A stretch of 64,000 nucleotides of DNA from Promethearchaeota archaeon (lineage in GTDB: Archaea; Asgardarchaeota; Lokiarchaeia; Sigyniarchaeales; SOKP01), in assembly GCA_019058445.1 (NCBI GenBank), contig JAHPZA010000006.1, positions 672,001-736,000 of the forward strand, given 5' to 3'. Positions 1-64,000 of this stretch are shown one piece after another. The translations under genes were made by a program, and so were the position numbers. The notes under the pieces were generated by a model. It searched no databases. It was not told where the DNA came from and worked only from the letters and a program-made list of their open reading frames with translations. Position 1 is the first letter of the stretch, and each line of letters starts with the position of its first letter.

Positions 1-625
1 TTGCTGTAAACCACATTGAACTAAAAAGATTCGTAAATATATCAGGTTGGGCATCATGTTCTGCTATATACATAAGTAATGACCCGAAAAACATTAACAG
101 CAACGATAAAATTAAGGTAATTAATAGTTCTTCTTTTTTACGTCTGATAACGCCAAAAATTATTTCAAATGATTCAGAATACCGAATTAATTTAAGGAGC
201 GCAATTACGCGAAGTAGTCTTATACCCTCCATCCATTTGTATTCAGCAGGTATGATTAACGCTAATAAAAATAGAATAACACTTGCGAAATCAATTATAC
301 CCTTAAAGTTTATCATATATCCTAAGCTTTTCAAATTATTATCTTGGTATTTTGGATTTATATCACATGTCCAAAACCGTAATATAAATTCTATGGTAAA
401 AATTACTACTGAAATAACTTCAATTAGAATAAAAACGATGGAATATCTTAGCACTAAATCTTCATCAGTTTCTAAGATTGTTATAAGACCACTTATTAAG
501 CTAGCACATACTAGTAAAAATGCCAGAAAACGCGCTGAACCTGTTTTTGATTCGGGAAAATTTAAATTTTTAAAAATCTGCTCTTTATATTTTCGGATTC
601 TTTCCTTTTTGAGTTCTTTCGTCAT
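1..625 (-). CDS. Voltage-gated potassium channel / ion transporter (truncated by window edge; missing from ORF track)
   Basis: Manual minus-strand translation from ATG 625: MTKELKKERIRKYKEQIF...IEVISVVIFTIEFILRFW (S2)...IRLLRVIALLKLIRYS (S4)...ELLITLILSLLLMFFGSLLMYIAEHDAQPDIFTNLFSSMWFTA (S5 and pore helix). Confidence 0.9.
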   Translation of the reverse strand, partial: MTKELKKERIRKYKEQIFKNLNFPESKTGSARFLAFLLVCASLISGLITILETDEDLVLRYSIVFILIEVISVVIFTIEFILRFWTCDINPKYQDNNLKSLGYMINFKGIIDFASVILFLLALIIPAEYKWMEGIRLLRVIALLKLIRYSESFEIIFGVIRRKKEELLITLILSLLLMFFGSLLMYIAEHDAQPDIFTNLFSSMWFTA

Positions 626-845
626 AAGCTGTCATATTATGAATTATTGCTTTAACTTCAAAAAATGTTATACAAACCTAATCAAAATTATTGTTTTAAA
701 AACTTTTGAAAAGCGAAAAATTCAAAGTGTTTATAATCAAATCTATTCTTTAGGGTATTTTTGAATTTTAAAAAATTCAATACATTTTTCAATAGAGGGA
801 TCATAATGAACTTAACAGCCAATTATAAAATAAAATGAAGTAATT

Positions 846-1625
846 ATGATAACGTGGATTTTAGGATCAATTCTTATTATTTGGTGTTTATATAATAGAT
901 TCGGTAGAGAGGATGGGTATGTGAAAGGATATCCGCTTGGAATGCCAAAGGGTTCAGTACGAGCATTAATTGCTATTTCAGTGGTAGCATTTCCCTTCAG
1001 TTATTTAATTGAGGGACAAGAGATCCCGAGTGCTATTACCAGCGCGATATTCATCCTCGTTGCTTTTTATTTCGAGACACGAAAAGCTAAAAAAGAATTA
1101 CTTTTAGAACTTATAAATGACGTGAGATATCCTGAGACTCCTAAGGAAAATGTGATTTATCCTCTCTATTTGCCAAAATATTCTGTAAGAATTACACTTG
1201 TAACGATGTTGGTATTAGTATTGATTATTAATGCATATGGACCAATGGTGCCTTTTGAAACAACAAATACTTTAATGGATATTTTGTTGATAATTAGCTT
1301 TTTTATTCTTGGCTCGATTTTTAAAAGGATCAGTAATATTCGAGAAAATAAAAGAAATAAACGGCTAATTAACTTGAAATTAGCAGAAGACGCTTCAATT
1401 TCAAATGAGGGAATAATTGAATATATATCTTCTCAAGAAAAAAGTAAAATAAAGAGAAAAGGGAAAAACTGTCTTTCCGTAATAACATTAATTGCTATTT
1501 TTATTGCATTGATTTTATACACGGTTGATATTGATTATGAGATGCTAACTTTGCTATTCTATGCTTTTACTTTACGTACTACATTATTCCTATTCATAAA
1601 TATATATTATGGTTATAGAGATTAA
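846..1625 (+). CDS. Multi-pass membrane protein with internal repeat
   Basis: Several hydrophobic helices; repeated motif YPLGMPKGSVRALI / YPLYLPKYSVRITL. Confidence 0.75.
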   Translation: MITWILGSILIIWCLYNRFGREDGYVKGYPLGMPKGSVRALIAISVVAFPFSYLIEGQEIPSAITSAIFILVAFYFETRKAKKELLLELINDVRYPETPKENVIYPLYLPKYSVRITLVTMLVLVLIINAYGPMVPFETTNTLMDILLIISFFILGSIFKRISNIRENKRNKRLINLKLAEDASISNEGIIEYISSQEKSKIKRKGKNCLSVITLIAIFIALILYTVDIDYEMLTLLFYAFTLRTTLFLFINIYYGYRD

Positions 1626-1766
1626 TTCCCTTATTTTTTTTTTTTAAAAAAGCTATTTATCATTCTGAAATTGTAATAAATTATAGATAAAATATTTAAA
1701 TTAACAATTAACATATTGTTTACTTGCTATGTACTTAGCAAAAAAATCAATTTGAGGTAGACAAAA

Positions 1767-1946
1767 ATGAGAACAACTCCCCCAAAATCAATAACATTAT
1801 ATCTCTCTATTATCCTTGGAGTTATCGGGATTATCTTAGGACTTGTAGGTCTAGGAATAGGAGGAGTATTTATGCTTATTGCCTGGATAATTTTGATTGT
1901 CGCCTGGATAATACTCGTCCTAAGTGTAAAAATAGAGGGTTTATGA
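1767..1946 (+). CDS. Small two-TM membrane protein (59 aa; not in ORF track)
   Basis: GAGGT SD upstream; MRTTPPKSITLYLSIILGVIGIILGLVGLGIGGVFMLIAWIILIVAWIILVLSVKIEGL; T-tract downstream. Confidence 0.8.
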   Translation: MRTTPPKSITLYLSIILGVIGIILGLVGLGIGGVFMLIAWIILIVAWIILVLSVKIEGL

Positions 1947-2036
1947 CTCTAATTGTGGTTGGTTTTTAATTTATTCAACCTTTTTTTTTATTACTCGTTT
2001 CTTGCCATTTTAATTATATTATATAACAAAGTATGG

Positions 2037-2927
2037 TTATATTTTTGCCCCTGGAAATAATGGTTGCATAGTGAGTTCTCTTGCCATACTAATAACTTTT
2101 TCCTGTTCTTCATTATTTAGCTTTCTATAGCGTTTAACAGCATCAAATATTAATGGCCAAAGCCTTACATCACAGGGTAGCGAATAAGTTGTTACCCCTT
2201 CTTGAGACAATGTAAACCATACGGCTTGGTCTACTAAGTCTTGGGTATCTAGAGGTTCGTACCAAGTTGTATACTTGTTATCACTGCGCAGAGTTTCACT
2301 TTTCCATCTACCCTTACTAATCGCTTTTATTGCTGTAATACCAATATTCTTTTCTTGTGCCAATTTAAGCACTGGCCTGAAATCGTTTACTGGATGAGGT
2401 TTTACTAACGCACCAGCATATACAGGCATTAAAATTGTTTCAAACTCATCAGATAATTCGAGAGCTTTCTGTAAAACTCTTACATCCTCATGAGCCGTAA
2501 TGCCAATATGCTTAATTAGTCCAGTTTCTCTGGCTTCCTTAAAAGCTTCCATGGCTCCGTCTTCACCTAATATTTGATTTAATTCATCAATAGATGCTAC
2601 AGCATGAAATTGATATAAATCAAAATATTTCGCGCCTAATCGTTCTAATGACTTATGAAGTTGTCTTTGTGCTCCTCTTTTTTTTCTTTTTAAAGTTTTT
2701 TCGGCTAAAAAGAACTTATTTCTATATTTTTCAATCCATGGATTAAGCCGTACTTCTGCCTGCCCATACGTGGGAGCCACATCTATCATATTTACTCCGT
2801 TATCCATCGCAAGTCTAACAGCCTTATCTGCTTCTTCTTGATCAACATATCCAGGTCCACATCCTCCGAGAGCAACAAAAGAAACCTTTGCTCCAGTTCT
2901 TCCAAAAATACGAGTTTCCATATGCAT
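2037..2927 (-). CDS. Aldo/keto reductase
   Basis: FGRTG..VS..ALG, DVAPTYG.AE, DLYQFH, GLIKHIGITAH motifs; start probably the second Met (2921). Confidence 0.93.
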   Translation of the reverse strand: MHMETRIFGRTGAKVSFVALGGCGPGYVDQEEADKAVRLAMDNGVNMIDVAPTYGQAEVRLNPWIEKYRNKFFLAEKTLKRKKRGAQRQLHKSLERLGAKYFDLYQFHAVASIDELNQILGEDGAMEAFKEARETGLIKHIGITAHEDVRVLQKALELSDEFETILMPVYAGALVKPHPVNDFRPVLKLAQEKNIGITAIKAISKGRWKSETLRSDNKYTTWYEPLDTQDLVDQAVWFTLSQEGVTTYSLPCDVRLWPLIFDAVKRYRKLNNEEQEKVISMARELTMQPLFPGAKI

Positions 2928-3250
2928 CCCTTTTTTTGTTTATTTTAAATCTTAATAATTGAATCTTTATTTTTTAGCTTTTTAAAAATATCTTTAATAA
3001 TTGTGAGGTTAGAATTTTTTTAAGTGCTTTGGGCTCTTTAATGAGTCAGTCTTTCAGAGGATACTAATTATTCTGCAGCAAAATATTAAGAAAATTATGG
3101 AATATTAATAACTTTGAATTGAAAAAATTAAAAAAAAATATGGAAGTTATTCTATTTTTCTGATCATTTACAGAAATGTCAAAAGATCACATTAGAGTTA
3201 AATATGCATTAATCATAATTAATTCTGATAATTAACGAAAATTAGTTATC

Positions 3251-3363
3251 AAAGAGGAAGAGAAAGAGGAAATCAATCCTAATCAAAAATAATAATGAGA
3301 ATTAAACATTAAAATGTTTAATAAAGGGCGAAATCCAATGTTCGATAGGATTGAAATTTCCTC
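3251..3363 (-). ncRNA. Putative structured ncRNA, copy A of a 3-copy motif
   Basis: Outer stem 3346-3363/3266-3281, core ATTGGATTTCGCCCT (3325-3339, minus strand), inner hairpin ATTAAACAT/ATGTTTAAT, TATA-like box at 3388-3395, pyrimidine tail. Confidence 0.6.
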
Positions 3364-3605
3364 CAATGCTTATTATATATTTTCATGTATAAAAATGTTT
3401 ACTTTAGTTACACATAGTTAAATTATCAAATATAAGGGAAATCATAATATAGTAAAAAATTAAGATTAAAAATTTATCAAACTCAGACTAAACAAATTAT
3501 TTAGAAAGTTAAAAGCTTAAAAATTAAGATCAATAGAAATTGATTAATCAAATGACTATCTAATTTAAAAATTAAAAAAAAATAAATAAAAAAAAGTAGA
3601 AGTGA

Positions 3606-3986
3606 TTATTCAATCGCTACATCCACAGAGGTCATTTCAACTTCTTTATTTGGTACATGGATCCTCAGTAATCCATTCTTGTACGAACTAGTCGCTTTCT
3701 CATGTTCTACGGGGCAGCATAAGGTATAATACCCTACGTATCTAATTCTATCTGTATCCCCGGCAACAAAGAAGGTATCTTCAGACATTTTAAGCTTAAT
3801 TGTGTCCTTTTCTACTCCGGGAAGATATACTTCTATTTCATAGCCAGTATCCTCTTCATTGATCCATGAGCACATCTGGGGAGTAAGTACAGTTCTTTGT
3901 GGCTCCTCTTCTACTTTTTTTATTTCTGAAGGTGTTTCTTCTGCTTTTTCAATTTCTACCTCATCTTTTGTTTCAATATCACTCAT
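3606..3986 (-). CDS. Small heat shock protein (Hsp20/alpha-crystallin)
   Basis: EVYLPGVEKDTIKL and ATSSYKNGLLRIHVP motifs. Confidence 0.9.
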   Translation of the reverse strand: MSDIETKDEVEIEKAEETPSEIKKVEEEPQRTVLTPQMCSWINEEDTGYEIEVYLPGVEKDTIKLKMSEDTFFVAGDTDRIRYVGYYTLCCPVEHEKATSSYKNGLLRIHVPNKEVEMTSVDVAIE

Positions 3987-4307
3987 TTTTGATCAACTTG
4001 GATTTTTTATTAAGTATATAACTCTAAATTTGTGAAAAAAATATAGAAATTTCTATTTATGCGTGATAAAACATTAAATAGAAGATTAAATTCACTTTCC
4101 AATTTTAATTGCATCCTACAATTGATTTACAAAATATAAAACTTCTCGCAGAAATGAATCTTTGAGACCCAAGGATTTATAATTTTTAATTCTCCAAAAT
4201 AATATTTTTTAAGAAAAACAAGAAAATCAGCGGGCTTTCATTTTTTATATATATCTCCTCTTTAATTAGTATTACATATTCAATAGATAATTACTGGTGA
4301 GACATGA

Positions 4308-4742
4308 TTGGAATGCTCAGAAATCTCAAAGATTTGGAATAACTACAATATAAGTTATGATCCGCTCTTAGATGATGTTTTGTCCAATCACTCAAAATTT
4401 AAGATCAATAACAAAGAAAAAAATTATGCAAAATGTGGAGATTACTTAAAACTTGGTGAAAAAAACATTTGGCTTCAATTTCATTATGAAAATTTCACAC
4501 GCTGTAGGCTTGTTGCCTATATTGAGGGAGAAAAATTTAAGATTTGGAGCATTGTAAGTACTCCAAAAAAGATTGGGCTTGGTAGCAGAACTTTGGAGTT
4601 CCTAAACCAGATGTTTCTTGATTCAGGATGCAAATTGAAGCTTTTTATCGTGGATGTATGGCCCGTGGCAAAAGGTTTTTGGGATAAGATGAAACAAAGA
4701 AGCCTTATTACGGATTATGAAGTTAGTGAATGCCATATCTAA
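4308..4742 (+). CDS. Hypothetical protein, possibly GNAT-like fold
   Basis: SIVSTPKKIGLGSRTL and VAKGFWDKM resemble GNAT motifs A and B. Confidence 0.5.
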   Translation: MECSEISKIWNNYNISYDPLLDDVLSNHSKFKINNKEKNYAKCGDYLKLGEKNIWLQFHYENFTRCRLVAYIEGEKFKIWSIVSTPKKIGLGSRTLEFLNQMFLDSGCKLKLFIVDVWPVAKGFWDKMKQRSLITDYEVSECHI

Positions 4743-4765
4743 TTTTTTCTCTAAAAGACGAATAA

Positions 4766-5890
4766 TCAAGGACGTAAGGAATCTAAATATACATCCAAAT
4801 CTTTTATCTCATTGAATATAGGTAAATTTAGCTCTTTTTGGCTATATAATTGCATTATCCTCTTCTCTAAATTGTTAGTTGCTTCTTGAAGTCCAGAAAA
4901 ATCTCTATTAGAAATAAATGTTGTTAGATCAGATAGATTTAAATCATGATAGTTTTCTTCTACTTCATGAAAAAGGTTAAAATCGTAGGTACTAATGAGA
5001 TCTCCTTTATTTTGAGCAATGATTTCTGAGATCCAAATTTGTAATTCGGTGGCTGCATAACTAGCTAATAGGATATCCCTTTTATCACAAGCAGCATATA
5101 TCTTGTTAAAATATTCTTTCATATGTACTAGGACGTTTTTATTCAATATCTTTCGATTAGTTTTAATACTTTGTTGCTGACTTCTAATAAGCTTTCGAAT
5201 CTCTAACATAAGAGTTCTTCCAGTTGATAGTAATTTATCAAAATCATTAGAACTAACAAGGATTCTAATCATATTATCCAAATTTTTAGGTATGATGGGA
5301 AGTTGAAATACTTTTTGTAGATTTGAACCCTAATTTTTGGAATAATACACATTATTCAGCCATGATAAAGTAGCACAGATATTATTGATTAATCCCCATA
5401 AAGCCCACCGTGCAGTTAAAATATCATTCTTCACTTTGGCTAATTTTACTCGTTCAATGGAATAATCCATATTAAATTGACTCATTGCCCGCATAAAATT
5501 TCCTTCAGTATCTTCTTTTATCTTCTGAATTGATTTTTTTAATGAATTGAATCTTTCTAGATCTTGTTCATTTCTATAATAAAGAACTTTACAGTTCACA
5601 AAAATGTGGGCTGCAACACACCAGATTTTTAATTTATCTTTTTTAGCTGAAGCAATCTCTTCAGCTTCTTCCCAATCCATGGACCAAATGTCCACTGCCT
5701 TATCCTGAAAAATAAAGCTCCATTTCATTTGATTTTCTAAGCTAGTGATAGCATACATATCTAAATCAGAATAATCAGATTGTTTGCCTGTAGCTATAGA
5801 ACCATAAATAGCAATAATGGATATCTTTATACCATATTGCTCCACTACTCGTTTTGCGATTAATTCAGCTAATTCGTTTAAACTAGACAC
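4766..5890 (-). pseudogene. Kanamycin-nucleotidyltransferase-like protein interrupted by one in-frame TAG
   Basis: YGS.ATG....SDLDM pol-beta NTase motif; the two track ORFs share a frame: YYSKN*GSNLQKVFQLPIIPKNLDNMIR, TAG at 5330-5332. Confidence 0.8.
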
Positions 5891-6045
5891 ACTACTCCCT
5901 TTTCAAATTTTTTGAGATAATAATTATCTAAAATCAGTTTTAATTTATTTATATCTCTAATTATTGTCCAATCAACAAGAATCCCTTTTTAATTATTTTC
6001 TATAAACTGACTTAAAGAAATTTTAGATTTTATTTGTTTATCTTT

Positions 6046-6876
6046 TCATGAGAAAATATATTTATCAAGCCAATATTTCTCATTAAACATAAATATGGCA
6101 TCGGCGGAGCTTACAAACTTTAATGATCTTAAAACATCAAATAGTAAGTAAAGTCCAAAATTTTCTCGGAATTTTCTTATAAGGATTCCTAATGTGAGTC
6201 CGTTGGGAGATAGCTTCCTTAATTCGTCGGGATTTCTACTTTGATAGGAATTAAAGGCATTTATGAAGTTAATTACCTCAGATGTACATAATTCCTTTAA
6301 GTTTTTATCTTTAAACCGAGCCAATTTAAATCCTTTATGTCTAAACAGTATCAATTCCAAAGAATGAACTTCATTATAAACCACACTTCTCTTATTCTTT
6401 GATTTTTTAAAATATTTCGCGCCAAAGCTACTAATCTTGTTCTCAAAATAAGGTGTAAAGTGTAAGGCATATAAAGGGGCCAATAATCCCTCTTTTGCAG
6501 CGTTCATATAATATACGCGACCTTGATAGATTTCATGTAAATAATTTTCAGCTGAAGAAGTATATACCCAATCTTCATTTTTTGGTTTTCTGTCAAATCC
6601 CTTCCCCTCAAGTACCCACAATACGAAATCTCCTTCCTGATTATATTCTTTTGTACGCTGAATTATTTCTGAGCTGCTGATCTTTGAATGTTGAATTTCA
6701 ATGACAATTTTTTTACCATTTTTTAACTCAACATAAATATCAGCTATTCTATTTCCAATTTTTATTTCTTGCTGAATGTTATTTATCTCATTATATACTG
6801 AAAGATTGTCATAAAAGAATTTCTTAAGTACAAGGTGATTTATTGTTTCTGAATGTTTTACATCCTCTAAAGTCAT
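6046..6876 (-). CDS. CoiA-like PD-(D/E)xK nuclease family protein
   Basis: HSETINHL; RIADIYV...IVIEIQHSKIS...RTKEY...VLWV. Confidence 0.8.
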   Translation of the reverse strand: MTLEDVKHSETINHLVLKKFFYDNLSVYNEINNIQQEIKIGNRIADIYVELKNGKKIVIEIQHSKISSSEIIQRTKEYNQEGDFVLWVLEGKGFDRKPKNEDWVYTSSAENYLHEIYQGRVYYMNAAKEGLLAPLYALHFTPYFENKISSFGAKYFKKSKNKRSVVYNEVHSLELILFRHKGFKLARFKDKNLKELCTSEVINFINAFNSYQSRNPDELRKLSPNGLTLGILIRKFRENFGLYLLFDVLRSLKFVSSADAIFMFNEKYWLDKYIFS

Positions 6877-7024
6877 ATCTATTAATTCATTCTAATAACA
6901 ATTTTTTAAACTCACTGGTTTTATTAATGAGAATAAAAAAAGAAAAAATATTTACAGCTCTGCTTGAGTGGTGTATCTTCAGCTAGGGAGAACCTTCACC
7001 GCTTCTGTCGAAAATACCTAGAAT

Positions 7025-7132
7025 TTAGGGCTTTAATCCAGGTATAGATACACCTGCCTGCGACATTGATAAACCTAGTGAAAGAACAATGAGTAAAGCA
7101 AGAGCAGAAATCACGCGCTTATTTGCGTTCAC
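7025..7132 (-). CDS. 35-aa peptide with signal-peptide/TM character (not in ORF track)
   Basis: GTG start, GAGGT SD (7142-7146), TTTAAATA box (7204-7211); MNANKRVISALALLIVLSLGLSMSQAGVSIPGLKP. Confidence 0.65.
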   Translation of the reverse strand: MNANKRVISALALLIVLSLGLSMSQAGVSIPGLKP

Positions 7133-7252
7133 TTGATCTCTACCTCTGTTCTTAACGTATGGTTTTTTGTAGTAAAGTTCGTCTATTTTAATTAAAATAA
7201 AATTATTTAAACTCCTCCAAATAAAATCTGAACAGCAATTTAGCAGTTATGT

Positions 7253-7519
7253 TTATGCTATTAATGATAGACCTTGAACGTGGGGTGATTGATGATATTT
7301 CTTGTAATACGCTTCTTGAAATAAGTGATCCTTAATTTCATTTCTTAATGATTGATATCCCCTTCCTTTTAACACGGCTCTTATCTTTTTAGTAAGAAGA
7401 ATTTTGTTATTCATTGAAATTTCGTAAATAAATATCACATAAAAATTGGTTTTCTCCACTTTGTAAATATCTGCTACCATATGATCGAATACAGCTCTTA
7501 GAGTCTCCTTATATTCCAT
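7253..7519 (-). CDS. Hypothetical protein (probable start MEYKETL)
   Basis: ORF track; internal ATG preceded by GGAG. Confidence 0.5.
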   Translation of the reverse strand: MEYKETLRAVFDHMVADIYKVEKTNFYVIFIYEISMNNKILLTKKIRAVLKGRGYQSLRNEIKDHLFQEAYYKKYHQSPHVQGLSLIA

Positions 7520-7777
7520 TTTCTGTCTCCAAAACCAATTAATATTGAACTTTATAAAGAAAAAATTTATTGTTAGGAAAAAATTCCCGTTTTTTCTAAA
7601 TAGTCCCATACTATAACTATAAATAGTATAAGAGTAAAGATTCCAAAACCTACAATTAATGTTTTTTCAACTAATACTGCCACAAAAAGAATTTTGTATC
7701 TAAAAATTTAAAGTTCTAAAGTTTATTCAAGTAATGCTCTTAACTAAGTTCTACATAAAACCCAAAATAAGCTACTT

Positions 7778-8098
7778 TTAATTTTTATATAGTTTATTTT
7801 CGTTAATCTTATTATATTCTTTAAAATTTTCTATGTATTCTTCAACACAGTTAGAGCAAATGGTTACAATGTTGTTAGGATCAAAATTATATTCCGGAAA
7901 TTTTTGAGGAGCTTTTTTATGGATAAAGCACATGAATCCGCTTTGATGGCTATGAAAATGCAAAAATATTTGCAAATCTCTTTCATCTCCAAATGGTCTA
8001 TGCCTGTTAAACTCTTTTACTAATTTCCTTCTGTATTTTATGATATCTTTTACGTTATAGTTGTCAATTTCCTTCTCGGTCATCGTGCGTTTTACCAT
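7778..8098 (-). CDS. Hypothetical protein with degenerate HNH-like motif
   Basis: FIHKKAPQKFPEYNFDPNNIVTICSNC resembles the HNH H..P....PE...D..NL..LC..CH pattern. Confidence 0.5.
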   Translation of the reverse strand: MVKRTMTEKEIDNYNVKDIIKYRRKLVKEFNRHRPFGDERDLQIFLHFHSHQSGFMCFIHKKAPQKFPEYNFDPNNIVTICSNCVEEYIENFKEYNKINENKLYKN

Positions 8099-8243
8099 AT
8101 AGTTTTATTTATTTCAAAATAAAAATCTTCTTTTTACATTTTATAAATAGAAAAGTGATTTACCTCAAAAATTTAAGGAAATGCTTAAGAACTTTTGATT
8201 TCATAATAAGAAAATTTATTTACCCATCACAATAAAGAACAAT

Positions 8244-8495
8244 ATGGATAAAGATAGATATAAAGGCAAACCTGCGATTGAAAAATTTAAGAATGACATG
8301 GGATTTGAAGATTGCTCTATAACTAAAAACCATATAGAAGAGAGTGGTTTTGTTCATAAAAATATTATTCATAAAATTGAAATGGAGTGTTCTAACTTCT
8401 ATGAGGACAAATTTAAATGTTCAACCTCAATAAAATCTGATAATGATGAAATTATCAAGTCTAATTGTGATAAACAAGATTTTCAAGAAGACTAA
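8244..8495 (+). CDS. Small hypothetical protein (4 Cys)
   Basis: ORF track. Confidence 0.5.
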   Translation: MDKDRYKGKPAIEKFKNDMGFEDCSITKNHIEESGFVHKNIIHKIEMECSNFYEDKFKCSTSIKSDNDEIIKSNCDKQDFQED

Positions 8496-8567
8496 ATTTA
8501 AGATTAAAATAAAAAGAGTGTAATTAAAAAAAAATATTTTGTAGATTACCTTAATATTTTATTTTTC

Positions 8568-9470
8568 TTAATAAACTTCTATAGTTTCCCGTGTATAAGG
8601 TTTGTTTTGTTTGAATGCCTCAAGAATTCCATTCATTCTATTTTTTACCATTCTCTTCCATATAAAGCTTGTATCAGTAAATATGTAGAAGGCCTCATCC
8701 TTAATTGCTTCAAATACAATATCTCCAGCTTTATCTGGTGATAATCCTTCTTCAAGGGTTCTGTAAAAAGTCTCAAAATATGACTTATATTTTGGATGAG
8801 TCTCTAACCATTCTTTGTTTGCTGTTTCTTGGTCAATATCGCGATCACGTAATTCTGCCGGACGATTTCGAAAAGAATTTGTTGCAATGTTGGTATTTAC
8901 AAACCCGGGACAAAGAACTGACACTTTTATTTTTGTATTTTCATTTTTCAACTCACCCAATAATGTTTCTGAAAGCGCTACTACACCGAATTTAGTAATA
9001 TTATATATTCCGCTTAAAGGCTCCGCTAGATGACCTGCCATAGATGATGTGTTGACAATGTGACATTCATTATCTTGATTTAGCATAATTGGAACAAATA
9101 CTCTAATTCCATGAATGACTCCCCATAAATTTACTCCCATAACATATTTCCAATCGTTTAGAGTGGACTCCCAAAGAAGTCCTCCCCCGCCTACGCCCGC
9201 GTTATTACATAATATACGAACCTCCCCAAAAGTTTCAAGTGTTTTCTGAGCTAAAGCTTCAACATTTTCGGGTTTTGAAACATCTGTTAACACTGGCAGA
9301 ACAAGCCCTCCTAATTTCTTGAGTTCTTTTTCTGCCCTCTCTAAAGCATGTACGTCAATATCGGCTATAACTACTTTCATTTCCTCTTTAACAGCCCTTT
9401 TAGCTATTCCAAGTCCAATTCCATTTGCGCCGCCAGTGATAACAACTACCTTATCTTTAAAATCTTTCAA
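8568..9470 (-). CDS. Short-chain dehydrogenase/reductase
   Basis: TGGANGIG, NNAG, catalytic YNITK. Confidence 0.95.
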   Translation of the reverse strand: MKDFKDKVVVITGGANGIGLGIAKRAVKEEMKVVIADIDVHALERAEKELKKLGGLVLPVLTDVSKPENVEALAQKTLETFGEVRILCNNAGVGGGGLLWESTLNDWKYVMGVNLWGVIHGIRVFVPIMLNQDNECHIVNTSSMAGHLAEPLSGIYNITKFGVVALSETLLGELKNENTKIKVSVLCPGFVNTNIATNSFRNRPAELRDRDIDQETANKEWLETHPKYKSYFETFYRTLEEGLSPDKAGDIVFEAIKDEAFYIFTDTSFIWKRMVKNRMNGILEAFKQNKPYTRETIEVY

Positions 9471-9756
9471 GTTTTTCTAACCTCGATTTAAAAGTTTTTA
9501 AATTTTGGATTGAGCAATAACAAAAATTGATATTCTTATATTTAACTTTTTTGTCAAAAATAAATCTCATATTATAAATTAAAAAAAGTTATTGAATCAA
9601 AATTTAAGGATAAACGATAAAATTCTCAGTGAATCACTATTTATTCTTTGACTGTTTCTTATTAAAAAAAAAGATATTGAAAAAAATAATCTCAGTCTTT
9701 TGATTTAAATAATCTTGTGATTTTTTGTTTAAATAAAATTAGCTAAAAATACTATC

Positions 9757-10044
9757 ATGACTAAATTAATTTGTAAAATTCTCTATACTCCAGCACAGAC
9801 GAGTAATGCGATAGAAATTATTGGCGAAGTGGATAAGGAGCATCTGATTTCAGAACAATGTGAATTGATCGCCGTAGAACATAAAAGATATTTAAATAAT
9901 CAGCCAATTTCCCATAAATCTTTTATATCCAAAAGAGAAATTATTAAAATTTTGGTATTCAAAGAATCAATGCGGTTTGTACTAAATAAAGAAAATTTGT
10001 CATGGAATTCTCATGTCGAACCATTTGTAGGAGCAAAAACGTAA
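9757..10044 (+). CDS. Hypothetical protein
   Basis: ORF track. Confidence 0.55.
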   Translation: MTKLICKILYTPAQTSNAIEIIGEVDKEHLISEQCELIAVEHKRYLNNQPISHKSFISKREIIKILVFKESMRFVLNKENLSWNSHVEPFVGAKT

Positions 10045-10207
10045 AAATTTACGAGTTTTTTAACTTTTTGATCAAATTTGAAGCCATTAATCAAAAACAG
10101 ATTTCTTTTTTCTTACTTCTTTCTGCAAAAAGATGTGAAAAGTAAGTAAGTTTAAGATTCATATTACATTTTTGGATTCAATTAAGAGACCAATTAGAGT
10201 TGATTAG

Positions 10208-10780
10208 ATGCTAAGAAATGTTGTTAATATTAGCGTGTACAGAAAAGTTATCCTAAAGGATGGAAGAGTAATAATACTCAAGAGAATGAACCAAGAAGAT
10301 TATAAAAAGGGCATGAATTATGAATATGTACATAACTGGTTAGCTCAAGTAAGTAAGTATTTATTATATGATTTCCAAGAGGAAGACATGGACTGGGATA
10401 AGCAGCAATTTTTAACATCATTAAATAATGCGGAAAACATCATTTTAGGGGGAATTTATAATGAAAAGATTATTGCACATGCTAAACTTAATGTGAATAT
10501 ATTATCTCCAAGGGAGAAGCATGTAGGATACTGGGCTGTTATGATTCATCCTAAGTTCCAGAATAATGGTTTAGGCACACATCTTCTCAATTGTATAGAA
10601 ATAATTGCCAAAAAGATTGGACTAAAACGTTTAGAAGCTGAATTTATAGAGGAAAACTCTTCAGCAAAAGCATTATATCTCCGAAAATTGGGTTATACTA
10701 TTGAAGGTCGCAAAAAAAGGGCATTTAAGCTTCCAAATGGCACCTATGTAGATAAGGCAGTTATTGGGAAAATATTATAA
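10208..10780 (+). CDS. GNAT N-acetyltransferase
   Basis: IHPKFQNNGLGT; ENSSAKALY.RKLGY. Confidence 0.9.
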   Translation: MLRNVVNISVYRKVILKDGRVIILKRMNQEDYKKGMNYEYVHNWLAQVSKYLLYDFQEEDMDWDKQQFLTSLNNAENIILGGIYNEKIIAHAKLNVNILSPREKHVGYWAVMIHPKFQNNGLGTHLLNCIEIIAKKIGLKRLEAEFIEENSSAKALYLRKLGYTIEGRKKRAFKLPNGTYVDKAVIGKIL

Positions 10781-10807
10781 CTTCTAATATCTACTTTAGA
10801 AATCAGG

Positions 10808-11494
10808 TTATCTACTAAGAACTCCAAAATATATAATAATTTCGTGTGAATTACTTGATAATTTGTATTGAGGTAATCCATTTCCCTTTTCAACATTAAG
10901 AAAAGTAAGTATTAATTCCTTTTTTTGAACGTCGAGCAGTTTTATTAATAAACCGACCATCAACATTAATACTTTTCGTGAACCATCTTTTAATACAGAT
11001 AATTTTGAAAGGAGTATCTCCTTAGATTCTTGAATATGTTGAAAGGGATCGCTTGCTCTGGAACATAGATATACAACTGTTTCCATATCTTTATGAAATA
11101 AAATAAAAGCTCCTAAATGGAGGTCATAAAAGATATCAAAGCTTGTTGAGAAATCTTTCCAGGACAGCGCAAACTTGATTAGATTATTGTTAATGATATC
11201 ATTAGCCATTTGAGTCTTATCACGACTTCTAATAATTATGCTATTAAGCAGATCATTTATGCTATATCTCCTTGCTTTTGAAAATTCAAGGATACGAAAA
11301 TTATAATTAAAATCTGTTATCAGCATATCTTTTACGAATGGGATGCTGTCTTCGGGATATTGTTCATAAAAAACTTTTGTCGTTTCATACCGAACGGTGT
11401 CATTGAGCTCATATGAGATCTTACTTTTCAAAGAATTAAAAGAATGCATAGAATTTTTTAGATCAAACTCTGATGTATTGTGAATTTTCATCAT
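10808..11494 (-). CDS. Hypothetical protein
   Basis: ORF track, 228 aa. Confidence 0.6.
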   Translation of the reverse strand: MMKIHNTSEFDLKNSMHSFNSLKSKISYELNDTVRYETTKVFYEQYPEDSIPFVKDMLITDFNYNFRILEFSKARRYSINDLLNSIIIRSRDKTQMANDIINNNLIKFALSWKDFSTSFDIFYDLHLGAFILFHKDMETVVYLCSRASDPFQHIQESKEILLSKLSVLKDGSRKVLMLMVGLLIKLLDVQKKELILTFLNVEKGNGLPQYKLSSNSHEIIIYFGVLSR

Positions 11495-11974
11495 ATATTA
11501 GCTTATACTCAACTATTAAAAAGAAAAAATAGGAACTTAATATTTGAAACTTACCAGGTAAAGGTTTAATTTTAGGCATACCAAAGGTAATATCTTAGAA
11601 GTTTTAAGTGTTAGACATAAATTAAGGCTGAATTTTTTATCCCTTAAAAAAATATGCATTATTTCTTCATAAATTCATACTTTTAAGTATTTAGAAAAAT
11701 GCTTTTTTCAGAAGCTGATCAATAAGATCATAAAAACAAAATTTATTTCAAAAAATTGAAAATTTCTTTTCATTAATTAGAACCAATTTCTTGAAGTGGT
11801 CATTCTGTTTGATTTTTAGATAATTTTGGGAAATAATTTTTGCCGTATTATCTTTATATTCAAGTTTCCTACAATATCGCATGTCAAAAAAAAAGGTTTA
11901 AAAAGACCACTCGGGATCTTAATTAATTAGTTTTTAAGAAAAAATGTAACTTTATTATAAGGTGATAAAAAAAG

Positions 11975-13267
11975 ATGGCTACTGATAAAAATTACTATAA
12001 TAAGACCCATACTCCCCAATCTGACCGATTAAGAGCACCATTGGAAGAGAATAAAACACAGATATTCACTGGGTTGATATGTGATTCTTGTAATTCTACA
12101 GATATTGTCGAGACAAGAGAAGGCTATGTATGTAGATATTGTGGAATGGTATTAGAGGGAAAAATAATTGTATTTAATAAACCTTATTTCTCAGATGTTC
12201 AGTATTATGCTAAGATGGGGGCAACACATATCGGAAATGCAAGAGAAAGACTTGCTCACGCCCACTCTAAAAAATTAACTCACTTACAAAAACTTCACTC
12301 AATTGAATCAAACGAAAAGGAGCTACTAACACATGCAAAAATCGAAATATCGAGAATTTTTACGTGTTTAAATCTGCCCCAAACATTAAAACAATTAGTA
12401 TATCATAAATTCATCAAAATCCGAACTGCGATTCGATCCGGGACCAAATATCGTGCTCCCCAAAAATTAGTACCTCTCACGATTTACTTTATTTGCAAAT
12501 TCGAAAAAATTTCTATTAATGAGGCCGATCTCTTAGAAGTTTCCAAAATTTCAAAAAAGGATTTTAATGCATTTAAGCTGCAAATCTTAAATTTTTTTCC
12601 CGAATACCTAGAAAGAGACAGGAAACAATACATCTTACAAAAAATCTTAGAACTTACGGAACATTTCAAGCTTGGTATGGAATTTTATTTTCAGTCCAAG
12701 AAAATCTTATTTCGGCTATGGGACAATATTAAAAATACGAAAGATGAAGTAATTGCTGGATTAGTAGCCTCGATATCAGTGCTATGTGCTTTTAAGAGTA
12801 AGGATGTGTCCGTTAGTGCCATATGCAATAAATTAGGAATCAAAATGAGCACAATTCAATCGCAAGTGAAAAGGCGTATTTTTGACCAATATCAAATTGC
12901 GGGTTTTACTACCCTCATAAAATCCTCTGAGCTACTTAAGAAAATAATTGGAAAAATGGGCTTGCTTACCACTCAACAAGAAAAAGTTGCCAATAAACAG
13001 AATAGTGATGAAATAGCTAAAAGAAAAACTGCTGAAATTGTTGAGATCAAACTTGGTGGAGCTCGAAAAACATGTAATCACCTTATGGATGTAGGACATT
13101 ATTTATTCGCCATTGCCAATGAAGAGAGGACTCCTGTCATGGTATCGTTAAAATCTTATGATATGAGTAATTTCTATTCTGACGCTAATATACGGAAATC
13201 TCTCCACGATAAAAAATCCGTTTTAGATAAGGAACAGCCTCTCTTTGAAGTGAAATTTATCAAATAA
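11975..13267 (+). CDS. Divergent TFB/TFIIB-like protein (Zn ribbon, cyclin repeats, C-terminal extension)
   Basis: CDSC...YVCRYCGMVLE ribbon; AKIEISRIFTCLNLP; VSAICNKLGIKMSTI HTH. Confidence 0.8.
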   Translation: MATDKNYYNKTHTPQSDRLRAPLEENKTQIFTGLICDSCNSTDIVETREGYVCRYCGMVLEGKIIVFNKPYFSDVQYYAKMGATHIGNARERLAHAHSKKLTHLQKLHSIESNEKELLTHAKIEISRIFTCLNLPQTLKQLVYHKFIKIRTAIRSGTKYRAPQKLVPLTIYFICKFEKISINEADLLEVSKISKKDFNAFKLQILNFFPEYLERDRKQYILQKILELTEHFKLGMEFYFQSKKILFRLWDNIKNTKDEVIAGLVASISVLCAFKSKDVSVSAICNKLGIKMSTIQSQVKRRIFDQYQIAGFTTLIKSSELLKKIIGKMGLLTTQQEKVANKQNSDEIAKRKTAEIVEIKLGGARKTCNHLMDVGHYLFAIANEERTPVMVSLKSYDMSNFYSDANIRKSLHDKKSVLDKEQPLFEVKFIK

Positions 13268-13291
13268 ATAAAATTCCTTGAACTAGAAAAA

Positions 13292-13738
13292 ATGATCGAC
13301 GATTATCTACTCCGACCGGCTACCATGGAAGATAGAGAGTTCATGAAGCATTTAGAAAAAGTAAATTTTGAAAAATTTCCTAAAGTCATGGAACTTTTCA
13401 GTGAGGAGCATCAAAAGAACCATTATGAAAATCATTTTAATCCGAAATATGTGTATATCATCGAATATGATAATCGACCTATTGGAGCGCAATCTGTAAT
13501 TGTACGCAGGAAAAATATGTTTATTTTATTTTTGTATCTTTTACCTGAATTTCAAAATAAAGGTATTGATGAAACTCTCATAAAAGTCGCCTTAAAACAA
13601 GCAAAAGAAGAAAAAAAACCTTTAATATCTTGTGTGTTTCAAGAAGATACTCAAGGAAAAAGTTTATTTGATGCCTTAGGATTTGAACCTTTTAACGAGG
13701 ATGATCTTCGATTGCGTGTGAAATGGAATCCTGCTTAA
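13292..13738 (+). CDS. GNAT N-acetyltransferase
   Basis: LRPATMED, YLLPEFQNKGI, LFDALGF. Confidence 0.85.
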   Translation: MIDDYLLRPATMEDREFMKHLEKVNFEKFPKVMELFSEEHQKNHYENHFNPKYVYIIEYDNRPIGAQSVIVRRKNMFILFLYLLPEFQNKGIDETLIKVALKQAKEEKKPLISCVFQEDTQGKSLFDALGFEPFNEDDLRLRVKWNPA

Positions 13739-13811
13739 AAAATTGATTAATTAGTAGTAAATTAAAGTTCTTTTATTGTGATGATTTTTTATAGAGGCGT
13801 GTTAAAATCGA

Positions 13812-14288
13812 TTAATAATTTTGGGGTTCATATTTAGTATCTTTCCTATATTTAGATTTTTTCATTTTGAATCGAGATAAGACAACAAGTATAAGACCCG
13901 TAAAACCAAATCCCCCATTCAAACTTAATAGAGTTATTATTTCTAACCTCATCATCGAAATTAAAGTGCCCTCTATACCCTGCATTATTAAAAAGACCAA
14001 TAATCCAATCATACCCATTCCTGCTCCAATCCAAATAATGAGCTTACCACTTTTATATCGATGCATCATAACTAATGTAGCTCCAGAGATAACTGAAATT
14101 CCCCCTCCTAAGGCTATATACGTGAAAATGTTCAGAATAACGGAAAGAACACCTTGAGTTTTTGGACCAACATACTCAGCAGCAACACCGAAGATAAGCA
14201 TAAAAATTGTTGGATTCCCCACCATAGAGCCAATAATCATTAAGGCTCCACCCAAAATACATAAAAATATCCATTTTTTATTCTCCAT
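13812..14288 (-). CDS. Four-TM membrane protein
   Basis: Gly-rich hydrophobic helices. Confidence 0.75.
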   Translation of the reverse strand: MENKKWIFLCILGGALMIIGSMVGNPTIFMLIFGVAAEYVGPKTQGVLSVILNIFTYIALGGGISVISGATLVMMHRYKSGKLIIWIGAGMGMIGLLVFLIMQGIEGTLISMMRLEIITLLSLNGGFGFTGLILVVLSRFKMKKSKYRKDTKYEPQNY

Positions 14289-14495
14289 TTTATTACACCT
14301 AAATATAATATTATTATTTCCAATAATTCATCTAATTTAGCTTTTATTTATTTGATTTTATTTTTCTTACAAACAAATAGCAAGGGAAGCGATGAAAAGA
14401 CTGCTATATTGAAATGGCAACCTCCCATAGCTTCTTAAAATCCTATGAATCCTATGAATCTGCAATATTTAAATTGAAAAATAAGCTAAAATCTC

Positions 14496-15545
14496 TTACT
14501 TCTTTAAGTCATTTAGAGAAAAACTTATATAATCATCCTTTTTTCGATCTGGGGGATATAATCTTAAATTTATCGTATTTGAAATCTCAAATAACGCAGT
14601 ACAAATCGTATCATATATATATCCCGATTCTGGATCCTTAACAGAATTAAAAGCAATATATTTATCCGAAAGAACCTCTAAAGCATTGTTAGTAGTTTTT
14701 TTTAAGTTTGATAACAACTCAATTCCCCGTCTATATCGCGTTTTTGAGTTTCCATACTTAGGATAGGGAATATTCTTGAATTTTTCAGAGATATAGTGAT
14801 TAGTGTGGTAGTATTTATCCGAAATCTCTGTAAGGCAAGAATCGTCTGCGGTAGTTTCTAAATTTTCTACTTTATTTTCTCGCAATGATGCTAAATTATA
14901 ACTTACCCCTCCTGATCTCGGGGAATATAACTGGGCACTTTCAATTGCTTCCTCAATAGATTTCGCTTCTAATATACTTCTTCCAAAGAAGATTCTGCTA
15001 AAGCTAATTCTTTTAACTGGATTTGGTAAGCTATTTGCGGTAAATACAATTCCATGAGAGTTAAATCCGAACGAATTTCCGGAAATACACCCAGGATATG
15101 AATGCGCAAAAAAATTTGTTCCGTTGTCGAGTTCCACAGCGGTCAAATATGAATATTTGCCCATTATACTCTCGTAATCTTCATTATGGGTCAGAATGAT
15201 CTTATCTTCGTTTTTGAAGATTATTGTGGAACAACTCTCCAGAGTATCGTCCTTAAAAGGTACATGGCGGAAATTTGCTACTAAAATCTGGCGATAATCG
15301 AGACCAGATCCCTCCGATATTCCCTTAATTTCATCCATATAATGTGGAAAATGTTTGTGGGCCAGGGATTCCACACTATCTAATCTTTTTGGATGTTTTC
15401 TATCAAAATCTATGAGATTGTTCACTTCTTTGCATTCTTCAAAAGCTTGAGCAATGCGCTTTTGAAAATATTCTCCTATTTGTTTACCTATTTCGTGATT
15501 AGTCCCCTTTACACGAATGAATGGTAATAATGTGCTTTCAGTCAT
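14496..15545 (-). CDS. C45 family Ntn-hydrolase/acyltransferase
   Basis: GTNHEIG, autocleavage CST, HNED, GFNSHG, HTNHY. Confidence 0.9.
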   Translation of the reverse strand: MTESTLLPFIRVKGTNHEIGKQIGEYFQKRIAQAFEECKEVNNLIDFDRKHPKRLDSVESLAHKHFPHYMDEIKGISEGSGLDYRQILVANFRHVPFKDDTLESCSTIIFKNEDKIILTHNEDYESIMGKYSYLTAVELDNGTNFFAHSYPGCISGNSFGFNSHGIVFTANSLPNPVKRISFSRIFFGRSILEAKSIEEAIESAQLYSPRSGGVSYNLASLRENKVENLETTADDSCLTEISDKYYHTNHYISEKFKNIPYPKYGNSKTRYRRGIELLSNLKKTTNNALEVLSDKYIAFNSVKDPESGYIYDTICTALFEISNTINLRLYPPDRKKDDYISFSLNDLKK

Positions 15546-15681
15546 GTCGGTTTTTAAGTTTCATACACTAATGATTCCTTAAATCAAAGCGAATTTGATT
15601 TAAAATCATAAAATAGGGAAAATAAGATGGAATTGAATTTTAAATTTTCCAATTATCCATTAGAAAAAAGTGTATACTATT

Positions 15682-16068
15682 CTATTGGTGTGCAAAATAA
15701 AGCAAATCTAATACAATACTTTTAATTTGCATAATCCCTCTCGAGACCAATTTCCAACAGAGTTGATAGACAAAAGGCCAATGACCATTTTCCAGAGCTT
15801 TTCCTATTTTCACATATTTTTTCCATGGTACTTCAGAATAATTGCCAAAAATCATCGGATATTTCTCCAATAGCTTTTCCAATAGCGTAGTTAGGTGAAT
15901 GATATATTCCCAGGTTGGTTCTGCTGTGCCATTTTCATTTGAAATAAATTGCTTGCGGTCCAAACCATACATGTAAATTTCGAGTATCTCAATACATTCC
16001 AACACTTCCAAAAGAGGATAGAGCAAATCTTCAACCCAAGTATTTCCCTGTTCCTTTTTCGTATCCAT
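15682..16068 (-). CDS. DUF86/HepT-like HEPN protein lacking the RxxxxH motif
   Basis: LLEVLECIEILEIY..G.....F...; YSEVPWKK; CWKLV...I..IK match the DUF86 pattern. Confidence 0.6.
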   Translation of the reverse strand: MDTKKEQGNTWVEDLLYPLLEVLECIEILEIYMYGLDRKQFISNENGTAEPTWEYIIHLTTLLEKLLEKYPMIFGNYSEVPWKKYVKIGKALENGHWPFVYQLCWKLVSRGIMQIKSIVLDLLYFAHQ

Positions 16069-16484
16069 TGAAATGAACTGTATTGCCTGTATTTATATTT
16101 ATTATTATTCTACAACAGCATATTTAATCCTATATAATAGTCTTATAGAATAATATTACTTTTTTATGACCTCAAATTCTTCTCTTAGACTCAATTATTG
16201 GACCATATATTAACGGTCTTTCACACCTTGTCGTACAGTTTAATCTTTTCGATAGGTCTTATGATACAGATCGAATCCAGCATAACCCAATCAGCGATTT
16301 TTTTATTTATATTATATTTTTTTAGGTAGTACCAACGAAAAGAAAAGAGAAAATTTTTTTTGTATACTTCTTATATAAGCTTTATTAGTTATACCTAATA
16401 AATTAGCTTGTTTGTTGCGATAGAACGACAAACTATTTTTATTACTAGCTTTTTATATGACTAATACCAAATACCTATGTAAGG

Positions 16485-16608
16485 AAAGGAATCGTCGAAA
16501 TTCGAATAAACATTGGATTTCGCCCTCTATTAAGCTCTTGTACGAGTTTAATTCTCTCCTACTTATGTAATTTCATTCGAATTTGGATTCCTTTACTCCT
16601 TTTTCTTT
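16485..16608 (+). ncRNA. Putative structured ncRNA, copy B
   Basis: Outer stem 16485-16507/16575-16594, core ATTGGATTTCGCCCT at 16512-16526, inner hairpin ATTAAGCTC/GAGTTTAAT, TTTTTATA at 16450-16457, pyrimidine tail. Confidence 0.6.
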
Positions 16609-16862
16609 ATTATTACATTAATCTAGTTCGAGATCTGTTCAAACCAACACATAACTTCGAACTTTACAAATTAAATATTTTTTGAATTATTTTTTTTATA
16701 TTAATTGGTTATTAATGACAAAAATTCGAAATTAACAATTCTTTAAGGTTTTTTTCTGGAGGTTTCAGGGGTGATTTTCAAAACCAGGCGTGAGAAAAGT
16801 ATCATAAATTTGAAATTATAATTTAAATTTATATTTCATACAAAAAATATGAGAGGATAATA

Positions 16863-17708
16863 ATGGTTGAAGAAAACTATGAGCATATTAAAATAGAATA
16901 TCCTAAAACTATGGAAAGCGGCACCGTTGATGGGAATTATGCTATAATCTCGATGAATCGACCCGATAAATTGAATGCACTTCAAGTTCAAACTCTAAAA
17001 GAAATCGCCACAGCGTTAGATACTATGGATTTGGATCCCAATATAAGATGTGTATTATTGCGGGGTACGAAAGATTTTACAAAAAAGCCCGCGTTCTCAG
17101 CAGGGGCTGATCTTTCTGCAACTATGGGAAAAAATGTGAAACCGAACATTCCCATACACATGATGCAATCCCAGGAATATAGGCACAAATACTACGATCA
17201 AATTGAAAGATTTTTAAAGCCTTTAATTGCTGGTGTAGATGGATTTGCATTAGGTGGAGGTCTAGAGCTTACTTTGGTATGTGATGTGGTGATTGCCAGC
17301 AAGCGATCGAAATTTGGCTTCCCGGAAATAGCAAGAGGTATTTTTCCTTCCAATGGAGGAACGCAAAGAATGGTGCAGCATATCGGAGCTGCTAGAGTGT
17401 TTAACATGATGTATTTTGGAGAGCATTACAGCGCCGAACAAATGCATGAATGGGGCTTTGTCACCCATGTTGTAGATGATGATAAATTCGAGGATTATCT
17501 AAATGAAAAAATGAAATGGTTAGGAGAAGCTGCTACCGGAAGTTTGGCAATAATCAAAAAGTGCATAAGGTATGGAACCCAGGTGCCCTTAAATATAGGG
17601 TTGCAATTCGAGCAAATGGGATTTGGGGTCAATTCTGCCGCAAAAGATATTCGGGAGGGAATTTCAGCATTCCTTCAAAAAAGAGAGCCAAAATTCAAAG
17701 GCTTTTAA
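16863..17708 (+). CDS. Enoyl-CoA hydratase/isomerase
   Basis: NRPDKLNAL, FSAGADL, GFALGGGLEL, FGFPE. Confidence 0.95.
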   Translation: MVEENYEHIKIEYPKTMESGTVDGNYAIISMNRPDKLNALQVQTLKEIATALDTMDLDPNIRCVLLRGTKDFTKKPAFSAGADLSATMGKNVKPNIPIHMMQSQEYRHKYYDQIERFLKPLIAGVDGFALGGGLELTLVCDVVIASKRSKFGFPEIARGIFPSNGGTQRMVQHIGAARVFNMMYFGEHYSAEQMHEWGFVTHVVDDDKFEDYLNEKMKWLGEAATGSLAIIKKCIRYGTQVPLNIGLQFEQMGFGVNSAAKDIREGISAFLQKREPKFKGF

Positions 17709-17830
17709 CTCCTTTTATAAAATTATCTCTTTCTTTTTTTTATGTAGTTACAATATGAAATAAAGATGAAATATTGGACTCCACTACATTTTAAATCAGT
17801 AATGTCTGTAAATTAATTGTAAAAAAAAAT

Positions 17831-17949
17831 AGAATCTTTAAATTCGAGCTTAAATTGGATTTCGCCCTTAATTAAACCCCTGGAAGAGTTTAATTATCTT
17901 TTATTTTTTTCTATTTGCTTCGAATTTAGATTCTTTTTTCTCTTCTTTT
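17831..17949 (+). ncRNA. Putative structured ncRNA, copy C
   Basis: Outer stem 17831-17848/17919-17934, core at 17854-17868, inner hairpin TAATTAAAC/GTTTAATTA, pyrimidine tail. Confidence 0.6.
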
Positions 17950-18018
17950 ATACAGTTAAATAATAAACATTTAATATATTTGAAGATATAATTCTTCAAA
18001 AAGGTGTAACATGCAATA

Positions 18019-18906
18019 ATGAAAGCATTAGAAAATTCTGCTATTCAAATTAATATTGAGGAGTGCACTAAATGTAGAGCCTGTGTAAATGAGTGTAACT
18101 TTTATTATTTTGAGGATAATGAACTTCATCTTATTGAAGATTTTGAAGAATCTTGTTTTGAATGCGGTCATTGCGTCGCAATTTGCCCAGTGAATGCTAT
18201 CATGTTAAAAAATTATCCCCCAGATAAAGTTAAAAAATTACCCGATAGCAAGGAGTTACCAACATTTGATGCGTTGTCAAATCTTTTTCAAATAAGAAGA
18301 TCACGAAGGCAATTTCAAGAGAAATCTGTTCCGAAAGATTTAATAGAAAAGCTTTTAAATGTCGCAGGAGTATATTCAGCAACAGGACATAATGAACAAA
18401 ACGTATATTTCACTGTGGTACAAGATCGTAACTTATTGAAAAAAATTTCAGATGAGATTACTTTGCAAGTAGCAAATCTTGTTAAAAAATTTGAAACAGA
18501 AGAAGGAAGGGAATCATTAAGAAAGGCATTTCCAGAAGATTTATTGAAAAAGGCTGAGAAAGGAATTCCATCTTTTAAGAGGAAATTAATCCGAATTGAA
18601 CAGGGTAAAGAAGTTTGGAGATGGAACGCTGAGTTAATTATAATCCACTCTCCTAAAGACGCGACATCATTAACTGAGAATTGTACGTTAGCAGCAGGGC
18701 AAGTAATGCTTGCTGCAGAAACCTTGGGTTTAGGGACGTGTTCATTGGGTTATATTACAGCATTTTTAAATATATACAAGTCAGTTTCTAAAATTGCACA
18801 GATTCCACGAAAACATACAGTTGGATACTCCCTAGCAATAGGATATCCCGTAGCAAAATATCATAGAATTCCGGCCCGAAAAACACTTAAAGCAAATTGG
18901 TTATGA
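18019..18906 (+). CDS. Nitroreductase with N-terminal 4Fe-4S ferredoxin domain
   Basis: CTKCRAC...C and CFECGHCVAICP; RRSRRQF; LAAETLGLGTC. Confidence 0.93.
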   Translation: MKALENSAIQINIEECTKCRACVNECNFYYFEDNELHLIEDFEESCFECGHCVAICPVNAIMLKNYPPDKVKKLPDSKELPTFDALSNLFQIRRSRRQFQEKSVPKDLIEKLLNVAGVYSATGHNEQNVYFTVVQDRNLLKKISDEITLQVANLVKKFETEEGRESLRKAFPEDLLKKAEKGIPSFKRKLIRIEQGKEVWRWNAELIIIHSPKDATSLTENCTLAAGQVMLAAETLGLGTCSLGYITAFLNIYKSVSKIAQIPRKHTVGYSLAIGYPVAKYHRIPARKTLKANWL

Positions 18907-18957
18907 ATACATTCATTATTTTCATAGAAAAAGACAAAGTAATAAATAGGTAAAAAT

Positions 18958-19089
18958 ATGAAAAGGAAATGTGTACTGTGTGGAATGATACGATCCACGA
19001 AAGATCTAGTTTTGCAGGATAATGGTAAATATATTTGCTTTTCTTGCTGGAATAAATATCTCAAAGAAAATAGAGAAAAGGATTCTTAA
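18958..19089 (+). CDS. Small C4 zinc-finger protein (43 aa; not in ORF track)
   Basis: MKRKCVLCGMIRSTKDLVLQDNGKYICFSCWNKYLKENREKDS; AGGT upstream. Confidence 0.75.
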   Translation: MKRKCVLCGMIRSTKDLVLQDNGKYICFSCWNKYLKENREKDS

Positions 19090-19716
19090 GATGAGATAAA
19101 ATGAGCAGAAAGGAAGATATAAGAGAAAAATATTAATGTGTTAATAAGAGAGTAAATAAGTATATCGTTCAAGGTTAAATTTTTTAACTTTTATATCCTC
19201 CTTATTATTCCCCTTATTTTTACGCACGAGGGGTATTTTTACTACGATTTTGAACTCATCCAAATACAGATTATCATAAAAGATTTTTTTCCCTTTATCA
19301 TAATCTATAAATTTTCTTGTTTCAAAATCTTCATTTTTTATGGTTGGGATTAAAATTTTAATCACCCTTGTCCAATTTATTTAAAATATATTATTAGACA
19401 TTAATGAAACTCAATAAATATTTCATGTATTATACGTAAGTACTGTGTTTAAGTAAAAATGATAAAATAACAGCTGTCTCCAAGATAAACCTCTGAATGT
19501 GGTACCAGAAAATATATGCCAAATCACCTATTTATATGTTATGCTTTTTATATAAACGATCTTTTAAGAAAAAGGTTTTTCCTTATAATGTATTGGATTT
19601 TAAGCAAATCTCAAAAAAGAGTCGGAACTCTCAAAATTTTAAGGTAAAAATTAAAATTTAGACTATATTTATTTTCTTTAAGTCAAAGCAAAATAAGCTC
19701 ATCTCAACTATTAGTC

Positions 19717-20172
19717 ATGAGTCAGAAAGAATTACAAGCTTTTCTCCAAAACGAGATATTTAAAAAGTCTAAAAAGTTGAAGGGAAAATTTGCCCCTTTC
19801 TCAGAAATTATAGATAATGAATATCGAGTTTTAAAAATAAAAGCTATTTATGATTTAAGTGAAAAATCTAAGAATTTATATCTGTTTATCATCAGAAACT
19901 ATTCCAAACCTCCAAAAGAACGATTTTATTTGGCAATTATATTAGCCGCTCAAAGTTCTGATCTTTTAGTAAGTTTGGCAAATAATTTTGCTCAGAAAAA
20001 TGGTTTAAAATTGATACAATATGCAATTAATCCAAAGCAGTTGAGAATTAGCTTAATTTCTTTAAAAGAAATTGAAAATCTTGAAGATTATTCGTTTTCA
20101 GTTGACATTCTAAAAGAATTTCGAACTTTTTTTAGAAATATGTTAGGAAAAATTAAATCCTCTTTAGAATAA
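19717..20172 (+). CDS. Hypothetical protein
   Basis: ORF track; upstream of pyk. Confidence 0.65.
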   Translation: MSQKELQAFLQNEIFKKSKKLKGKFAPFSEIIDNEYRVLKIKAIYDLSEKSKNLYLFIIRNYSKPPKERFYLAIILAAQSSDLLVSLANNFAQKNGLKLIQYAINPKQLRISLISLKEIENLEDYSFSVDILKEFRTFFRNMLGKIKSSLE

Positions 20173-20255
20173 ACATAATTTTTAAACATACACACAATAA
20201 TAATAATAGTTGTAAATGATTAGATTTTAAAAAATAATCTTACCAATGATACATA

Positions 20256-21752
20256 ATGAAAGTAAAAAGACGTTTTTCAAGGCTTATTCGTGAAAATACA
20301 GTTAAAATTGTAGCTACCTTAGGTCCAGCATCTGAATCCAAAAAAATGCTTAAAGAACTAATAGATACTGGCGTTGATGTATTTCGCTTGAACTTTTCGC
20401 ATGGTACTCATGATGAAAAAAGAGAGTTAGTACAAAGAATTCGGGAAGTTGATGAATATGTAGGAATTTTATGTGATATCCAAGGTCCAAAAATAAGAGT
20501 GGGTAATTTCAAAGACGATAAGGCTTATAATTTAAATATTGGACAAGAAGTCTTGGTGTATGAGAAAGACATAATGGGAGATCAGAATCAATTTTCTGTG
20601 CCTTTAGTAGGCTTCCTAAACACCATTTCGAAAGGGGATGTATTTTTTATTAATGATGGGATCATTAAAATTCAAGTGAAAAAGAAAGAAAGTGACCATA
20701 TAATTGGCGAAGTAATGGCAGGTGGTATTATAAGCAATAGGAAGGGAGTTAATATCCCAAAAGGAGCATTAAGCCAAAGAGTTCCTACTGAAAAAGATAT
20801 AAAAGATTTAGAATTAATCGCTGAGCTCAATCCGGAGTATGTGGCTATTTCCTTTGTCTCTTCTGGGGCTGATGTACTTCATGTGAAAAGGATTCTTGAA
20901 AACTATGGAAATAATGATATTAAACTTATTTCTAAAATAGAACGCCCCATCGCGTTAGATAATTTTGACGATATTTTAGAGGTTTCTGATGGGATTATGG
21001 TGGCAAGAGGGGATCTTGGGGTTGAGATATCCCCTGATCAAGTCCCTGTTCGGCAAAAAGAACTGATTAAAAAATGCAACAAAGAGGGAAAGCCAGTAAT
21101 AGTTGCGACTCAAATGCTCGAATCAATGATAAATGCACCAATACCTACAAGGGCAGAAGCGAACGATGTGTTCAATGCGGTTATAGATGGGACAGATGCA
21201 GTCATGCTCTCTGCTGAAACTGCTGTAGGGAATTTTCCCTTAAATGCCGTGCAATATATGAACAAAATTGCTTACACTGCTACCCAAAATATGCCAAAAC
21301 GAAAACCCGATGAGTATGACTCTGATCGGTTGATTCATACACAAGTATTAGGACATGCAATTCATTCATTAACTACTGAGATGGAAGATTTAAATTTTCG
21401 AGGTAAGATTTTGGTTTTAACAAGAGGAGGATTTGGTGTAAGAATGATTGCAAAGTATCGTCCACCGCTACCCATCATTGCAATTACACCACATAAAAGA
21501 ACTGCAAGGGAAATGAATTTACTCTGGGCAGTACAACCTATACATATTGAGAATATTAATTTCTTTAATTTAGATGCTGAAGCTATCATTCAACAATCGG
21601 TGAAATATGCCGTTGAATTGGGAGTAATAGACGAGAATGAACATGTAGTAATCTTACTTGTCTCGAGAAAATGGAAAAAGAGAGGCAATATCGTAGGATT
21701 TTATTACGTAGGGGAAATTCTTGAAGGGGACAGAGAAGAAAATTCAAAATAG
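20256..21752 (+). CDS. pyk: Pyruvate kinase
   Basis: KIVATLGPAS, RLNFSHG, MVARGDLGVE, ATQMLESM, DAVMLS. Confidence 0.98.
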   Translation: MKVKRRFSRLIRENTVKIVATLGPASESKKMLKELIDTGVDVFRLNFSHGTHDEKRELVQRIREVDEYVGILCDIQGPKIRVGNFKDDKAYNLNIGQEVLVYEKDIMGDQNQFSVPLVGFLNTISKGDVFFINDGIIKIQVKKKESDHIIGEVMAGGIISNRKGVNIPKGALSQRVPTEKDIKDLELIAELNPEYVAISFVSSGADVLHVKRILENYGNNDIKLISKIERPIALDNFDDILEVSDGIMVARGDLGVEISPDQVPVRQKELIKKCNKEGKPVIVATQMLESMINAPIPTRAEANDVFNAVIDGTDAVMLSAETAVGNFPLNAVQYMNKIAYTATQNMPKRKPDEYDSDRLIHTQVLGHAIHSLTTEMEDLNFRGKILVLTRGGFGVRMIAKYRPPLPIIAITPHKRTAREMNLLWAVQPIHIENINFFNLDAEAIIQQSVKYAVELGVIDENEHVVILLVSRKWKKRGNIVGFYYVGEILEGDREENSK

Positions 21753-21901
21753 AAGTACATCTTAATTTTTAGGTTTCAATTGGTTTTTATTATTAGTTTT
21801 TTTATTCTTTATTTATTTGGAGTGTCAGTTTTATAAAGTAGGAAACCGAAATAAATAATAACTATTTCAATGTTATATAAAAAAAAATGAATTGATAAAA
21901 A

Positions 21902-23236
21902 ATGGAATCAGAGGGAAAAGCTTCTACGGGAAAATTCATTACCTATGGAATGCCCCGATTCAGTGCTGGTATCGTATTAGATACGGTTGATTTCGGCATA
22001 TTATTCCTATATATAGTTGTCTATGGGCTTCCTCCAATACTATCAGGTTTAGCATTAGCAATTGGGAAATTAAGTATTGCACTAGGTCAATTTTCGATGG
22101 GCTGGTTATCAGATAGAACTAAAACCAAGTATGGTAGAAGAAAACCATTCATGTTCTTTTATGCACCCCTGACGGCATTATCATTTATCTGTGCTCTATT
22201 ACCGATGATCTTTATTCAAAATCCAAGTTCCATCATTTTATTCGTATGGATCTTAGTGTTTGATGCAGTTTTTCAATGGTCCTATGGAGGACTTACTACG
22301 CCTTATCAATCTTGGGTATCTGAGCAATTTATTGTGCATGAACGCCCTAAAGCATCTGCTTTCCAAAATCTATTTAGTTTTATAGGAGCTGGAGTTGGAA
22401 TCGTTTTTACCTTATTGGTATTTCCCCCGTTGATCGAGACTTTTCAAAAAACAAAAACCGTAGACCCTATTTTTGTAATTTTGGTATTTATTTTTGGATT
22501 TTTACTAGTATTACTATTCTATATCTGTGCTTTCGCATTTCCAGTTGAAAAAGTTGAGGCTGCTGAAATGAATTTCTCTGAAGATTTGAAAAAGGTGCTT
22601 AAAGATAAAAATTTCATGAGGGTATGCTGGCTACAGGGCATAGCATTTTTAGCTATTGGGATGATAACACCATCTGTAATAGGTTTTGCTACAATCGTGT
22701 TAAAAATAGAGGGCACAACATTATATCTTACAGCGGTAATTCTTTTAGTGGGTATTATGGTCTTTCTTTTTATGTGGAAAAAATTAATAGATAAAAAGGG
22801 GAAAAAGCAAACCTTCTTAATCATAATTTTAACTGGAATTATTGTTTTACCCTTGACTTTAATAGGACTAGTCCCAGGTGAAATTAACTTTTTAATCACT
22901 GTTGTTTGGGTATTGGCAATCGCAGCGTTTATGGGGGGTTGGTATTTATTTCCATACATCTGGTTAGCGGATTTAGCGGAAGATGCGCAAGTAAGATCTG
23001 GTGAGGGAAGAAAATCTGGATTATATGCGGGATTTCCACAAATTCTTCTTAATATATTTCAAGCTATTGCATTATTTATTACAGGATTTATTCTAAGCCT
23101 CCCAAATGTACCAGGCAAAGACTATTCTTGGGGTTATGTTTTATGGGGTGTGTGGTGTTCAGGAGTTCTGATTGTTACCTATTTATTCACTAAGAAATTA
23201 ATTACTTTAGATTTTGATTGGGAAAAAGAGAGATAG
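21902..23236 (+). CDS. MFS transporter (GPH/MelB-like)
   Basis: GWLSDRTKTKYGRRKPF; about 12 TM helices. Confidence 0.9.
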   Translation: MESEGKASTGKFITYGMPRFSAGIVLDTVDFGILFLYIVVYGLPPILSGLALAIGKLSIALGQFSMGWLSDRTKTKYGRRKPFMFFYAPLTALSFICALLPMIFIQNPSSIILFVWILVFDAVFQWSYGGLTTPYQSWVSEQFIVHERPKASAFQNLFSFIGAGVGIVFTLLVFPPLIETFQKTKTVDPIFVILVFIFGFLLVLLFYICAFAFPVEKVEAAEMNFSEDLKKVLKDKNFMRVCWLQGIAFLAIGMITPSVIGFATIVLKIEGTTLYLTAVILLVGIMVFLFMWKKLIDKKGKKQTFLIIILTGIIVLPLTLIGLVPGEINFLITVVWVLAIAAFMGGWYLFPYIWLADLAEDAQVRSGEGRKSGLYAGFPQILLNIFQAIALFITGFILSLPNVPGKDYSWGYVLWGVWCSGVLIVTYLFTKKLITLDFDWEKER

Positions 23237-23373
23237 ACCAAATTTCAAATTATTAAATTTATTTTTTTCTTTATTCTTAAGCTGGTATTTTTATTATCAA
23301 TGTAAGAAAGTTGAAATTATAAATATTCAAAATGAACTAATTAAGAATAGCACCTTTTTAAAAATGTGATTGT

Positions 23374-24540
23374 ATGAGAAATGAAAAAGAGGAAGGATTA
23401 ATCAAAGCTACTAACACTTTTGCTATAGAACTATATCATCAGCTAAGTAAACCTGAAGAAAATCTATTTTTCTCACCCTTTAGTATTTTTACTGCGCTAT
23501 CTATGGTTTATGCTGGTGCTCGGGGGTCCACAGCGAATCAAATGGAAAAAACTCTCCACATTCCATTAGAGCAGCATCATTTCCACAGGGCTCTTAAAAA
23601 ACTCTTACGTATATTGGGTAGTGAAGAGACTAACAAGGATAATGAACTGAGTATAGCGAATTTATTGTGTGTTAAGGAAGGCTATGATCTTCTCGAAAAA
23701 TTTTTATGGAGTATCGAAGATAATTATAATGCTCCGATATGGAAATTAAATTTCTCATTAGTTAGGGAATCTTCTGCAAAAATTAATAATTGGGTGGCTG
23801 AACAAACTAAAGGTAAAATCTCTAATATTATTGATTCGATTGATCCTGAGATGAGGCTTATTTTGATTAACGCAATCTATTTTAAAGGGATGTGGGAAAA
23901 TACGTTTGATAAAAATTTTACAAAAGAGGAAAACTTCACACTTGCATCTGGTGAAAAAATAATGGTTCCGATGATGCGCCAAACGAGGAATTTCACCTAT
24001 TTAGATGATGATAAGTTCCAAATTCTTGAAATGCCATATAAGGGAACCCTTATCTCTGGTACAACTAAACGGGTTAATATGGTTATTTTTCTACCGAAAC
24101 AATTTAATAAACTTCCACTGATAGAATCCCAGCTTACTTTTGAAAAGATGGAAGTTTACGTTTCGGAGCTACGTGAGCAATATATGCAGAGAGTAAGGGT
24201 TTTTTTTCCTCGATTTACGATTCAAATAAGCTACAAACTTACAAAAGCTCTTTCGGATTTAGGACTTGCTCTTGTTTTCACTAAAAATGCAGATCTTTCA
24301 GCAATATCTAAAGAACCAGTGATCTTTATTTCTGATGTTATACATAAAGCTTTCGTGGAGGTAAATGAGAGAGGTACTGAGGCAGCAGCCGTAACAGCAA
24401 TCAGTGTCGTGGGAGCCTCTATTGGCCCAAGAAAAGAGCCGCCCGTATTTCGCGCAGATCATCCTTTCATATTTCTTATTCAAGATTCACAAACAAAAAC
24501 AATCCTCTTTATCGGAAAAGTTATGAATCCTATAGAATAA
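23374..24540 (+). CDS. Serpin
   Basis: NLFFSPFSI, NAIYFKGMW, hinge EVNERGTEAAA, FRADHPF. Confidence 0.97.
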   Translation: MRNEKEEGLIKATNTFAIELYHQLSKPEENLFFSPFSIFTALSMVYAGARGSTANQMEKTLHIPLEQHHFHRALKKLLRILGSEETNKDNELSIANLLCVKEGYDLLEKFLWSIEDNYNAPIWKLNFSLVRESSAKINNWVAEQTKGKISNIIDSIDPEMRLILINAIYFKGMWENTFDKNFTKEENFTLASGEKIMVPMMRQTRNFTYLDDDKFQILEMPYKGTLISGTTKRVNMVIFLPKQFNKLPLIESQLTFEKMEVYVSELREQYMQRVRVFFPRFTIQISYKLTKALSDLGLALVFTKNADLSAISKEPVIFISDVIHKAFVEVNERGTEAAAVTAISVVGASIGPRKEPPVFRADHPFIFLIQDSQTKTILFIGKVMNPIE

Positions 24541-24561
24541 GTTCTAAAAAAAAACAAAAAT

Positions 24562-24808
24562 TTAGGCCAGATCAATTGAAATTTCTATTAAATGATCCAA
24601 CTTAATAACTTGATCACCAAACCGTACTAAATCTAACTTATCTTGCTTTTTTTTGAATAATCCTTTTTCAAATTCATTTAATGCGACAAGAAACGCACTG
24701 AGAGTTTCTTATGAATTATCCTTAATAATTTCCTCAAATATGTATTAGATTATAAGCTTACCGGACGGATATTCGTATAATATTAAATGATAGAGTATAG
24801 CTACCCAT
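24562..24808 (-). pseudogene. Decayed longin-like domain gene
   Basis: Manual translation ILYHLILYEYPSGKLII*YIFEEIIKDNS*ETLSAFLVALNEFEKGLFKKKQDKLDLVRFGDQVIKLDHLIEISIDLA*. Confidence 0.55.
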
Positions 24809-25057
24809 CTAATTATACTTGCATAATTTAATATTATTTGAAATTGATAGATCTTGAAAGTAAAAATGTGTAATATCGTCACGAAAGATCAGAAAATTCT
24901 TAGCTTTTTAATAAAAAAAATGATATTAGATTATCACCATACAGATCATTAAATTGTTAAAAGAATAGAATGAAACTCTTCAAGATCTAATTATCTTGAA
25001 AAATCACGGGGTTTAAGAGATTAAATTTGTAATTAAAGTTAAAATGTAATTGTTAGA

Positions 25058-25270
25058 ATGGAAAAGCTCGATAGTTTTCAAGTATACAGCCATAACCACA
25101 GTGTGAATGTTTTAGTGGATAAAATATGGGTAAAAAACGAGAGAGTATACTTCAGAGTTTTAGAGGAATTAGAAAATTCTCAAAATCATTTAAGAAAAGA
25201 GCAGAAACCGAATGTATATTCCATTCATGTAAATTCTATTTTTACGTTACGATGTAAATTATATTTTTAA
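25058..25270 (+). CDS. Small hypothetical protein
   Basis: ORF track, 70 aa. Confidence 0.55.
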   Translation: MEKLDSFQVYSHNHSVNVLVDKIWVKNERVYFRVLEELENSQNHLRKEQKPNVYSIHVNSIFTLRCKLYF

Positions 25271-25373
25271 ATTAAATTTTTATTAAATATTCTAAAATCT
25301 CAAATTTTATTAGATGATTATTATTACTTTAAAAATATTATCACAATTTTAAGTTCAAAAAAGGCATAAAACC

Positions 25374-26552
25374 TTGATTTTATCAAAAAAATCAATTATT
25401 TTTATCCTTATATCGGTATTAATTGCTAATACTACTGGAATGGGCGTATTTGCTTATGCTCCAAGATATTTATTAAATTTAGGAGTTGATATAATAGTTA
25501 TTCAGCTTATTTTAACATTGTATATATTCACTACTTTAGCATTTCCTCCATTAATTGGGAAATTATCTGATAAAATACAACATCGATCAATGCTTTTTAA
25601 ACTTGGAGCTGTTGGAGTAAGCATTATCTTTTTTCTATTTACCACAGTCTTCAATTTAGTTCTTATAATCATTTTAATGATATTATACGGTTTTTTTGGT
25701 ACGTTTGCTAGATTGAAATTTGTATTATATGCAGAGTTGGTAGAAAATGATCATCGTTTTATCGCTTATTTTGCTGCCATAACCGCTTTAGGATGGTTTT
25801 TAGGGGCGTTCTTAACGGGTATTTTTGTTGATTTATTTGGAATTGGTCAGTATTTTCAATTATTATTATCAGTTTCTTTAATAAACCTTGTTATCATCAT
25901 GTTTATCAAGGAAAATAGAACATTAATCTTGGAACGCCATGAAAAAGAAGAAGTTAGAAATTTAGATGATATTATATTAAACAACCGGGATGATTCAAAT
26001 CATATATCCCGATCCATTTATCCGAGCTTATTTTTTCGCAATTTTGGTGTGCGTCCAATATTAGTAATTCTTGCAATATTAATGTTTTTTCATATTTCCA
26101 GTGATACCCAAATAGGTTTTTTGATTGGAATCAATTTTTTAATTCAATTTTTTCTAAATATATTATTAGCCCATGTCATAACCGAGAAGAATTTAAAATG
26201 GATTATGTTTATAGGTTATATCTTAAGTGCTTTTACTATTCTGGGTTGGATTTTAGCCACTGATTTCTGGAGTTTTTTAATCTGTCAAATTCTTATTTCA
26301 CTTTCTTTTGCTATGTTCATGACGGCAACTCAAATCTACGTTACTAGAAATACTACCCCCCATAATAAGGGAAAATATGTCGGATATATGAATACTGGCA
26401 CTCAATTAGGTTCCTTTTCTGGAGGGTTAATGTTTAGCCTATTACTCGTGCTATATTCTGGCAATTATTATCCTGCCATGTATTTTATGATTATTTTTCC
26501 CGCGATTTCAGCTTTCATCATTCTAATTAAGTTTGAAAGGGAAAATGAGTGA
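25374..26552 (+). CDS. MFS transporter
   Basis: GKLSDKIQHR motif A; about 12 TM helices. Confidence 0.88.
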   Translation: MILSKKSIIFILISVLIANTTGMGVFAYAPRYLLNLGVDIIVIQLILTLYIFTTLAFPPLIGKLSDKIQHRSMLFKLGAVGVSIIFFLFTTVFNLVLIIILMILYGFFGTFARLKFVLYAELVENDHRFIAYFAAITALGWFLGAFLTGIFVDLFGIGQYFQLLLSVSLINLVIIMFIKENRTLILERHEKEEVRNLDDIILNNRDDSNHISRSIYPSLFFRNFGVRPILVILAILMFFHISSDTQIGFLIGINFLIQFFLNILLAHVITEKNLKWIMFIGYILSAFTILGWILATDFWSFLICQILISLSFAMFMTATQIYVTRNTTPHNKGKYVGYMNTGTQLGSFSGGLMFSLLLVLYSGNYYPAMYFMIIFPAISAFIILIKFERENE

Positions 26553-26614
26553 TGGCTTCTTTTCAAAAAGATAAAAAAATATATTAGAAATACTATTATC
26601 AAAAGAGTGGAGAA

Positions 26615-26758
26615 TTAAATCCAAACCTTAAAGTAATCCCTGAAAGCCTTTTCATACTCTTCAAGAAGAGGATTATCTATTTCTGCAAATCTTATCTCTC
26701 CATATTCAATTTCTCCATAAATTTCAGCAGATTTTATTTCTTTCTCTAAAATAGCCAT
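26615..26758 (-). CDS. Small acidic hypothetical protein (47 aa; not in ORF track)
   Basis: MAILEKEIKSAEIYGEIEYGEIRFAEIDNPLLEEYEKAFRDYFKVWI; AGGT upstream. Confidence 0.45.
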   Translation of the reverse strand: MAILEKEIKSAEIYGEIEYGEIRFAEIDNPLLEEYEKAFRDYFKVWI

Positions 26759-27045
26759 TAAAATATACCTACGAATAAAATTTATTATAATTTATCTGAA
26801 GTAAGATTTGTTATCCTTCGGAATTCTGTTATTTAAATCTCACTATATTTTATTTTAGCTCACATCATCCATTATTTTTTTATAATCCTCTTATTCTACT
26901 ACAACTTGTTCTCCCTCTGTCTCATTTGGAAGTAAGAAATTTCTTCATCTTATTGCATAAGCAACCTTTATATAGAAATCTGTTTAATTAAATTTTAAAT
27001 AGAATTCTAATAAAAAATATTAAATTTTTAAATTGTGAATTTTCT

Positions 27046-28437
27046 ATGAGTGAAAATGAAAAAGAATTACTTGATGAGTCATATAAAGAACCTTCAGTAC
27101 CTAGCATGATTTCCTACGGAACGGCTGGTTTTTGGAGTATGTTTGCGTATTCAGTTTTCGGAGCATATTTTTTCTTCTTTTATGAGATAGCAGTGGGTTT
27201 AGATACCATTCTCATAGCTTTAGCAATGATTATATTTACCTTATGGGATGCTGTAAATGATCCGCTTATTGGGTTTCTTACCGATCGTAAAACAAAGTTC
27301 ACAAAAAAAGCAGGCAAGAGATTTCCATGGATTGTAATTGGCATTTTGCCAGCGAATTTTATGTTTGCACTATTATTTATGCCACCAATGGGGGCTGCTC
27401 CAATTGTATTATTTTGGTGGATTATTATAACGACCTGCACATTTGATTCTTTAGTTACGCTCTGTATGGTTAATGTTTCTGCACTTTTTCCGGATAAATT
27501 TCGGACAGACAAAGCACGTAGGAAGGCTTCAGGATTGAGTGCAACATTCTCTATGCTTGCGTTACCCGCAAGTGCCATTATACCTCCATTAATTATTACA
27601 TTCGAAGATCCAACAAGTTATATCCCCATGGCTTGGTTATGTGTTGGAATATTAGTGATTGTTGCGATATTATTCTTGCCCGGGATGATTGAGAATAAAG
27701 AGTTAAAGGAAAGATATTATGTTAGTGAAGAAATTCAAGAAGGCTTCTTAGACGCATTAAAATCATCAATGAAACAAACGAGTTTTGTATATTATATCAT
27801 CCTCTTCTTTGGATTTACAGTTGTTACTTCTTGTTTAACAGCTTCCATTCCGTACGTAGTATTTATTGTAATACAAGGCTCTGAATTTTTTGCGATAATG
27901 TTATTTGCATTGTTTCTTAGTGGAACAATCATCTCAGTTCCTTTTTGGGTTTTTTTTGCTAAGAAAATGAAAAATAACAAAAAAACGGCTGTTATTGGAG
28001 GATTTACATGTGCAATTGTTACGTTTATAGTGACATTTTTTGTCGGCATTCTCGACTTGGTTTTTGTATTTATTTTAGGATTCGCCATGGGAAACCTCTG
28101 GGTTTTGATTCCGGTCTATTTTTCAGATGTACTCGATGAAAGAGTAGTATTAACACGTTCAGATGTGAGAGGGACTACTGTAGGAGTTCAAAATTTCTTT
28201 ACACGATTATCACGTGGCGCCCAAATTGCAATATTTGCTATAGTTCATATTCTAACCGGATTTGTTGAGGGTTCACAAACCCAGACAGAATTAGCTCAAT
28301 TTGGAGTGTTACTTCATTTTACTGTAATTCCTGCCATAATACTTGCGATATGTACTCTAATCTATTGGAAAAAATTCCCGCTTACGCCGGAAGAAACAAA
28401 CAAGATAAAAATAAAACTTAAAGAACTCGGTTTTTAA
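27046..28437 (+). CDS. MFS transporter (GPH family)
   Basis: WDAVNDPLIGFLTDR...GKRFPW. Confidence 0.92.
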   Translation: MSENEKELLDESYKEPSVPSMISYGTAGFWSMFAYSVFGAYFFFFYEIAVGLDTILIALAMIIFTLWDAVNDPLIGFLTDRKTKFTKKAGKRFPWIVIGILPANFMFALLFMPPMGAAPIVLFWWIIITTCTFDSLVTLCMVNVSALFPDKFRTDKARRKASGLSATFSMLALPASAIIPPLIITFEDPTSYIPMAWLCVGILVIVAILFLPGMIENKELKERYYVSEEIQEGFLDALKSSMKQTSFVYYIILFFGFTVVTSCLTASIPYVVFIVIQGSEFFAIMLFALFLSGTIISVPFWVFFAKKMKNNKKTAVIGGFTCAIVTFIVTFFVGILDLVFVFILGFAMGNLWVLIPVYFSDVLDERVVLTRSDVRGTTVGVQNFFTRLSRGAQIAIFAIVHILTGFVEGSQTQTELAQFGVLLHFTVIPAIILAICTLIYWKKFPLTPEETNKIKIKLKELGF

Positions 28438-28548
28438 TTCAATTTTTACTTTCATTTTTTTTTTAAGTTTATTGAGGGCTTTATTATATAACAATAGATT
28501 TATTATTATTCTAATTTAAGTTAACCTAATAAATTAAGAATATGAAAA

Positions 28549-28800
28549 ATGGTTAATATATCTGAAAATAGTGATGTTTACTGAGAATTGCAAAAACATC
28601 TCGATATGCTTCCAATTGGATCTCCTGCCAGAGAATCAGCGGTGGAAATAAAGATATTGAAGAAAGTTTTTACACCAGAAGAAACTAAAGTCGCGACTAA
28701 GCTAAGGTTCACGTTCGAATCCCTAGATAATATTTATAAACGAGTTGATAGCAAGGAGATGTCAATAAACGATTTAGAAATAGTATTAGACAATTCTGAT
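28549..28800 (+). pseudogene. Truncated copy of the 5' end of the Fe-S protein gene at 29833
   Basis: SENSDVY*ELQKHLDMLPIGSPARESAVEI vs SENSDIYRELQKHLDTLPIGYPATESGVEI (CGA>TGA); upstream region also duplicated. Confidence 0.85.
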
Positions 28801-28928
28801 CATTGTTCCATCGTTTTGAAAATGGATATAGAAATCCCTTTCATGAGTATTCAATCTAAAAGTTCATTTAAAGCATTAATCACTTCATTTATCTATATAA
28901 AATTTTTTATATTTTCATTTTCTTAAAT

Positions 28929-29522
28929 TTGTTTATTATGGGATTGAAAATTTTAAAAAAAAGGAATTTTTTTAATAGAATAATCTTAAAACTCTGGTTG
29001 AAAGATGCTTATAGAAAGATTGAAAGATTTGAGAAATTTCTTAATAAAGAAGATAAAATTCTAGACATAGGTGGAGGTCTCGGAACTGTGTCTTACCTTT
29101 TAAAAAAAAGGGGATACGATTCAGAAGTTATAGATGTTCAAGATGTTTCTATTTTTAAAGATATTCACCCCTTAATATATGGCGGGACAAAACTTCCCTT
29201 TGATGATAATACTTATGATATAGCACTCATTCTCACAGTGTTACATCATACAAAATCCCCGGAAATAATTCTAAATGAAGCGAAAAGAGTTGCTAAAAGA
29301 ATAATCATTATTGAAGATATCTACAATTCATTATTACATAAATACGTTTTATTCTTAATTGATTCTTTTACTAACTTTCAATTTTTTAACCATCCTCATA
29401 GCAATAAAAACCATAATGGCTGGATTCAATTATTTAAGAACTTAAATATAGAAGTTATTGAATACCGAATCATAAAAACAGCTCCATTTGTGCATCAAGT
29501 AACATACATTTTAAAAACCTAA
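28929..29522 (+). CDS. Class I SAM-dependent methyltransferase
   Basis: ILDIGGGLG; LPFDDNTYD; VLHH. Confidence 0.9.
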   Translation: MFIMGLKILKKRNFFNRIILKLWLKDAYRKIERFEKFLNKEDKILDIGGGLGTVSYLLKKRGYDSEVIDVQDVSIFKDIHPLIYGGTKLPFDDNTYDIALILTVLHHTKSPEIILNEAKRVAKRIIIIEDIYNSLLHKYVLFLIDSFTNFQFFNHPHSNKNHNGWIQLFKNLNIEVIEYRIIKTAPFVHQVTYILKT

Positions 29523-29832
29523 TTCAAGTTCATTGAAAGCATTCAAACATATAAAATTTTAAATCAAATCGATATATTGAATCTATAACTTAATTGGATA
29601 AAAGAATATACAATTCCATACAAGTTCATTTGTTATTAAGTATAATAATAATCACATTACATAAAGAAAAAAATCTTAAAAAATCCATTTTAACCACAAG
29701 AGAATCAACCAACCAAATTTTTAATTAATTTTTTTCTTTATTTTTCTAAATTTATTAAGAGCTTTATTATATAACAATAAGATTTATAATTATTCTAAAT
29801 CACCTTAACCCATTGAATTAAGAATATGAAAT

Positions 29833-30942
29833 GTGTTTTATATGTCTGAAAATAGTGATATTTACCGAGAATTGCAAAAACATCTCGATACGCTTCCAAT
29901 TGGATATCCTGCCACAGAATCAGGGGTGGAAATAAATTTATTGAAACAACTTTTTACACCAGAAGAAGCGAAAGCTGCAACTAAGTTAAACTTCTCCTTC
30001 GAATTACTGGAGGACATTTACGAGAGATTTGATAGCAAGGAGATGTCCATAAATGAGTTAGAGCAAATATTAAATAATGCAGTCTCCAAAGGCGCTGTCA
30101 TCATCAAAAAAGAGGGTGATAAGAAATATTATGCTAATGCAATGTTTATGATTGGGATGTATGACATTCAAACCCATCGAGGGAATGAAACTCTTGTTGA
30201 TTTTTTACAAACCTCTTCTCAATATTTTAAAGAAGCTATGGATGCGGAAATGTTTTCCACAGGAATTAATCAATTTCGAATTGTACCAATAGAAACAAGT
30301 ATAACTCCTGAACATCATATCACGTCTTATGACGATATTCGTCAAATTATTGAAAATACAGAAGGTCCAATTGTAGTGAACGATTGTGTGTGTCGAAATA
30401 AAAAGGATCTCTACGGAGAACCATGTAGCCATACTGATTTGCGTGAGACTTGTTTTGTGCTGCGTGATGTATTTGCTCAAATGTATATCGATAATGGATG
30501 GGGTAGACAAATAAGTAAAGAAGAAGCACTCGAAATTTTAAAGAAAACAGAAGAAGATGGATTGGTGTACCAACCAGGTAACGCTCAGAGACCTGGATCT
30601 CTCTGTTGTTGTTGCGGATGTTGTTGCGGATATTTAGCTGATATGAAAGCATTACCTAAGCCAACAGATTTTCTCAAATCAAATTATTACGCTGAAATAG
30701 ACTCTGATTCTTGTACAGGTTGCAGCACCTGTATAGATCGCTGCCAAATGGATGCATTGACTCTCGTGAATGATATCTCTACTGTAAATCTGGATAAGTG
30801 TATAGGATGCGGGGCATGTGTGCCAACCTGCCCTGTAGAGGCAATCATACTTCGCAAAAAAGAAAAAGAAACTACGCCTCCTGCCGATTGGGATGCATTG
30901 TACGAAAATATCTTAAATAAAAAGCAGGAACTTCGCTCATAA
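29833..30942 (+). CDS. 4Fe-4S dicluster protein with Cys-rich motif
   Basis: CVCR, CCCCGCCC, CTGCSTCIDRC, CIGCGACVPTCP. Confidence 0.92.
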   Translation: MFYMSENSDIYRELQKHLDTLPIGYPATESGVEINLLKQLFTPEEAKAATKLNFSFELLEDIYERFDSKEMSINELEQILNNAVSKGAVIIKKEGDKKYYANAMFMIGMYDIQTHRGNETLVDFLQTSSQYFKEAMDAEMFSTGINQFRIVPIETSITPEHHITSYDDIRQIIENTEGPIVVNDCVCRNKKDLYGEPCSHTDLRETCFVLRDVFAQMYIDNGWGRQISKEEALEILKKTEEDGLVYQPGNAQRPGSLCCCCGCCCGYLADMKALPKPTDFLKSNYYAEIDSDSCTGCSTCIDRCQMDALTLVNDISTVNLDKCIGCGACVPTCPVEAIILRKKEKETTPPADWDALYENILNKKQELRS

Positions 30943-31045
30943 TAGCTATAAACTGCTGATAAAATCTTATTAAAGATGAATTAATCTTTAATTATGTCTT
31001 TTTTTTTGTTTAGAAATTATTTTCAAATGAGGTGAAACTCAAAAA

Positions 31046-31849
31046 GTGGCAGGCATTAAGGAAGAATGGTATAAAATTACGAAACTTAAGGATTATTTAT
31101 ATGTTTTACAAGAAAATATCTCCATTGTCCATCCCGTTTATACTAACGATCCTTTAAATCTCTACTTGATTTTAGGAGATCATACTGCTATTTTAATAGA
31201 TACAGGATGTGGATTATCTCCTTTAAAGCCATTAGTTGAGAAATTAATCAGAGGAAGAGATTTGTTGATTTTTAACTCCCACACGCACTGGGATCACGTT
31301 TTTGGTAATGGACAATTCGAAGAAGTATATGTGCATGAAAATGAAGCATTTATGGTTTCTAGACCTTACGACCTTTCATTCTCAAAAGAAATCTTCGGGA
31401 AATGCTATGCGAGTAGAAATTTTCTCATACCTCCCGCTAAAACTATCAAAACCCTAAAGGATGGAGATTCCTTTGATTTAGGAAAGATAAAAGTTAAAGT
31501 TATACATGCACCAGGACATTCTCCGGGTTCAATTTGCTTACTAACAACTACAGGAGAACTTTTTATTGGAGATGTTTCTTATTATGGAGATATATTCTTA
31601 CCCCGTAGAAGGTCCTTTCCTATAGTTCTCGAAAGCATTTCAAAGCTAATAAGATTATGCGAAATCAATGATAAAATTGAATTATATCCCTCCCATAAAA
31701 AAATACCTTGTGATAATACTCTTTTACTAGATCTTTATAATGGGATTAAAAATATTGAAAATTTATGGGAAAACCGGAAAGAACATAATTTTTTTAATGC
31801 GTGGGTAATTGATGATGAGAAATTCAGGTATTATATTTCACGCTATTAA
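31046..31849 (+). CDS. Metallo-beta-lactamase fold hydrolase
   Basis: IDTG, HTHWDH, PGHSPGS, GD, PSH. Confidence 0.93.
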   Translation: MAGIKEEWYKITKLKDYLYVLQENISIVHPVYTNDPLNLYLILGDHTAILIDTGCGLSPLKPLVEKLIRGRDLLIFNSHTHWDHVFGNGQFEEVYVHENEAFMVSRPYDLSFSKEIFGKCYASRNFLIPPAKTIKTLKDGDSFDLGKIKVKVIHAPGHSPGSICLLTTTGELFIGDVSYYGDIFLPRRRSFPIVLESISKLIRLCEINDKIELYPSHKKIPCDNTLLLDLYNGIKNIENLWENRKEHNFFNAWVIDDEKFRYYISRY

Positions 31850-32204
31850 TCGTAAAAATGTTTTACTAACTCTAGATTTTTAAAAATATTTGAAATTTCA
31901 TAATAATGAACTTTTTTCAATTGAAAAAAAGTTAGTTTTTTAACAACGAATTATTGAACAAGTATTTTAAAAAAAAACTCTTTTAAAGGTTTTAATGAAC
32001 GTATATTCTTAGATTTTAATAGATCATTATCTCTCCTCTTTAGAATGAATTGTGAAACATTCAAGAAGAAAAAATAGGAAATATTGAGAAAATTAAAACC
32101 TCCTTCTCTTTAATATAATTTTGGTATTTTATCATCTAGAAGTTATATAAGATATCGTGGAATTTTTAAGGGATTTTTCTGATGAAAGGGAGAGGAATTA
32201 CTAA

Positions 32205-34280
32205 ATGAATCAAGATTTTGATGAATATAATGAAAAAGAAATAGAAGAAAAGGAATCAGACACTAATTTAGATTATGAAAGCGAGCTTGATTCAGAAAAT
32301 GATAAGGAATTTAATCCGAAATATGAAGATGAAATGCTTAGTAAACATGAACTAGATCTAGAAAATGAGCTTGAACAAGATTTTGAATTTAAACATGAAC
32401 ATATTATGGAGAAGGAAGATGAAAATGAAGAGCAAAAAGACAGAAAAATTACATATAATGACTACACATATGAACCTAAACAAGAAAAACCGAGAAGTAA
32501 AGAAGAAGGATTAGAAAAAGAAAGAGATACGAGAAATAAGGATAAGGATTATGAAGAAGTGAAAAACGAATTGGAAAAATATGTGAATAATCTACTTGAA
32601 TTAGAAAGTAAGCTTAATAATAAAGAAGAAGAAATAGCAGTAGGAAGATATCGAGAATTTAATGTTAACAATGAAAATATCGAAAGGATTAATGAAAAAA
32701 AGGGGAATGAAATATATAAACCTGATTATGATAAATATAATCCACATTACAAGTATTGGACAAGATTTGATGAGCATTTAGTGGATTTAATTGAGGAAAA
32801 ATTAAAAGAAAAGGGTACCACTCAAAAAGAATTTAAAAGGAAAGTTGATGGGAAATTTCATAATTTTTCAATGCTTCGCATGGGAACACGAATCGATCAA
32901 AAAGTATTTGAAAATGTAAAAACGTGCCTTATAAATGATTTTGGAATTTCTGAAAAAGAGATAATGGATCATTCTATCATGAGTGTTGGAAAAAGTTCTG
33001 AACCTCTCATTAGATTAAATCCCGTAAAAAATTCAGATCTCGTTGGAATAATGGTTGGTGATGGATCTCTATCTGAGTATAGTGCTAGAAGCTATGAGAC
33101 ATCAATTACCTTAAATAAAGAAGATGACCGTGCTTATTTCTATCATGTAAAAAAAAAAGTAAATGAAATATTTGGACCAGATGCTTTTAAGGAAAATGAT
33201 GATGAGAGGAATAAGGCAGTTAGATTAAGATGCTCTAGAGCTGAAGTTCACGAAGCATTAACACACATAGGTTTAAAACCAGGAAATAAAATTGAAAATG
33301 ATCTACATATTCCTCCGGAAATTCTTAACAGTAATGATGAACAAGCTCAAATAGATTGCTTGAGAGAGATGACCGATACTGATGGATCTATAGCGTTGAA
33401 TAGGAAAAAGAGTAGTTTTGGAATACATTTTGGTCTTGGAGCACCTAATTTGGCAAAAGATTTTCAAGCTTTATGTACGAAATTTGGAATAATGTCTGAC
33501 TATTCTGAATATGAAAAATCTAATAATAAAAAAGGAGTTGGTGTTCATATACAAAATAGAGAACAGATCAAGAAATTTATTGACACTATAAAGCCACGAA
33601 ATTTTTTCGAACCCTATCGTAGGAAATATTTAGGAGTGAGTATGATTCATTTGAATCTTCCAGATGAGCTTAAAGATTCCATACAAAATGATATTGATCA
33701 AAGACATAAATTATCGCATCAACATTATACAAAAAAATTTACTCTAGATCTGAAAAAGACATGTGAAAAACACATTCAGAAATATAATGAGAAACAAAAG
33801 AAAGAGGGAAGGGAAGGAATTAAAGAGATATTTGGTCATCCTTTTAAGCGTAAAATTAAACGACAAATGATAGAAAAGGGGATTGAAAGTAATTTCGTTA
33901 GAAGAAAGATGAGTTTTAGAACTGATAAAAATTATCAACAAGAAATACATTCGATGGAAAAAGACTTTAAATTAAAAATTATTGATTCTATCTTTGATGA
34001 ATTCATGAATGAGAAGACCAAATTTTCAAAAGAGAAAGATTTTCTTGATTCAATAAAGAAAAAATATGATTCCGATCTTTGGATATATGACATGAATGAA
34101 AGGAAAAAGCTGGCCATTGAGAATTATGTATCAAAACTAATAAGAGGTGTAAAACACGTAGTTGATTTACCTCCTGAAATTTCAAATAATCTTTCTGGAT
34201 ACAAGATAAAGGAAAAATCTGGAGGTAGACGCAATGGAAATGATATAGTTGAAATATGGAAACGTCGCGTCGGTAATTAA
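32205..34280 (+). CDS. Free-standing double-motif LAGLIDADG endonuclease-like protein with acidic N-terminus
   Basis: LVGIMVGDGSL and CLREMTDTDGSI; E/D/K-rich low-complexity N-terminal region. Confidence 0.8.
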   Translation: MNQDFDEYNEKEIEEKESDTNLDYESELDSENDKEFNPKYEDEMLSKHELDLENELEQDFEFKHEHIMEKEDENEEQKDRKITYNDYTYEPKQEKPRSKEEGLEKERDTRNKDKDYEEVKNELEKYVNNLLELESKLNNKEEEIAVGRYREFNVNNENIERINEKKGNEIYKPDYDKYNPHYKYWTRFDEHLVDLIEEKLKEKGTTQKEFKRKVDGKFHNFSMLRMGTRIDQKVFENVKTCLINDFGISEKEIMDHSIMSVGKSSEPLIRLNPVKNSDLVGIMVGDGSLSEYSARSYETSITLNKEDDRAYFYHVKKKVNEIFGPDAFKENDDERNKAVRLRCSRAEVHEALTHIGLKPGNKIENDLHIPPEILNSNDEQAQIDCLREMTDTDGSIALNRKKSSFGIHFGLGAPNLAKDFQALCTKFGIMSDYSEYEKSNNKKGVGVHIQNREQIKKFIDTIKPRNFFEPYRRKYLGVSMIHLNLPDELKDSIQNDIDQRHKLSHQHYTKKFTLDLKKTCEKHIQKYNEKQKKEGREGIKEIFGHPFKRKIKRQMIEKGIESNFVRRKMSFRTDKNYQQEIHSMEKDFKLKIIDSIFDEFMNEKTKFSKEKDFLDSIKKKYDSDLWIYDMNERKKLAIENYVSKLIRGVKHVVDLPPEISNNLSGYKIKEKSGGRRNGNDIVEIWKRRVGN

Positions 34281-34289
34281 GATTAAATT

Positions 34290-34501
34290 GATTCTATTTC
34301 TAAATTGATACATATTTGTGATGAAAATGAACAGCTTGAACTCTACCCATCTCATAGACAAACACCTTGCGACAAAAGCCTTTTGATTGATCTTTATAAT
34401 GGAGTCAAAATATTGAAAATCTTTGGAATACAAAACAAAAAAATGAGGTTTTTAATGCATATTACGTTGAGGATCAAAAATTTCGATATTATATTATGTA
34501 A
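34290..34501 (+). pseudogene. Frameshifted 3' remnant of an MBL-hydrolase paralogue
   Basis: DSISKLIHICDENEQLELYPSHRQTPCDKSLLIDLYNGVK/NIENLW...FNAYYVEDQKFRYYIM* matches the C-terminus of 31046-31849. Confidence 0.85.
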
Positions 34502-34879
34502 TATCTTTAATTTTCTACTTTTATATTTAAAATAATTATAAGAACTACTTTTAGTAAATTTATTGTATTAGTTATTTTTCCTAAATATTCTTTAAATATT
34601 TTATTAAGAAAAGAAGCAGAACGATTAACACAAGAATTGAATTTATTTAAGAAAAATTAATTTAACAGATTTTAATTATTATTTTAATTGTTTTTTTAAA
34701 AAAAGAGAATTATAAAAAATTATTCTTATTTTTTTACCTTTCCTGAGTTTTGTAGAAATAATCCCTCTCTCACAACCAAAAAGGCACTGGAATTATAGAA
34801 AGACCCCGTTCTTTCTCTATACTGTACGAACTGCTTTTCCAATCGACCAGAAAAGCCATTTAAAGTGAAAAGAAGGATT

Positions 34880-35908
34880 TTATACTCTTTTAGGTTTTAA
34901 CCAATTATCCAAGGATTTATTTTTCTTTTGAGCGATATCCCAGAAATTTTTTACCAAGACATCATCTAAATTTTTAAATCTAAAATTCCGATAATATTCA
35001 ATCATGTCTAACCATTTAGCTTCCTTATCCTCTCTACAACAAAACAGCAATGAATAATAGAAATTTTTATCATTGTAAATTTTTAATCTTTCAATCCTGC
35101 CGAATCCAATTTTTTTCAATTGGTTCATATAAATATCACATAAATCTTTTTTTTTTGTAAGGGGATCTATTTCTATTCCAAAAAATCTTCTAACTTTCGC
35201 AGGAGATCTTTTCAGACATCGAACAACATTATCTTGAAAAGTGATTATCATATCTCCGTATTCATGGATCTTAATAATTGATTGAATAGTGGAAAAATCA
35301 ATATCCATTCCTTCATTATCTATAACCATAAGATAATTTGAGATCTTATAATTCTCCTTAATGCGTCGTATAACGTCAATAACCCAATAATTAGAGTCGA
35401 TTACTTTTTGCGTAGTATCAATTTTAAAATTAATTGGTTCAGAATTTGAATTACTTATAGCTTCAAATCTCTTTTGTAGCACTTTTCTTCTTTCCAATGA
35501 CCAATCGTTCATAAAAAAACCTTTAAAACCTCTTTTTTTCCTTTTTGATATTAATGCGGCGTTTATAGAAGTACCCGGAAATAGAAATTCATCTCGTCCT
35601 TGATTTTTCGTAATTCGGTTCATCCCATAACTACTGAGAAGTCCTATATAAAAAGTTTCTATAAATTTATACTTCCCTAAGATTGTTAAATATTCTGAAA
35701 TATAACTTTTAATCACAATTTGTTTTATAGGCATCCACCACCCAGAACCATCGAGACGTGTATAATATTGATTTTTATTAAGCCAAGGAAATTTTGGTAA
35801 ATTTTTGAGATAATTAGTATCATCTACAAGAGATTGAATATTCCCTAGGTGGAAATCAAAATCATTTTTTTTATTTTTTTTATTCTTATATGATTCACTA
35901 GCAGCCAT
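34880..35908 (-). CDS. Three-Cys-motif partner protein (TcmP-like, methyltransferase fold)
   Basis: W.PIKQ.VIKSYI, FYIGLLSSYG, PGTSINA, LMVIDNEG, YSLLF; adjacent to a DUF5131-like gene. Confidence 0.7.
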   Translation of the reverse strand: MAASESYKNKKNKKNDFDFHLGNIQSLVDDTNYLKNLPKFPWLNKNQYYTRLDGSGWWMPIKQIVIKSYISEYLTILGKYKFIETFYIGLLSSYGMNRITKNQGRDEFLFPGTSINAALISKRKKRGFKGFFMNDWSLERRKVLQKRFEAISNSNSEPINFKIDTTQKVIDSNYWVIDVIRRIKENYKISNYLMVIDNEGMDIDFSTIQSIIKIHEYGDMIITFQDNVVRCLKRSPAKVRRFFGIEIDPLTKKKDLCDIYMNQLKKIGFGRIERLKIYNDKNFYYSLLFCCREDKEAKWLDMIEYYRNFRFKNLDDVLVKNFWDIAQKKNKSLDNWLKPKRV

Positions 35909-36186
35909 ATTGATCTACACAATTTTCTTAATTAATTGATATGCAGCAGTCAATGTGTTAATATAAATTCTGTTATTAATCTGATGTTTATATAGATAAA
36001 ATGAATCCAGAAAGGAAACAGATATTTTTGTCGGGAAGAGCTCAAATAATAGCCCAAATAATATTCCGACAAATATACTCTATATACTAATAAAGATATA
36101 ATTTGAATTGGTTTATATAATAGTTGGGAGTGATAGTTTTTTAATAATATATTAGTGTCTAAAATTCATTAATGATTCAGAATGTA

Positions 36187-36951
36187 TTAACTTAAAAGAA
36201 AGTTAAAGATACTATCTTTAATTCTGAGAATATCCTTATTATAATTACTGGATTTTTTTACAATTTTTATAAGATTTTCTTTAGCTACAATCATTTTAAT
36301 TCTATTATAAAATTTTTTTTCATAAGGTGTCAAGTTAGCGACCCTTATATAATTCATTTTACCAATCCAAATAGACTCCGTTACAAAAGGTCTTAATTTT
36401 TCCACTAAAATATAGGGATCTGAATCCAGAAAAGGTTCAATAGATATACTGGTCTTATACTCATTGTCATATGCATATTTCAATGAATCTAGCCTCTCTT
36501 CAAGTGAAGGAGCTCCAGGTTCCCAAAAGTCAAGATTTTCTTTATTTATTGAGGTTATGGTAAAACGAAATTGGATCGAATCTTTGTTGTCCTTAAATCG
36601 CTCACAAATCTTCTTAACACAATATAGATTTGGTTTTGTAGTGATTAATACTTCATTTTCCGCTTTAAGTAATTTCTGCAATACAATTATGCTGTTTTCT
36701 AAGCTCTCAAGAGTAATATCATGGGATGTAGGGAACATAACTCGACCTGTTCTTTTGTTGTAATTCTTAAAAATTGCTTTTTGATTCGGAACCATAATTT
36801 TCCAATTTTCTTTGGTTTTTCGACCAAATCGAATGGCCATTTTTTTAGCATAACAATAACGACAATTATTACTACACCCATAATAACAATTAACGTTGCT
36901 ATCTGCCCATTCTTTAGTACCTATAGTGATCTTTTGTATTTTACTTTTCAT
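36187..36951 (-). CDS. Radical SAM-like protein (DUF5131/Gp37Gp68 or SPL-like)
   Basis: EWADSNVN...GCSNNCRYCYA; LITTK; SIEPFL; WIG. Confidence 0.85.
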   Translation of the reverse strand: MKSKIQKITIGTKEWADSNVNCYYGCSNNCRYCYAKKMAIRFGRKTKENWKIMVPNQKAIFKNYNKRTGRVMFPTSHDITLESLENSIIVLQKLLKAENEVLITTKPNLYCVKKICERFKDNKDSIQFRFTITSINKENLDFWEPGAPSLEERLDSLKYAYDNEYKTSISIEPFLDSDPYILVEKLRPFVTESIWIGKMNYIRVANLTPYEKKFYNRIKMIVAKENLIKIVKKSSNYNKDILRIKDSIFNFLLS

Positions 36952-37511
36952 TATTTTGTACCTTTATTCAATCTATATAAAGAAAAACATTAAATAATTT
37001 TATGGACTCAACTTATTTTCTAAAAAAAAGAAATTACAAATTTAGTTAAAGTAAAGTGTTATTGAGAAGATAAAATCATATCGTAAAAGTGAAGTATATT
37101 ATCAAGAATTAAGAGGTTAGATGCAATTGATAAGATAAGGAGTAATCTTCTTGATTCCTATAATGAGTAAGAGTTTAAGTAAGGTTTAATAACAAAAGCT
37201 TATAAAGGGTTATGGTCTTATTTTGTTTGATGGTGGAAGAATCGAACTATGGTGCTTCTTACAAGCATTCATTCTTTTTTTTTTTTATAAAATGAGAGGT
37301 ATTCTTGAAAAACTATAGAAATATTATTTTAATTTATTCATTTTTTCTATTTCATCAAATATTTTAATGAAATTTTTTATATCTTTTAATTAAATTATAT
37401 AAATTATATATATGGTTAATAAAATTCATCAAATTAATATATTCAGATGCATTATATTTAGATAATGAAATATAACATAAATATTAAAAATACGCTATTA
37501 AAAATTATAAA

Positions 37512-37700
37512 ATGCAGGTGAAAACATTGGATGAAAAGAGACGTGAAAAATTAATGAGACGTGCTTGTGAGATAAGTCAAGAAATAAATAAACAATTTGA
37601 TGCAAGTCCGAATGGTGTTATTGGAAGTTTATCTGGAAGTAATACTGCTAAATTAATTAACGAATTAGCTCGCATTAATAAAAAACTTGGTCTAAAATAA
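37512..37700 (+). CDS. Small basic hypothetical protein
   Basis: ORF track, 62 aa. Confidence 0.5.
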   Translation: MQVKTLDEKRREKLMRRACEISQEINKQFDASPNGVIGSLSGSNTAKLINELARINKKLGLK

Positions 37701-37761
37701 GGTAAAATCTAATTACTAACATAGATAAGACTCTTTTTTTGAAAAATGAAAAGGAAGGAGA

Positions 37762-37814
37762 TTTTTAATGCATATTATGTTGAAGATGAAAAATTCCGGT
37801 ATTATGTTTTATAA
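37762..37814 (+). repeat. Third copy of the MBL gene 3' end
   Basis: TTTTTAATGCATATTA... encodes FNAYYVEDEKFRYYVL*; close to 34449-34501. Confidence 0.8.
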
Positions 37815-38006
37815 TTAATCTCAATGAAAAACTTGTAGTTATGTGATAAAATAATGATTAATGTCTCGTAACTTTTTTTAACTAAACTTTTATTTTTTAT
37901 AGTTTTAGGATTTAGAATTCCTAATTATTAATTTCATATTATAGTGGAGTTTTAAAACGATTTTAATATAATAAGAACATTCCTATATATAGACAAATAT
38001 TTTCAA

Positions 38007-39719
38007 GTGAAATCAAAAATGTCTCGAAATTCATATAAAAGTAAAACTCCAATTCGAAAACTAGAATTTTCAATAAATAATTTTAAATCTATCACTTCTG
38101 AAGTTTTTATGAAATTGAAACCTATCACAATTTATTGTGGAGTAAATAGTTCAGGCAAAAGCTCTATACTCCAAAGCCAGTTACTCATTTCTCAATCATA
38201 TTCTAGAGATAAACCCCGATACGTAATCGAAAAGAAACAAATTCCTCAAATTTTTATTTTTGAGGGTCATCATTGTCATCTTCAAGATTTTAGAAATATT
38301 GTTTTTGAGAATAATATAAATAATGAATTAATCTTTAAATGGAAGTTTAAGCGCAATGGTAGAATAATTCTTAATGAAATAAATTGTAGTTATATTAAGG
38401 ATGAAGACTATTTCACTAAAGGTTATCCTCTGGTCAAAAAAATTAAAACAGAGATAATAGAAGATGATAGATCAAAATTTGTCAATTTTTCATTAAATGA
38501 AAAACAGATACCTTATTACGATGTAAGTTTTACAAATTTAGAGCTTGATGCAAAAGAATTTTCTTCAAAACGAGTAAAAATTCCAAAGTTTTTAATAAAA
38601 GATAAAAAGGCATTTAATAGTTTTGTTGAATCAATATTTGATGAAATATATATAGTTGATGCTAAAAATAAAATAACCGAAATTAAAATAAAAAAAATAA
38701 AAGTTAGTTTTCAAAGTATATTTCCACAAAGTCTGGATATATATGAATACTTAAAAGAAAAATCTGATTTTAAAAAAAAGTTTGACGATTTATTAAATAT
38801 TGATGAGAAAAGAATTGGATCTATCAGGGAATTCTCTGTTGAGGATGTCAAGAGATTTATTGCTAGAGATATTTTTGATTTTTTTAGCTATTTTATAAAC
38901 CATACAATTGACGATTGTTATTATCCACTAAATAACTTTTATGAGAAAATAAAATATCTCGGGCCATTAAGGGAAGAACCAAAAAGATTTTATTCATTTA
39001 CCGATCTGGGACTTTTAGATCTAGGTTTAAAAGGTGAAAATACAACTCAAGTTTTAACAATTCAAAAAGATGTACAAATAGATTTTCTGAAATTACAGAA
39101 TTTAAACAATCAAATTGGGTTTTCAGACGTATCTAAAAAATCTCTACTAGATACATTGAATGAATGGTTGGAAATAATGAATTTACAACAAATACGACCA
39201 AAATTAGAGATGGAATTAATAACAAAAATACTAGTTGATTATTCTAAAAACCAACCTCCTGATTCACCGGTATCTATTCCTGATGTAGGCTTTGGACTAA
39301 GTCAGATATTACCAGTATTAGTTAAAACATTAATGATGCAAAAAGATGAAACACTAATATTAGAACAACCAGAAATTCACCTTCATCCAAGGATGCAAGG
39401 AGATCTTGCTGATTTTTTATTATGTAATGCCTATTTAGGTAAGAAATTTATTATAGAAACTCATAGTGAACATTTAATTAAAAGATTATGTCTTAGAATA
39501 GCCCAATTTAAAGATATTGATCTTTCAAAACTAATCAGCGTTTATTTCATTATTCCTAATCAAATTAATGGAGGATCAGATATAATTGATGTTAAGATTA
39601 ATGAATTTGGAAGAATTCTAAATTGGCCTAAAGGATTTTTTGATGAAAATGAAGATGGTAAATTACTAGAAGAAAGTTACAAAAAAAAACAATATAAAAA
39701 CCATACTAATAAAGAGTAA
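38007..39719 (+). CDS. ABC/AAA_21-type ATPase with DUF3696-like C-terminus
   Basis: NFKS, GVNSSGKS, VGFGLSQILP, ILEQPEIHLHP, ETHSEH, WPKGFFD. Confidence 0.9.
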   Translation: MKSKMSRNSYKSKTPIRKLEFSINNFKSITSEVFMKLKPITIYCGVNSSGKSSILQSQLLISQSYSRDKPRYVIEKKQIPQIFIFEGHHCHLQDFRNIVFENNINNELIFKWKFKRNGRIILNEINCSYIKDEDYFTKGYPLVKKIKTEIIEDDRSKFVNFSLNEKQIPYYDVSFTNLELDAKEFSSKRVKIPKFLIKDKKAFNSFVESIFDEIYIVDAKNKITEIKIKKIKVSFQSIFPQSLDIYEYLKEKSDFKKKFDDLLNIDEKRIGSIREFSVEDVKRFIARDIFDFFSYFINHTIDDCYYPLNNFYEKIKYLGPLREEPKRFYSFTDLGLLDLGLKGENTTQVLTIQKDVQIDFLKLQNLNNQIGFSDVSKKSLLDTLNEWLEIMNLQQIRPKLEMELITKILVDYSKNQPPDSPVSIPDVGFGLSQILPVLVKTLMMQKDETLILEQPEIHLHPRMQGDLADFLLCNAYLGKKFIIETHSEHLIKRLCLRIAQFKDIDLSKLISVYFIIPNQINGGSDIIDVKINEFGRILNWPKGFFDENEDGKLLEESYKKKQYKNHTNKE

Positions 39720-40699
39720 TGAAACCTGTAAATTATTTTTTAGATGCTGCTTTTCTTTCAACGAATAATGTTGATGAGTATAAAAAAGAAAAATTATTGC
39801 ATAAACTTGCGCAGTTTCATAACGAAATTATCAAAATTGAAGATAAATTTCTTTTTGAGGGAGCTAGGCAGAAGATAATAAACATTCCCATAAAAAATAA
39901 TTTTATTTGTAAATGTCTAATGCATCCGCCTAGCTTAGATGCTCAATTAACGAATTCTTTTTATAAAATATTTAATATTATTGAAGGAAAATATATGATC
40001 GAATGCAATATTGATTTTGAATGTGAACAAGAGCAGATTTATGAAAATAAATCAATTCCACCAGATATTGAAAAAGAGTTTAATGATTTTTTAGATGGAT
40101 GTATTAAGAGTAGAAATCCTTCTTGTATATGTGAAGATTTTTCACTTAATGTCCCAGTCTTCATAACCGAAAAAACAATTCTAAAAAATAATAAAAAATT
40201 TGTTCCCTTTAAAAATCCAAATGATTTAAAACGTAATTTTCCGATTTTAGCCTTTTATCCTTCTTTGGATGATGATGATAAAATAAAAGAAAAAAAAATA
40301 AAATTTCTTATTGAAATTCATTTGATAAAAAAGGGTATTAATATTGTAGATTTAATAGATTCTAAAGATGAAAATGAAGATATTGATGATCCCCTTAATT
40401 CCAAACTTCAAATTATGGATGAATTTTGGGAGAGTGATTTAATAGTCATAGATAATCAAAAATACAAAGAAAAATTAATCGAAACTATATCGGAATTAGT
40501 TGCAGATCCTATATCAATGAAAAATAGAATGCATAAATTAAACCATGAATTTGTTGAAATTAACGGAAAAAAAAAGAAATTAGATCAAGTAGATATATTT
40601 CAAGAATTTAGAATTGATGGATATGATATTTACCCAAGGTTATTATTTAGTATTATAAAGGGAAAAATATATTTTTATAAAATCATAAATCGTCATTGA
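39719..40699 (+). CDS. Hypothetical protein translationally coupled to the ATPase
   Basis: TAATG stop/start overlap at 39719. Confidence 0.7.
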   Translation: MKPVNYFLDAAFLSTNNVDEYKKEKLLHKLAQFHNEIIKIEDKFLFEGARQKIINIPIKNNFICKCLMHPPSLDAQLTNSFYKIFNIIEGKYMIECNIDFECEQEQIYENKSIPPDIEKEFNDFLDGCIKSRNPSCICEDFSLNVPVFITEKTILKNNKKFVPFKNPNDLKRNFPILAFYPSLDDDDKIKEKKIKFLIEIHLIKKGINIVDLIDSKDENEDIDDPLNSKLQIMDEFWESDLIVIDNQKYKEKLIETISELVADPISMKNRMHKLNHEFVEINGKKKKLDQVDIFQEFRIDGYDIYPRLLFSIIKGKIYFYKIINRH

Positions 40700-40888
40700 A
40701 TCTAAGATTTTTTAAAATTCTCTTTAATTGAGATATAATATATTTGAGATTTAGATTTTATGATTATAAAAAGCTATATTATGCTATTTTGTAATAAAAT
40801 TATGATTAATTTTTCATAAAATTTTTTTTGTAATTTTTATATTTCATAGTTTCGCGCACTCTAGACTTATTTTTTTAAATACGTAAGC

Positions 40889-40962
40889 TTTAAATAGGTA
40901 AATTCATATATAGTAAATAACAACTTTACTGTAAACGATTACTTTACAAAGTTCTGGTTTAC
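40889..40962 (+). promoter_or_regulatory. TATA box plus tandem GTAAA-N7-TTTAC palindromes upstream of grpE
   Basis: TTTAAATA 40889-40896; AGTAAA-N7-TTTACT 40912-40930; GTAAA-N7-TTTAC 40931-40947; AAA-N7-TTTAC 40948-40962. Confidence 0.55.
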
Positions 40963-41033
40963 ATAAACTTATAAGAGTAAAACAAAAAAACTATGAAAAT
41001 TGATATGATAAAAATAAAAGTAATGAGGGAGAT

Positions 41034-41729
41034 GTGAAAATTACCGTGATCGAAGATTATTTTGATGATTTTCTCAATGGTCGTGGTTTTAATCAGAGAT
41101 CAGATCGTGTAACCATCTCGAAAAAGGACTATCAAAAACTGATTGATATCACAGAACAATATGAATTACTTGCGGCTGAACACAAGAAAATCAAATCTCA
41201 AAATGATGCCTTACTCAAAGAACTTGATGATTTAAAAGATGATGGCCGAAAATTCAAAGAATTAGAAGAAGAGAAAGAAAAATATTTAAACTCGTTATTA
41301 AGAGCGAGGGCGGATCTTGAAAATTACAAGAAAGTATCAGACCGAGAAAATCAAAGATACAGAGATTATGTGATGAAAGATTTGCTACTCAAGTTAGTTA
41401 ATCATTATGATGACTTGAATAGAGCATTAGACCTATTAGAAGTAAGTGAAAATGTTGATTCAATCGTGAAAGGTTTTAAAATATTAGTAAAAAATTATGA
41501 AAAATTACTTTCCGATGAGGGGGTAAAACCTATGAACTGTGAGGGGGAAATTTTCGACCCTTACAAACATGAAGCTATGATGGTTGAGGAATCTAGTGAT
41601 GATAATCTCCCTGAAAATACAATTTTGGAAGAATTAGATAAAGGGTATTATTATAAAGATAAAGTGCTGAAACCAGCACGAGTAAAAATTTCAAAAAAAT
41701 CGAATTTAAAAAACGAAAATAAAAATTAG
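41034..41729 (+). CDS. grpE: Nucleotide exchange factor GrpE
   Basis: RARADLENYKK, FDPYKHEAM, KGY...KVLKPARVKI. Confidence 0.95.
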   Translation: MKITVIEDYFDDFLNGRGFNQRSDRVTISKKDYQKLIDITEQYELLAAEHKKIKSQNDALLKELDDLKDDGRKFKELEEEKEKYLNSLLRARADLENYKKVSDRENQRYRDYVMKDLLLKLVNHYDDLNRALDLLEVSENVDSIVKGFKILVKNYEKLLSDEGVKPMNCEGEIFDPYKHEAMMVEESSDDNLPENTILEELDKGYYYKDKVLKPARVKISKKSNLKNENKN

Positions 41730-41752
41730 AAATTAAATGGAAGTGAATAAAT

Positions 41753-43654
41753 ATGGGAAAAATAATTGGAATTGATCTAGGAACATCCAACTCAGCAGCC
41801 GCTGTCCTGATTGGTGGCAAACCAACGATTATACCTAGTGCGGAAGGTCTTACTTTAGGGGGTAAAGCCTTTCCTTCGGTTGTAGCGTTTACAAAAGATG
41901 GCCAAAGATTAGTCGGTGAACCCGCAAGAAGGCAAGCGATTTCCAATCCAGATCGAACAATCACAGCAATTAAAAGGAAAATGGGGACATCCTATAATGT
42001 TAATATTGACGGCAAAGAGTACACTCCTCAAGAGATTTCTGCGATGATTTTAAGGAAAATCAAAGAGGATGCGAGCGCGTATTTAGGCGAAGAAGTTACC
42101 GAAGCGATTATAACTGTTCCTGCATATTTTAACGATAACCAAAGACAAGCAACGAAAGATGCGGGAAAGATAGCTGGTTTGAATGTAAAACGATTAATCA
42201 ACGAACCTACTGCTGCGGCAGTAGCATACGGCTTGGATAAAGATGACGTGAATTTAAGGATTGCGGTTTTGGATTTAGGCGGTGGTACTTTTGATGTAAC
42301 TATCATGGAAATGGCTAATAAAGTTTTTGAAGTGATTTCGACGGCAGGAGATACGCAATTAGGCGGTACTGACATGGACAAAATTCTTGTTGAGTATATT
42401 GCTAATGAATTTAAGCAACAAGAGGGTTTTGATTTAACTAAAGATTCAATGGCGATGCAAAGAATTCGTGAGGCCGCTGAAAAGGCAAAAATAGAGTTAT
42501 CAACTTCGATTACGACAGATATTAATCTACCTTATATAACTGCCACAAGCGATGGTCCAAAGCATCTCAACATGACTCTTACTCGAGCTAAATTGGAACA
42601 GTTGATTGACCCTGTATTAAAGAGATTAGATGCTCCAATTCTAAAAGCTTTAAAAGATGCTGGTATGGGTAGAGGAGATGTTGACAAAATCATACTAGTA
42701 GGTGGACCTACAAGGATGCCTATTGTCCAAAAGAAATTTGAAGATTTACTTGGCAAGGCTCCTGAGAGAAGTATTGATCCTATGGAATGTGTTGCGATGG
42801 GTGCTTCGATACAAGGTGGTGTCTTAACTGGTGAGGTGAAAGATTTACTTTTACTAGACGTCACTCCATTGTCATTAGGCGTTGAGACTTTAGGAAATGT
42901 TTTTACTAAATTAATAGAAAGAAATACTACAATTCCAACAGAAAAGGTTGAAGTATTTTCTACTGCAGCTGATAATCAACCAGCGGTAGAAATTCACGTA
43001 CTACAAGGAGAGAGACCTAAAGCATCAGATAATATTACATTAGGGAAATTTCATTTGACCGGAATTCCCCCAGCGCCAAGAGGAGTACCTCAAATAGAAG
43101 TAAAATTCGATATTGATCAAAATGGAATACTCAATGTTTCGGCTAAAGACAAGGGAACTGGAAAAAGTCAATCAATAACCATAACTGCATCCACAAAATT
43201 ATCTGAAGATGAAATTGAGCAAAAGGTTCGAGAGGCAGAAATGCACGCTGAAGAAGATAAAAGATTCAAAGAGTTGACTGAAGCGAAAAATCATGCAGAA
43301 GCATTAATCTATCAAACTGAGAAATTACTCAAAGAAAATGAAGCTGTAATAGGTGATTTAAAAGATCGAATATTACAAAAGATATCAGACTTACGGGGCG
43401 CTATGGAATCTGATGATGTACCCAGAATCAAAAAGGCTATGGAAGAACTTCAACAATCATTACACGAAGTTTCAGCTCGAATGTATGGACAACAACAAGG
43501 ACAAGGTCCAGGTGCGTATGCTGGAGCTCCACCTGGAGGAATGGGAGACACAGCACATACATATCAAGGAAAAACTCAAGACGAGATCGAAGAGGAACAA
43601 TTCCGAAGAGCGAGTGGTCAGGACGACAACGTTGTAGACGCTGAGTATGAATAA
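41753..43654 (+). CDS. dnaK: Chaperone DnaK (Hsp70)
   Basis: [32 protein letters not shown]. Confidence 0.99.
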
Positions 43655-43735
43655 ATTGAATTTTTTTTTTTATATTATTATTTTATTTTTTTATTTTTTT
43701 TAAAAATCATGATTATATTAAAGGGGTTGTAAAAT

Positions 43736-44749
43736 ATGGCAAAAGATTATTATAAAATTCTTGGAATAGATAAAAGTGCATCAAAGGAAGAAATCAAAAG
43801 AGCATTTCGTAAAATGGCTCGTAAATATCATCCTGATGTAAATCCAGATGAACCAAAATCAGGTGAAAAATTTAAAGAGATTAACGAGGCCTATGGAATT
43901 TTAAGTGATGATAAAAAAAGAGAAATGTATGATAAATTTGGAGTTGTAGAGGGAGATCCTTCTTCATATAAACAATGGGGAGGAGGAGTTCCAGGAGGAG
44001 GACAGGCTTATCGATCGCCGGATGGAACAACCTATTATTATTCAACTTCGGGACCACCGGGAGGATTTGATTTTAGTGAAATATTTGGCAACCATAAAAA
44101 TTCTCGAGGTGGTTCTGGGGGATTTGATTTTTTTAATGATTTAGGAGATATATTTGACGTATTTTCCAATAGAGGGGGAAGCACAAGAGCGAGATCAAGT
44201 CCATTTAGGGATAGATCCCGGGAAGGTGATGACTTGCGTTATGATATGGAAATAGAGTTTATAGATGCTTTTTATGGAGGAGAAAGAAGGATTCAATATA
44301 GGGATCCTATATCCGGGCAGACTCAAAAGTTAAAAGTAAAAATACCTAGAGGAATCAGGGATGATCAAAAATTAAGACTTAAAGGAAAAGGAATGCCTGG
44401 AGAAAATGGAGGCGCCCCAGGAGATTTATATATTTCAGTTCATGTGAAAAACCACCCAATATTTGAGAGAAAAGATGATGATTTATATGTTGTTCAAGAG
44501 GTTCCTTTTACAACAGCGGCACTTGGAGGTAAAATACAAGTACCTGGTGTAGAAAAGACTCTAAACGTTACCGTGCCAAAAGGAACTCATGATTCTTCTG
44601 TTTTAAGATTAAAAAATCAAGGATTTTACAAGATTAACTCTAATAATGAACGAGGTAATCTTTTGGTTGAGATAAAAGTTAAAGTTCCAAATAAGTTGAA
44701 TAAGACTCAAAAAGAATTATTAGAGAAATTAAAACAAACAGGTTTATAG
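43736..44749 (+). CDS. dnaJ: Class B J-domain protein (DnaJ/CbpA-like, no Zn finger)
   Basis: KDYY, HPD, G/F-rich linker, C-terminal domain; no CxxCxGxG repeats. Confidence 0.92.
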
Positions 44750-44764
44750 GAGTGTGATTTTAAA

Positions 44765-47380
44765 ATGATGAAATTTGATAAATTCACGATTAAAGTTCAA
44801 GAAGCCTTAGTGGCCACTCAGTCATTGGCTCGAAATAATGATAATCAACAAATTGAGCCGATTCATTTGTTAATTTCTTTTATAGAACAACCAGATGGAA
44901 TTGCTACTCCACTTTTTCAGAAATTAGGTATTAATATTCAACAAATTTCAGAAGAACTAAGGAATGAATTAGATAAATTACCTAAAGTAACCGGATCAGG
45001 AGCAACAGATGTTGTTTTATCTTCGAATTCAAGTAATTTATTTGATAGCGCATGGAAAGAAGCAGAAATTTTAAGAGATCAATACCTTAGTACGGAACAT
45101 TTGCTATTAGCTATGGCGGCTAATAATAAATTACCCCTCTATAATCTATTACAAAGGTATGGAATAAGTAAAGATCGAATACTACAAGCATTAAAGAGTA
45201 TAAGGGGATCTCAAACTATTACTGATCAAGACCCTGAGGGAAAGTATCAAGCGATTGAAAAATATAGTAGAAATCTTACTGACTTAGCAAGACGAGGCAA
45301 AATTGATCCTGTAATTGGAAGAGATGATGAAATAAGGAGGGTTATGCATATTCTTTCGAGAAGAACTAAAAATAATCCCGTTTTAATCGGAGAAGCGGGA
45401 GTAGGTAAAACAGCAATAGTTGAGGGGCTTGCTCAAAGAGTTGCGAATAATGATGTACCAGATGCTTTAAAGGAAAAAGATATAGTTGCACTAGATTTAG
45501 CCGCTATGATAGCTGGAGCCAAATATAGAGGAGAATTTGAAGACCGACTAAAAGCCTTTTTAAAAGAAATAGAAAAAGGAGCAGGCAGATACATTTTATT
45601 TATTGATGAGTTGCACACGTTAGTTGGAGCTGGAGCTGCTCAAGGTGCAATTGATGCTTCAAATATGCTAAAACCCGCATTAGCCAGAGGTGAATTGAGA
45701 GCAATTGGAGCTACCACTTTAGATGAATATCGTAAGTATATTGAAAAAGATGCGGCTTTAACTCGTAGATTTCAAACTGTATATGTAGCTGAACCTTCTG
45801 TTGAAGATTCTATAGCTATTTTAAGAGGGTTAAAGGAGAAATATGAAATTCATCATGGAGTTCGCATTACCGATTCCGCTATTATAGCTGCGGTAACATT
45901 ATCTCATAGATATATCTCAGATAGATTTTTGCCTGATAAGGCAATAGATTTGATGGACGAAGCAGCCTCTCGCTTAAGAATTGAGATCGATTCAATGCCT
46001 ACCGAAATAGATGAGCTTGAGAGAAAGATTATTCAGCTGGAAATTCAAAAAGAAGCTCTTAAAAAAGAAAATGATAAATCCTGTGCTGAAAAAATGCAGA
46101 AAATTGACGAAGAATTACATAATTTACGTGAAGAAAGTGATAAAATGAAAATTCAATGGAGAAACGAAAAAGAAACCATTACGAAAATTAATGATGTTAA
46201 AAAGAAAATGGAAACAACAAAGCTGGAAGCTGAGAGGGCGGAAAAAAGAGGAGATTTAGAAAAAGCAGCAGAATTAACATACGGAGTTCTAAATGAATTG
46301 AACAAGCAATTAAAGCAATATAATGAAGAACTAGCTAACATTCAAAAAAATAAAACTATGCTAAAACAAGAAGTCGACGAAGAAGATATTGCAGGAATTA
46401 TTTCTCAGTGGACAGGTATTCCTGTTTCAAGAATGTTAGAAGGTGAACGGGAAAAACTCTTAAAGATGGAAAATCGTTTGAAAAACAGAGTGATTGGACA
46501 AGATGAAGCCCTTACCAAAATATCAAATGCAATAAGGCGAGCCAGGGCAGGGATTCAAGATCCAAATAGACCAATTGGTACTTTTATTTTCTTAGGACCT
46601 ACTGGTGTTGGAAAAACGGAAACTGCAAAAGCATTGGCAGAATTTCTATTTGATGATGAAAATGCGATGGTTCGAATCGATATGTCCGAATATATGGAAA
46701 GACATAGTGTTGCACGTTTAATTGGGGCTCCACCCGGATACGTTGGATATGATGAAGGTGGCTATCTAACTGAATCAGTACGCAGAAGACCTTATGCGGT
46801 GATTTTGTTTGATGAAATTGAAAAGGCTCATCCGGAAGTATTTAATATATTTTTACAAATCACGGGGGAAGGGCGTTTAACTGATGGTCACGGCAGGACT
46901 GTTGATTTTACAAACACTGTTATTATCATGACAAGCAATATAGGAGGTCAATTAATTTTAGAAACTAGAAATGACAATAGTAGTAAAGTTAATGAATTAA
47001 TCATGAATCTTTTAAAAAAACATTTTCGACCAGAATTTTTGAACCGCATTGATGATATAATAATCTTTGATTTCTTAAAAGAAGAACAAATTAAGCAAAT
47101 AGTAGATATTCAAATTAGAGAATTGAACAAGACTTTATCAAATCATAAAATCCAATTGAAAATTACAGAAAATGCAAAAAATTTTCTTGCTGAAAAAGGT
47201 TTCGATCCTGACTATGGGGCTCGACCTCTTAAAAGAGCGATTCAAAGTTACATTCAAAATCCTTTATCATTAAAATTATTGGAAGGCGAAATCATTGAGG
47301 ATGATATAATTGAAATTGATGTTAATTCGAAAGATTCTCTCAAATTTAATAAGACAACAAAGATAATGAACAGGAAATAA
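44765..47380 (+). CDS. clpB: Disaggregase ClpB
   Basis: Two AAA+ modules ([16 protein letters not shown]) and a long middle coiled coil. Confidence 0.97.
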
Positions 47381-47535
47381 TTTTAAAAGATCCTTTTTTA
47401 TTTATTTTTAAAATTTTAATATAATAAGATTATAAACATAGATTACTAATTTTATTAAAGATGAAGTGAAGTTTTAAGTAATAGATTTACAATCTTGTTT
47501 TATTTAATATTATCCCAGAATTAATAACTTTAATT

Positions 47536-48957
47536 CTAAATATAATCATCTATGGTTCTATTATTATTCGCAAAATTACGATGAACATATTGTGGCATTA
47601 TAGGTAAAGTAATTCCCGTCTTTTGTTCAAATTCTCTTATAATATAATTTTGAATTATATCGGGATGACTCATGTTTATATCAATTTTTTGAGGTACAAT
47701 AGTAAGAATTATTCCATTTTTGTTACACAAGTCTTCTTTTTCCCTATCCCACATTTGCTGTTGGACAAATTCTTGATAAGTTTTATGAAAATAGTTAGGA
47801 AATTCATCATGTTGTATACCATTGAATTCAAAAGCTAATTTAATCCTTACTCCATTAATAATAAGAACAGAATATCCATCTAAATGCATATTTCCCTTAT
47901 AAGAAGGTAAAATTTGACTTATTTTTGTATTTGGAAATTTAGACTTGAAAATCTGTTCAAAATACCAACGGCAAATTCTTTCATACTCATTTTGAGAGCA
48001 TAAAGGACACCAATGCCATTGATTTAAACGATCTCCATTTGTTTCAAATGGATCATGATCTAATATTCCACACCATATAATTAAGGGAATTAAACTTGGG
48101 GGTTTTTTTAGCTTCTCCCCTAATCTTAAAAATTCAATTTCACTCTTAGGATTCAATAATTTTCCTTTAATTCCTGTTTTACTTAAACCAATGTCATCTA
48201 TGAGTTTCAAAATAAAACTAAATGTATATTTAATTAAACTTTCATCATAGCACTTACGACACCATTTTTCTTGATTTAAATAATCCCAAATAGTAATAAA
48301 GCTTTCATGTTTATCATCCCCACACCACACCTCCACAGGAGCCTTACTAGGTTTAATTTTTTCTGTAATTTTTGCGAATTCTTCAAAACTAGTTTGCAAA
48401 ATACCTTCTCTTCCCGATTTCTTTAAACCTAAATCTCTCACTTTTAGTTCTATTTGATTGTATTTTATTTTTCTACTATCAATGTAACATTGTCTACACC
48501 ATTTGTTTTGGTTTAATCGGTCCCAATTTGTTATAAAATACTCATGATTAGAAATCCCGCACCAAACTTCTACATGTGCTAAACTAGGGATTATATTGAC
48601 AATTGAGTCTTCAAATTCTTCACGATTGGTTATCAATATACCCGCTTTACCCGTTTTTTTCAATCCGAGTTCTTTTACTTTTTTTTCAATTTTATAAAAA
48701 TTAATGACCCTTTTATCATCATAACATTGTCTACACCATTTATTTTGCTTTAATCGGTCCCATATTGTTATAAAATACTCATGAGTAGAAGTCCCACACC
48801 AAACTTCTACAGGTAATTTACTAAGATAATATTTTTTTGCCAATTCTGCAAATTTTTCAATACTAGTTATTAATATGCCTTCCTTTCCCGATCTCATTTT
48901 GCCTACTTGCTTTACTTTTTGTTTAATCTTTTCATATGCTTTAGTTATTTCACTCAT
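47536..48957 (-). CDS. Repeated Zn-finger protein with C-terminal PD-(D/E)xK-type nuclease
   Basis: Four ~79-aa repeats WCG....H..F.T..D.L.Q..WC..C; HLDGY...LAFEFNGIQH...DREKEDLC. Confidence 0.8.
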   Translation of the reverse strand: MSEITKAYEKIKQKVKQVGKMRSGKEGILITSIEKFAELAKKYYLSKLPVEVWCGTSTHEYFITIWDRLKQNKWCRQCYDDKRVINFYKIEKKVKELGLKKTGKAGILITNREEFEDSIVNIIPSLAHVEVWCGISNHEYFITNWDRLNQNKWCRQCYIDSRKIKYNQIELKVRDLGLKKSGREGILQTSFEEFAKITEKIKPSKAPVEVWCGDDKHESFITIWDYLNQEKWCRKCYDESLIKYTFSFILKLIDDIGLSKTGIKGKLLNPKSEIEFLRLGEKLKKPPSLIPLIIWCGILDHDPFETNGDRLNQWHWCPLCSQNEYERICRWYFEQIFKSKFPNTKISQILPSYKGNMHLDGYSVLIINGVRIKLAFEFNGIQHDEFPNYFHKTYQEFVQQQMWDREKEDLCNKNGIILTIVPQKIDINMSHPDIIQNYIIREFEQKTGITLPIMPQYVHRNFANNNRTIDDYI

Positions 48958-49289
48958 AGTTTTGTTTTTATTTTTTTTCCCTTTAATAAAAATCTAAAAA
49001 TACACTAATAAAAATCTTTGCTTAAATTGATTGAACATATATATATAATTTTTTTATTTAAATAGAACTGGATTTTCATTGATAAAATTTTTTCTTTATT
49101 TATATCCAATGTATATTTTCTTATTAAATAAGATTATCCCTCCCAATTTTGATTTATAAATAATTTTAAATTAAAAATTTTAAAAAAATTGAAATTTACT
49201 CCTAGAACAATTCATTAAATTCTTCTATCTAATTTCGATTTTTATCTTTTTTAATCTGACCCAACTCGAAGCGGAATTTAAGAATAGTT

Positions 49290-49751
49290 TTACGTTTTTT
49301 GTTTTTGTGTTTTATATGCGTCCGTTACTGCGCCATAAATTATGCTTATAATCACTAATATAAAACCAATCCAAATTATCGCACTTATGAGATAAATATA
49401 AGTATCAAGAGAGTTTTTTGGAATTAATGCTAATATATAAATTAAGGTTATCCCAGAAATTAAAACTAACAACCCTCCCGCAATCAATAAATTTCCAGCT
49501 ATTTTGGCTTTTTTTTTATTGACATAATCAGGTTTTTTGTACTTATCTGGTCTTTTCTTAATATCTAAAATGCTAGCTAAGACTCCCATAGATAAGATAA
49601 TAACAAAGCACGTTATCAGAATAAATAACCATCTATGTTCTTCAGTTTCAGTACTTGCCTCAAGGAAATTAATACCGCTAATGAATGCAATTATCCCTAA
49701 TATTATGCCTACTATAATACTCATCCATAAATAAAATTTTTCAAAATCCAT
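49290..49751 (-). CDS. Four-TM membrane protein
   Basis: Hydrophobic helices. Confidence 0.7.
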   Translation of the reverse strand: MDFEKFYLWMSIIVGIILGIIAFISGINFLEASTETEEHRWLFILITCFVIILSMGVLASILDIKKRPDKYKKPDYVNKKKAKIAGNLLIAGGLLVLISGITLIYILALIPKNSLDTYIYLISAIIWIGFILVIISIIYGAVTDAYKTQKQKT

Positions 49752-50219
49752 TTTATCCCTCCATGTTGTTTGCAGGATAAGAATATATTGGGATTATAAA
49801 AAATATTGCTCCTGCACATAATATAATCAATCAACTCCAAATTAGCATTATTAAGGTAGACATTTTATACTCTCACATTGTCAAAAAAGCCGTTGAGATA
49901 CGATTATATAGCTTGTAATTATATATCATACTTTATCTGTATTTATAAAATAATTTAAAATATATTATTATTAATTTTCTAAAGTTGATTTCTCTAAATA
50001 TTATATGGTTCCAAATCGCAAGGTTTAAATAGTTGAATTCACAAATGTAATTGTGATATTGTAAAAAAGGGGTTGACAAAGATAGATTTACAGATTTAAA
50101 TAAAATGAGTTGATTTTTGAAAAATTAAGAGAGGTATTGAAATAAAAATATTATGGTGATGTTATTACATTATTTTTTTTTAAAAAATTTAATAAAAGTG
50201 AAAAAAAGAGGTTATTATT

Positions 50220-51110
50220 ATAAGCGCGCTTTCAGATATAAGTAAAAGTGTAAATATCTGTCCCGAGTGTGGGGGACAAATTATAGCTCTCCCTGAAAAC
50301 GGAGAGATAGTATGTGGTGATTGTGGGTTAGTTGTAAGTGAAAGAATGGTAGATTATTCACATAGTGGTAAAAGGGCCTTTACAACACAAGAAAAAAATA
50401 ATAGAGAAAGAACTGGCTCGCCAGTCTCAATTTTATTGCCAACAATGGGATTAACAACCGTCATTGATAAAAAAAGTATTATTAATCCCGATTTAAAGAG
50501 AGCTGCCAAATGGAATTCAAGAATGACGTGGCAGAACCGGAATTTATTAATCGCATCCACAGAACTAAAGAGAATTAGTAGTAATTTAGATTTACCAGAT
50601 CATATAAAAAAGGAAGCTATGCGCCTTTATAGAGAAGCTTTCAAATTAAAATTATTAAGAGGAAGATCCATTAATGGAATGGTTGCTGCAAGTATATACT
50701 ACGCTTGCAGAAAAAAAGGATTTCCTCGAACGCTCCAAGAAATTTTAGATGAAACATCAGAAAATGCTAAAGATGTGCGAAGGTGTTACCGAGCCTTAAT
50801 TAAAGAATTAAATTTAAAAGTTCCAAATACAGATCCTTTATCCCTTATTCCAAAGTATATTTCTGCATTGGACTTAGATTTAGAGATTGAAGAATTAGTA
50901 AGAAAAATTTTAAAGGTCTATAAAGCTAATATTTCGACAAGCGGAAAAGATCCTAAAGGAATTGTGGCAGGGACATTATATTTAGCATGTAAAATAAAGA
51001 AATTTAATATTACACAAAAAACAATCGCAGATACAGTTGGAGTGACTGAAGTAACTCTTCGTTCACGATATAAAGAACTAATTAAGAAGTTAAATATTCG
51101 TATAGAATAG
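50220..51110 (+). CDS. tfb: Transcription initiation factor IIB; N-terminus extends upstream of the track ORF
   Basis: In-frame CPECGG...EIVCGDCGLV ribbon upstream of ATG 50346; LLRGRS, GKDP.G, VTEVTLRSRYKEL. Confidence 0.93.
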   Translation: MSALSDISKSVNICPECGGQIIALPENGEIVCGDCGLVVSERMVDYSHSGKRAFTTQEKNNRERTGSPVSILLPTMGLTTVIDKKSIINPDLKRAAKWNSRMTWQNRNLLIASTELKRISSNLDLPDHIKKEAMRLYREAFKLKLLRGRSINGMVAASIYYACRKKGFPRTLQEILDETSENAKDVRRCYRALIKELNLKVPNTDPLSLIPKYISALDLDLEIEELVRKILKVYKANISTSGKDPKGIVAGTLYLACKIKKFNITQKTIADTVGVTEVTLRSRYKELIKKLNIRIE

Positions 51111-51253
51111 AGCAATTCTATGTGAAATCACGCTCACCTACACTTTTCTCATGAATAGATGCCTTTTTTGTGGCTTTTCAATTTCATTTAAATCAGAAGC
51201 AAGTAGAAGTACAAATGGAAAGATTGAGGATGTTAGCTAAAATTAAATAATTT

Positions 51254-51928
51254 TTGAATATTTTTCTTAATATGGAACGAGATATTGATTTGACACAAAA
51301 AATTAGAAAATATTGTAAAAAAATTGGGGTAGATGTAGTAGGGTTTGCTGATCCAAAGCATTTTGACCGTTTTCCTAAAACTAATCGACCAGAAAGTTAT
51401 TTAAAAGATTCACAAACAGTAATTATTCTCGGTAAACATTTATATGATATAATGCTAGACGCTTATTATCAACCCCCAAAATCAAGGAAATATTTTCATT
51501 TTGCTGATTCTATATTAGAAACATTATGTTATAAGGTAAAGGACTTTCTTAACGAAAAAGGATATTCCTCTAAAATAATTTCATACAATCCTGGATTTTA
51601 TTTAAAAGATATTTCCGCTCTGGCAGGAATTGGACCAATTGGGAAAAACAATTTGCTTATAACAGAAAGATTTGGCTCTCAAGTACGTTTAAGGGCATTA
51701 ACCACTACTGCGCCTCTTGAATGCGGAATACCTATAACCAATAGCAAATATTGTGAGAATTGTAGTCTTTGCATTAAAGCTTGTCCTGCTCAAGCGTTTT
51801 CAGAGGGAAGATATAATAAGGAAAAGTGTTTAAACTATAACTTTTCAAATTTAAAAAAACTCTCAGAAAGTATTTCAATTTGGTGTAATGTGTGTATTGA
51901 GTCATGCCCAGTGGGAAAAAGGGATTAA
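51254..51928 (+). CDS. Epoxyqueuosine-reductase-like (QueG-like) Fe-S protein
   Basis: GVDVVGFA, AGIGPIGKNNLLI..FGS.VRL, CENCSLCIKACP, CNVCIESCP. Confidence 0.85.
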   Translation: MNIFLNMERDIDLTQKIRKYCKKIGVDVVGFADPKHFDRFPKTNRPESYLKDSQTVIILGKHLYDIMLDAYYQPPKSRKYFHFADSILETLCYKVKDFLNEKGYSSKIISYNPGFYLKDISALAGIGPIGKNNLLITERFGSQVRLRALTTTAPLECGIPITNSKYCENCSLCIKACPAQAFSEGRYNKEKCLNYNFSNLKKLSESISIWCNVCIESCPVGKRD

Positions 51929-52011
51929 ATAAAGTAAAAAAACTTATTATACAGAAGCAAGTTAATTAAACTATTAAATAAATTCTACTACTGAATTAAA
52001 AAGAAATGATT

Positions 52012-52593
52012 TTAGATTTTAGATTTTTTGTCTTTTTCTAATTTTTCCCACTCTTCATATTGTTTATCCAGCATATTTATGAAACTAGAAATTGTATCTT
52101 GATTTATTATTAAATAATCACCATCAATAATAAAATCAAAGCGATCCGCCCATTCAATTAATTGAATATCGAATGATTTTTTATCTAAATCAAGCGCATT
52201 TCTCATCATTTCAATATTCACACGATTTGAAACCTTAACTATTTTTTTTATTTTTTCTAATTTACCTTTTTCTGAAATAATTAAGATGTCCTTTAGCTTA
52301 TCAAGTTGAATTTCCTCTCGTTCTAAAACTTGTTCAGCCCGTTTTATTTCAACATCTTCTTTATATTTGAGATGTTCAATTTCTTGGCTTAACTTATCTT
52401 TTTTAATGTATTTTTTATTTAGCTTATTATCAATAATGCAAATAGGTACTGAGAGTAAAATTATAATTGCTAAAATGAACGCACCTAACTCCAAATAGAA
52501 ATAATTCTTATAAACATTAATCAATATTGTAAATAAAATGAGCAATGATATAATCAAAATTATCCAGAATATCGTTAGCTTAAATTTTATCAT
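52012..52593 (-). CDS. Membrane-anchored coiled-coil plus winged-helix-like domain protein (paralogue 1)
   Basis: 2 TM, charged helix, VSNRVNIEMMRNALDLD...EWADRFDFIIDGDYL. Confidence 0.75.
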   Translation of the reverse strand: MIKFKLTIFWIILIISLLILFTILINVYKNYFYLELGAFILAIIILLSVPICIIDNKLNKKYIKKDKLSQEIEHLKYKEDVEIKRAEQVLEREEIQLDKLKDILIISEKGKLEKIKKIVKVSNRVNIEMMRNALDLDKKSFDIQLIEWADRFDFIIDGDYLIINQDTISSFINMLDKQYEEWEKLEKDKKSKI

Positions 52594-52666
52594 TTTTCTT
52601 CAAGTATTTTTCATTCCTTTATGGTAGACAATTTAAATTTTAGAATGTGATGTAAAATATTTAATG

Positions 52667-53305
52667 TTATTGATCATTCAGGCAATGGGGACAAATTGAT
52701 AGATCTTCACCAATCCATTTACCGCAATGTTTGCAATAGACTTTTTGTTTCTGTTTTACTTGTCCTCTTAAATAATTTAGAAAGCTTGAAATCACTTCCC
52801 GATTATTTATTAATAGATAATCCCCATCAATAGTAAAGTCATATTTATCAGCCCATTCGAAAATAATTTCGTCGAATATCTTTTTATCGAGGTTTAAAGT
52901 AGTTCCCATAGTATTCAAATTTATTTTATCAGAATTAGTAATTAATTCGTAAAGTTGTTCAATTGAACTCTCTTCAATCTTTATGATCTTTTGTTTTTCA
53001 AATTTTGATTTTATATCTTCCTTCTCTTTTTCTAATTTAACTTGCTTTTCAGCTAATTCTCTTTCTTTAATTGACTGTTTTTCAATTAATTCGTTTTTAA
53101 ATTCCATTGTTTTCTTTTTTTTTGTCAATTGATGATCAATAATGCAAATTGGAATAGATGAAAACATAATTATGATGAAAATAAGGGCAGTAATATTTAC
53201 AATAATTTCTCTTTCGCTTCGAAATCTAAACATTAAAATGATGTATCCAATAAAAACAACAAAAAACAAGATTACGAGAGCTTTTGTTAAAATATATTTT
53301 TTCAT
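52667..53305 (-). CDS. Paralogue 2 with C-terminal Zn ribbon
   Basis: 2 TM, coiled coil, EWADKYDFTIDGDYL, CKHCG...CPHC. Confidence 0.75.
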   Translation of the reverse strand: MKKYILTKALVILFFVVFIGYIILMFRFRSEREIIVNITALIFIIIMFSSIPICIIDHQLTKKKKTMEFKNELIEKQSIKERELAEKQVKLEKEKEDIKSKFEKQKIIKIEESSIEQLYELITNSDKINLNTMGTTLNLDKKIFDEIIFEWADKYDFTIDGDYLLINNREVISSFLNYLRGQVKQKQKVYCKHCGKWIGEDLSICPHCLNDQ

Positions 53306-53383
53306 AGGAATCCTCTATACTTTTTTACTATATCTTTATACTTTTTAACAATATTGATATATCCATAAAAATTAACTATTAAA

Positions 53384-54592
53384 TTAAATTTTCTTATTTT
53401 TTTCTTTTTCTACCTTTTTCCATGTCTCAAATTGTTTATCTAACTCATTTATGAATTCATCGATAGTATTTGCATTAACAATAATCTCATCACTTTCGAT
53501 TTTGAAGCTAAACTTATCTGCCCACTCAAATAGACTCCTCTTAAAGGTATCTTCATCCATATTTAGAACATTTCTCATCATATCAAATTTAATACGGTTA
53601 GAGACTCTTAGCATCCTATCAAATACTTCTATTGGTTCTCTTATTTTTTTCTCTAATTGAACTTTTTGATCAGGTATCTTAACTTTCCTTTTACCTTTAT
53701 ACACTTTAAAATATGCAAAACCTCCTACAATACTTCCAACGGCAACAATTGAGATAATTATGATAATAATAATTACAATTTCTTCGAGGTTCGAGTCAAC
53801 AGGTTCTTCAATTTCTGATATAATGATGTTATATTCACCATAGCCTTCTTTCGCATAAACCTCAACATATATATTTCTTTCTTTTTCTAATTCAAGTTCA
53901 ACTTCTTCCTTCCCAGATGTTCCAGTTGTACTGTCTTCTGTTTCTTCAATATCTTTAAAAAACACATCGTATGAAACATATAAAACTAAATCTAATCCAA
54001 TATTATCAGTTTCGACAGAAATAGAGATATTCCCTTCTGGTGCAGTAGTATAGTACCGATCAATAAAATAATTGACTATACCTACAGATTCTTTTTCGTC
54101 ATCTAACTCCAGGAATTTATATCTTATGTTGATATTATTAAAAACAATTATATCAAAAAATCCACTTCCGCTAGGACAACTCACTTCAATGAAAATTGTA
54201 TAAGATTGATTTAAGTTGAATGAACATCTTTCTTCTCCACCAGTTTCATATTCATCAATAGATTTTATAATATTAGAAAATTGGTCGTCAAAAGCAATTT
54301 CAAACTTGATATCCACTCCATAAGGCTCGATCCATATGTAATATAGTCCATTATTTAAACTAATGTTAAAGTCTTTTGGATTTCCAACATCGATAGTTTG
54401 CATTGACAATTCTTTATTTAATGTTAAATTTTTAGATGCTGAACTCTTTAAATCTATTGATCTTTTCTGAAAAATATGAATTTTATTCGATTCTTCTATA
54501 TTTGAATTCTGAGCTATTAAGATAAATCCAAAAGCATTTGATAAGATGATTAAAATAAAAAGAAATCTAAATTCAAATAACTTAGGTTTCAT
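53384..54592 (-). CDS. Single-pass receptor-like protein with cytoplasmic winged-helix-like domain (paralogue 3)
   Basis: N-terminal hydrophobic signal, two PPC-like beta repeats (GGEE...IFIEV / GKEE...IYVEV), poly-Ile TM, EWADKFSFKIESD. Confidence 0.75.
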   Translation of the reverse strand: MKPKLFEFRFLFILIILSNAFGFILIAQNSNIEESNKIHIFQKRSIDLKSSASKNLTLNKELSMQTIDVGNPKDFNISLNNGLYYIWIEPYGVDIKFEIAFDDQFSNIIKSIDEYETGGEERCSFNLNQSYTIFIEVSCPSGSGFFDIIVFNNINIRYKFLELDDEKESVGIVNYFIDRYYTTAPEGNISISVETDNIGLDLVLYVSYDVFFKDIEETEDSTTGTSGKEEVELELEKERNIYVEVYAKEGYGEYNIIISEIEEPVDSNLEEIVIIIIIIISIVAVGSIVGGFAYFKVYKGKRKVKIPDQKVQLEKKIREPIEVFDRMLRVSNRIKFDMMRNVLNMDEDTFKRSLFEWADKFSFKIESDEIIVNANTIDEFINELDKQFETWKKVEKEKNKKI

Positions 54593-54955
54593 TTTTTTGA
54601 ATCTTAATTATTTGTTAATATTAATTTAAAAAAGATATATTAAAATATTATTTTAAAAATTTAAGAGTTTTAAATTTCTTATTACTAAAAATGTAATATT
54701 TATAAATTTATACTATCAAAAAAATATTTTAAAATTAATTCGAAGACATATGTTAATCTTATTATTTTGTGAAGTGAAAGATAATCAAGGCTTATTTATA
54801 GAATATAAATATGTTTAAATATTATTATAATAACAAAATTCTAATTATATAAAGGAAATATTTTTCCATATGGAAACATTTATATATTTATAAGAAATTA
54901 TATTTTGTAATTTCCTTTATTTTAAAATAATTCAAAATAATGTTAGGCAAAAAAA

Positions 54956-55480
54956 ATGGGATTTAAAATGTTTGAAAGTTTCCAAAAAAGAACAATAGTA
55001 CTTTTTATATTATGTCTAATTATACTAATCTTAAATTCAATTTTCTTGACTCTTGGAATTTTTTTCTATCATAGTATTTTTTTGGATGCTCTGATTTATA
55101 TTGTTGGATTTATAATTACGATTATTGGGATTTATAACAAACATAAGTATGGTTTTATATTAGCGATTATTTTTTCAGCAATTGGATTGATAATTAGCTT
55201 ATTAGTAAGCTTCATAATGTTTACTATTTTAGAATTAATCGATCTGACAATTTTTCTAATTACTTTAATTATATCAATTATGGAAATTGTAGATTATGAA
55301 AAAAATTATCAGACTAATATAGATCAAAAAGCTACTAAAAAAATAACTCAGAAACAATATTATTCACCACCAATATATCAACAATCTATTCAAGATGAAA
55401 AACCCAAATTTTGTCCTAATTGTGGTGAAGCTGCCGATGGGCAATATTGTCGGGTATGTGGTGAGAAAATTGACACATAA
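54956..55480 (+). CDS. Membrane protein with C-terminal Zn ribbon
   Basis: 4 TM; KFCPNCGE...YCRVCGEKI. Confidence 0.8.
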   Translation: MGFKMFESFQKRTIVLFILCLIILILNSIFLTLGIFFYHSIFLDALIYIVGFIITIIGIYNKHKYGFILAIIFSAIGLIISLLVSFIMFTILELIDLTIFLITLIISIMEIVDYEKNYQTNIDQKATKKITQKQYYSPPIYQQSIQDEKPKFCPNCGEAADGQYCRVCGEKIDT

Positions 55481-55529
55481 TTTTTATTTTAATTATAATA
55501 TTCTAAATTAAAACAACTAGGGTTTAAAA

Positions 55530-56018
55530 ATGGATAAAAGTTATAAAAATAGAACAATAATACTTCTAATATTATGTATTTTTTCAATAGTACTATTTGC
55601 AGCTCTTATTGGTATTTATATTGTATTGTATCAGACTATTAACATACTTTCTCTGATATTTATCGTTGGATATATTGTTGCAGTAATTGGTGTTTTTACC
55701 AAACAAAAATATGGTTTTATTTCAGCTCTAATTACTTCAGCATTAGCATCATTAATATTCATAATAGGATTATCACTTCTTGGAGTGATTATTTTTGGAA
55801 GTATTTTAGTTTTGGCAATTTTAGAATATAGAGATTATGAAAAAAATTATCAGATGGAAACAAATCAAAAACCTACTTCCATAGCAACTCAGCAACAATC
55901 TTATCCACCACCTGTATATCAACAATCCATTCAAAATGAAAAACCTAAATTTTGTCCAAATTGTGGTGAAGCTGCTGATGGTCAATATTGTCGGGCATGT
56001 GGAAAGAAATTAGAATAG
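55530..56018 (+). CDS. Tandem paralogue of the preceding membrane Zn-ribbon protein
   Basis: Near-identical tail PPVYQQSIQNEKPKFCPNCGEAADGQYCRACG. Confidence 0.8.
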   Translation: MDKSYKNRTIILLILCIFSIVLFAALIGIYIVLYQTINILSLIFIVGYIVAVIGVFTKQKYGFISALITSALASLIFIIGLSLLGVIIFGSILVLAILEYRDYEKNYQMETNQKPTSIATQQQSYPPPVYQQSIQNEKPKFCPNCGEAADGQYCRACGKKLE

Positions 56019-56079
56019 TCTCATAGTATTAATTATATATTATTGAATAATTTAATCTACTTTAAATTAATTCAAAATA

Positions 56080-57465
56080 ATGCCAGGTAAAAAAAAACCT
56101 ACTCGAGATATACCTATAAGTTTGCAGGGAATTGAGACCATATTACAATTTTTAAACGAGAATTATAAAGAAGAATCAAGTATCAGAAGCATTAGTGAAC
56201 AAGTAGGTCTTTCTATGAGAGTCGTAAAAAATATTCTACTACAATTAGAGAGATTCAATCAAGTTGAAAGAGTAGTTGAAAAAAATAAGATTTTACCGAA
56301 GTGGAAAATAACGAAATTCGGTAGAAGAGTGATAAAACAAGCGAGAGACATGGGAAAATCTATTAAATTTCCAAGTATAGAAGATGAGTTAATATATAAC
56401 ATTACAATTCCCGAGGATTTAGAAAGTATTAAAGATGCAAACAAAAAAAAACACGAATCACTTATCAACGAATTAGACATAGTGCAAGTTGAAATCAGTA
56501 GATTACTTGGCTCAGTTTTAAACTTGGATAATCCAATTTTTGAAGATTTGATGAGTTTCATGTTAAAACGGATGAAATTCCTTAAAACTAAGGTATCGAA
56601 TTTATCTATAGATCCTACTGCAGTTCAAAAGATTAAAAAAGTTAGTGAAAAACAAAAAAAAATCTCTAAACAGGAGGAGAAGTATATTTTACTAGAAATA
56701 TATTTTTTAACCTCCATAATTTCAAATGAACTTAAGAGAATTTCGGATTTTAATACAAATATCTCTTATCTCATTGAAAATGAGATGTTTTCAAAAGCAT
56801 ACACATTAGCCAAAGATTTACGGGAAGAAATTCGAACACTCACAAGTTTAATCAACCAGAGAGAATCGATTCGGGTAAATTCTCATATTCTTCCTGAGGA
56901 TAGTTTAAAAATTCTGTCAAGGGGGAAAGTTGATTCAAAATTATTGGATAATATCATTCAAATTCCCTTACATGATGACTTAAAGCAAGAAAATATTAAA
57001 GACATCGTCCTTAAATTCCTGGCAATGCTAAAAAAAGGAGAAAAACAGCTTAATGACCATAACTACGAAATTTCTGAGAATATTCCACTTTTCGCATTGT
57101 ATCAACTAATACTGGATGAAAAACCTCACTTAATATTTTCAATTGAAGAATTGGAGCAGATCATAAATTCACTTGCCACTGAGGGTTATATTCCTGGAAT
57201 AAGAATGATTCAAGAAGATCATGATCATTTTCTTAAAATCGTACAATTCAAAGCACATGATATTTCAGAAGATGAGAGAAAAATTATATCCATAGCTATT
57301 AAATCTCAAAAATTCTCTTTAGCTGACATGATTGACGAAACTGGATGGACAAAAAGTAAGGTTCTTAGACTTTTGGAGAAACTTACCTCTCAAGGAATTT
57401 TAAAATACTCAAAATCATTTTTACATGGCGAAAATTGGTATATTATTTCCGAAAAGAATATATAA
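56080..57465 (+). CDS. N-terminal wHTH plus C-terminal ESCRT-II (Vps22/Vps36, EAP30-like) tandem winged helix
   Basis: IPLFALYQLI...SIEELEQIINSL...IVQFKAHDISEDERKIISIA...SLADMIDETGWTKSKVLRLLEKLTSQGI...GENWY parallels the Vps22 C-terminus. Confidence 0.7.
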   Translation: MPGKKKPTRDIPISLQGIETILQFLNENYKEESSIRSISEQVGLSMRVVKNILLQLERFNQVERVVEKNKILPKWKITKFGRRVIKQARDMGKSIKFPSIEDELIYNITIPEDLESIKDANKKKHESLINELDIVQVEISRLLGSVLNLDNPIFEDLMSFMLKRMKFLKTKVSNLSIDPTAVQKIKKVSEKQKKISKQEEKYILLEIYFLTSIISNELKRISDFNTNISYLIENEMFSKAYTLAKDLREEIRTLTSLINQRESIRVNSHILPEDSLKILSRGKVDSKLLDNIIQIPLHDDLKQENIKDIVLKFLAMLKKGEKQLNDHNYEISENIPLFALYQLILDEKPHLIFSIEELEQIINSLATEGYIPGIRMIQEDHDHFLKIVQFKAHDISEDERKIISIAIKSQKFSLADMIDETGWTKSKVLRLLEKLTSQGILKYSKSFLHGENWYIISEKNI

Positions 57466-57525
57466 ATCAATATTAAAGCATAATTTGAAAAAAAAGTATA
57501 TAAAACTGAAAATAGGGTTAATATA

Positions 57526-58371
57526 ATGTATAAAGAAATCAAAAATAAAAGATTTGAAGATCAGGATCCAAAAATTATTGCTTGGCATAGAGAAGACAGA
57601 GGAAATTTAAATACTCCTTTAATGTTTTCATTTCCTCAATCAGGAGATAATATTAAGCACAAGAAATTTTTTGCAGTTAAAGACTATGAAAAAGTGCTTT
57701 TCTATAATAAAGGAGAGCTCATAGGAGTACTTGGAGGTGGTATTTATGAGCTTGATAAGAAAGCGCGAATTAAAGGAACGGAAATTGTCTGGATTGATAC
57801 ATCTTTTATTGAAATACCCTGGGGTATTGCTCAATCAAACGGCATTCCCTCTAAGGATGGTTATATTGTTGGATTGCATGGAGACTTGAAATTAAAAATA
57901 AATGATGTGAAAGTATTTTACAACGATGTAGTAGCAGGTGTTAAATCATGGACTTCCCAAGATCTTAGAGAATGGATAAAAAGCCTGTTACACACTTCAT
58001 TAAGGGATATATTTAAGAATTATAATGCGAAGAATATAATTTTAGAAGATCGTGAGCGTGTCATTAATTTAGTAACTTCTAAAATCACAGAGGAATTTTT
58101 GAGGTATGGACTTGAACTTGACTCGTTAAATATCATTGGTATAAAAACTTCTGACAATGCGGAAAAACTTTTTAAACAGGAAAAACAAAGTAGGGAACAT
58201 TCTCTTACACAACAACAGAATATCCAAAAGCATATTGACGAATTAAAAAATAAATTGAAAGAACTGCAAGATCTTTTACTTAATGATGAAATTTCTCAAG
58301 ATGATTATGAAAAAAAGAAGAAACAAATCCAAATATTTATCAAAGAAGCCCAGGAAGAATTGAAAAACTAA
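57526..58371 (+). CDS. SPFH/band-7 (YdjI-like) protein with C-terminal SHOCT-like motif
   Basis: VKDYEKVLFYNKGELIGVLGGGIYEL, EIPWG, GLHGDLKLKIND, YGLELDSLNI; LKELQDLLLNDEISQDDYEKKKKQI. Confidence 0.8.
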   Translation: MYKEIKNKRFEDQDPKIIAWHREDRGNLNTPLMFSFPQSGDNIKHKKFFAVKDYEKVLFYNKGELIGVLGGGIYELDKKARIKGTEIVWIDTSFIEIPWGIAQSNGIPSKDGYIVGLHGDLKLKINDVKVFYNDVVAGVKSWTSQDLREWIKSLLHTSLRDIFKNYNAKNIILEDRERVINLVTSKITEEFLRYGLELDSLNIIGIKTSDNAEKLFKQEKQSREHSLTQQQNIQKHIDELKNKLKELQDLLLNDEISQDDYEKKKKQIQIFIKEAQEELKN

Positions 58372-58373
58372 AT

Positions 58374-59456
58374 ATGATAAGTTATAAATTAATACCGCAG
58401 TTACGTGAATATTGCATCGTTCAAGGGAGGGAGGAGTGGCTATCTGAATTTACAATAGGGGATGTTATTTTCTTAATTTCAAGCATACCCTCAAAAAAGC
58501 ATTCAATAATTTCCAAAATTGAAGCTGTCGAATTTAGCCAGGATCCTAAAATATATATAGATCAGAGGAATCTAGGGATTCTTGGAGAAGGGGATGAAGT
58601 CTTTATTTTAAAATACAATCCTGCAATAGCCTTAGAAGTCAATATAAATGTTTCAAAAGATTATCGAATAATTACTAAAGGAGAATGGACGTCAAATATA
58701 AAACCATCATTATTGAATAAACTCATAGATTACGGACAAGAAGTGTCTTTTTTGATTCCTTGGGAAGGAGGGGCTCCAATAGTGGGCACGGGAATAATAA
58801 ATTCAACTTTACCTAATCCTCCAGTTATAATTGGAGATAAAACTCAGATTTATCTAGAAAAAAGCTCTAATGAAGAACTCTCTGAAATCAAAAGGGAAAA
58901 AATGTTAACTCAAGAAGACCGGGTTGACATATTAGAAGCACAAATAAAACATAAAACGCTTAAATTAATGAGAGAAATAAAACAGAAAAACTATCCAAAT
59001 AAAGGGCAAAAATATATATTTAAAGCAACCAATCCCAAGCAACTATTTAAATCCATCCTCAATGTATTTAAAGGATTTGATTCACTCGAAGAACCTGTAG
59101 AACAAACATTTGATGAAAGGGAACAAGATTATCTTGCATCAGCAGTATTCCTTATTAGTCATGCTACGACTGCGATTCAATTAATCGACATTCAAATTAT
59201 GGCTTCCGGGCAATCAGGAACACTAATAATATGGGTTACAGGAGAAAATGAATTAATTATCTCTGAGATATTAGATAAATATGATACAATCATTTCTCAA
59301 TTAAAACAAGGTCTGGAACAAAAAGTGGAAGTTGTCAGCGCTCAATGCCCAGAATGTGGAGCGAATCTTCCAATAAATAATGTGGATATAAATGGAATAG
59401 TTGAGTGTATTTATTGTAGTAGGATTTCAAAAATTCCTAAGGCATTGAGATATTAA
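58374..59456 (+). CDS. CDC48/p97 N-domain-like, alpha/beta domain and Zn ribbon protein (no AAA module)
   Basis: IDQRNLGILGEGDEV...ALEVNI...LIDYGQEV...STLPNPPVIIGDKTQI; CPECGANLP...ECIYC. Confidence 0.65.
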   Translation: MISYKLIPQLREYCIVQGREEWLSEFTIGDVIFLISSIPSKKHSIISKIEAVEFSQDPKIYIDQRNLGILGEGDEVFILKYNPAIALEVNINVSKDYRIITKGEWTSNIKPSLLNKLIDYGQEVSFLIPWEGGAPIVGTGIINSTLPNPPVIIGDKTQIYLEKSSNEELSEIKREKMLTQEDRVDILEAQIKHKTLKLMREIKQKNYPNKGQKYIFKATNPKQLFKSILNVFKGFDSLEEPVEQTFDEREQDYLASAVFLISHATTAIQLIDIQIMASGQSGTLIIWVTGENELIISEILDKYDTIISQLKQGLEQKVEVVSAQCPECGANLPINNVDINGIVECIYCSRISKIPKALRY

Positions 59457-59630
59457 ATTTTAATTACCTAATAAAATTAGATAGAAATGAATAATAGTAG
59501 AAAATTTAGAGTAAAAACGAAGATTTTAGCGATTGGTGATATTAGTAAATATAAAATTACATTATTCCTCGAAAACATGGGTGATTAGCCGCTTAAGAAA
59601 CTACTATGATAAATTAAATTTTGGGAAAAT

Positions 59631-60458
59631 ATGACTCAAAATAGATATACAAGACTTAAGGCAATTGAGGAGTTCGGTTATGATATCAATTGGGATGATC
59701 TTAAAAAATTTCATGTTGGAATAGTCGGTGTTGGAGGGCTTGGTTGTGTTTCTGCTGAAATGGTTGTTAGATGCGGTATAGGAAAATTAACTCTTTTTGA
59801 CTTTGATACTGTTGAGGCAGTAAATTTGAACCGGCATATGTTTAAAGACGAACATATAGGGCAACTAAAAGTCTTGGTTGCAGCAAATATACTAAAAGAG
59901 ATAAATCCCGAGGTTAAAATAAAATATTTTAACAGGGATATAATGGATCTGAATTTTGAATCTGAATTTGAAAATGAAATAAAACAGATGGACGTTATTT
60001 TAAATGGATTGGATAACATACCAGCCAGAGAATATCTTAATGCTAAATGCATCTTGTTAAACATTCCATATATTGATGCTGGCGCTTCAAGAAGCGGATT
60101 ATCTGGATATGTTCATCCTATAATCCCATATAAAACAGCTTGTGCCAAGTGTTTAAGTAGCATAGCAATAGATATTCCCGATGAGAGAGGTGAGCCTTGT
60201 GTAGCCTCTTTACCCTCAACTATGGCAATTTTAGCGAGTATCCAAATCCAAGAAATGTTAAAATATCTTCTAAAATTTGGTCGATTGATAGATTATTTAA
60301 TGTATAATATGATAACAGGTAAATTCTTAGAATATGTAACCAAAAGAGACGGAAACTGTCCGATTTGTGGTCAAAAATCTGACATAAAAAACAAATTAGT
60401 AAAACCTAAAATCTCTCAAGGAGATTTAAATGATTTAATAGATAAAATTAAAGAATAA
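59631..60458 (+). CDS. UBA5-like E1 activating enzyme
   Basis: NRYTRLKAI, VGVGGLGCVSAEMVVRCGIGKL.LFD.D.VE..NLNR, TACAKC, catalytic EPC190VASLPSTM, LKYLLKFG, CPIC. Confidence 0.9.
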   Translation: MTQNRYTRLKAIEEFGYDINWDDLKKFHVGIVGVGGLGCVSAEMVVRCGIGKLTLFDFDTVEAVNLNRHMFKDEHIGQLKVLVAANILKEINPEVKIKYFNRDIMDLNFESEFENEIKQMDVILNGLDNIPAREYLNAKCILLNIPYIDAGASRSGLSGYVHPIIPYKTACAKCLSSIAIDIPDERGEPCVASLPSTMAILASIQIQEMLKYLLKFGRLIDYLMYNMITGKFLEYVTKRDGNCPICGQKSDIKNKLVKPKISQGDLNDLIDKIKE

Positions 60459-60461
60459 CAG

Positions 60462-61679
60462 GTGAAATCAATCAGACTATTTCGTATCCCAGAATTATTC
60501 ATTAATGCCATTAAAAACCAAGCATTATCAAGTAAACAAGAGATATATGGCTGGTTATTGGGATACCAAAGAGAAGATATCCCTAATGTGTTAGCCATTA
60601 TAGAATGCACTCGATTTGAACAACAATCTGTCATAAGTGCAGTTCCAGATGTTAAAGAGTTCCATGAACTTAGTTCAGTTATGCCCCAGGGCATAGGTAC
60701 TATAGGTATTTATCACTCTCATCCATTCTCTAGTGAAGTTTTTCACAGTCATACTGATGACACAACTCTCATTAGCTTAAGTAATCAATTTCCTAACTGT
60801 GTGTCCTTAGTTACAAATGGAAAACAAATCAACTTTTATCAGATGGGAAAAAATAGCAAAATAAAGGAGATTAAGGCAAAAATAATTACTTCTGAAATTC
60901 CAAAATTCTTATTAGTTAACTTGAATGAGCATTTTGTAATCAAGATAAATAAGAATATCTTACAGGATATAAATAATGATAAGAACTTGAAAGTTAGAAT
61001 TGTTAATGCAATGAGTAACTATTTAAAAAATATTTGGGATGAATTGAAATTATTTTTAAGGAATTCCAGAATATTTGAAAATACTACTATAAAAAAATAT
61101 TTAGTAGATCAATTAACAAAACAGCCGCTTCAACTTAAGATCCCCTCACATCCGCAAAATAAAAAACTAAATCAACTCATAATAAGCAATAATGAAAAAC
61201 TAATTTCTAAAGCAGATCTTATAAATGATGATTATGTACCTTTTACCTTAGATTTGAGTTTAAAAATTCCAATTTACCAAAGCAATGAAAATAATACTTT
61301 TGGAGACTTAAGTCACATCATCAAATCTGAAATTATTAGTAATAACTTACTTCAAAAAGTATACCATTCAGTTATCGATTTTAAAACTCGAAAGATAATT
61401 CCTCCAAAAGAATATCATCTAAATTTTTTTGGATTTTATATAAAAATTCTTTGTTTTAACGATCAAGAATTAAATGAATTACAATTTTCGCAGAAATATT
61501 TTGAGTTTCTTAAGAAGATCTTAGCTATGTTTTATTCTTTTGAAAAAATTGATTTGTCTAAGAAAATAAAAAGCCATATTATGGCATTCCTTCACGACGT
61601 AAAGAAAGTCTCTCAAAATTTCTTATGGCATAATGAAATAATAAATATTATCAAAAATCTTGAAAAAATAATATCTTAA
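60462..61679 (+). CDS. JAB/MPN+ (JAMM) metalloprotease with long C-terminal extension
   Basis: EIYGWLLG; GIYHSHPFSSEVFHSHTDD. Confidence 0.88.
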   Translation: MKSIRLFRIPELFINAIKNQALSSKQEIYGWLLGYQREDIPNVLAIIECTRFEQQSVISAVPDVKEFHELSSVMPQGIGTIGIYHSHPFSSEVFHSHTDDTTLISLSNQFPNCVSLVTNGKQINFYQMGKNSKIKEIKAKIITSEIPKFLLVNLNEHFVIKINKNILQDINNDKNLKVRIVNAMSNYLKNIWDELKLFLRNSRIFENTTIKKYLVDQLTKQPLQLKIPSHPQNKKLNQLIISNNEKLISKADLINDDYVPFTLDLSLKIPIYQSNENNTFGDLSHIIKSEIISNNLLQKVYHSVIDFKTRKIIPPKEYHLNFFGFYIKILCFNDQELNELQFSQKYFEFLKKILAMFYSFEKIDLSKKIKSHIMAFLHDVKKVSQNFLWHNEIINIIKNLEKIIS

Positions 61680-61773
61680 AGAAAAAAATAGAAGCATAAA
61701 ATTACAAAAATTAAAATATATTAAAGTAAATTATATACAAATAAAGAGAAAAACCCGAGGGTAAGGATTTAGA

Positions 61774-64000: not shown

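What the first reader, a model, noticed from the sequence alone, without database searches (positions are those of the whole stretch)
3251..17949. Three dispersed copies of an unrecognised ~110-nt structured RNA with invariant core and covarying stem
Seen: intergenic copies at 3251-3363 (-), 16485-16608 (+) and 17831-17949 (+). Each has a long outer stem, the exact 15-mer ATTGGATTTCGCCCT on the 5' side of an internal bubble, an ATTAA(A/G)C...GTTTAAT apical hairpin, a variable AU-rich 3' bubble strand and a pyrimidine tail. The outer stem differs in sequence yet still pairs (A: GAGGAAATTTCAATCCTA/TAGGATTGATTTCCTC; B: AAAGGAATC..AAATTCGAAT/ATTCGAATTT.GATTCCTTT). G-U pairs in B and C favour the same strand. 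A TATA-like box lies ~25-35 nt upstream of each copy. Inference: an independently transcribed ncRNA family, with a 6S/Y-RNA-like rod-and-bubble shape or a guide/protein-sponge role. I cannot match it to a family I know.
Basis: partly seen in the sequence, partly recalled or inferred. Interest (0 to 1): 0.8.

Follow-up and report, generated by a model that had tools for sequence, protein, structure and literature searches.

The report
New Asgard archaeal structured RNA family
The three repeats are real copies of an undescribed ~110-nt structured small-RNA gene family, present in 1-10 copies in almost every genome of one family of uncultured Asgard (Promethearchaeota) archaea and not found outside it; its function is unknown, and its best-conserved copy always lies beside an RNase Z-like enzyme gene.

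Summary
The three copies belong to a family with 9-10 members in this 4.6-Mb genome. A covariance model finds it in 31/36 and 24/25 sampled genomes of the same taxonomic family, and in 0/24 and 0/125 genomes elsewhere in the order, class and phylum. In 81 distinct sequences all 29 modelled base pairs show compensatory changes (92% paired; 34-55% when partners are slid). G.U pairs outnumber A.C 161:49, which fixes the strand.

Each copy has a TATA-like block about 28 nt upstream and a purine-free U/C tail. Flanking-gene orientation is random, so it is an autonomous gene and not a leader. Rfam has no match.

The architecture is a two-part outer stem, then ACAUUGGAU, an optional inserted hairpin, AUUCGCCCUCU, hairpin P2, UCUCUCCCU plus a U-rich strand, and the closing stem.

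One "master" copy has a conserved palindromic operator. It lies 65-350 nt past the stop of a single-copy ElaC/RNase Z-like metallo-beta-lactamase gene in 65 of 80 species, and is inverted in 10 of them.

Tests for rRNA, mRNA or Shine-Dalgarno targets, triplex covariation, Ro/vault partners and a mobile-element origin were all negative. Expression could not be tested.

My best reading is a trans-acting sRNA that binds a protein. The function is inferred, not shown.

The parts
3263..3364 (-). Copy A of the RNA: outer stem GGAGGAAAU..CAAUCCUA / UAGGAUUG.AUUUCCUC, core, and P2 hairpin at about 3301-3322
   Evidence: CM hits of 49.9 bits (R1), 84.1 bits (R2) and 80.7 bits (R3). Fold z = -4.6. An orthologous copy with the same downstream aldo/keto reductase exists in a congener (L053).
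3388..3395 (-). TATA-like box TTTTTATA, 24-31 nt upstream of copy A
   Evidence: Read. The family-wide T/A-only block at -32..-24 is shown.
3245..3262 (-). Purine-poor U/C tail after copy A (UUUCUCUUCCUCUUU); likely terminator
16484..16598 (+). Copy B of the RNA: P1a AAAGGAAUC/GAUUCCUUU, P1b AAAUUCGAAU/AUUCGAAUUU, P2 at 16529-16552
   Evidence: CM hits of 69.5, 104.8 and 99.0 bits. Fold z = -3.8.
16450..16457 (+). TATA-like box TTTTTATA, 26-33 nt upstream of copy B
17827..17941 (+). Copy C of the RNA: P1a AGAAUCU/AGAUUCU, P1b AAAUUCGAGC/GCUUCGAAUUU, P2 at about 17870-17895
   Evidence: CM hits of 55.5, 95.1 and 84.7 bits. Fold z = -2.4. The position upstream of the Fe-S nitroreductase gene is kept in four congener loci (L021, L025, L047, L075).
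3325..3339 (-). Invariant core 15-mer, copy A (5' strand of the internal loop)
16512..16526 (+). Invariant core 15-mer, copy B
17854..17868 (+). Invariant core 15-mer, copy C

Best explanation
The three elements are paralogous genes of a lineage-specific, independently transcribed, structured small RNA of about 105-125 nt. I put the probability of this part at about 0.9. Transcription would start about 28 nt after a TATA box, at the purine-rich 5' strand of a long two-part outer stem (P1a/P1b), and end in the U/C tract that follows the 3' strand of that stem. The stem holds open a large internal loop capped by hairpin P2. The 5' loop strand (ACAUUGGAU, an optional hairpin, then AUUCGCCCUCU), the P2 sequence and the start of the 3' loop strand (UCUCUCCCU GAUUUUA) are almost invariant across genera, while the outer stem changes freely but stays paired. 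I infer that this pyrimidine-rich loop-plus-hairpin module is a sequence-specific docking site for a conserved partner, most likely a protein, and that the RNA acts in trans as an RNP component or regulator. The only concrete partner candidate is the product of the gene that the ancestral master copy stays next to: a single-copy ElaC/RNase Z-like metallo-beta-lactamase-fold phosphodiesterase, encoded downstream of a Ras-like GTPase gene. The window copies A, B and C are dispersed duplicates that kept the promoter, stem, core and terminator. Shown: the structure, the strand, the distribution, the gene-like signals and the synteny. Inferred: transcription, action in trans, protein binding and any link to the MBL enzyme.
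For: Structure: 91.8% of cells are paired, all 29 pairs have double changes, 0 of 500 shuffles reach this, and slid controls give 34-55%. The 8 own-genome copies show the same, as do 65 master copies. Strand: G.U 161 against A.C 49. Autonomous gene: a T/A-only block at -32..-24; a 12-20 nt tail almost free of purines; a downstream gene that is co-oriented in 36 cases and convergent in 42. The master-copy promoter (TGTTCT-N7-AGAACAT palindrome, then GTTTTTATAT, then about 27 nt, then AAGGAAGGGAA) is conserved over genera and moves with the RNA when the cassette is inverted. Selection: present in 31/36 and 24/25 genomes of the family. Paralogues are kept at orthologous loci in congeners. Conservation drops to background between the MBL stop and the promoter. 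Docking-module reading: in the master copies P2 is sequence-invariant in 62-64 of 65 sequences, although paralogues show that P2 can covary. An optional hairpin is inserted at one fixed point of the loop, as in multi-helix RNA cores. Partner lead: the RNA lies 65-350 nt past the MBL stop in 65 of 80 species, in either orientation. The MBL has an intact HxHxDH motif and its model is closest to ElaC homologues, YhfI and RNase Z.
Against: There is no expression data of any kind; no RNA run is listed and no cultured member carries the family. Some paralogues carry internal U7 tracts in the 3' loop strand (copies C and D), which could terminate archaeal transcription early. The MBL gene is more widespread than the RNA: orthologues at 36-51% identity exist in other families without the RNA. 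At least one genus keeps the RNA elsewhere in the genome. Adjacency may therefore be inherited synteny only. No protein-RNA contact was or could be tested here.
Confidence: 0.45

Rival explanations
1. A family of 'sibling' base-pairing sRNAs. The unpaired C/U-rich loop strands (CGCCCUCU, UCUCUCCCU) would pair with purine-rich stretches such as ribosome-binding sites of several mRNAs, as LhrC, csRNA or RsaE do in Firmicutes and sRNA41 does in Methanosarcina.
For: The family is multi-copy with its own promoter and terminator, and has pyrimidine-rich single-stranded motifs in a 31% GC genome that uses a GGAGGTGAT-type Shine-Dalgarno sequence. J2/1 contains CUCC, the anti-SD core.
Against: The exact complement of J2/1 is no more frequent in front of start codons than same-composition controls. 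The apparent target cluster at the MBL 5' end is reproduced by shuffled queries. Apart from the family itself, the genome holds only one complement of 12 nt or more, and it lies in mid-CDS of an M28 peptidase. Invariance covers about 60 nt including a helix, far more than a seed.
Confidence: 0.22
2. A ligand-binding or catalytic RNA core (an orphan riboswitch-like sensor or a ribozyme). Function would lie in the conserved junction nucleotides around P2 and the optional extra hairpin.
For: Invariant junction strands are flanked by covarying helices, and a variable hairpin is inserted at one fixed point, giving a two-way or three-way junction. This pattern is typical of aptamer and ribozyme cores.
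Against: The element is not placed as a 5' leader. No Rfam riboswitch or ribozyme model matches, even at E<=5. The 20-25 bp outer stem is unlike a switching P1. No cleavage-site or ligand clue comes from gene context, because the neighbouring genes are heterogeneous.
Confidence: 0.1
3. A cis-acting element of neighbouring genes: a 5' leader or riboswitch of the downstream gene (reductase, hydratase and nitroreductase in the window), or a 3'-UTR stabiliser or terminator of the upstream MBL gene.
For: In the window all three copies happen to point at a downstream gene, at 336, 265 and about 78 nt. Of the 65 master copies, 55 are co-oriented with the MBL gene.
Against: Family-wide the downstream gene is co-oriented in 36 cases and convergent in 42. 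In this genus the master copy sits between convergent genes. Ten master cassettes are inverted relative to the MBL gene and carry their own operator and TATA with them. The downstream gene families share no theme.
Confidence: 0.06
4. A miniature inverted-repeat mobile element (DNA level), with the outer stem as its terminal inverted repeats.
For: The element is multi-copy and clustered, and copy number varies between close relatives (1-9). Tandem pairs lie about 300 nt apart. Near-identical copies break contigs in one genome.
Against: The 'TIRs' differ strongly between copies of one genome yet stay paired through G.U-biased compensatory changes, which is selection on one RNA strand. No target-site duplications are seen at A, B or C. 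The upstream promoter is duplicated together with the element. Copies are held at orthologous loci across species. No transposase is associated, and the core is in no viral contig.
Confidence: 0.03

Closest known systems
Bacterial sibling sRNAs with C/U-rich loops (LhrC1-5, csRNAs, RsaE/RoxS) and archaeal sRNA41
   Same: Several paralogous genes per genome, each about 100 nt with its own promoter and U-rich terminator. Conserved unpaired pyrimidine-rich motifs lie between stems.
   Different: A different domain of life, and no sequence relation. The invariant region is about 60 nt and includes a helix. Tests for ribosome-binding-site or mRNA targets were negative.
Y RNA / bacterial YrlA
   Same: The 5' and 3' ends form a long stem. 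There is a large pyrimidine-rich internal loop and a U-rich 3' tail. In bacteria the Y RNA gene sits beside the gene of its protein partner, much as the master copy here sits beside the MBL gene.
   Different: No TROVE/Ro gene is found in the genome. No Rfam Y-RNA match. There is no tRNA-like domain. The neighbouring gene is an ElaC/RNase Z-like enzyme, not Ro.
6S RNA
   Same: A rod with a central bubble closed by a terminal hairpin.
   Different: It is 105-125 nt rather than about 180 nt. The bubble is sequence-invariant and strongly asymmetric. There are up to 10 copies. No Rfam 6S model matches. No 6S RNA is known in archaea (my own knowledge).
ENE triple-helix elements (PAN, MALAT1, transposon ENEs)
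   Same: Stem, pyrimidine-rich internal loop on both strands, then stem-loop. CCCUCU on the 5' side mirrors UCUCCC on the 3' side, so the two strands could in principle clamp a purine strand AGAGGG.
   Different: The loop is mixed C/U and not U5. No purine-rich tail or tract partner was found. The one triplex prediction I could test (3' tail on the purine strand of P1a) shows no covariation.
Archaeal H/ACA and C/D guide sRNAs
   Same: Small, multi-copy archaeal RNAs. H/ACA RNAs are hairpins with a large internal pocket.
   Different: There is no ACA box after the stem, no K-turn or K-loop, and no C/D boxes. There is no special complementarity to 23S rRNA. The only Rfam hint is sR35 at 17.4 bits against a cut-off of 60, and on the opposite strand.

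Membership tests
Any Rfam 15 family | Covariance-model score at or above the family's gathering threshold | tested here: not met
   There are 0 matches in the 64-kb window. Over seven loci at E<=5 there are only two sub-threshold chance hits, neither on the element's strand or place.
6S RNA | A rod of about 180 nt with a central bubble that mimics an open promoter | tested here: inconclusive
   A rod-bubble-hairpin shape is present, but the RNA is only 105-125 nt. No 6S model matches.
6S RNA | Binds RNA polymerase and templates pRNA | not testable with these tools
   Needs biochemistry.
Y RNA / YrlA | A Ro60/Rsr (TROVE) partner encoded in the genome, usually adjacent | tested here: not met
   PF05731 is not found in the own genome (92.6% complete). 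The control search rings in Deinococcus and Bacteroides.
Vault RNA | Major vault protein present | tested here: inconclusive
   PF01505 is not found, but the control rang in no genome, so the blank is uninformative.
H/ACA sRNA | ACA box 3' of the lower stem, and a K-turn or K-loop in the upper stem | tested here: not met
   The 3' flank is a tail almost free of purines. No GA/AG K-turn signature is seen in the aligned loops.
H/ACA or other rRNA guide | Loop strands complementary to rRNA | tested here: not met
   The best duplexes with a congener's 23S rRNA are matched by 37 of 200 and 48 of 200 shuffled queries. 16S was not available.
Riboswitch / 5' leader | Always upstream of and co-oriented with the regulated gene; recurrent gene theme | tested here: not met
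   36 co-oriented against 42 convergent downstream genes. The neighbours are heterogeneous.
MITE | Terminal inverted repeats with target-site duplications; near-identical dispersed copies | tested here: not met
   No target-site duplications at A, B or C. Copies are divergent, with compensatory G.U-biased stems. The promoter is co-duplicated.
ENE-type triple-helix clamp | Pyrimidine-rich internal loop on both strands between two helices | tested here: met
   CGCCCUCU on one side of P2 and UCUCUCCCU on the other, conserved in 65 master copies.
ENE-type triple-helix clamp | A purine-rich tract (tail) that the loop clamps | tested here: not met
   The 3' tail is pyrimidine-only. No tail-stem triplex covariation. 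The complementary purine motif is not specially placed in the genome.
Sibling anti-SD sRNAs | Loop motifs complementary to ribosome-binding sites of target mRNAs | tested here: not met
   The genome's SD is GGAGGTGAT. The loop complement is not enriched before start codons relative to controls.

The most novel reading that the evidence does not exclude
The RNA is the dedicated partner (substrate mimic, guide or regulator) of the neighbouring ElaC/RNase Z-like phosphodiesterase, possibly together with the upstream Ras-like GTPase. That would make it a lineage-specific ribonucleoprotein of Asgard archaea with no described counterpart. The long outer stem plus 3' trailer would present an acceptor-stem-like helix to the enzyme, and the invariant loop-P2 module would give specificity.
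Probability: 0.15. Interest if true: 0.8.

Novelty: new member of a known kind. Interest (0 to 1): 0.62.

Why it matters
Very few non-coding RNAs beyond the universal ones are known from Asgard archaea, the closest prokaryotic relatives of eukaryotes. This is a well-supported orphan RNA class: every helix covaries, about 150 sequences were examined, and more than 120 sediment metagenome contigs carry the core. It is universal in one uncultured family and was not found outside it. It has a regulated-looking promoter and a conserved enzyme-gene neighbour. It supplies a ready covariance model, a defined 60-nt conserved module for probing, and one testable protein candidate. If it proves to be an RNP with an RNase Z-like enzyme, or a new aptamer or ribozyme core, it would add a new functional RNA class in archaea. 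If it is an ordinary regulatory sRNA, it is still a useful lineage marker and annotation gap-filler.

Tried and rejected
1. RNA-seq evidence: no RNA holder is listed for the stretch, only sediment and soil DNA metagenomes. Read laying was not used, because DNA contigs cannot show expression.
2. Rfam at gathering and at relaxed thresholds found nothing.
3. Triplex between the 3' pyrimidine tail and the purine strand of P1a: own tails score 5.76 against 5.81 for swapped tails, so this is rejected.
4. Complementarity of the loop strands to 23S rRNA of a congener is no better than for shuffled queries. The rRNA operon of the own genome is not assembled, and a first LSU hit in another genome was spurious.
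5. Loop strands against the MBL and GTPase mRNAs: best sites pile up on the Gly-rich codons at the MBL 5' end, but shuffled queries do the same.
6. Anti-SD idea: the loop complement is not enriched at ribosome-binding sites.
7. A 13-nt perfect complement to the core at C3:516231 lies in mid-CDS of an M28/PKD peptidase and is judged to be chance.
8. TROVE and Vault partner searches were blank.
9. Viral contigs contain no core match.
10. A regulon search with the master-promoter palindrome in the own genome gave no coherent set.
11. Divergent homologues next to MBL orthologues in other families, including a 6.0-Mb single-contig genome: nothing above noise.
12. Literature: no paper in the held library describes this RNA. 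One preprint id was not held.
13. A first MAFFT/RNAalifold pass on loosely trimmed copies gave a poor consensus. A hand-drawn structure on three close copies, followed by iterative model building, solved this.


Full report
OBSERVATION. The 15-mer ATTGGATTTCGCCCT is exact at 3325-3339(-), 16512-16526(+) and 17854-17868(+). With up to two mismatches, 0.18 matches are expected and none of 100 shuffles gives three. Read on the stated strands, each copy folds by itself into a long outer stem, a large internal loop with the 15-mer on its 5' side, and an apical hairpin. The energy z-scores are -4.6, -3.8 and -2.4. Model-defined boundaries in the window are 3263-3364(-), 16484-16598(+) and 17827-17941(+).

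SIZE OF THE FAMILY. The window lies in a 4.6-Mb, 31% GC, 10-contig genome. That genome holds six exact and two one-mismatch copies of the 15-mer. I drew a structure by hand on three close copies and built a covariance model from it. It recovered nine copies, including one with a diverged core, CCUACAUUUCGCCCC. A later model also recovered a degenerate tenth. The copies form two clusters of three, on C6 within 15 kb (the window) and on C9 within 20 kb, plus singletons.

STRUCTURE IS UNDER SELECTION. In the eight good own-genome copies 95% of cells pair and 16 of 29 pairs show double changes. In 85 matches from 32 genomes (81 distinct) 91.8% of cells pair, and every one of the 29 pairs has compensatory changes (456 cells). 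No shuffle out of 500 reaches this, and sliding the partners by 1-3 columns drops pairing to 34-55%. These alignments were fitted to the model, which leans towards the structure, but the margin is large and the single-sequence folds agree. All three reading frames of the consensus carry stop codons (UAA in AUUUAAC, CUAUUAAAC and GUUUAAUU; UGA in CCCUGAU), so this is not a peptide gene. That is read directly from the sequences.

ANATOMY. From 5' to 3' the parts are as follows.
- P1a: about 10 bp, with a purine-rich 5' strand such as GGAAGGGAAU.
- A small asymmetric loop.
- P1b: about 10 bp.
- ACAUUGGAU, then AUUCGCCCUCU.
- P2: 9 bp, AUUAAACUC/GAGUUUAAU in most copies, with a variable loop.
- UCUC(UCCCU), then a U-rich strand of 10-20 nt.
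- The 3' strands of P1b and P1a.

In a subset of species a stable extra hairpin, often capped by a UUCG-type loop, is inserted exactly between ACAUUGGAU and AUUCGCCCUCU. This turns the internal loop into a three-way junction. A few copies have lost P2 or the core and look decayed.

IT IS A GENE OF ITS OWN. Aligned on the first base of P1, the upstream flank shows a block at -32..-24 that is almost free of G and C, with T then A, as expected for an archaeal TATA box. Elsewhere G+C is about 20%. Copies A and B carry TTTTTATA there; copy C is less clear. Directly after P1 comes a stretch of 12-20 nt almost free of purines, followed by A-rich sequence, which fits a U-tract terminator. The next gene downstream is co-oriented in 36 cases and convergent in 42. 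Distances are short when a neighbour's 3' end faces the RNA and long when its 5' end does. This is the pattern of an independent gene, not of a leader. The window is misleading on this point: all three of its copies happen to point at a downstream gene. These are an aldo/keto reductase, an enoyl-CoA hydratase and a ferredoxin-nitroreductase fusion, and they share no theme with the neighbours seen elsewhere.

DISTRIBUTION. With the 8-sequence model, 31 of 36 genomes of the same taxonomic family match (12 of 13 genera), and 0 of 24 match from six other families of the order and class. With a 74-sequence model, 24 of 25 genomes of the family match, including the genus missed before. None of 125 genomes from 26 other families of the phylum match. 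Counts per genome run from 1 to 9, and tandem pairs about 300 nt apart are common. Public records of these genomes are named Promethearchaeota or Promethearchaeia archaeon, with some older labels such as Hermod-, Hod- or Thorarchaeota, and all are metagenome-assembled.

THE MASTER COPY AND ITS NEIGHBOUR. I clustered the flanking proteins of the 85 hits. One family of about 268 aa lay next to 23 of them, always with its 3' end towards the RNA. It is a metallo-beta-lactamase-fold protein (Pfam Lactamase_B_2). Its matches to RNase Z models are weak and far below their cut-offs. It is single-copy in 33 of 36 genomes of the family and has an intact HxHxDH motif and the other metal ligands. An AlphaFold model (pLDDT 86.6) is closest to the ElaC homologue 1zkp, to YhfI, to RNase Z 1y44, to PhnP-type diesterases and to Apyc1. 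A Ras-like GTPase gene precedes it. In 80 species' loci fetched around this gene, 65 carry the RNA 65-350 nt past its stop codon. Of these, 55 are co-oriented and 10 inverted. In the own genome this is the copy at C9:217236-217359.

An alignment of the spacer shows no conservation for the first ~100 nt after the stop. Conservation then starts sharply at a palindrome (consensus TGTTCT-N7-AGAACAT), followed by an AT-rich stretch, GTTTTTATAT, about 27 nt, and then AAGGAAGGGAA, the start of P1. The inverted cassettes carry the same promoter. So the unit that is conserved and moved is operator, TATA, RNA and terminator together. In these master copies even the sequence of P2 is fixed, in 62-64 of 65 sequences. 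Paralogues show that P2 can covary.

WHAT IT IS NOT.
- Rfam 15 has no match at curated or relaxed thresholds.
- There are no C/D boxes, no ACA box and no K-turn.
- The loop strands pair with a congener's 23S rRNA no better than shuffled versions do.
- No TROVE gene is found in the genome. The Vault search was also blank, but its control was uninformative.
- A mobile-element origin is contradicted by several things: the divergent yet compensated stems, the strand-biased G.U pairs, the absence of target-site duplications at A, B and C, the co-duplication of the upstream promoter, and the retention of paralogues at orthologous loci in congeners.

MECHANISM: WHAT WAS TESTED. Both loop strands next to P2 are pyrimidine tracts that mirror each other, CCCUCU and UCUCCC. 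This is the layout of a triple-helix clamp (ENE-like), or of anti-SD-type sRNA motifs. I could not find a purine partner.
- The 3' tail does not covary with the purine strand of P1a.
- The complement of the 3' loop strand is not enriched at ribosome-binding sites. The genome's Shine-Dalgarno sequence is GGAGGTGAT.
- The apparent target pile-up at the 5' end of the MBL mRNA is a composition effect.
- The single 13-nt genomic complement to the core lies inside a peptidase gene.

About 60 contiguous nucleotides are invariant, a helix included. A hairpin is inserted at one fixed point. The outer stem is free to change. This pattern fits a folded recognition module better than a linear seed.

VERDICT. 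I am confident (about 0.9) that this is a real, undescribed, lineage-restricted structured sRNA gene family. My preferred mechanism is a trans-acting RNA whose loop-P2 module docks a conserved protein, with the neighbouring ElaC/RNase Z-like enzyme as the only named candidate. I hold this at about 0.45, and the specific link to the MBL enzyme at about 0.15. A base-pairing sibling-sRNA role (0.22) and a ligand-binding or catalytic core (0.10) remain open. Cis-regulatory (0.06) and mobile-element (0.03) readings are largely excluded. Expression is untested, because no RNA data exist for these uncultured organisms in the collections at hand.

Noticed in passing
L016:21-1345 (own genome C9, about 215.8-217.1 kb) and L102-L181: A Ras-like small GTPase gene followed by a single-copy 268-aa ElaC/RNase Z-like MBL gene forms a conserved pair across the family. 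More distant MBL orthologues (36-51% identity) occur in sister families that lack the RNA.
   Followed up: partly
L016:~1390-1470; L102-L181, about 60-110 nt upstream of the RNA: A conserved palindrome (TGTTCT-N7-AGAACAT) lies just upstream of the TATA box of the master copy and is probably a transcription-factor site. A genome-wide pattern search gave no clear regulon.
   Followed up: partly
L116, L144, L143, L156 and about 25 other master loci: A variant of the RNA has an extra UUCG-type hairpin inserted between ACAUUGGAU and AUUCGCCCUCU. In some members the 3' strand of that hairpin (GGGAGA) is also a perfect complement of the loop strand UCUCCC, so an alternative pairing is possible.
   Followed up: partly
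G000:C3:516219-516231 (L182, about 5220-5232, minus strand): A 13-nt perfect complement (UAGAGGGCGAAAU) to the RNA core lies inside the coding sequence of an M28 peptidase with a PKD domain. It is probably chance.
   Followed up: partly
G019 contigs C16, C42, C64, C76 (L064-L067): Near-identical copies of the RNA sit exactly at contig ends, so the repeat breaks short-read assemblies. Copy numbers in fragmented MAGs are therefore underestimates.
   Followed up: partly
window 3606-3986 (-): An HSP20-family small heat-shock gene lies directly upstream of copy A, co-oriented with it. I did not check whether this adjacency recurs.
   Followed up: no
G000:C9:198845-198954(-) and C9:573970-574079(+): Two degenerate family members, one with core ATTGGATTTCACCCT and one with ATTAAATTTCGCCCT. 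Both have weak stems and may be decaying pseudogenes.
   Followed up: partly
window 16863-17708 between copies B and C: In a congener (L021) a single RNA copy precedes the nitroreductase gene and no hydratase gene is present. In this genome the enoyl-CoA hydratase gene is flanked by two copies, which suggests a local duplication or insertion.
   Followed up: partly
G000:C6:1276217 (contig end): Only the last bases of the 16S rRNA gene are assembled in this genome and the rRNA operon is missing, so rRNA-based tests had to use a congener.
   Followed up: yes
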